Shown piece by piece: positions 1-31,103 of a stretch of DNA of 31,103 nucleotides (position 1 is the stretch's first letter; each line of letters starts with the position of its first letter). The translations under genes were made by a program, and so were the position numbers. The stretch comes from Pedosphaera sp. (lineage in GTDB: Bacteria > Verrucomicrobiota > Verrucomicrobiia > Limisphaerales > SIBH01), in contig JANOQV010000156.1 in assembly GCA_031414955.1 (NCBI GenBank), positions 1 to 31,103 on the forward strand, written 5' to 3'. A model generated the notes under the pieces. It saw only the letters and a list, made by a program, of their open reading frames with translations, did no database searches and had not been told where the DNA came from.

Positions 1-721
1 GCCGCTGGTCTGGGAACACGAAGGCAACCGCGCCATTCGTGATGGAAAATGGAAGCTCGTCGCGAAGGAGGGCAAGCCGTGGGAACTCTACGACCTCACC
101 GCTGACCGCAGCGAGGCGCACGATCTCGCCTCCAGTGAACCCGACCGCGTGAACAAAATGTCCGCGACCTGGGACGCCTGGGCGGCCCGCGCGAACGTGC
201 TTCCTCTTGGCGCTTGGCGTGCGAAGAACAATGCAACCAACGCGGCCTTAAGCCAGCAACGCCACTTCACGCTGAAAGCCGGCGATCAGCTCGACCGCAC
301 GGAGGCACCGGCCATCGCCGGACGCAGCTTCACCATCACCGCAAAGTTTGACGCGACCACGGCGAAGACCGGCGTCCTCATCGCGCAAGGCGGCAGCGCG
401 CAGGGCTACGCGCTTTATCTCGCGGACGGCAAGCTGCACTTCACCGTGCGTGGACGCGACGGTGTTTCCACCGCGACCTGGAGGGAATCCGTGACCGGTG
501 TTCACACCGCAGTGGCGCGCGCCGATGCGCAAGGGCCGCTGGCGCTTTCCCTCGACGGCCAGCCGTCCTTGAGAATCACCACGCGCGCCCGCATCACCAC
601 CATGCCCGCGGACGGCCTGGACATGGGTGCGGACGGGGGCGGCGCGGTCGGCTCTTACTCTGCGCCGAATAAATTCGCCGGCACCATTGAAGCCATCACC
701 ATCGAACTTGACGCTCCATGA
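1..721 (+). CDS. Arylsulfatase, 3' part (5' end outside window), with C-terminal LamG/ConA-like domain
   Basis: Frame from base 2 reads PLVWEHEGNRAIRDGKWKLVAKEGKPWELYDLTADRSEAHDLA, a typical sulfatase C-terminus; it continues in frame into the 149..721 ORF (GVLIAQGG..GYALYL.DGKLHF, LamG-like); TGA at 719-721. Confidence 0.88.
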   Translation, partial: PLVWEHEGNRAIRDGKWKLVAKEGKPWELYDLTADRSEAHDLASSEPDRVNKMSATWDAWAARANVLPLGAWRAKNNATNAALSQQRHFTLKAGDQLDRTEAPAIAGRSFTITAKFDATTAKTGVLIAQGGSAQGYALYLADGKLHFTVRGRDGVSTATWRESVTGVHTAVARADAQGPLALSLDGQPSLRITTRARITTMPADGLDMGADGGGAVGSYSAPNKFAGTIEAITIELDAP

Positions 722-940
722 CATCGATCACCTTTGTACTTCCGTGGTTCACCCACGCAACGGAGCCTGCGCGGCCGAACATCCTTTTCACCATTGACGG
801 CAACTGGGGATGGCACGCGCGCGCGGGCCGGCACGGCCGGCATCCTCCGCCTCCACCTTCCCGCGCAGGATCAGTCCGTGGAGCTTGACTGGATTGAACT
901 CGAGTCCCTCGACGCCAAGCCGCGCCGTTGGGATTTTTGA
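718..940 (+). pseudogene. Probable sulfatase gene remnant with large internal deletion
   Basis: ATG at 718 overlaps the upstream stop (ATGA). It reads MTSITFVLPWFTHATEPARPNILFTIDGNWGWHA, resembling the sulfatase N-terminal PN(I/V)L...DD.GW motif. A different frame from about 821 reads AGTAGILRLHLPAQDQSVELDWIELESLDAKPRRWDF*, which looks like a real C-terminus. No catalytic core lies between. Confidence 0.6.
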
Positions 941-1008
941 AGGCGATCTCACCCGGCCAAGGTGCGGCGCAGAAATGCCGGAAGCCCAAAGCGGAGGTGG
1001 CTTTTAAC

Positions 1009-1035
1009 CATCGGCCATGCGACACATGGCCGATG
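1009..1035. promoter_or_regulatory. Perfect 11-bp inverted repeat overlapping the likely GH128 start codon
   Basis: CATCGGCCATG (1009-1019), loop CGACA, CATGGCCGATG (1025-1035); ATG 1033-1035 lies in the right arm. The repeat is certain, its function is inferred. Confidence 0.4.
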
Positions 1036-4000
1036 ATTTCACTGCCGACAAGAGCGAGGCACCGCGTCCTGGCCTGTGGTCTCGCCAGCGGACTGTGGCT
1101 GCCGCTGCTCCTGGTGGCCCAGACGTTCGAGCTTCATGAGGACGTCCAGACTTACGCCGGGTTGACCAATACCACCGTGACGCTGACCGGGCGGGCGGAA
1201 CTGCGCATCACCGGCCCGGGCGATCCGATTCCGGGTTGCACGATCCATCTCAATTCTCCCGACACCTGGCTGCGGCTGTCCGGGGTCGCGCCCTCGCAGG
1301 CGGCCTCCACATTGCTCGGACGTGTCCGCGTGAACGGGGCGGTGGCGGTGCGCGATGCGAATGTGCGCGTCGCGCAGCATGGCCAGGGCGCGCTGATCAT
1401 CCCCCACGCGCCGGATTTCGCGCCACTGGCCGTGTTCGACGGACGCTACTTCACCGGACCTTCGCGGCGGTTGGACAACTACACCGCCTACGACAGCGCC
1501 CGGCTCGGCCCGATGGCGGCGGCGATTGGCTCCTTCAAGTTGAAACGCGGTTACATGGCGACGTTCGCGCAGCAGGAGAACGGCACGGGCTTGAGCCGCA
1601 ACTATGTCGCGCAAGACGGCGACCTCGAGGTGGGCCGGCTGCCCGCCGAACTGGAGAACAACATCCGCTTCGTGCGCGTGTTCCCATGGCGCTGGACGAG
1701 CAAGAAAGGCATTGCTGGCAACATCGAGGCGAACCTCGACGTGGACTGGCTCTACAACTGGAACCTCGACCGGAACTCGCCGCTCGACTGGGAATACGTG
1801 CCCATCCGCCAGGTGCGCTACTGGCCTTCGATGGATCAGGACTGGAAGACGCGCGGCGCGACGCACGTCCTCGGCTACAACGAACCGGATCAAGCGGGCC
1901 AGGCCAACCTGACGGTGGGCGAAGCGATCAGTTCCTGGCCCGACTTGCTCTGGCCGGGCCTGCGAGCCGGCGCTCCGGCGGTGTCCGATGGCGGGCTGAG
2001 CTGGCTCTACGATTTCATGGCCCAGGCCGACGCGGCGAACCTGCGGGTCGATTATGTGCCGGTGCATTACTACCGCTGCTACGGAAATGCCGCCGACCCA
2101 GCCGGGACGGCGACGCAGTTCTACAATTTTCTGAAGAGCATCTATGACGTGGTCAAGCGGCCGCTCTGGGTCACCGAGTGGAACAACGGCGCCAACTGGA
2201 CCGGTTGCGCCGACCCGACGTTTGCCCAGCAGCAGGCGGCGGTGGCGGCGATGATCGACATGCTTGACCGCACGCCCTTTGTCGAACGCTACGCGGCCTA
2301 CAACTGGGTTGAAGATGTGCGCCGTCTCGTCTGGGACGACGGCTGGCCCACCGACGCCGGCGCGACGTATCGCGATCAAAACTCACCGCTGGCCTACCGC
2401 CAGGAAATGGCCGACGCCGGCACCGGCTCGTCGGCGCGCTATTCCTTCGATGGCGACGCCCACGACATGTTTGGCAACGGCCAGGACGCGATGCTGGTCG
2501 GCACGCCGACTTTCACCACGGGCCAGCACGGCCAGGCCATCGCCCTCGATGGCGCGATGGATTATCTCCAGCTTTCGCCACGTCTCGCAGACAGCACCGA
2601 CTGGAGTTTCGCCGGCTGGGTCTTTTGGCACGGCGGCGGGAGCTGGCAGCGCATCTTCGACCTCGGCGACGACGAAACCCACTACCTGTTCCTCTCCCCG
2701 AGGACGAGCGGCGGTTTCCTGCGCTTCGCCATTCAAAACGGCAGCGGCGAGCAGCAACTCAGCGGACCAGCAGTGCCGACCAACGTCTGGACGCACCTCG
2801 CCGTCACCATCGTGGGCAGCACGGGCAAGCTCTTCGTCAATGGTCAGCCCGTGGCCACCAACACATCCATGACCATTAACCCGGTGGAGGTCGGGACGAA
2901 GTTCAATTACCTGGGCAAGAGCCGGTTCCCGGCCGACCCGCTGTTCCACGGGCGTTTCGACGATTTCCGTTTCCTCAGTTCGGCGCTGACGGACGCGCAG
3001 GTCGCGGCTGTTTTCAACACGCCACCGCCGCTGTTTCGTTCCACGCCGCTGTTCAAGCCCGACGCCAGCGCGGGCCAGGCCTACAGCGGCACGCTGGCTG
3101 ACGACGTGACCGGCGGCGCGGGCCAGCTCGTCTTCAGCAAGATGGATGGACCCGCGTGGCTCGCGGTCAGCACCAACGGCGGCCTCGCCGGCACCCCCGC
3201 ATGGACCGACGGCGGCGTGAATCGCTTCCTCGTCCGCGTCACGGACACGAACGGCGCGCTCCACACCACCGTGCTCACCATTGCGCTGCCCAGCGTGACG
3301 GTGGCCATCGCCGCGAGCGCGGATGACGCCGAGGAATCCTCCGCCGGCGTGCCGAACCTCACCAGCACCGACCTCGAACTGGTCAACGACGGCGCGGCGG
3401 GTGATCAAATCATCGGACTGCGCTTCACCGGGCTCGACATTCCGCCCGGCGCGCTCGTGACCAACGCAACCATTCAATTCACGGCCGACGAAGGACAGAG
3501 CGAAACCACCGTGCTCGAAATCTTCGCCCAGGCCGCCGACCACGCGGCGGCGTTCATCACGGCTTTGAACAATCTCAGTTCCCGCGCGCGCACGCCCCTG
3601 AGCGTGCCCTGGGAGCCGGGCGCGTGGGTCGCCGGACAGTCCAACGCCACGGCGCGCACTCCAAACCTCGCCGGGCTGGTGCAGGAAATTGTTTCCCGCC
3701 CCGGCTGGTCGAGCGGCAACGCCCTGGCCTTCCTCATCGTGGGCACGGGCCATCGCACCGCCGAGGCGTTTGATGAGGCCGGTGGTTCACCCGCGCGGCT
3801 CACGGTCAGTTACAAGATGCCCACGCCGCTGCTCGCGCGAACGGCCACCGTGACCGGCAGCGCGAACGACGCCGAGCAATCCACCGCCCACGCCGTCACG
3901 CTGAACAGCAGCGACCTCGAACTCGTGAACGACGGCGCATCCGGAGACCAAATCGTGGGGCTTCGTTTTGAGAATCTCGCGCCGGCCACCGGGGCGGTAA

Positions 4001-4746
4001 TCGCCCGCGCCAGCCTTCAGTTCACCGCTGACGAAACGCAGACCGAATCCACGACCCTCACGCTGCGCGCGCAGGCCGCGAACAACGCCGCCCTCTTCGC
4101 CACCAACGCCAACAACCTCGGCGCGCGGCCGGTGACCGCCGCCGTCGTGGGCTGGACGCCCCCGCCCTGGAACACCATCGGCGAGCGGGCCACCGCGCAA
4201 CGCCCGACCGGCCTCGCCGGGCTGGTGCAGGAAGTTGTCGCCCGGCCCGCCTGGCAGCAGGGGAACGCACTCGTCCTGCTCATCACCGGCACCGGCCATC
4301 GCACCGCCGACGCCGCCGACAAGCCCACCGGATCACCCGCCGCCTTGACCATCGAATGGTGGCCCGAACTCCCGATCGGCACCTACGCCCGCTGGGCCGC
4401 GGCCTTTCCCGGCCTCGGCGCGCTCACCGATGACCTGGACTTGGACGGCTCCGACAACTTGTTCGAGTACGCGCTCGGCCTTGACCCTGGCACATCCGAA
4501 CGGGACGCGCTCAAACTCACCACCGATGGCACGCAACTCACCCTCAATTTCGCGCGACCGGACGCGGTGCTGGATGTCACTTACCTAATCGAATGGTGCG
4601 ACGACCTCAGCACCGGCTCATGGAGCGACTCCAGCGTGACCACTCGAATCCTCTCCGACGACGGTGTGACTCGCACCCTCCAGGCCACCCTGCCCGCCGG
4701 GGCCTCCGGGCAGCGCTTTGTGAGGTTGAAGGTCGCCTTGAGATGA
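1033..4746 (+). CDS. Secreted modular glycoside hydrolase (GH128/Glyco_hydro_cc-like) with LamG, Ig-like (He_PIG), two repeated domains and a C-terminal domain
   Basis: Signal-peptide-like N-terminus from ATG 1033 (the ORF is open from 928). WLYNW, HVLGYNEPD, VPVHYY, PLWVTEW and VERYAAY are GH128-type motifs with both catalytic Glu. WQRIFDLG/WTHLAVT mark LamG; FSKMDGPAWL..GTP marks Ig-like. Confidence 0.85.
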   Translation: MISLPTRARHRVLACGLASGLWLPLLLVAQTFELHEDVQTYAGLTNTTVTLTGRAELRITGPGDPIPGCTIHLNSPDTWLRLSGVAPSQAASTLLGRVRVNGAVAVRDANVRVAQHGQGALIIPHAPDFAPLAVFDGRYFTGPSRRLDNYTAYDSARLGPMAAAIGSFKLKRGYMATFAQQENGTGLSRNYVAQDGDLEVGRLPAELENNIRFVRVFPWRWTSKKGIAGNIEANLDVDWLYNWNLDRNSPLDWEYVPIRQVRYWPSMDQDWKTRGATHVLGYNEPDQAGQANLTVGEAISSWPDLLWPGLRAGAPAVSDGGLSWLYDFMAQADAANLRVDYVPVHYYRCYGNAADPAGTATQFYNFLKSIYDVVKRPLWVTEWNNGANWTGCADPTFAQQQAAVAAMIDMLDRTPFVERYAAYNWVEDVRRLVWDDGWPTDAGATYRDQNSPLAYRQEMADAGTGSSARYSFDGDAHDMFGNGQDAMLVGTPTFTTGQHGQAIALDGAMDYLQLSPRLADSTDWSFAGWVFWHGGGSWQRIFDLGDDETHYLFLSPRTSGGFLRFAIQNGSGEQQLSGPAVPTNVWTHLAVTIVGSTGKLFVNGQPVATNTSMTINPVEVGTKFNYLGKSRFPADPLFHGRFDDFRFLSSALTDAQVAAVFNTPPPLFRSTPLFKPDASAGQAYSGTLADDVTGGAGQLVFSKMDGPAWLAVSTNGGLAGTPAWTDGGVNRFLVRVTDTNGALHTTVLTIALPSVTVAIAASADDAEESSAGVPNLTSTDLELVNDGAAGDQIIGLRFTGLDIPPGALVTNATIQFTADEGQSETTVLEIFAQAADHAAAFITALNNLSSRARTPLSVPWEPGAWVAGQSNATARTPNLAGLVQEIVSRPGWSSGNALAFLIVGTGHRTAEAFDEAGGSPARLTVSYKMPTPLLARTATVTGSANDAEQSTAHAVTLNSSDLELVNDGASGDQIVGLRFENLAPATGAVIARASLQFTADETQTESTTLTLRAQAANNAALFATNANNLGARPVTAAVVGWTPPPWNTIGERATAQRPTGLAGLVQEVVARPAWQQGNALVLLITGTGHRTADAADKPTGSPAALTIEWWPELPIGTYARWAAAFPGLGALTDDLDLDGSDNLFEYALGLDPGTSERDALKLTTDGTQLTLNFARPDAVLDVTYLIEWCDDLSTGSWSDSSVTTRILSDDGVTRTLQATLPAGASGQRFVRLKVALR
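3295..4359 (+). repeat. Tandem intragenic duplication of a ~170-aa domain
   Basis: Copy 1 (about 3295-3816) ADDAEE..LTSTDLELVNDGAAGDQIIGLRF..QFTADE..LAGLVQEIVSRPGWSSGNAL..GTGHRTA; copy 2 (about 3841-4359) ANDAEQ..LNSSDLELVNDGASGDQIVGLRF..QFTADE..LAGLVQEVVARPAWQQGNAL..GTGHRTA. Confidence 0.9.
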
Positions 4747-4787
4747 GACCAACTACGGATTGGCATCGGTAGAACTCGACGAAAGCG

Positions 4788-4855
4788 CCTCCTCTCCCCA
4801 TCCCTCTCCTCCACTCAGAGTGGAGGAGAGGGTGCCCGGAGGGCGGGAGAGGAGG
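4788..4855. repeat. Nested CCTCTCC-type palindromic (REP-like) element between convergent genes
   Basis: Inner 14-bp stem CCCTCTCCTCCACT (4802-4815)/AGTGGAGGAGAGGG (4819-4832); outer 11-bp stem CCTCCTCTCCC (4788-4798)/GGGAGAGGAGG (4845-4855). Confidence 0.8.
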
Positions 4856-5034
4856 GGCCTCGAAGGTTTCGACCGGTCTTCTTTGGGAAGTGATATGAGA
4901 ACTTCCGCTGGGAAGGTTGCGGCCCCGAGCGTGAGTGGTCGGGGTTCGGGAAGTGAAAGCAGGTGCCCGGCAATCCTGCCGGACTGAATCCCTTGAGGGA
5001 GTGGACCAGCCGAGGCCGTCCGCCGCCGGCACGA

Positions 5035-6132
5035 TCAGAAGAAGCCGCGAATGGTCGCGATGACGTGGGCCACATGCTCGTCCTTCAGCTCGGGATACAT
5101 CGGGAGCGGGAGGATGTGCTCGGAGGTTTTTTCCGCGACCGGGAAATCTCCGCGCTTCCAGCCATGCGTCTCGTAAACCTTCTGCAAGTGGAGCGGCTGC
5201 GGGTAGTAGATAAGGCACGGCACGCCGTGGTCGGCCAGGTGTTTCTGCAACGCGTCGCGGCGGTCGGAGAGCACGGCGTAAACGTGGAAGACGTGGCTGT
5301 TGCCCGCGGCGGTGACGGGGAATTCCAGCGGCAAGCCTTGCAGGCCGCGGGTGTAGGCAGCGGCGATTTCGGCCCGGCGGGCGTTCCAGCCCTGCAAGTG
5401 CGGCAGCTTGACGCGGAGGATGGCGGCCTGGAGTTCGTCGAGCCGGGAGTTGTACCCATGCAGATCGTGGAAGTAGCGGCGCTCGATGCCGTGAACGCGG
5501 AGCATCTTGAGCTTCTTGGCCAGCGCCTCCTCGTTCGTCACCACCATGCCGCCGTCGCCGTCCGCGCCGAGGTTCTTGGTGGGATAAAAGCTGAAGCAGC
5601 CGAGCGCGCCGTGGCTGCCCACGGGCTTGCCCTCGTAAGTCGCGCCGATGGCTTGGGCGCAGTCTTCGATGAGGTGGATGCCGCGCGGACGGGCCAGGGC
5701 GAACAGTTCTTGGAGCGGAGCGGCCTGGCCGAAGAGATGCACGGGGATGATGGCCTTGGTCTGGGCCGTGATTTTCTTGGCCACGGCCGCCGGGTCGATG
5801 AGGAAGGTGCGCGGGTCGATGTCGGCGAAAACAATCTTCGCCCCGACCTGATGAATCGATTCCGCCGGCGCGATGTAAGTGAAGGGCGTGGTGATGACTT
5901 CGTCGCCAGGACCGATGTCGAGCGCGCGCAGGGCGAGGGTGAGGGCGTCGGAGCCGGAGTTCACGCCCACGCCAAACTTCGCGCCCGTGTAGGCGGCGAC
6001 TTCCTGTTCGAACGCGGCGACGTTGGGGCCGAGCACGTAGTGGCCGGCGGCCAGGGTTTTTTCCACCACCGGCAGCAGTTCAGATTTCAGCGCCTCGTAT
6101 TGCGCCTGGAGATTGAGAAACGGAACATTCAT
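5035..6132 (-). CDS. DegT/DnrJ/EryC1/StrS-family PLP-dependent sugar aminotransferase
   Basis: VNSGSDAL, GDEVITTPFTY, IIPVHLFGQ, IEDCAQAIG, FSFYPTKNLG (PLP lysine), GYNSRLDELQAA. Confidence 0.95.
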   Translation of the reverse strand: MNVPFLNLQAQYEALKSELLPVVEKTLAAGHYVLGPNVAAFEQEVAAYTGAKFGVGVNSGSDALTLALRALDIGPGDEVITTPFTYIAPAESIHQVGAKIVFADIDPRTFLIDPAAVAKKITAQTKAIIPVHLFGQAAPLQELFALARPRGIHLIEDCAQAIGATYEGKPVGSHGALGCFSFYPTKNLGADGDGGMVVTNEEALAKKLKMLRVHGIERRYFHDLHGYNSRLDELQAAILRVKLPHLQGWNARRAEIAAAYTRGLQGLPLEFPVTAAGNSHVFHVYAVLSDRRDALQKHLADHGVPCLIYYPQPLHLQKVYETHGWKRGDFPVAEKTSEHILPLPMYPELKDEHVAHVIATIRGFF

Positions 6133-6143
6133 TCAGTGGCGGG

Positions 6144-6172
6144 ATTGAATGGAATCAACCCTCCTGTGGCAA
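6144..6172 (-). promoter_or_regulatory. Candidate sigma70-type promoter for the aminotransferase, near-leaderless
   Basis: Minus strand TTGCCA-17 nt-TTCAAT ending 11 nt before the ATG at 6132; no Shine-Dalgarno visible. Confidence 0.35.
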
Positions 6173-6216
6173 TCCTTGAAACCAACTGTGGTGTCCCGGC
6201 CGGGCCAGGCTGCGGC

Positions 6217-7071
6217 TCACTTTGGTTTTGCGGGGGAGGCCGGCGTGCCGCCTTTGGCCTTTTGATATTCCGCCTTCGCTTCGGGCATCAGCGCCTTGAG
6301 GTCGGCGATGCGTTTGGAGTCAAGCGGATGAGTGCGCAACAGCCCCTTCGCCTTGGCCATCAGGCCCGTGGATTCCTCGCCGTGCGTGCTGGCAAATCGT
6401 TCCCAAAAATGCACCGCTTCCTCAGGATCGTATCCGGCGCGAGCCATGTAGAGCGCGCCGACGTGGTCGGCTTCGCTTTCATGCGTGCGGCTGAAGGCCA
6501 GGACGGTGCCTTTGCCGATCGCCCCGACGCCATAGGCCGTGCCTGCGGCCACCAGCTTTGTTTCAATGTTGTTTGTGGCGTAACTGCCCACGGCTCCGGT
6601 GACTTTCTGAACCGCTGCCGCCTCGCCCATGCGCTCGGCACCATGACGATTCGAAGCGTGCGCCACTTCGTGACCGATGACCGTGGCCAGTCCTCCCTCC
6701 GTTTTCGTGATGGCCAGGATGCCGGTGTAAACCCCCACCTTGCCGCCGGGCAGGCAGAAGGCATTGGCCTCGGGGCTTTCAAACACGACAAACTCCCACT
6801 TGGCGTCGGGCAGCTTGGACTTGGCCTGCTCGGCGATGCGCGCGCCGACCTTGGACACGAGGGCGTTGTATTCGGCGTTCTTGCTGATGGGCACGTCCTT
6901 CTTCAACTGCTCGAAGGCGCTCAACCCAAGCTCGGCTTCCTGACCGGTGGACATGCCACCGATGAGGCCGAGCTGGTAACGCCCCGTCTCCGAGGTGGTG
7001 CAGCCGGTGAAGGTGAAAAGTGAAACGGCGGTGAAGCCGCTCACGAACAAAATTGAAAGGGTGTGTTTCAT
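6217..7071 (-). CDS. M48-family zinc metallopeptidase, probable lipoprotein (LoiP/Oma1-like)
   Basis: Lipobox-like FTFTGC; ANAFCLPGGKVGVYTG, GHEVAH (HExxH), FSRTHESEAD, AGYDP, THP. Confidence 0.93.
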   Translation of the reverse strand: MKHTLSILFVSGFTAVSLFTFTGCTTSETGRYQLGLIGGMSTGQEAELGLSAFEQLKKDVPISKNAEYNALVSKVGARIAEQAKSKLPDAKWEFVVFESPEANAFCLPGGKVGVYTGILAITKTEGGLATVIGHEVAHASNRHGAERMGEAAAVQKVTGAVGSYATNNIETKLVAAGTAYGVGAIGKGTVLAFSRTHESEADHVGALYMARAGYDPEEAVHFWERFASTHGEESTGLMAKAKGLLRTHPLDSKRIADLKALMPEAKAEYQKAKGGTPASPAKPK

Positions 7072-7220
7072 GGCGGGACAACATCATAAACCCAGTCGGG
7101 CGACAAGGGTGAGATTTATCCGATCGGACGCCCACCTTGGCGGCCACGGCCAGATGGGGCCGTGGGGATGGGGCACTCGCATCGCAGTCGCATCTGCAAG
7201 CAGCGCCCGACGGCAAGTGT

Positions 7221-9308
7221 CTAGGGCACTGAAACAAGCGGACCACTCCAGCGCTCGTCCTGCTTCGTCCGGGCCTTCACCTTGGCCCCGGCCGGACGCG
7301 TCAAGGAGGTGGTGAAGAGCCTGGCTCCGGCGGCGACGGCACCACCGGTGGCGCGCGGGTCGGTGCCGTCGAGGGTGAAGTAGATTTCCCCGGTCGGCGC
7401 GGCCAGCCGCAGGTTGCCGCCGGCGGCTTCGCCCAGGGCAGGCACGGGCGGAAACTGCTTCTCCATCCAATCGAGCCGCGTCTGGATGAAGGTCTTCAGG
7501 AAGCCGATTTCCTGCTCGTAGCTGGTGCCGACGAAGTAGTTGGGATTGATGGGCCGGCCCAGGATGGGCCACTTCTCGAAATTGCGCTGCTGGGATTCCT
7601 GAAGCAGGGCGGTGAGTTCGTCGATGCGGGCCAGAATTTTCGCGGTGGCGAAGACATTAGTGCGCAACCGCGCCCAACGATCCACGTAGCGCTGGCCGAA
7701 GTCCGGGTCGTCGAAGAGCCGCCGGTACCAGGTGCATTCCTTGTTATCGAGCTGAGGCCAGAGCCAGTATTCGGGCATCCAGCCCTGCTTGCCGTTGGCG
7801 TTGCCAAAACTAAGATTCCAGTCCCAGATCGGGTCGGCCTTGATCTTGCCACCGCGATCCTTGCTGAAGAACACGCTGAACCGGAACCCGTCCACGTTTT
7901 TGGTCGCCTCGGTGATGAGGTGGTAGTCGATGAAGGAATCCGCGTCGAGAAAGGCCCGCCAGCCGGTCGCCGGATCGCGGAAGTCATCCCCGTAGAGCGC
8001 GGCCTCGACCTGGTTGAGATGGACTTTCAACCAGGATTTTTGCGCGGCGGTGATTTCGTCCGGCTCCGGCTCGACAAAGAAGAACTCGTTCGTGCGCGTG
8101 GTCTTGAAGCTTTCCTCCTCCTTGATCGAGGTCTCGTAATCGTCGCGAAAAGCGGTCCCGCCGGCGGCTTCGGGACTGACCGTGAAGGCGTAGCCGAAAT
8201 GATTCGTGATGATGCGGCTGGCGCGGCGGCTCGAACTGGAACTGGAGTTGGAGCGCGTCACCTTCGCGGCCGGTTGGAAGCCCTGCGGATCAGCGGGGAA
8301 TCCGCCCGGACCAGTCGGATAACCCGCGCGGGTGTTTTGGTAGGTCGAGACGGTGCCTTCGCCGCCCATGGCAAACCCGGCCGTGTCGATGTGGTCCTTC
8401 TTGAAGATGTAACCGCCGGTGATGCGCGGCTCGCGGTCGTCGTCGGGCTTGAGTTTGGCGATGTCCACGCGGTCCTTGCCGCGCTTGACCCGCTCCTCGA
8501 ACACATACACTCCGGCATAATGTTGGCGGCTGAGTTTCGTGCCGGTGGGATTGACGAAAACTTCCACCAGCCTGGTGCGCGGCGCCCAGTGGCCCATCGC
8601 CGCGTGCATCTCATAAGCCACCACATCGCGGATGAGCGTCTTGTCGGGGTAGGGAGCGTAAAGCACCCAGTCAGCGTCGGCGGGCATTCCGAAAACGGAC
8701 GCCGGGGCCGGGTCGCCTTCGCCGTCGATCCATTTCACGGTGAAGGAACTCTTGGGATAACGCAGCGAGGCCCGGCCGCGCAGGTTGATCAGACAGCGCC
8801 CGGAGAAATCCGTCGCGCCCGTGAGTTTGGTCCGATCCCGGCCGCCGTCCGCGATCTGCATCGCGCCCTCGATCTTGCGCTCGTGAATGATGTTCGTTCC
8901 GAATGAGTTCACGATGATGAGCGGGATGTTGGAACTGAAACTGGCGAGTTCGTCGTCGAGCAGCGTGTAAACCGCGGCAACGGTGGCGCTGGGCGGAGCA
9001 GCCTTGGGGAAAACTCCGGCGCGAACCAGCATCGTGTTGGTCACCAGCAACGGCGCGGAATACAGCGGCGAAGCGGCGTGGGGATCGGAACCGTCGAGGG
9101 TGAAACGAATCGGCGCGTCCCCGGCGCTGGACAGTTTCACCAGAACATTCGTGCGGTAAACGCCGCCGGCCGGGAGGAAGGTCACGGCGAGCTGCTTCGC
9201 CGCATCGGCCTTGGGTTCTTTGGCCTGCAATGGTGCGAGGAGCGACAGCAACGCGACAAGCACGCAGCCGAAGACGGACTTTCCGCGTTGAGGCCAGGCC
9301 AGGTTCAT
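7221..9308 (-). CDS. Secreted CotH-family protein kinase with flanking chitobiase C-terminal/Fn3-associated domains
   Basis: Likely start MNLAWPQ (ATG 9308) followed by a signal peptide. IRFTLDGSDP..SPLYSAP and IYFTLDGTDP are Fn3-associated motifs. LRGRAS..PKSSF, DKTLIRD, YAGVYVFEERVKR, KNVDGF and PIWDWNLSFG are CotH motifs. Confidence 0.88.
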   Translation of the reverse strand: MNLAWPQRGKSVFGCVLVALLSLLAPLQAKEPKADAAKQLAVTFLPAGGVYRTNVLVKLSSAGDAPIRFTLDGSDPHAASPLYSAPLLVTNTMLVRAGVFPKAAPPSATVAAVYTLLDDELASFSSNIPLIIVNSFGTNIIHERKIEGAMQIADGGRDRTKLTGATDFSGRCLINLRGRASLRYPKSSFTVKWIDGEGDPAPASVFGMPADADWVLYAPYPDKTLIRDVVAYEMHAAMGHWAPRTRLVEVFVNPTGTKLSRQHYAGVYVFEERVKRGKDRVDIAKLKPDDDREPRITGGYIFKKDHIDTAGFAMGGEGTVSTYQNTRAGYPTGPGGFPADPQGFQPAAKVTRSNSSSSSSRRASRIITNHFGYAFTVSPEAAGGTAFRDDYETSIKEEESFKTTRTNEFFFVEPEPDEITAAQKSWLKVHLNQVEAALYGDDFRDPATGWRAFLDADSFIDYHLITEATKNVDGFRFSVFFSKDRGGKIKADPIWDWNLSFGNANGKQGWMPEYWLWPQLDNKECTWYRRLFDDPDFGQRYVDRWARLRTNVFATAKILARIDELTALLQESQQRNFEKWPILGRPINPNYFVGTSYEQEIGFLKTFIQTRLDWMEKQFPPVPALGEAAGGNLRLAAPTGEIYFTLDGTDPRATGGAVAAGARLFTTSLTRPAGAKVKARTKQDERWSGPLVSVP

Positions 9309-9488
9309 AGTGGACACGCCGTGAGTTCCTTGCTGATGGGAGAAGTTTCTGGAAAGTGTCGGCTTCTGGCAAACGGAAAGCGCAGACCGTCCGGTCATGG
9401 CATGTAAAATTATTGACGTCCGCGTCCCCCTGCCCCGTCCCTTGTTGACGAACACCACACCACCCGTTGCATTCTATGCGGGAACCAC

Positions 9489-12400
9489 ATGATGAAAACT
9501 GTGCCGGCAAATAATCAGAGGCCAGGCCGCCCGGCGACCAGGCTTCAAGTCGCGCTGGGGCTGCTGGCCTGTCTGCCCCTCGCCTTGAGCGCCGCCACGC
9601 CACCGGATGGTTTTCGAGCGCTCGAACTGCCGGCGGTGGCCAGCGTGACGGATGCCTCCGCGCTCCGGCAGTTCTCCGCCGCCCCGCAGGGACGGCACAC
9701 TTTCAACGGCGTGCCCTTCCTCATCGGCGCTCCACTCGTGGTCGCGGGTCTGGAAGCCGCGCGGGCCGGCGTGCTCTTTCCCACGGAAGTCATGGACATC
9801 AAGGTCGGCCTCCGGGCACGAAGGCTTCACCTGCTTCACGGCACACTCTCGTTCGACAAGGACGGCGTGCCGGTGGCGAAGGTGGTGTTCCATTACGAAA
9901 GCGGGGCCACGGAATCGGTGCGGCTCGGCTACGGTGTCCACACCCGGGACTGGACGGCACCGCGTCAGGAGAGGACGTCCGCGCTCGTCGATCCAAATTC
10001 CCAAATCGCCTGGCCGGATGCGAAGGAACAGAGCAGCGCCGAGTTCCGGCTGTTTCAAACCGCCCTCGAGAATCCCCGACCCGCCGAAACCATCACCGGC
10101 CTCGACCTCGTTTCCCTTTTCAGCCGGGCCACGCCTTTCGTGCTGGCGGCGTCTCTGGAGGACGCGGATGCCACGCGCCCGGCCAATCTTCCTTTGCCGG
10201 CGCGCAAAGCCGTGCGCGACTTGAAGGAATTCAAGGATGAGGTTTACCGCCGCGATCTGGTCGTGCGCCTGACCGACGGGGAGAATTCGCAGCCGGCCAC
10301 CAACGCCGTCGTGAGCCTGACCATCCTCGAAGACAAGGAAGTGTGTTATCTCGGCGAGACCAAGCCCGACGCCCAGGGCGTCTGTCGTATCGCCTATCCG
10401 CCGCAACCAGCCGTGGGCTTTAGCCTCTGGATCCACGCACCCGGACGGGCCACGGTCCTGGTCTCCGAAACGAAGACCAACGTGGCGAAATTCGCCGAAG
10501 ACTACGCCGTGCTCCTGAAGCGGGGCACGACCGTGGGCGGAGTGGTCAAAGTTCAAGATGGCCAGGGCATCGCGGGCGCGCAGGTGGTGATCAGCCTCGT
10601 GACCAAAATCAGCCCGCACCATTACAACCGAGTGGATTACGATGCCGCCGAGACCGACGCGCAGGGCCGGTGGACCAGCAGCAGCCTGCCTCCGGACCTC
10701 TCCGGCTTCACCTTTCAAGTGTCGCATCCAGAGTTTGTGCCGGGCTTCTACGCGACAGCGGGCTACGCGCCGGCCCCGACCAACACGACCACCAGCGTGA
10801 GCAGCTCCTCCGGCGTCACCTATCGCCAGTTGCCCGACGGCACCATGGAGCAGGTGACCACCACCCGGCGCGTCGGAGCCAGCCGCCCCACGGTTTCGCT
10901 CCTCACCAGTGAGGCTCTGCTCGCGAGCCGTGCGGAACTGATCCTGCGCCCGGCCTTCCTGCTCCAAGGCACCCTGGCGGACGCGAATGGAAAACCCGTG
11001 CCCGACGCCGAGTTGATCCTGTTGCGCGCTGAATCCTCCACCGGACGAAAGTATTTGCGCACCGACGCCCAGGGCGGATTCCGCACCCATGTCGCCGAAG
11101 CGGGCGCGGTGGGACTCGCCGTCCTCCGCGCGGGGGCGGCGCCGCTTTACCAGACCGTGATCATGGGGACGAAGATCTCCCCGGTGACGCTCCAACTCGC
11201 GCCGGCCCGGGTGGTGCAGGGCCTCGTGCAAGACCGCGGTCGCCGGCCGATTCCAGGTGCGCGCGTGCGCCTCGAATCCTGGCACGGGACCAGCGACCTG
11301 TTGCGCTTCACCGCGTTCAGCGACGGGGCGGGAAAATTCACCTGGCCCGGCGCGCCGCTGGATCAAGTCACGTTTTCCATCAGCAAGACCAACTATGCGA
11401 ACAACCGGCACTCGCTCGCGGCGGGCGCGGAGACGATGGAGTTGCTGCTCAACCGTCCGCCCGGCGTGTTCGGTCGCGTGTATGACGCGGAAACCAGGAA
11501 GCCGGTCGAGTCGTTCACCGTGATTCCTGGGCGCAAGTATTCGTCCGCGGAGAAACAGATTCGCTGGGAGCGCTACGAAAAGGTGCGCGGCTCCGGCGGA
11601 GAATACGCGTTGCCCATCGATTCCTACATGTTCCAACCCGAGGCGCGCGTGCTCATCGAAGCTCCCGGCTACGAGCCGCAGGTCTCGCCGCCGTTCACCA
11701 GTTCGGATTCGTACACGAATGACTTTGCGCTCAAGAAAGGCCGAGGCATGAGCGGCCTCGTGCAATTGCCCGACGGCACCCCCGCAGCCGGTGCCATCCT
11801 CGCGCTGGTGGAGAACAATGAATACGGCTACCTCGACACCGGCGGGCGGCTGCAAAGCAACAGCGGCAGCACGGACCTGGCGCGGGCCGACGCGCAGGGG
11901 CGGTTCGAGTTCGCGCCCAAGCTGGAGCCATCCCGGATTTTCGCCAGTCACGAACAAGGCTTCGGCGAGATCGCCGCCGCGGATTTGTTGAAGGGCGGCA
12001 AAATCAAGCTTCAGCAATGGGGCCGCGTCAAAGGTGTCGTGCGCGTCGGCGACCAGCCCTCTCCGGACGATTCCGTGCGCCTGCAAAAATGGCAGAGCAG
12101 CTACCCGGATCAGAATCACCAGCCCTCCATGCTGTCCTTCCAACTCAAGGCGGACATCGAGAGCGACGGTCAATTCCTCTACGACAAGGTGCCGCCCGGC
12201 GAACATCGACTCGCGCTCGAACATCGATTCCGCGAAAATCCAAACGAGGAAGCACCCTTAAGCCACGGGCGCCTCATCACCGTCAAACCGGGTGAGACCG
12301 TCGAGGTCACACTCGGCGGCAACGGTCGCCGCGTGACGGGGCGGGTGAAAATCTCCGGAGGCGAGCCGTCCGACGTGGATTGGAAACGCGACGTCCACAG

Positions 12401-13196
12401 GCTGATGCTCGTTCAGCCCGGCCAGCCTTCGCCCGCCCAGGCCCAGGGATTCAACGGGCAAGAATCGTTCATCAGTTTTTCACCGTTAATCAACCGGCAA
12501 GCGGTGGGTTCCATCGAAGAAATGCGCCAGCGTGAACGCGCCGACCGCACCTACGTGCTCGTCTTCGAGACCAACGGCACGTTCCGCGCCGACCACATCC
12601 CGCCCGGCAAATACCACCTGCGGCTGAACCCGACCGACCCCAACGACGACAATTATTCCCGCCGGCCCATCGGCAATTTGGGGCAGGAAATCCTCGTTCC
12701 CCAGGATGCCCAAGCGGCGGTCAATGCGGCTTTTGACCTCGGCGAATTGGAACTGACCATCCGCCCGCGCGTCAGGCTGGGCCGAGAAGTGCCACCCTTC
12801 GAGGCCAAGACCGCTGCGGGCAAGACGATCCAAGTTTCCAACCATCGCGGCACGAACGTGCTGCTCTACTTCTGGGGTCAGAGCGTGGGCTACAGCACCT
12901 ACGACGTGCAGACGCTCAAGCAATTCCAAGCCACTCACGGTGGCACCAATGGCAAGCTGATCATCTATGGCCTCAATCTGGACTCCGATCCAAAGCAAGC
13001 CGCGCAGTTCGCGCAACAACAGGGCATGAACTGGCCGCAGCTTTATCTTGGCGATTGGAACCAGACCAGCGTGCCCGGCATGTTCGGCCTGAACGGCAGC
13101 AGCGGTGCGGTGCTGATCGACGCGCAGGGCCGCCTCGCCGCCGGCCCGTTGCGCGGCACCCAGATGCGCAACACCGTGACCAACGCGCTGGAATAA
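9489..13196 (+). CDS. Large secreted protein with multiple carboxypeptidase-regulatory-like domains and a C-terminal thioredoxin-like domain lacking CxxC
   Basis: Signal peptide; repeated G.V.D..G.P(I/V).GA.V and TDAQG.(F/W) units; C-terminal VPPFEAKT..G..VLLYFWGQSVGYS..GLNLD..WPQLYLG..VLIDAQGR resembles TlpA/redoxin. Confidence 0.8.
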   Translation: MMKTVPANNQRPGRPATRLQVALGLLACLPLALSAATPPDGFRALELPAVASVTDASALRQFSAAPQGRHTFNGVPFLIGAPLVVAGLEAARAGVLFPTEVMDIKVGLRARRLHLLHGTLSFDKDGVPVAKVVFHYESGATESVRLGYGVHTRDWTAPRQERTSALVDPNSQIAWPDAKEQSSAEFRLFQTALENPRPAETITGLDLVSLFSRATPFVLAASLEDADATRPANLPLPARKAVRDLKEFKDEVYRRDLVVRLTDGENSQPATNAVVSLTILEDKEVCYLGETKPDAQGVCRIAYPPQPAVGFSLWIHAPGRATVLVSETKTNVAKFAEDYAVLLKRGTTVGGVVKVQDGQGIAGAQVVISLVTKISPHHYNRVDYDAAETDAQGRWTSSSLPPDLSGFTFQVSHPEFVPGFYATAGYAPAPTNTTTSVSSSSGVTYRQLPDGTMEQVTTTRRVGASRPTVSLLTSEALLASRAELILRPAFLLQGTLADANGKPVPDAELILLRAESSTGRKYLRTDAQGGFRTHVAEAGAVGLAVLRAGAAPLYQTVIMGTKISPVTLQLAPARVVQGLVQDRGRRPIPGARVRLESWHGTSDLLRFTAFSDGAGKFTWPGAPLDQVTFSISKTNYANNRHSLAAGAETMELLLNRPPGVFGRVYDAETRKPVESFTVIPGRKYSSAEKQIRWERYEKVRGSGGEYALPIDSYMFQPEARVLIEAPGYEPQVSPPFTSSDSYTNDFALKKGRGMSGLVQLPDGTPAAGAILALVENNEYGYLDTGGRLQSNSGSTDLARADAQGRFEFAPKLEPSRIFASHEQGFGEIAAADLLKGGKIKLQQWGRVKGVVRVGDQPSPDDSVRLQKWQSSYPDQNHQPSMLSFQLKADIESDGQFLYDKVPPGEHRLALEHRFRENPNEEAPLSHGRLITVKPGETVEVTLGGNGRRVTGRVKISGGEPSDVDWKRDVHRLMLVQPGQPSPAQAQGFNGQESFISFSPLINRQAVGSIEEMRQRERADRTYVLVFETNGTFRADHIPPGKYHLRLNPTDPNDDNYSRRPIGNLGQEILVPQDAQAAVNAAFDLGELELTIRPRVRLGREVPPFEAKTAAGKTIQVSNHRGTNVLLYFWGQSVGYSTYDVQTLKQFQATHGGTNGKLIIYGLNLDSDPKQAAQFAQQQGMNWPQLYLGDWNQTSVPGMFGLNGSSGAVLIDAQGRLAAGPLRGTQMRNTVTNALE

Positions 13197-13198
13197 AC

Positions 13199-13311
13199 GG
13201 AGCGCGACGCACCGACGTCGCGCCAGGCATTCGATCAAAGTGGCCGTCTGGGCAAACCTGAAACCAACCTCCCGCTCGCAAGTCTCACGCGACGTCGGTG
13301 CGGCGCGCTCC
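13199..13311. repeat. REP doublet (REPIN-like): 24-bp inverted repeats around a 65-bp spacer
   Basis: GGAGCGCGACGCACCGACGTCGCG (13199-13222) and CGCGACGTCGGTGCGGCGCGCTCC (13288-13311) are reverse complements at 23/24 positions. Each unit is GGAG plus an internal hairpin (CGCGACG/CGTCGCG). Confidence 0.85.
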
Positions 13312-13323
13312 CCCTCGTCGCAA

Positions 13324-15615
13324 TCACCTCCGCACGGGTCGTTCGAGAATGACGCCCTGCGACTTGCCATCCAGTTGCTCGCGCACGGAGACGGCCCGGT
13401 TGCGGATGAACAGCTTGAGCTGATGCACAGGCCGATTTGCCCCTTGTGGGTTTCCAGTCGTCGTTCGCTCCACCTTCCTGTCGCTCACCGCTTGGTCAAA
13501 TTTTTCGAGGCGAAAATCTGATTCAGCCGCAATCGGTTCACGAATGATGGCGGCGAGTTCATCGATGCGATGGTTCAATTGATCGGGCACGAAAAGTCGC
13601 GTCGAGAAATCTTCGAGGCAGTTGCGATAGAGTTGCCGGAACTCCTCCACCGCCATGACACGCTCAAGGAAACGATGCCGGCCCACCCACGGATGCCAGA
13701 TGCTGGCCCGTTCGCGCTGCGCCGTGCTGCCGAGCAGGAAGAATCCGCCCCACGCCAGATCGAGATCCCACGGGATGAAGCCAAACTTGTTCGAGCGCGG
13801 GTCGAGATAGACGTAAAAGTTCTGGCCGTTCGACAAAAAGCTGTCGTAGCTGGACAGCAGCACCTCGCCCGCGAGGAAACGAGCGAACTCATCCAGGTCG
13901 AGAAAGTCAGTCAGCCGTGCGGCGAAATCCGTGTCGTCGGCCCATGACACCAACCGCGCAAACTCAATCACACGCTGCCGTTGCTCCGGCGTGGCCTTGG
14001 TTTTCAGATCGTAAACCGCCGCGTAGTTCGTCCAGTCGTCGCCCAGATGCTCGAAGATCTGGTAGATCACCGGCTTGAAGACGGGCGCAACCTTCGAGCC
14101 AAAATGCTCGGCGGCAAAAGCCCCGTTCACCGGCTCCACCAAGGCATAGAGGCCGAGCGGCTTCCGTGGCCACTTCCCGTCCACGCTCGCCGTCAGGTAA
14201 GCGTAAGCGGTGCGCGGTGCAGGCACGCCTGTGGCGCGAAAAAACTCATAGGCCAGCGTGTCGCTCAGGTAAGAACGATCATCAATGAGGTTGTGCAGGT
14301 TCAATTCATCGACCGCCCCGAGCTTCTGACCCAGGGCAAACTTGTTCAGGTCCACCTTGAAGGACTGCTTCGAGCCAGCGCTGGAACTGAGATACGTGCC
14401 GTTGCCTTTGAAGCGCGCGGCCACGTTCGTAAACCTCCGCCCGCCCATCTCGAACTCCGCCTGCGTCCAGTCGAAATCAAACCCCAGCACGCCCGCCAGG
14501 CCGCTGCGTTGCGACTCCGGATTGCGCAGCAGAATGGTGCCGTCGGGCTGAAGGAAATTCGGCAGGGGACCGAAGCGCCGCGGTTGAATCGCCTTCCATT
14601 GCTCACGCGTGAAGTGCAAGTGCGCGAGCCAGATGTTCGTGGTCTGGAAGAAATCCGAAGCGGTGCGAACGAGCGCCGCGTTGCGCTCCGGCGACATGCT
14701 GTTCGTCGGCCACGGGCGAGCCGGTTGGGCCAGACCGGGCACAGTTCGCGCCTCATGCCGCACGGACCAGAGGAGAAATGCCTTAAAGAACCGGCTATGG
14801 CCCGTGCGACCGTCGAGGCGCCACGCGGCCACCACCAGCAGGACAAAACACAGCAGCAGCGCCGGCACTCCGATGATCAGCCGACGCCGCCAGCGCGCCC
14901 AGGCCAGGACGCTCAAGGTGCGGCGGGCCAGTGGGAGCGACGGTCTCTTCCCAAATTTATCTTCGATGGAGCGTACGATGTCGAAGGCCAGGCCATCCGG
15001 CACGGGTGCCTCACCAGCCTCGACCAGCAGCGTGCGCGACAAAGTTTCGGCGTCCGCATCCTGGCCCACTCCACCCCGGCGCAGGAATTTGGAAAGCTTC
15101 CGGAGGCCCGCTGCCGTCCGCTGGCCGACGCGCCGCTCGCTGACCCGCAGGATTTGCGCGGATAGAGCCGGGCTGTGATGAAGAAAAATCTGCAATAAGA
15201 GGGCGTCGCGCTGCTTGGACGACAGCCGAGCCATCGCCGGGTCGAGTTTAGGGGCCATCCTCGTCCATAGATCCGTCCCCGGCGGAAGCGGCTCGCGGCG
15301 TCCGAAGATGAACCACCGTGGTCGTCGCGGCCTGAATCCTCCTGGGAGCTTGCGGCAGGCGATGGCCGTGACGTGATACAGCCAGCCCGCCAGAACATTC
15401 TTACCTCGCAAGCGCCGCGCACGACGGGCCAAAACCAGGAAGACCGCCTGCGTGACCTCCCCGGCGTGCCGCGCACTTTGCGTCCGTCGATACGCCGCCG
15501 CGAAGACAAAGGTCAGATACCGATCGACCAGCAGACGAAAGCTTCCGGGATTGGGGCGGCGCGCGGCCTCGAGACATTCTCGATCCGTTGGAAGGACTGG
15601 CGGAACGGCGCTCAT
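13324..15615 (-). CDS. ECF sigma factor (regions 2 and 4) - transmembrane helix - CotH kinase domain fusion
   Basis: Region 2 FRLLVDRYLTFVFAAAYRR..AGEVTQAVFLVLARRA..LAGWLY; region 4 LDPAMARLSSKQRDALLL..ILRVSERRVGQRTAAGLRKL; TM LIIGVPALLLCFVLLVVAAW (14821-14880); CotH RFKGNGT..KQSFKVDLN, GVPAPRTAY, LGLYALVE, YDSFLSNGQNFY, FIPWDLDLAWG. One uninterrupted frame. Confidence 0.87.
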   Translation of the reverse strand: MSAVPPVLPTDRECLEAARRPNPGSFRLLVDRYLTFVFAAAYRRTQSARHAGEVTQAVFLVLARRARRLRGKNVLAGWLYHVTAIACRKLPGGFRPRRPRWFIFGRREPLPPGTDLWTRMAPKLDPAMARLSSKQRDALLLQIFLHHSPALSAQILRVSERRVGQRTAAGLRKLSKFLRRGGVGQDADAETLSRTLLVEAGEAPVPDGLAFDIVRSIEDKFGKRPSLPLARRTLSVLAWARWRRRLIIGVPALLLCFVLLVVAAWRLDGRTGHSRFFKAFLLWSVRHEARTVPGLAQPARPWPTNSMSPERNAALVRTASDFFQTTNIWLAHLHFTREQWKAIQPRRFGPLPNFLQPDGTILLRNPESQRSGLAGVLGFDFDWTQAEFEMGGRRFTNVAARFKGNGTYLSSSAGSKQSFKVDLNKFALGQKLGAVDELNLHNLIDDRSYLSDTLAYEFFRATGVPAPRTAYAYLTASVDGKWPRKPLGLYALVEPVNGAFAAEHFGSKVAPVFKPVIYQIFEHLGDDWTNYAAVYDLKTKATPEQRQRVIEFARLVSWADDTDFAARLTDFLDLDEFARFLAGEVLLSSYDSFLSNGQNFYVYLDPRSNKFGFIPWDLDLAWGGFFLLGSTAQRERASIWHPWVGRHRFLERVMAVEEFRQLYRNCLEDFSTRLFVPDQLNHRIDELAAIIREPIAAESDFRLEKFDQAVSDRKVERTTTGNPQGANRPVHQLKLFIRNRAVSVREQLDGKSQGVILERPVRR

Positions 15616-15665
15616 GGCATTGGTGACACTTCGGCGGACTCTACCGAGCGACGCGACACACCATC

Positions 15666-15694
15666 AAGACGCCGGGTCCAGGAAAGGTGTTTTC
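15666..15694 (-). promoter_or_regulatory. Candidate ECF-type promoter upstream of the sigma-CotH gene
   Basis: Minus strand GAAAAC-ACCTTTCCTGGACCCGG-CGTCTT, i.e. AAC-N17-CGT, about 50 nt upstream of the ATG. Confidence 0.4.
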
Positions 15695-15799
15695 AAAAAT
15701 GGAAGAACAGGGAGGGCGGACGAAGAAAGGCTGCGGAAATCGAAAACGAGAATCGCCGGGGCTGCCGCCGGCCCGGGAACAACCGGGCGGCGTGACTGG

Positions 15800-15907
15800 T
15801 CAGCCGACCTGGAGGGCAAAGCGGATCGCGGCCAACAAACCAAGGATCACGGAGACGGCGACCATTTCCCACATCGAGAAATCAAACCGGGCGATTCGAG
15901 ACATCAT
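15800..15907 (-). CDS. 35-aa prepilin-N-terminus-like membrane peptide (or pilin gene remnant)
   Basis: MMSRIARFDFSMWEMVAVSVILGLLAAIRFALQVG*; FSMWEMVAVSVILGLLAAI aligns with the type IV pilin consensus FTLIELLVVIAIIGILAAI (F+1, E+5) but has D, not G, at -1. Confidence 0.45.
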   Translation of the reverse strand: MMSRIARFDFSMWEMVAVSVILGLLAAIRFALQVG

Positions 15908-16145
15908 GGCAACTGGTAAGCAGCACGAGTGCCGAGCTTTTCCGTGCTGGGCTGAGGGGGGCTGCCGTCTGATTTTAGTACAGAGTGTCCAAGTTCCTGT
16001 CCTGAGCCTGAACACAACGGAAAGTCGAACGCTTCCATGGGTTTTCTCCAACTCATGCTGTGACGACCCGCACTGACCTGTTTTCCGTTTGAACTCGCTT
16101 CTGATTGGGCACACGCTGGGCGCGTCACACCGAAAGGAAAACTTT

Positions 16146-16418
16146 ATGTCGCAGGCCATGATGGATCCGGAGCAGGTTCGGCGCTTTGCCGAGGAACTGC
16201 AGCGTTTCAACCGCGACCTCACGAACCGGATGGGTTCACTGCAAGCGCGTTTCGGCGCGCTGGGCGAATCCTGGCAGGATCAGGAACACACCAAGTTCTC
16301 CGATGAGTTCAAACAGACCGTGAAGGCGCTGAAGAAATTCGCCGAGATGGCCGACCAGCATGTCCCGTATCTGTTGCGCAAGGCGCAGCGCATCGAGGAA
16401 TACCTGAACCAGCGCTGA
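16146..16418 (+). CDS. WXG100-like (EsxA-like) type VII secretion protein, 90 aa
   Basis: Strong RBS (GAAAGGAAA). MSQAMMDPEQVRRFAEEL start resembles the WXG100 (V/M)DPE.L pattern; two amphipathic helices joined by central LGESWQD..KF (W-x-D variant). Confidence 0.85.
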   Translation: MSQAMMDPEQVRRFAEELQRFNRDLTNRMGSLQARFGALGESWQDQEHTKFSDEFKQTVKALKKFAEMADQHVPYLLRKAQRIEEYLNQR

Positions 16419-16435
16419 TGAAGGCGTGCCGTCGC

Positions 16436-16516
16436 AAGTTGAAGGTTGGAAGTTGTAGGTTTGCCCGCCGGCAGATCGGTGACCTCCTTCCACTTTCAAC
16501 CTTCAACCTTCAACCT
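16436..16516. repeat. Inverted heptamer arrays (AGGTTGA)n...(TCAACCT)n forming a long imperfect hairpin
   Basis: Left units AAGTTGA AGGTTGG AAGTTGT AGGTTTG from 16436; right units TCCACTT TCAACCT TCAACCT TCAACCT ending at 16516. Confidence 0.8.
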
Positions 16517-16523
16517 CGTTAAC

Positions 16524-17090
16524 ATGCCCGGAGCACACGTCACTTCGACCGAGGCCATCGAGTCTTTCCGCGCCAATCTTATCGTCTATCTGAGCAAGAC
16601 CCGTCCGATTCTCGAGGACGCCTGCGACGAAGTCGTCCGCACCCGGCAGTGGCTGCAGTCGGACCGGCGCATTCACTGGGAGAACCAATTGCGCAAGCGC
16701 ACGCGCCAACTGGAGGACGCCAACCAGGCTCTCTACAGCGCGCGGCTGGCCAATCTGCGCGAACCGACGATGGCCGAGCAGAATGCCGTGCTCCGGGCCA
16801 AACGCGCCCTCACCGAGGCGGAAGACAAGTTGAAGCGAATCAAACGCTGGATGATGGAGTTTGATCAACTCGTGGGGCCGCTGGTGAAACAACTGGAGCA
16901 ATTGCGCACGATGTTGTCGAACGACATGCCCAAGGCGGCGCTCCATCTCTCGCAGGTGCTCAAGACGCTCGAGGCGTACGCCAATGTAATTCCATCCGCA
17001 GCGTCCAACCCCGCACCGGCGGCGGAGGCCAAGAGTGACGAAGCCGCTGCGGAGGGTGGAACGAGTTTAGCGCCGGGGAAAATTTCATGA
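16524..17090 (+). CDS. Alpha-helical/coiled-coil hypothetical protein, 188 aa, in the T7SS-like cluster
   Basis: ATG 16524; heptad-rich sequence with an Ala/Pro/Glu low-complexity tail; its stop overlaps the next start (ATGA 17087-17090). Confidence 0.8.
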   Translation: MPGAHVTSTEAIESFRANLIVYLSKTRPILEDACDEVVRTRQWLQSDRRIHWENQLRKRTRQLEDANQALYSARLANLREPTMAEQNAVLRAKRALTEAEDKLKRIKRWMMEFDQLVGPLVKQLEQLRTMLSNDMPKAALHLSQVLKTLEAYANVIPSAASNPAPAAEAKSDEAAAEGGTSLAPGKIS

Positions 17091-17299
17091 ACATCAGCTC
17101 AAATGGAAAATTGCTGGCTGCGGCCACCAAGGATTTGTCCGTCCGGTGGAGCGAGACCACGGACGCCTGGAAAGACACCAAGGCCCGCGAGTTCGAGCAG
17201 CGCTACCTCGCGGAGCTGATCGCCAGCGTGGATCGGGCGGTGCCGGTTTTTGATGACCTCGACAAACTTGTCTCAAGAGTCAGGAGCGACTGTGAGTAG
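17087..17299 (+). CDS. Second, short WXG100-like protein, 70 aa
   Basis: WSETTDAWKDTKAREFEQRY parallels LGESWQDQEHTKFSDEF of the 90-aa protein; overlaps both neighbours, suggesting translational coupling. Confidence 0.72.
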   Translation: MNISSNGKLLAAATKDLSVRWSETTDAWKDTKAREFEQRYLAELIASVDRAVPVFDDLDKLVSRVRSDCE

Positions 17300-20200
17300 C
17301 CAGTTGACGGTGACGCAGACCACCGAACTGCTCGAAAGCCTCAAGGGCACCGTCCGTGACTTCGCCGCCGCCGAGGAGAAACTGGTGCGCGAATTCCGGG
17401 CCAAGAACGACGCGGCGCAAAAACGCTTCGAGGAAGACACGGTCGCACACGACGCGCAACTCACGGTGGAACTCAACGAGGCGGAGACGCTGGACGTCTC
17501 GGCAAAAAAGCGGGCGCAGTCCCGCCACGACCGGCGCAAGACGCGACTCGCGAAAGCCCTCAAGGCCAGCCACAAGACCGCGCTGGAGCGCATCGACAAC
17601 CAGGAAGGGCGCGTCAAATACCAGAGCCAGAAAGGACAGCTCGACACCAAACGCTGGCGCGTGGACACGCTGGCTCAGAACGACGCAACGCTGTTGGAGT
17701 TCCAGCAGCGTCTCGCCGAAAATCGCGCCACGTTTGCCGCTCTGGAGGAGCAGGCTCGGAAACTATTTCGCGGCTATGGGAAATTCCGTCGCGCCGTGGA
17801 CAAGGCTGACGTGCTCCCGAACACCGACTTTGCGCCCGACGAATACCAGTTGCTGGAAAAGCTCGGCCAGTTGCACAACCGCACCAGCGAAGACTTGGCC
17901 CGATTCAAGAAACGGTTCCTGCCCCTGCTCTTCCGCCTGCTGCCGCTCTGGCTGTTAACCGTGCTGATTCTTGCCGCCGGGGGCGGAGCCGTGCCGTTGC
18001 TTCAGCGTCAGGACCACGCTTCGATCACATTCGTCCACGGCGGCATCGGTGCGGGCGTTCTGTTGGTGCTGGTCCTCGCGGTATATTTCGCCGGCGCGGG
18101 CAAGGCCAAAGCGCCAGCCACCCACATCGCAAATGAACTGGAGACCGCGCGCCGGTTGCACGATTCCTGCGCGGAGAAGTCGCAGGCACGCCACGCGCAG
18201 GAGATCACGCGCCTCGAAACCGAGGCGCAGAATGCCATCGATGGCTTCAACGCCAACTGGCGCTCGGCCTTGCAGCAGGCCGAGCAAGCCCGGGAACTCT
18301 GGCCCATCCGCATCGAGGAGAAGGGCCGCCACGCCAACGACACCAATGAGCGCCAGCACGGCGCGCGACTGGCGAAGGCTGGGAGCGAACACGCCGCAGC
18401 CGTGAACCGGCTGAATCAAGAAGCGACCGCGCGCCAGCAGCAGTTCACCACCGCGCACGAGACGAAGGTCGCCAAGTTCACCGGCGATTATCAGGCGCAC
18501 TGGCAGAAGCTCGAAGCCGATTGGAAGCGCCTCACTCAGCCCATCTACGATTCGATTCAGGCCACGAACCAGAGCGCCACGGAGAACTTCCTGCCCTGGC
18601 AACCGCCGCTCTGGGCAAACTGGACGCCACCGTCCAGCTTCAAGAACAGCGCCCGGTTCGCCAGCCTCGAAGTGGACGTGAAGCGCTTCGCTGAAGCCGC
18701 GCCCCAGGATCCGCGGCTGGCCTTTCCCGGCCCCACTACCATTTCACTGCCGCTCGTGCTCACGTATCCGCAGCAAGGCTCGATTCTCTTCGAGACGACC
18801 AAGACCGGTAACGAGCCGGTCTTCGAGGCGCTGAACAACATCATCTTCCGCCTGCTCGCCACCACGCCGGCGGGCAAGTTGAGCTTCACCATCATCGATC
18901 CGGTGAAGCTCGGGCAGAACTTCTCCGGCGTCATGCACCTGGCCGATTACGAGGACAACGTGCTCAACGGCCGCATCTGGACGCAGCCGAATCAGATCGA
19001 GGAACGGCTCGCCAATCTCAACGAGCACATGGAGAAGGTCATCCAGATGTATCTCCGCAACGAGTACGAGACGATTGCGGAATACAATCGCGAGGCCGGC
19101 AACATCGCGGAGAAATATCACTTCGTCGTCGTGGCGGACTTTCCGGCGAACTTCACTGAAAGCGCCGTGCGGCGGTTGCTGCGCATCGCGGCCAGCGGCG
19201 CGCGCTGCGGCGTGTTCACGCTCATCCACTGGGACCATCGCCACACCACGCCACCGGATTTCTTCCCGGAGGAATTGCGCAAGAGCAGCGTTTGCATCAA
19301 CGCCGCCGGTGAGCAGTTCGTGCTCGCCCACCCCATGCTGCCGCGCGCCCGCGTGCTGCTCGACGCACCGCCCGCCCCTGAGTTTGCCACGCAGTTTCTG
19401 CACACCGTCGGCGAAAGCGCGCGTGGCTCGAACCGTGTCGAAGTTCCCTTCGCGCAGATCGCACCGCCCGAGAACGAAGTCTGGTCGATCGAGACCGCCG
19501 AGGAATTGCGCGTCCCAATCGGCCGCTCCGGCGCGACCAAGCTCCAGTATCTCGCCATCGGCAAGGGCACGCGCCAGCACACGCTCATCGCGGGCAAGAC
19601 CGGTTCCGGCAAATCGACCCTCTTCCACGTCATCATCACCAACCTTGCGCTCTGGTGCAGTCCCGAGCAGGTCGAGTTCTACCTCATCGACTTCAAGAAG
19701 GGCGTCGAGTTCAAGGGCTACGCGGCCAAGCGGCTGCCCCACGCGCGCGTCGTCGCCATCGAGAGCGATCGCGAATTCGGCCTGAGCGTGCTGCAAAAGC
19801 TCGACGAGGAATTGAAACGGCGCGGCGAATTGTTCCGTCAACTCGGCGTGCAGGACGTGGCGGGCTACAAGCGCGCGGGCGGCACCGAGCCGATGCCGCG
19901 CACGCTGCTCATAATCGACGAGTTCCAGGAATTCTTCGTCGAGGACGACCGCATTTCGCAGGCCGCGAATTTGTTGCTCGACCGCATCGTGCGCCAGGGC
20001 CGCGCCTTTGGCATTCATTGCCTGCTCGGCTCACAAACGCTCGGCGGCGCTTACACGCTGGCCCGCACGACGATTGGCCAGATGGTCATCCGCATCGCGC
20101 TCCAGTGCAACGAAGCCGACGCCTACCTGATCATGGACGAGAACAATCCCGCGCCCCGGCTGCTTTCGCGTCCCGGTGAAGGCATCTACAACGACATGGC

Positions 20201-21179
20201 GGGCATGAGCGAAGGCAACAGTCCGTTCCAGGCCGTGTGGATCAGCGACGACCAACGCGACGCGCATCTCGATCACGTCCGCTCCCTCACCGATGCGAAG
20301 GGATTGGCCTACCCCGGCCCCATCGTCTTCGAAGGCAACGCTCCCGCCGATGTGCGCGACAATCCTGTCCTGCGCGACTTGCTCGCCGCCGGAGTGCAGG
20401 GCACCGGCCCGGCTCGGATTTGGCTCGGTGCCGCCAATTCGATCAAAGGCCCGACCGAAGTCGTCTTCCAGAAACGCAGCGGCAACAACCTGCTCCTCGT
20501 CGGCCAGCGCGACGAGGCGGTGCTCGCCATCTTCTCGCTCTCGCTCCTCGCACTCGCCGCTCAATTCCCGCGCGGCGCGGCGAAGTTCATCGTCTTCGAA
20601 AGCACCGCGCCTAACTCGCCCGAGCGGGCCTTGCTCGAACGCGTGGTGCGCGCTCTGCCCCACGAAACCGTCCTCGCCAAGCCGGGCGACCTCACGGACG
20701 TGCTGAACGGCCTCGCCGACGATTTGCAGAAGCGCACCGACGACGAACACGCGCCCGCTCCGGTCACGTTCCTGTTCCTCCACGGAATGCAGAACTTCAA
20801 GAAGCTCAAGCAGGACGACGACTTCGGCTTTTCCTCCGGCGACGGTGGGCCGAATCCGGCCCAGCAGTTGCAGAAGCTGATCAGCGAAGGCCCGGGCCAC
20901 GGCATCCACGTCCTCGCCATGCTTGACACCTACAACAACGTGAACCGCTTCCTGGGCCGGAAGGGACTGACCGAGTTCGAAATGCGCGTGCTCTTCCAAA
21001 TGAGCACCAACGACTCCGCCAGTCTCTGCGACGATCCCAAGGCCAGCAACCTCGGCCTGCACCGCGCGCTCCTTTACAACGAGCAGGAAGGCTATCTGGA
21101 AACGTTCCGCCCGTACGCGCTGCCGACGGGGGAGTGGCTGGACGAGGTGAGCCGCAGGCTTTCAGAAGCGAAGGCATAG
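17292..21179 (+). CDS. EssC/EccC-like membrane-bound FtsK/SpoIIIE ATPase, about 1295 aa
   Basis: AGGAG at 17282-17286 then GTG 17292. N-terminal coiled coil, two TM helices (about 17916-18101), second coiled coil, three RecA-like units. The central unit has HTLIAGKTGSGKST, YLIDFKKG, LLIIDEFQE, RQGRAFGIH..LGSQ and RIAL. Confidence 0.92.
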   Translation: MSSQLTVTQTTELLESLKGTVRDFAAAEEKLVREFRAKNDAAQKRFEEDTVAHDAQLTVELNEAETLDVSAKKRAQSRHDRRKTRLAKALKASHKTALERIDNQEGRVKYQSQKGQLDTKRWRVDTLAQNDATLLEFQQRLAENRATFAALEEQARKLFRGYGKFRRAVDKADVLPNTDFAPDEYQLLEKLGQLHNRTSEDLARFKKRFLPLLFRLLPLWLLTVLILAAGGGAVPLLQRQDHASITFVHGGIGAGVLLVLVLAVYFAGAGKAKAPATHIANELETARRLHDSCAEKSQARHAQEITRLETEAQNAIDGFNANWRSALQQAEQARELWPIRIEEKGRHANDTNERQHGARLAKAGSEHAAAVNRLNQEATARQQQFTTAHETKVAKFTGDYQAHWQKLEADWKRLTQPIYDSIQATNQSATENFLPWQPPLWANWTPPSSFKNSARFASLEVDVKRFAEAAPQDPRLAFPGPTTISLPLVLTYPQQGSILFETTKTGNEPVFEALNNIIFRLLATTPAGKLSFTIIDPVKLGQNFSGVMHLADYEDNVLNGRIWTQPNQIEERLANLNEHMEKVIQMYLRNEYETIAEYNREAGNIAEKYHFVVVADFPANFTESAVRRLLRIAASGARCGVFTLIHWDHRHTTPPDFFPEELRKSSVCINAAGEQFVLAHPMLPRARVLLDAPPAPEFATQFLHTVGESARGSNRVEVPFAQIAPPENEVWSIETAEELRVPIGRSGATKLQYLAIGKGTRQHTLIAGKTGSGKSTLFHVIITNLALWCSPEQVEFYLIDFKKGVEFKGYAAKRLPHARVVAIESDREFGLSVLQKLDEELKRRGELFRQLGVQDVAGYKRAGGTEPMPRTLLIIDEFQEFFVEDDRISQAANLLLDRIVRQGRAFGIHCLLGSQTLGGAYTLARTTIGQMVIRIALQCNEADAYLIMDENNPAPRLLSRPGEGIYNDMAGMSEGNSPFQAVWISDDQRDAHLDHVRSLTDAKGLAYPGPIVFEGNAPADVRDNPVLRDLLAAGVQGTGPARIWLGAANSIKGPTEVVFQKRSGNNLLLVGQRDEAVLAIFSLSLLALAAQFPRGAAKFIVFESTAPNSPERALLERVVRALPHETVLAKPGDLTDVLNGLADDLQKRTDDEHAPAPVTFLFLHGMQNFKKLKQDDDFGFSSGDGGPNPAQQLQKLISEGPGHGIHVLAMLDTYNNVNRFLGRKGLTEFEMRVLFQMSTNDSASLCDDPKASNLGLHRALLYNEQEGYLETFRPYALPTGEWLDEVSRRLSEAKA

Positions 21180-21188
21180 GGAAGATCA

Positions 21189-22052
21189 GTGAAACCCGAG
21201 AAGAACACTGGGAAGCCTCTGGAAAATGCCGTGCGCCTCATCCAGCAATCTATCCTCAAAAATCAACCAAACCTAAAGGATGGGGAGTTTACAATAGAGG
21301 CCAACAAGCGAGTGACAGTCAAAGGCACCCGCCATGAACTTGATCTTTTCGTTGTTCGACATCCCGGGACGCCTTACGAAGCAAGCTTTGTCTTTGAATG
21401 CAAGGATTGGAAAAAGCCGGTCTCCAAAAATGAAGTCATAATCCTTGAAGCGAAAGTGAACGCAATTGCCGCGACTCGAGGCATTCTCGTCGCTAGGGAA
21501 ATATCCAAGGACGCAGCAGCACTTATCGAAGCTAATCAAAGGCTCCAGTTTCACCGGTGCAGCGAAAGTATTTGGCCGCTTCTCAGCACTGAAATCGTCC
21601 ACACCGTACACGATCCATTTGCGCATACAGCTCGGGTTACGCCTCAGACGAGTTCCATGCCGCTACCGACAAACTTTGTAGACGCAGTTTGTCAGTGGGG
21701 AAATCGGATTGCCCCCTTTCGAGTGATTGCGGACGAACAATTGAAAGAACTTGTGCGATACGATCAACAGGCCCGCGGGTATCTCTACAAATCTGAGGGC
21801 ACGCATTGGTTTCAAGGTCTGAGACGGATCGAATTTGAGCCTGGGGAATGCACTGTGGGAGGTGTGGAATTGGCCGTGTTGGAAATTATCGCGAGGTATT
21901 TCGTGAGGGTCGCCGTCACGCTGCCCAAATATCGGTTTTCAATTGATGGACAAGGCCAGGTTCACACTTTCGAATTGCGCGACCAAGACTTTCCGACGGG
22001 GCAACTCGACATTCAACTCGTCTTAACAGGACCTTTTAAGCCAAAGGCATGA
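21189..22052 (+). CDS. PD-(D/E)xK restriction-endonuclease-fold protein (Mrr_cat-like)
   Basis: GKPLE..V, RHELDLFV, FECKDWKKPVSKNEV, GILVA motifs; visibly more AT-rich codon usage than neighbours; GTG start 9 nt after the ATPase stop. Confidence 0.8.
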   Translation: MKPEKNTGKPLENAVRLIQQSILKNQPNLKDGEFTIEANKRVTVKGTRHELDLFVVRHPGTPYEASFVFECKDWKKPVSKNEVIILEAKVNAIAATRGILVAREISKDAAALIEANQRLQFHRCSESIWPLLSTEIVHTVHDPFAHTARVTPQTSSMPLPTNFVDAVCQWGNRIAPFRVIADEQLKELVRYDQQARGYLYKSEGTHWFQGLRRIEFEPGECTVGGVELAVLEIIARYFVRVAVTLPKYRFSIDGQGQVHTFELRDQDFPTGQLDIQLVLTGPFKPKA

Positions 22053-22061
22053 TTTCGTGCC

Positions 22062-22403
22062 TCACTCAATCCGATACAAATCCGTCTTCGTGCGGAGAAT
22101 CAGCGCGTTGTCCGTGACGGCGGGGGAGGACATGAAGCCGCTGGCGAGGGTGTTCTCGGCCAGTTTCTTGAACTCGCGGCCCGCGGCAATCACGGTCGCC
22201 TTCCCTTCCTCGCTGAAGAAATAGATTTTGCCATCGGCGATGATTGGCGAGGCGGAGCAATTCCCGCCGATGCGCTCGCTCCACACCTGGCTTCCGGTCT
22301 TCGCCTCCAGCGCCGTCGCGACGCCGCCGTCGTTGATCATGAAAAGCAAATCACCGTCGAGCAGCAGCGAGGGCTTCTTGGGAACGGCCTTCGTCACGCG
22401 CCA
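22062..22403 (-). pseudogene. 5'-truncated PQQ-like/BamB-type beta-propeller gene (C-terminal about 113 aa)
   Basis: PSLLLDGDLLFMINDGG..ALEAKTG.QVW.ERIGGN.SASPIIADGKIYF..MSSPAV..LILRT..LYRI is the end of PQQ_2 propeller proteins that are normally about 400 aa. No signal peptide, and too little room before the AraC stop at 22591. Confidence 0.78.
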
Positions 22404-22590
22404 CCCCGAGAACAAAGGGGCCGGAACGCGGCGTTGACGACGATTGAGTCCTCCGTGGCTTTGCCCTTCCGTTTGGCAACTCCAGCGTCAGGCTGAAGCT
22501 CCGCTCCGGGCTTGACCGGATGCGTTGGGGTCAGCCAACGCGGGCCGGGTCCGTTTTCTTAGCCCCATTTTTTCTCCGGCCGCAGGCGGG

Positions 22591-23340
22591 TTAACCTTGT
22601 CGAAATCGTGTCGGCGTCACGCCGGTCAGGGCGCGGAAGGTGCGCGTGAAGGCGCTGTGGTCGTAGAAGCCGCAGGCCAGCGCGATGTCGGCTACCGACT
22701 GATCTGTCTCGCGCAACAGGCGCGAGGCGGCGGCGATACGGGTCTTGGCGATGAACTGGCTGGGCGTGAGGCCGAAGAATCGCTTCATCAAGCGCGCGAA
22801 GCGATGCGGGGCCAGTTGAGCGCGGCGGGCGAGGGCTGAGGGCGTGACGGATGCCGCGACATGGTTCTCAAACTGATCGAGGGCGGCGGCGAACTCCACG
22901 GGGATGTCGCGGGTCTCGATAGGCGCGCGCACATCGCGCGAAATGCCGATGAGGCCGATGATTTTTCCGGTGGCATCGCGCATCGGGAGCTTGGTCGTGA
23001 GACACCAGCCGGGCTTGTGCGGCGTGGACCAGTGCAGTTCCAGATGGTCGAGGATCGGGCGTCCGGTTCTCAACACGGCGGCATCTTGCGCGGAGGGGAT
23101 GCGGCCGAAATCGCCGGGGCAGATGTCGCAGGGCCGTTGGCCGAGCACTTGTGATTTGTGTCGCAGACCGTGCCGTTCAACGAGCGAGGAGTTGACCGCG
23201 AGGTAGCGACCGGCGGTGTCCTTGATGAAGAAGGCGACGTCTGGTGCTTGATCGAAAAGCTTTTCCAGCAACGAAGCGTCCACCGGGGCCGGGATGGCAG
23301 ACGTCGTGGCAGCGGAGTGCTTGGTTGTGCGTGTTTTCAC
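22591..23340 (-). CDS. AraC-family transcriptional regulator with N-terminal PAS domain
   Basis: FFIKDTAGRYLAVN..TTKLPMRDATGKIIGLIGISRD (PAS); FGLTPSQFI..RIAAASRLL..SVADIALACGFYDHSAFTRTFRALTGVTP (AraC HTH). Confidence 0.95.
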   Translation of the reverse strand: MKTRTTKHSAATTSAIPAPVDASLLEKLFDQAPDVAFFIKDTAGRYLAVNSSLVERHGLRHKSQVLGQRPCDICPGDFGRIPSAQDAAVLRTGRPILDHLELHWSTPHKPGWCLTTKLPMRDATGKIIGLIGISRDVRAPIETRDIPVEFAAALDQFENHVAASVTPSALARRAQLAPHRFARLMKRFFGLTPSQFIAKTRIAAASRLLRETDQSVADIALACGFYDHSAFTRTFRALTGVTPTRFRQG

Positions 23341-23498
23341 GTCGGGAGGAAATTCTAAACCAAGACCGCCGGGCGGGCGACAGGATAGATTTGTTTCTCT
23401 AAACCACCAGTCTGCCCTGCCGTTGTAGAAATCAGGGACGGGGAACCGTGGTCGTTGCAGCTGAACATTGTTGTGGGCCGTGATAAAGTTGAACTCGC

Positions 23499-26400
23499 GT
23501 GAAAATCCAAAGCTGTTTTCGGTTTCGTTTCGTTCTCCTCGCCTTGGTGTGGCTGCTGGGTGCGTCGGGGTTTGTTCGCGCCGCTGCGCCGGATCTCACG
23601 GCCGCGAATCTCCCGGCGATCGACACCACCTACAACTACAGTCTCGGCCCGACGGGGATGCGGGGATGGATTTATCGCAACACCGGGAACGACGTGGGCG
23701 CGCAGGGGCTGATGTCGGCGGCCAGTCCGTGGCAGATCCTGGTGGTCGCGGTGGGCGCGAACACGCCGGCGGCGGGCATCATGGCGAGCAATGACGTGAT
23801 CCTCGGCGTGAGCGCGGGCGCGGGCAACTTGCCGGTGCCGCTCTTCACCAATGATTCGCGCAAGAGTCTGGGCTGGGCGATCGGCGCGGCCGAGGCGGGC
23901 GATGGTGTCTTGAATCTCAAACGCTGGCGCGCGGGGGTCACGAACGACGTGGCGATTCAGTTGCCGCTCTCGAACATCGCCTACAGCGCCACGGCGCCGT
24001 TTGATTGTCCCAAGTCCGCGCTGATTCTTTCCAACGCCGGCAACATCATCTCGAACAAAAATTTCAACGCCGGCGCTCCGGGCGATCCGACGCTGGGGCT
24101 GGCGTTGCTCGCCAGCGGTAACACCAATTACCTCGCCAAGGCGCGGACCTACGCCCGTTCGATTGCGCCCACGAATCTGTCGCTTCGCTTTGTGCCGGGA
24201 CAGTCCACGCGCGGCGAGGGCTTGTGGATTTGGGACTACGGTTACCGGGGCGTGTTTCTCGCCGAGTATTTTCTACTCACCGGCGACACCAACGTATTGC
24301 ACGGGCTCAACGAATACGCGGTGGCGCTCGCCCAGGCCCAGAGCCGCTACGGCACGTTCGGTCACGGTGGCGCTGTCTTGAAGGCGAATGGCGAGTTCCA
24401 CGGAACGATTCCTCCCTACGGACCGGTGAACTCCGCCGGGCTCGTGGCGAACATGGCCATCGTTCTGTGGAAGAAGGCGGCCGTGGCGGGTGGGCACGAG
24501 GTCGATCCGGAAATCAATCCGGCGATTGAGCGCGCGGCGAAGTTCTTCGCCTACTACGTGCAGAAGGGAAACATCCCCTACGGCGAGCACGAGCCGTGGT
24601 ACGAACACGCCGGCAATGGCAAGGAATCCGCGGCGGCGTTGATGTTCACGCTGATGGGCGACCGTCCGGCGGAGACGGAGTATTGGACGCGCATGGTCGT
24701 GGCCGGCTACAACGGCCGCGAATATGGGCACACCGGCCAGGGGTTCAGCTATCTCTGGGGCGCGATGGCCGCGAATGTCGGCGGCACCAATGCCGTGGCG
24801 GCTTACTTGAAGGAGATTCGCTGGCACCTGGACTTGTCGCGTCGCAGCGACGGCTCGTTTACTTACGACGGGGTCGAGCAATACGGCGGCTCGGCCACCT
24901 ATGATTACTGGAGCAACGCCAGCTACTACGGCATCGATCCCACGGCCTCCTATGTCCTGACCTACGCACTGGCGAAGCAGAAGCTTCTCATCACCGGCCG
25001 GAACGCCAATCCGACGAACTGGTTTAGTACCACGGTGGTTTCGAACGCGATCTGGGCGGGGACGTTCGACCGGTTGCACCCCACCTATAGCAGCAACGAA
25101 CTCGTGGCCGCGCTGAGCGAATACGATCCGCTCGTGCGGCGCTGGGCGGCGATCGGTCTGGGCACGCGCTTCCCGGCGAGCGCGTCGAGCTTGATCCTGA
25201 TGGCCGGCAGCACGAACGCCTTCCTGCGCGAGGCGGCGTGTCAGGCGCTGGGCGTCATCGCGAATCCCAGCGCGTTGACGGTGCTGGGCGAGCGATTAAA
25301 CGATCCGGATGTCTGGGTGCGTGCGAAGGCGGCCGTGGCTTTGCGGAACTACAGTCCGGCGGCGTTCAGCCCGCTCGTGACCAACATGCTGACGGCGTTC
25401 ATCACCAACGCCACCGATCCGAACGTGATCGTGTGGGACGATCCGTTGCAGAACGCCAATCGCCACCTGTCCATGGCCCTCTTTGGTAATGGCGTCCCCG
25501 ACGGCAGTCCCGGAAATAACGTGGCCAGCTACACGATCACTGCGAATACGAACCTGCTCTATCCCGCGGTGCGGGTGGGCTTGCAGCAGCCGGACTCGCA
25601 TCCGAGGGTGGGCGTGGCCAGCTTTGCCCTCAACCGGCTGACGCTCACGCACGTCAAGTATCTCCTGCCGGACCTCTTCGAGGTCGCCGCCGTCCCCAGC
25701 CAGGCGGATACGATGTGGAGCATGGACGCGCGCGGGTTGGGCATCTCGACCCTGGCCAAACACAAAGTTGCCGAAGCGGTTCCGCTCGCGCTCTCCATAC
25801 TGGTCACGCCGGAGGGCTTTGGTTGGAATGACGAGGGCTTCAAAATACCCGCGCTCAGGGCGCTGACGAACTACGGCGATTCCGTCCGCTGGACGTTGCC
25901 CGTTCTCCGGGACCACTCGGAAACGTGGGAGCCGACTTCGTCCGAGTTCGTGACGCTGAACACCTCAATCGCCGGGATCGACAGCGCGATCATCTCGCCC
26001 GCCACCATCACCAATCTCCATCCTGTCGCCCACTCGCAGGTCGTCATCACGACGAACGCGAAGGCGATCACACTCGGCGGCTTCTCGTGGCGAACCGCGA
26101 CCGTGAGCTTCACGAACATCACCGCGCCCGCGCACGGCACGCTCACCGGCACCGCGCCGAACCTGACCTACACGCCGACGGGCGGTTACACCGGCCCGGA
26201 CAGCTTCACGTTTCAAGTGAGCGACAGCGTGAGCAACTCGCCGTCCGCAACCGTGAGCCTCATCGTGGGCACGCCTGCGGGCACCGGATTGAAAGGCGAG
26301 TATTTCGACAACGCGGATTTCACGACGTTGAGGTTTTCGCGCACGGATCCGCAGGTGAATTTCGACTGGGGCACCGGCTCGCCGAGCAACACCATCGCGG

Positions 26401-29021
26401 CGGATACCTTCAGTGTGCGCTGGAGCGGCCTGCTGCTCGCGCCCGAAACCGCGAGCTACCTGTTCTCGACCCTCAACAGCGACGGCGTCCGGCTCTACGT
26501 GAACGGCGTGCAGGTGATCGATGACTTCGTGGATCACACGACGCGATGGAACGACGGCACGCCCATCGCGCTGACGGCGGGCCAGCCCTACGAAGTGCAA
26601 ATGGATTACTACGAGAACACCGGCTCGGCGGTGGCGAAGCTCAAGTGGACGGGGCCATCCTTCGCCGGATCGAACGGCGTGATCATCGGCCGCGAGTGGC
26701 TGTTCGATGGCACGGGCGTTTCGAATCACGCGGCCATCGCCTATCCGCAGAGCGTGACGATGCTGCAAAACACCACGCGGGCCATCGGGCTGACCGGCGC
26801 GGGAAATCCTCCGGGCTACGCCATCGTGACGTCGCCGGTGAATGGCGCGCTCACCGGCACGCCGCCCAACGTGACCTACACCCCGGCGACAAATTTCAGC
26901 GGGACGGACAGCTTCACTTTTCTCGTCAACAACGGCCTTAGCAACTCGGCCCCGGCCACGGTGTCCATCGGCGTTTGGGCCGGGCTGCCGGTTTCGTTTT
27001 ATTGGACCAACCTTTTGTCCGGCAACTGGAGCGTCGCCGCCAACTGGACCAATTCGACCGGCGTGCCGGGCGCGCCCGCAGCTACAGGGCAGCCGTTCTA
27101 CAATCTGAACTTCAACCGCGCTGGCACCTACACCGTGACCAACGATTTGAACCACGGGTTTCAACTGAACCAGCTCAACGTCGCCGCCACGGTGACGTTC
27201 GACGGCGCGAACGCCCCGGCCTTCACCGGCAATGGCCCCATCCGGCCGCAGCTCAACCAGAACAGCGTCAACGCGGTTACGTTCAACGCGCCGGTCATCC
27301 TCGCGGCCATGACCAGCCTGGGCGGATCGGGTGCCGGGCCGGTGACAATCCACAGCATCATTTCCGGCACGGGCGGTCTGACCATGAACAACGAGGGAAC
27401 GCTGACGCTCAACTACGGCACGAACACTTACAGCGGCGGCACCATCCTCAATGCCGGCACCGTCACCTTTCCCGCTTTCGCCTCCAGCGCGATGTCGATC
27501 CTCGGTACAGGGCTGTTGACAATCAACAGCGGAGCCACGCTCGCCTGCAACCGAACTTACTTCGCGAACAGCGTCACGCTGAACGGCGGGATCATCACGG
27601 CGGGCAATTCTTTCGTTTCGACCTTCGCCGGGCCGGTCACCCTGGGCGGGATTCCGACCTTTGATATAGCGGGCAACTTTTCCATCTCGGGCAACATGAG
27701 CGGGCCGGGCGGCTTGCTTAAAACCGGTAACAGCTCGTTGAGCGTCTCCGGCACGAACACCTTCACCGGGGCCACCTTCGTCACAGACGGCACCTTGACC
27801 TTCAGCAAATCCGTCTCCGTCGGCAGCGGCGCTTTGCACATCGACGACGGCGCGGTGGTGAACTTGAATTTCACCGGCAACCGCACCATCGCCGCGTTAA
27901 TCCTCGGCGGCACGAACCAGCTCGACGGCACTTACGGCGGCACTAATTCCCCCGCGACCATCAAGGACCCGCACTTCACCGGCACCGGCACGGTCACGGT
28001 GAACGCGGTGAATGAACCGCCGTCGTCGTGCGTGCTCACGTCGCCGACGAACGGCCAGTTCGTCGCGCTGCCGCCCACGCTCACCGCCACCGCCACCGAC
28101 CCAGATCTCAATCTGGCGCGCGTCAGTTTCTACGCTGATGGCAGCGAGGTGGGCGAGGATACGTCCGCGCCCTACAGCTTCACCTGGAGCAACGCGACCG
28201 CCGGAGTCCATTCGATCTTCGCCGTCGCCATCGACACCGGCGGACAGCGGCTGACCTCGGTCGTGGCGAACGTGACGTTGACCTTCGCGATGAGCAACGC
28301 GTTCGTGCCGGCCGGCGCGGTGTGGCGTTACTTCGACAAAACCAACGACCTCGGCACCGCCTGGCGCAGCAACTCCTTCAGCGACGTGACGTGGAGCAAC
28401 GGTCCCGCGCGCCTTGGCTTTGGCAATGATGGCGAAGTCACCAAAGTCGCGAGCAACCGGCAATGGACGACCTACTTCCGCCGCGCGCTCTACGTCCCCG
28501 ACCCGGCGTTCGTGCAAACCTTCGCCGCCCGCCTCACTCGCGACGACGCCGCGGTGGTGTATTTGAACGGCGCGGAAATCTGGCGCGACTCCAACCTGCC
28601 CGCCGGCTTCATCACCAACCAGACGCCGGCCCTCGCCTCCATCGCCGGCGAAACCAACTGGGTCGCCCTCAACCTTCCGCCCTCGACCCTCACCCTGCTC
28701 ACGCCCGGCTGGAACCTGCTTGCCGCCGAAGTTCACCAGTCGGCGCTCACCAGCAGCGACCTCGGTTTCAATTTGGAACTGACCGGCACGGTCGTCCTCG
28801 CGCAACCGCCCGAGTTGAGCGCGACCCTCGCCGGCTCCAGCCTTGTCCTCACCGCGCCCGACACTGCGAATTACTTCACGCTCCACTCCGCCACCAACCT
28901 CGCGCCGCCCGTGGTGTGGACGCTCGCCACGAACACCGTCGTCTTTTCCAACAACCAGTGGCGCGTGACGCTGCCCGCCGCGACGAACGGCCAGCGTTTC
29001 TACCGGCTGCAATCGCCGTGA
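23499..29021 (+). CDS. 1840-aa secreted modular protein: DUF6288-type N-terminal region, HEAT repeats, Ig-like domains, PA14, autotransporter-associated beta-strand repeats, C-terminal domain
   Basis: Signal peptide. YSLGPTGMRGWI, W.Y..FLAEY.L.TGD, YG.VNSAG, IPYGEH and GHTG are recalled as DUF6288-type. LNDPDVWVRAKAA is HEAT; HGTLTGTAPNLTYTP..DSFTF occurs twice; GLKGEYF..NFDWG..FSVRW is PA14; NTYSGGT and NTFTGAT are PATR; DTSAPYSFTW is Ig-like. Confidence 0.82.
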   Translation: MKIQSCFRFRFVLLALVWLLGASGFVRAAAPDLTAANLPAIDTTYNYSLGPTGMRGWIYRNTGNDVGAQGLMSAASPWQILVVAVGANTPAAGIMASNDVILGVSAGAGNLPVPLFTNDSRKSLGWAIGAAEAGDGVLNLKRWRAGVTNDVAIQLPLSNIAYSATAPFDCPKSALILSNAGNIISNKNFNAGAPGDPTLGLALLASGNTNYLAKARTYARSIAPTNLSLRFVPGQSTRGEGLWIWDYGYRGVFLAEYFLLTGDTNVLHGLNEYAVALAQAQSRYGTFGHGGAVLKANGEFHGTIPPYGPVNSAGLVANMAIVLWKKAAVAGGHEVDPEINPAIERAAKFFAYYVQKGNIPYGEHEPWYEHAGNGKESAAALMFTLMGDRPAETEYWTRMVVAGYNGREYGHTGQGFSYLWGAMAANVGGTNAVAAYLKEIRWHLDLSRRSDGSFTYDGVEQYGGSATYDYWSNASYYGIDPTASYVLTYALAKQKLLITGRNANPTNWFSTTVVSNAIWAGTFDRLHPTYSSNELVAALSEYDPLVRRWAAIGLGTRFPASASSLILMAGSTNAFLREAACQALGVIANPSALTVLGERLNDPDVWVRAKAAVALRNYSPAAFSPLVTNMLTAFITNATDPNVIVWDDPLQNANRHLSMALFGNGVPDGSPGNNVASYTITANTNLLYPAVRVGLQQPDSHPRVGVASFALNRLTLTHVKYLLPDLFEVAAVPSQADTMWSMDARGLGISTLAKHKVAEAVPLALSILVTPEGFGWNDEGFKIPALRALTNYGDSVRWTLPVLRDHSETWEPTSSEFVTLNTSIAGIDSAIISPATITNLHPVAHSQVVITTNAKAITLGGFSWRTATVSFTNITAPAHGTLTGTAPNLTYTPTGGYTGPDSFTFQVSDSVSNSPSATVSLIVGTPAGTGLKGEYFDNADFTTLRFSRTDPQVNFDWGTGSPSNTIAADTFSVRWSGLLLAPETASYLFSTLNSDGVRLYVNGVQVIDDFVDHTTRWNDGTPIALTAGQPYEVQMDYYENTGSAVAKLKWTGPSFAGSNGVIIGREWLFDGTGVSNHAAIAYPQSVTMLQNTTRAIGLTGAGNPPGYAIVTSPVNGALTGTPPNVTYTPATNFSGTDSFTFLVNNGLSNSAPATVSIGVWAGLPVSFYWTNLLSGNWSVAANWTNSTGVPGAPAATGQPFYNLNFNRAGTYTVTNDLNHGFQLNQLNVAATVTFDGANAPAFTGNGPIRPQLNQNSVNAVTFNAPVILAAMTSLGGSGAGPVTIHSIISGTGGLTMNNEGTLTLNYGTNTYSGGTILNAGTVTFPAFASSAMSILGTGLLTINSGATLACNRTYFANSVTLNGGIITAGNSFVSTFAGPVTLGGIPTFDIAGNFSISGNMSGPGGLLKTGNSSLSVSGTNTFTGATFVTDGTLTFSKSVSVGSGALHIDDGAVVNLNFTGNRTIAALILGGTNQLDGTYGGTNSPATIKDPHFTGTGTVTVNAVNEPPSSCVLTSPTNGQFVALPPTLTATATDPDLNLARVSFYADGSEVGEDTSAPYSFTWSNATAGVHSIFAVAIDTGGQRLTSVVANVTLTFAMSNAFVPAGAVWRYFDKTNDLGTAWRSNSFSDVTWSNGPARLGFGNDGEVTKVASNRQWTTYFRRALYVPDPAFVQTFAARLTRDDAAVVYLNGAEIWRDSNLPAGFITNQTPALASIAGETNWVALNLPPSTLTLLTPGWNLLAAEVHQSALTSSDLGFNLELTGTVVLAQPPELSATLAGSSLVLTAPDTANYFTLHSATNLAPPVVWTLATNTVVFSNNQWRVTLPAATNGQRFYRLQSP

Positions 29022-29046
29022 GATTGTGGTAAATCATCCTCACCGA

Positions 29047-31103
29047 ATGTATTCAATCTCTCGTTACACACTGATCCTTGGCGGGCTGTTTCATTTCTTG
29101 GCGACGGCGGGTTTTTCCGCCGAGCCGCCGGCCAATCTGGTGACGAACCCAGGCTTCGAGCAGGGCGTGGTGCCGTGGGCGGCCCGCGGGCCGGCGACGT
29201 TGCTCGTGAGCACCCAGGCGCACACCGGTGCGAGTGCGGCGTGGGTGACGAACCGGACGGCCACCTGGCAGGGCGCGGCGCAGTCGCTGCTGGGGAGGAT
29301 GCGGCCGGGCGGAAGCTATTTCTGCGCGGCGTGGGCGCGGGCGGAGAGCATCACCAACCAGTCGTTAAAGCTGTCGTTCGAACAGCGCGATGCCGCGGGC
29401 ACGCGCTTCTTCAACGTGGCGAGCACGACGGTCACAAACAACGCGTGGACTTATCTCTCGGGCATTTTTTCGCTGAACGTCACGGGCGCGTTGAGCGACA
29501 TCACCGTTTATGTCGAAGGCCCGGCGGCGGGCGTGCCATTGCGCGTCGATAACGTGGCGGTGGTGCCGCTCGCCGGATACCGACGGGCGGCGGCGGGCCG
29601 CAGCGTGCTGCTGGGCGGCGTGGGCGGCTCGGCCATCAACAACGATGTGCCTTTCGGGCGCGTGGTCGGAACGGACTTCCACATCGCGGGCACGGAGAAC
29701 GCGCTGAAGTTCAGTTCGCTCCATCCCGGTTCGAACACCTATTCCTTCAGCGGCGCGGATGCGATTCTCGATCACGCCACGGCGCACGGTCAACTGGCGC
29801 GCGGGCACACGCTGCTCTGGCACGGCAGCGTGCCAAACTGGGTGGTGAGCAATGCGTGGACGACGACTCAGTTGCAGACCTTTGCCTTCGAGCACATCGA
29901 CACGGTGGTGAACCGCTATCGCGACCGCGTTTACTGCTGGGACGTGGTGAACGAGGCGTTCAATGACAACGGCACCCTCCGTAGTACGGTCTGGTACGAC
30001 TCGCCGGGCATTGGTTACGCGGGGCAGGGAACGAAATACATCGAGGAGGCCTTCAAGCGCACCCGCGCTGCCGACCCGGACTGCGAATTGTTCTACAACG
30101 ATTACAGCGCCGAGACGGACAACGCGAAGTCGGACGCGATTTATGCGATGGCGCAGGATTTCATCGCGCGCGGCGTGCCCATCGACGGCATCGGGTTTCA
30201 ATTTCATCTCAGCGGCACGCCCAGCCTCAGCTCAATGCGCGCAAATTTTCAGCGCTTCAACGACCTCGGCCTGAAGCTGCACCTCACCGAGTTGGACGTG
30301 CGCGTGCCGGTGGACTCGAACGGCGTGGCGACCGCCGCCGCGCTCGCGTCGCAAGCCGACACCTACTTCAACGTGGTGGGCACGGCGCTGGCGTTTCCGC
30401 GCACCACCGTGGTGCAGACGTGGGGCTTCAGCGACCGCTACTCGTGGATTCCCGGATTCTCGCCAGGCAACGGCGCGGCGCTGACGCTGGATGAGGACTT
30501 CAATCGCAAGCCCGCCTGGTGGGCGTTGCACGACGTGCTGGCGAATCAGGCGGAGACACTCGCGGTCGTCGCGCAATCAGCCGGCGACTCGTCGGCACTC
30601 GTGTCGAGCACTTCGTTCAGCGCGGGGTCTGCGCGACAATTCCAGGCCAACGCGGCGAATGATTTCATCACGCTGGCCACCGAGGTGCCTTACCCCGGCG
30701 AATACAGTGTGCGCGTCGGCGTGCGGAAGAATACTGCGAGCGGACAATTTCAACTGGCGGTCACGCGCAGTCCGGGCGGCGCGTTTGTGAATCTCGGCGC
30801 GGTGCAGGACACCTACGCGGCGGCGACGAGCTACAACGAATTGAACCTCGGCAGCTTCACCTTTACTGGCGCGGGCACGAACTCGTTCCGCTTCACCGTC
30901 GCCGGCAAGAACGCGAGCAGCACCGACTTCGACATCGCGCTGGATTACCTGCGCCTCACGCCGACGGGCGCGGGCGGCAATCAGCCCCCATCACTCACGT
31001 CGCTCGTTAATCAGGGTGTGAACGAAGGCGAAAGCGTCGGGCCGCTGACGTTCGCCGTGTCGGACCTTGAGACCACCGAGTCGGCGCTCACCATCACGCT
31101 GGT
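29047..31103 (+). CDS. GH10 endo-1,4-beta-xylanase with N-terminal CBM4/9/22-like domain, then CBM6/35-like and cadherin/Ig-like domains; 3' end outside window
   Basis: Absent from the ORF track because it has no stop in the window. ATG 29047: MYSISRYTLILGG..NLVTNPGFEQG..NRTATWQG; TENALKF, RGHTLLWH, WDVVNE (acid/base), LFYNDY, IDGIGFQFH, LTELD (nucleophile), WGFSDRYSW. Confidence 0.93.
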   Translation, partial: MYSISRYTLILGGLFHFLATAGFSAEPPANLVTNPGFEQGVVPWAARGPATLLVSTQAHTGASAAWVTNRTATWQGAAQSLLGRMRPGGSYFCAAWARAESITNQSLKLSFEQRDAAGTRFFNVASTTVTNNAWTYLSGIFSLNVTGALSDITVYVEGPAAGVPLRVDNVAVVPLAGYRRAAAGRSVLLGGVGGSAINNDVPFGRVVGTDFHIAGTENALKFSSLHPGSNTYSFSGADAILDHATAHGQLARGHTLLWHGSVPNWVVSNAWTTTQLQTFAFEHIDTVVNRYRDRVYCWDVVNEAFNDNGTLRSTVWYDSPGIGYAGQGTKYIEEAFKRTRAADPDCELFYNDYSAETDNAKSDAIYAMAQDFIARGVPIDGIGFQFHLSGTPSLSSMRANFQRFNDLGLKLHLTELDVRVPVDSNGVATAAALASQADTYFNVVGTALAFPRTTVVQTWGFSDRYSWIPGFSPGNGAALTLDEDFNRKPAWWALHDVLANQAETLAVVAQSAGDSSALVSSTSFSAGSARQFQANAANDFITLATEVPYPGEYSVRVGVRKNTASGQFQLAVTRSPGGAFVNLGAVQDTYAAATSYNELNLGSFTFTGAGTNSFRFTVAGKNASSTDFDIALDYLRLTPTGAGGNQPPSLTSLVNQGVNEGESVGPLTFAVSDLETTESALTITL

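Follow-up and report, generated by a model that had tools for sequence, protein, structure and literature searches.

A toxin-free WXG100 and FtsK-type ATPase cassette of Verrucomicrobiota, its kinship to type VII secretion, and a possible role other than export

What can a type VII secretion (T7SS)-like gene cluster do in a diderm bacterium when it consists of a WXG100 protein, two further small proteins, and an FtsK-type ATPase? The question is raised by a locus in the 31,103-nucleotide contig JANOQV010000156.1 of Pedosphaera sp. (the window), for which an initial annotation had offered either a stripped-down T7SS exporting a helical bundle to the periplasm or a machine repurposed for a non-secretory role. 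The four co-oriented open reading frames A, B, C, and D lie where that annotation had placed them, and the overlaps reported for the last three are confirmed (B/C by 4 nt, ATGA; C/D by 8 nt):

16146..16418, plus strand: gene A, 90 aa, a WXG100/EsxA-like hairpin of the HP0062 type
16419..16523, plus strand: A-B spacer, 105 nt, an inverted-repeat hairpin from short TTCAACC-type repeats, not conserved
16524..17090, plus strand: gene B, 188 aa, a long helical hairpin with a low-complexity tail
17087..17299, plus strand: gene C, a 70-aa W-x-D helical protein
17292..21179, plus strand: gene D, 1295 aa, GTG start, an FtsK/EccC-family ATPase

The four genes are a real, stand-alone unit. Their co-conservation is borne out by a neighborhood survey of 80 related loci, fetched with D alone, in which the order A-B-C-D is kept in 67; the remainder comprise nine loci cut by a contig end and four lacking at least one small gene within 8–10 kb. 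No fifth conserved gene, including an immunity gene, was found near the cassette in these 80 loci, and the flanks vary, with housekeeping-type neighbors and no recurring defense genes. In one genus (two genomes), A-B-C lies on one contig and D on another, and both parts are kept. The cassette is single copy in 37 of 60 relatives. A restriction-endonuclease-like gene 3′ of D (21189–22052) was rejected as a further member: its GC3 is 0.51 and it does not recur in the 80 loci or in genus relatives. The A-B spacer has a predicted folding energy of −39.8 kcal/mol, calculated without a shuffle control; 41 repeat runs resembling it occur in the genome, and in many relatives only a short spacer separates A from B. 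Searches found no sigma-70 promoter match at the cassette and no upstream motif common to more than one clade.

Gene A passes the Pfam WXG100 profile (38.7 bits against a cut-off of 27.3, E 1.3e-9), as expected from its first assignment, and stays under the TIGR03930 cut-off (33.7 against 44.85). Its closest solved structure is Helicobacter pylori HP0062 (E 5e-11), with Bacillota EsxB/EsxA ranking behind it. The protein has a length of exactly 90 aa in 72/72 relatives, a median identity of 70%, and dN/dS of 0.06–0.12. The bipartite T7SS export motif combines WxG with a C-terminal hydrophobic-x3-D/E (W43, G45, and D87 in EsxA). In A this motif is out of register: the tryptophan motif is W-x-D rather than W-x-G (W43 and D45, 73/73), position 87 is leucine in all 73 sequences, and Glu84 (67/73) falls three positions before the expected acidic residue. 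C also has W-x-D. Its likeness to the WXG100 family, proposed at first, is slight: Pfam returned no match, and its profile matches A-family proteins at E 5e-6 and a profile-profile comparison with A gives P 0.013, weak evidence that C may be WXG-like. Trp21, Trp28, Asp30, and Phe36 are invariant in 72 C sequences. The near-invariant C-terminal D-C-E of C was considered as an acidic export signal or functional cysteine and rejected, being explained by the overlap with the D start: the cysteine codon is TGT in 60/68 sequences, supplying the GTG of D, and D-C-E is missing from C sequences that D does not follow.

D matches Pfam FtsK_SpoIIIE (E 1e-34) and has two hydrophobic segments, in line with its description as a two-TM, multi-domain FtsK-type ATPase. 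A model covering residues 96–1295 and the alignments divide it as follows:

17292..18587, plus strand: stalk, residues 1–432, long and helical, its two arms flanking the TM hairpin
17916..18101, plus strand: TM hairpin, residues 209–227 and 252–270, hydrophobic segments deleted in-frame in some relatives
18639..19427, plus strand: module 1, a degenerate RecA-like domain matching the EccC DUF (D0)
19479..20306, plus strand: module 2, the sole module with intact motifs (GKTGSGKST 768–776, DEFQE 876–880, RQGRAFG 901–907)
20328..21161, plus strand: module 3, a degenerate RecA-like domain

Thus D models as a stalk, an EccC DUF, one active domain, and one degenerate domain, with Walker motifs only in the middle of its three RecA-like modules. 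The stalk helices span residues 97–158, 184–206, 247–384, and 388–432, with column conservation of about 0.4. Module 1, highly conserved by column and without a Walker A, superimposes on the EccC5 DUF (8rin) with Z 15.6 and rmsd 3.8 over 225 aligned residues. The motif residues of module 2 are invariant in 66/66 sequences, save Lys769 in 64, and dN/dS there is 0.07–0.14. Module 3 resembles the last domains of EccC/EssC and FtsK motors (Z 17–23), its Walker A replaced by GQR/SEE-type residues. EccC is the best structural match of D and, together with the WXG100 assignment of A, sustains the proposed kinship to T7SS. Orthology to EccC/EssC does not hold: D is far below the EccCa, EccCb, and EssC profile cut-offs and forms its own clade on a long branch from EccC/EssC D1, D2, and FtsK (support 86/99); a test for a single clade of D with its plasmid kin gives p-AU 0.37, which neither rejects nor demonstrates such a clade. 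An FtsK/SpoIIIE DNA translocase was rejected on the PRK10263 score (26 bits against a cut-off of 1566) and on separation from FtsK in the tree, where the host's own FtsK also lies outside the D clade.

The TM hairpin bears on whether D could form an export pore. Among 101 distinct near-complete ATPases, 97 retain it; its loop is short (median 12 aa) and its charge distribution positive-inside, as in EccC. The other four have lost it by in-frame deletion, in at least two independent events, one of them in the window's nearest sister (genome G303). These TM-less proteins retain all catalytic motifs. Over full-length D, dN/dS is 0.20–0.22 among three TM-less Prosthecobacter and 0.21 between the window and G303, compared with 0.28 for a TM-bearing pair; for the ATPase core it is 0.07–0.11. 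The stem of the TM-less Prosthecobacter is long (0.41). TM columns are conserved no better than the coiled coil (0.39), and the N-terminal TM hairpin is absent from plasmid ATPases of Caballeronia, Helicobacter, Rhodococcus, and Deinococcus, as it is from the CoCoNuT-form ATPase as described (Bell, 2024; PMC11090510). Because the hairpin has been deleted in-frame at least twice in cassettes still under purifying selection, it is likely an anchor and not an EccC-type pore; because TM-less relatives keep the cassette intact, the cassette likely acts on helical proteins inside the cell without a stand-alone export pore. The proposal of periplasmic export through the ATPase is weakened by this dispensability under continuing selection, and by the finding of no cargo or toxin for the cassette in the loci examined.

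B, annotated as a helical protein of 188 aa, is modeled by AF2 as a single long helical hairpin (residues 5–76 and 83–155, mean pLDDT 87) with a disordered tail. The hairpin takes up ~155 aa, and tails of 4–79 aa rich in P/A/S/E/T/G are present in 74/74 sequences. B evolves fast (median identity 43%), and is single and short in those 37 of 60 relatives that have a strong match. Its profile matches the N-terminal parts of a 314-aa Rhodococcus protein (E 1.5e-6 among 36 proteins) and a 442-aa coiled-coil nuclease (E 7.6e-4); profile-profile comparison with the nuclease (probability 3–7%; P 0.018 local, 0.0014 global) indicates modest homology. A bridging search from the Rhodococcus hairpin reached just two close relatives. 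A and B also have a similar end, L76-x6-I83-x2-Y86 in A (73/73) and [LI]-x6-[LIV]-x2-Y in B (74/74), present in 34/35 coiled-coil nucleases and in 9/1122 background windows, the motif having been chosen post hoc from alignments already viewed. Such likenesses suggest that B likely corresponds to the carrier hairpin found in hairpin-nuclease fusions of mobile kin, although neither a nuclease nor an immunity gene accompanies it here; C is likely the partner of B and, by analogy, may have a Lap/PE-like role. Fold searches with B returned generic hairpins only, with no Foldseek match at E ≤ 0.001; for the ESCRT-III/PspA/Vipp1 superfamily, CdvB1/B2 gives E 0.012, and Snf7 and CHMP4B reach Z 9.2–9.4 amid unrelated hairpins of up to Z 10.8. 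Neither the B profile nor the C profile retrieved a meaningful match from PDB sequences.

The initial annotation knew of no functional characterization of this layout; the module itself is already in print (PMC3482391, Table 1 note 6; PMC11090510; PMC4978471). The cassette is an instance of the three-module YueA-like ATPase with a solo WXG, for which verrucomicrobia and planctomycetes are named in that table note (Zhang, 2012; PMC3482391): three HerA/FtsK modules with the middle one alone active, a solo WXG gene beside the ATPase, and a diderm host. The note speaks of “mobile versions” and does not describe a gene layout, the stalk, the TM hairpin, or genes B and C; by contrast, the cassette here is single copy, resembles its host in composition, and appears to have been inherited broadly vertically within the host's order. 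A nuclease-bearing form has also been published, the EssC-like extension of CoCoNuT III-A (Bell, 2024; PMC11090510), which has the same three-module ATPase with an N-terminal coiled coil, two WXG-like proteins, and a coiled-coil protein in second place in an identical gene order. Its own features are a D-ExK nuclease fused to the coiled coil, followed by a small putative inhibitor, a defense locus, and a TM-less ATPase. In contrast, the Pedosphaera cassette is a stand-alone unit without nuclease, inhibitor, or VWA/TerY-P neighbors, its type usually has the TM hairpin, and B stops after the hairpin and tail. The CoCoNuT-type form occurs in 2/300 phylum genomes as a separate type; similarity between C and its 76-aa protein was not detected, and their equivalence is one of position. 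The Helicobacter HP0062/HP0066-type cluster includes the W-x-D homodimer HP0062 (PMC4978471, PMC3397514), and a Helicobacter plasmid carries the same gene order, with a WHH nuclease, SMI1/KNR4 immunity, and an 823-aa ATPase without the TM hairpin. The gene order of the kin is A, hairpin plus nuclease, immunity, small protein, ATPase. We found no published functional test of the module.

With T7SSa (EccC) and T7SSb (EssC, EsxA, LXG-Lap) the cassette has in common a WXG100 protein, the TM-stalk-DUF-active D1 order, and, by analogy, helical rod partners. EccC/EssC ATPases have four C-terminal NTPase-like domains (PMC11217815); D differs in having three RecA-like modules, a far longer stalk, and a 200-aa N-terminal arm, and the cassette in its WxD motif, lack of FHA, separate ATPase clade, and diderm-LPS host. 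The host is a diderm Verrucomicrobiota encoding LpxC and Omp85, in agreement with the PVC-type cell inferred at the outset. A search of the genome for other T7SS parts covered six families: EccB, EccD, EssB/YukC, YukD, EsaA, and LXG gave no match in the 95.9% complete assembly, in which positive controls were detected. Cassette GC3 (0.76–0.84) is host-like. In the D tree the host's genus is grouped (8 rows, 100 support) and taxonomy is broadly followed, with A patchily distributed (9/300 phylum genomes), while kin of the cassette are located on plasmids. On viral contigs, 46 pattern matches for A yielded no confirmed A.

Explanations other than the one we favor were also weighed. A minimal T7SS, in which the TM hairpins of six D subunits would build an EccC-like pore that lets A dimers and B-C rods cross the inner membrane, the rods then serving a structural or signaling role in the periplasm, is possible but doubtful. 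The EccC order of D, the widely retained TM hairpin, the report that Streptococcus intermedius EssC needs only the D1 Walker motifs (PMC13355648), and the naming of the module as a mobile or minimal T7SS in comparative papers all speak for it; against it stand the TM-less cassettes with unchanged purifying selection, the unremarkable TM column conservation, the out-of-register export motif (D45, L87), and the failure to find accessory membrane subunits. A more specific proposal, which we consider improbable, is a toxin-free ESCRT-like machine domesticated by PVC bacteria from a T7-like toxin module, whose A, B, and C would form polymers on the inner membrane or become inserted in it, with the stalk-tethered FtsK-family motor recycling them.

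It is more improbable still that cargo encoded elsewhere, as orphan hairpin-toxins or too-diverged substrates, is delivered or released with B merely a stub or adaptor. Kin do employ the same hairpin as a nuclease carrier, and distant paralogues of so fast-evolving a protein could escape detection. Against this, A, B, and C each turned up only once when the genome was searched with their profiles (best match outside the operon, E 0.2), relatives yielded five extra matches only, all weak (E 0.008–0.04), no longer B homologue or fusion was found among candidates of 407–2000 aa (weak evidence), and no conserved immunity gene was found nearby. Equally hard to credit is a suicide device, anti-phage or triggered by stress, whose activated D would drive helical rods into the cell's own membrane: kin are located in TerY-P/CoCoNuT defense loci, FtsK/HerA ATPases act in defense systems, and D matches the SspH and mad8 profiles, but the PADLOC matches span the generic ATPase core only, and the cassette is single copy, host-like in GC, among housekeeping-type neighbors, and with A on no viral contig.

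A repurposed machine appears to fit the data better than periplasmic export. The reading we favor, tentatively and with a little less than even confidence, is a domesticated, cargo-free motor that works at the inner membrane, where it would remodel the cassette's own WXG-like rods. D would be a hexameric motor tethered to that membrane via the tip of its long coiled-coil stalk, using ATP to grip and remodel A, B, and C on the cytoplasmic side and forming no export pore of its own. By analogy with T7SSb (PMC13355648, PMC10801868), A may prime the motor as a homodimer of the EsxA kind, B and C may form an LXG-Lap/PE-PPE-like rod, and the L-x6-L-x2-Y end common to A and B could be a handle read by the motor. 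The cassette may have arisen by domestication of a mobile module of WXG, hairpin-nuclease, immunity, small protein, and ATPase genes, with loss of nuclease and immunity, a direction of change (toxin loss versus gain) assigned without rooting. With those two lost, what the cassette makes for use would be the rods, which would assemble and come apart at the membrane in repeated cycles. Several observations count against this reading. The EccC-like TM hairpin is kept in nearly all relatives, and TM-less forms may use another channel or have shifted in function, which tells against a non-pore role; the Helicobacter WHH and SMI1/KNR4 pair is the usual signature of an exported toxin, which tells against a non-secretory one. 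The modest B-nuclease homology, the post hoc end motif, the lack of C-to-76-aa homology, and the fact that no target or output of remodeling has been identified likewise weigh against it.

The cassette bears on the way in which folded helical rods are moved by type VII systems and on why export of everything else needs EsxA. Its only components are the motor, a protein resembling EsxA, and an unloaded carrier pair, and natural alleles occur with and without the TM hairpin, so that four toxin-free genes offer a direct test bed for whether an EccC-type ATPase suffices to make a pore. If it does not, a widespread PVC module, labeled a mobile T7SS since the 2012 table note, does something besides secretion. 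Were the ESCRT-like proposal true, WXG100 proteins would gain a role in working on membranes that is not secretory, and ATP-gated release, not an EccC pore, would be the mode of action of the TM-less ATPases in the toxin-bearing kin.

All four open reading frames of the initial annotation, here A to D, were found at their annotated positions, with the overlaps between B and C and between C and D that it described.

16146–21179 (+), cassette of four co-oriented genes, A to D
A, 90 aa, passes Pfam WXG100
B, 188 aa, without a family match
C, 70 aa, without a family match
D, 1295 aa, passes Pfam FtsK_SpoIIIE
16419–16523, A-B spacer hairpin of short TTCAACC-type repeats; the genome has 41 similar runs
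7221–9458, second CotH gene
13324–15615 (−), 763 aa, ECF sigma factor (regions 2 and 4) fused to a CotH kinase domain, divergent from the cassette
21189–22052 (+), Mrr_cat-type restriction-endonuclease-like gene, 9 nt past D; GC 0.50, GC3 0.51
23499–29021 (+), 1840-aa protein with DUF6288, HEAT, Ig-like, PA14, and PATR domains

A neighborhood survey with D as the sole bait confirmed at least 521 relatives out of 600 stretches; among the best 80, A-B-C lies upstream of D, in order, at 67 loci, in line with co-conservation of the four genes, while contig ends cut nine loci and at least one small gene is missing in four. Clustering of 7265 flanking ORFs identified no fifth conserved gene; antisense shadows aside, the largest clusters were generic families (7/81 loci). 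The Mrr_cat-type gene is not beside D in relatives and is likely a recent insertion. A is single-copy in 37 of 60 relatives, with strong B matches in the same 37, and the ATPase core of D is present in 36 of the 60, plus one divergent type; three genomes have A and B without the core, D being cut by a contig end in each. The module is rare across the phylum sample (A in 9 and B in 5 of 300 genomes), and one genus has two genomes in which A-B-C and D, both intact, are on separate contigs. The largest ESM Atlas cluster of B look-alikes (2908 members, 175 aa) is mostly from Planctomycetota. The cassette is real, stand-alone, and under selection. At L010, L017, L020, and L025 the operon is interrupted at the B/C or C/D junction by insertions of 0.7–6 kb, one bearing a Gp49-like (DUF891) gene; in genomes G169 and G289 (L201:1135–2798; L202:283–2680) a Ser/Thr kinase gene replaces D after A-B-C, and B is tailless.

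LpxC and Omp85 both occur in the host genome (95.9% complete, 5.8% contamination), and the best 80 of the at least 521 relatives of D nearly all have Verrucomicrobiota titles, in agreement with the proposed diderm, PVC-type host. Records titled Acidobacteriota, Klebsiella, Bifidobacteriaceae, or Akkermansia muciniphila (L008, L011, L045, L050, L077) nest within the Verrucomicrobiota ATPases in the D tree, and are likely mislabelled or mixed bins. In keeping with the lack of other T7SS parts first noted for the window, no EccB, EccD, YukC/EssB, YukD, EsaA, or LXG was found in the 95.9% complete genome (control genomes were positive as expected), and A is the sole WXG100 match.

The assignment of the small proteins as WXG100-like held by Pfam for A but not for C; in contrast to the W-x-G of EsxA, both have W-x-D at the same place. 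Of the solved structures, H. pylori HP0062 lies nearest to A (E 5e-11); EsxB and EsxA of Bacillota rank behind it. B, proposed to be helical, is predicted to fold as a hairpin whose two helices span 70 residues each, followed by a tail without order.

In the D model (residues 96–1295; mean pLDDT 80, pTM 0.51), long helices on either side of a TM hairpin (209–227 and 252–270) precede three α/β modules; a straight stalk would measure about 25 nm at most (estimated at 0.15 nm per residue). The top Foldseek match was T. curvata EccC (E 2e-25; FtsK, 2e-9). Module 1 resembles the EccC5 DUF domain (Z 15.6, rmsd 3.8, 225 aligned), module 3 is about equally close to FtsK motors and to the last EccC/EssC domains (Z 17–23), and Walker A, Walker B, and RQGRAFG occur in module 2 only, which together imply a predicted EccC-like layout with one module missing. 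This layout and the Foldseek ranking support the proposed T7SS kinship of the ATPase, but in an active-module tree (39 rows, long branches flagged) a long branch (86/99) parts D and its plasmid kin from both EccC/EssC and FtsK, with no sister group supported. Stand-alone coiled-coil genes with a C-terminal TM (L109:10746–11357; L110:7601–8029) adjoin TM-less ATPases; because the L109 gene matches the N-terminal arm of D (E 3e-4, although coiled-coil matches are sometimes spurious), this arm could represent a fifth subunit fused to the ATPase. Genome G000 has a 1786-aa open frame (C102:54691–60048, −) with a C-terminal FtsK-like domain, which we take to be possibly an SspH/DptH-type defence ATPase.

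The mobile, toxin-bearing kin encode, in order, A, a long helical protein ending in a nuclease, a small immunity-like protein, a 76-aa protein, and the ATPase, on Caballeronia and Helicobacter plasmids, at about 55 metagenome loci, and in two Verrucomicrobiota genomes. A B profile matches the N-terminal half of two long kin proteins (E 1.5e-6, among 36 proteins, and 7.6e-4), and an end-to-end alignment of B with the family of coiled-coil nucleases has low probability (local P 0.018, global P 0.0014; 0.08–0.13 for control coiled coils). The hairpin end motif [LI]-x6-[LIV]-x2-Y is present in A (73/73), B (74/74), and nuclease carriers (34/35), against a background of 9 in 1122 windows; it is absent from the Helicobacter nuclease. 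In Verrucomicrobiota, B has 4–79 low-complexity residues past the motif tyrosine and then stops, and no immunity gene follows it in these cassettes. B is likely an empty carrier. A Rhodococcus plasmid (L107:6748–12178) has, next to ter genes, a D homologue that is full-length and bears a TerD domain at its N-terminus; after it come a B-like hairpin extended by an additional C-terminal domain, a 73-aa protein, and a homologue of A.

The cassette belongs to a family noted by Zhang 2012 (PMC3482391), where a table note records "solo WXG domains" accompanying a YueA-like ATPase of three domains in verrucomicrobia and planctomycetes, among other groups, and regards them as mobile T7SS versions. Helicobacter WxG plus FtsK is termed a minimal T7SS set (Uchiyama 2016, PMC4978471), in the defence-linked form a coiled-coil nuclease and a small inhibitor-like protein accompany two WXG proteins and a TM-less ATPase that carries a long coiled coil (Bell 2024, PMC11090510), and the T7SS variants covered are Gram-positive only (Garrett 2024, PMC11217815). 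As the initial annotation supposed, a literature search (subscription journals and supplements outside its scope) found no functional study of the four-gene layout, nor a description of its toxin-free form; neither this toxin-free state nor the dispensability of the TM hairpin is described in the papers searched. The cassette lies outside T7SS as defined by EccC/EssC plus accessory parts.

After removal of a duplicate row and of one containing a stop, 101 distinct near-complete ATPases were compared. A hydrophobic segment of 70–89 residues is kept in 97; in the other four, those of G303 (closest to the window in the tree, as its sister) and of three Prosthecobacter, it is shortened in frame to 24–38 residues, reflecting at least two independent events. 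All four retain the catalytic motifs, and three adjoin A-B-C. By simple Nei-Gojobori estimates, with dS near 1, dN/dS for TM-less D is not above that for TM-bearing D (0.20–0.22 versus 0.28), and in TM-less cassettes it is 0.07–0.11 for the core and 0.06–0.09 for A. The TM hairpin is dispensable. In known T7SSs the central pore is formed by EccC/EssC (PMC11217815; PMC13355648), and true export through a pore made by D, the periplasmic option of the initial annotation, is retained as a rather unlikely rival: clean loss under continued selection is not expected of a pore element but can happen to an anchor.

Action on an unseen orphan cargo is improbable, no paralogue suited to be cargo having been found in the host genome or relatives; suicide defence by this toxin-free cassette is rated equally low. 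We tentatively favor the other option raised initially, a repurposed machine, although at somewhat less than even odds. By analogy, A would form a homodimer and B and C a separate pair, because HP0062 is described as a dimer, EsxA of T7SSb acts separately from LXG-Lap complexes (PMC13355648), and A is far the most conserved among relatives (median identity 70%, against 51% for D, 43% for B, and 41% for C). In the repurposed machine, D would be a stalked motor of EccC type, tethered to the membrane; on the cytoplasmic face it would grip and remodel A dimers and B-C rods, and the rods themselves would be the product of the cassette.
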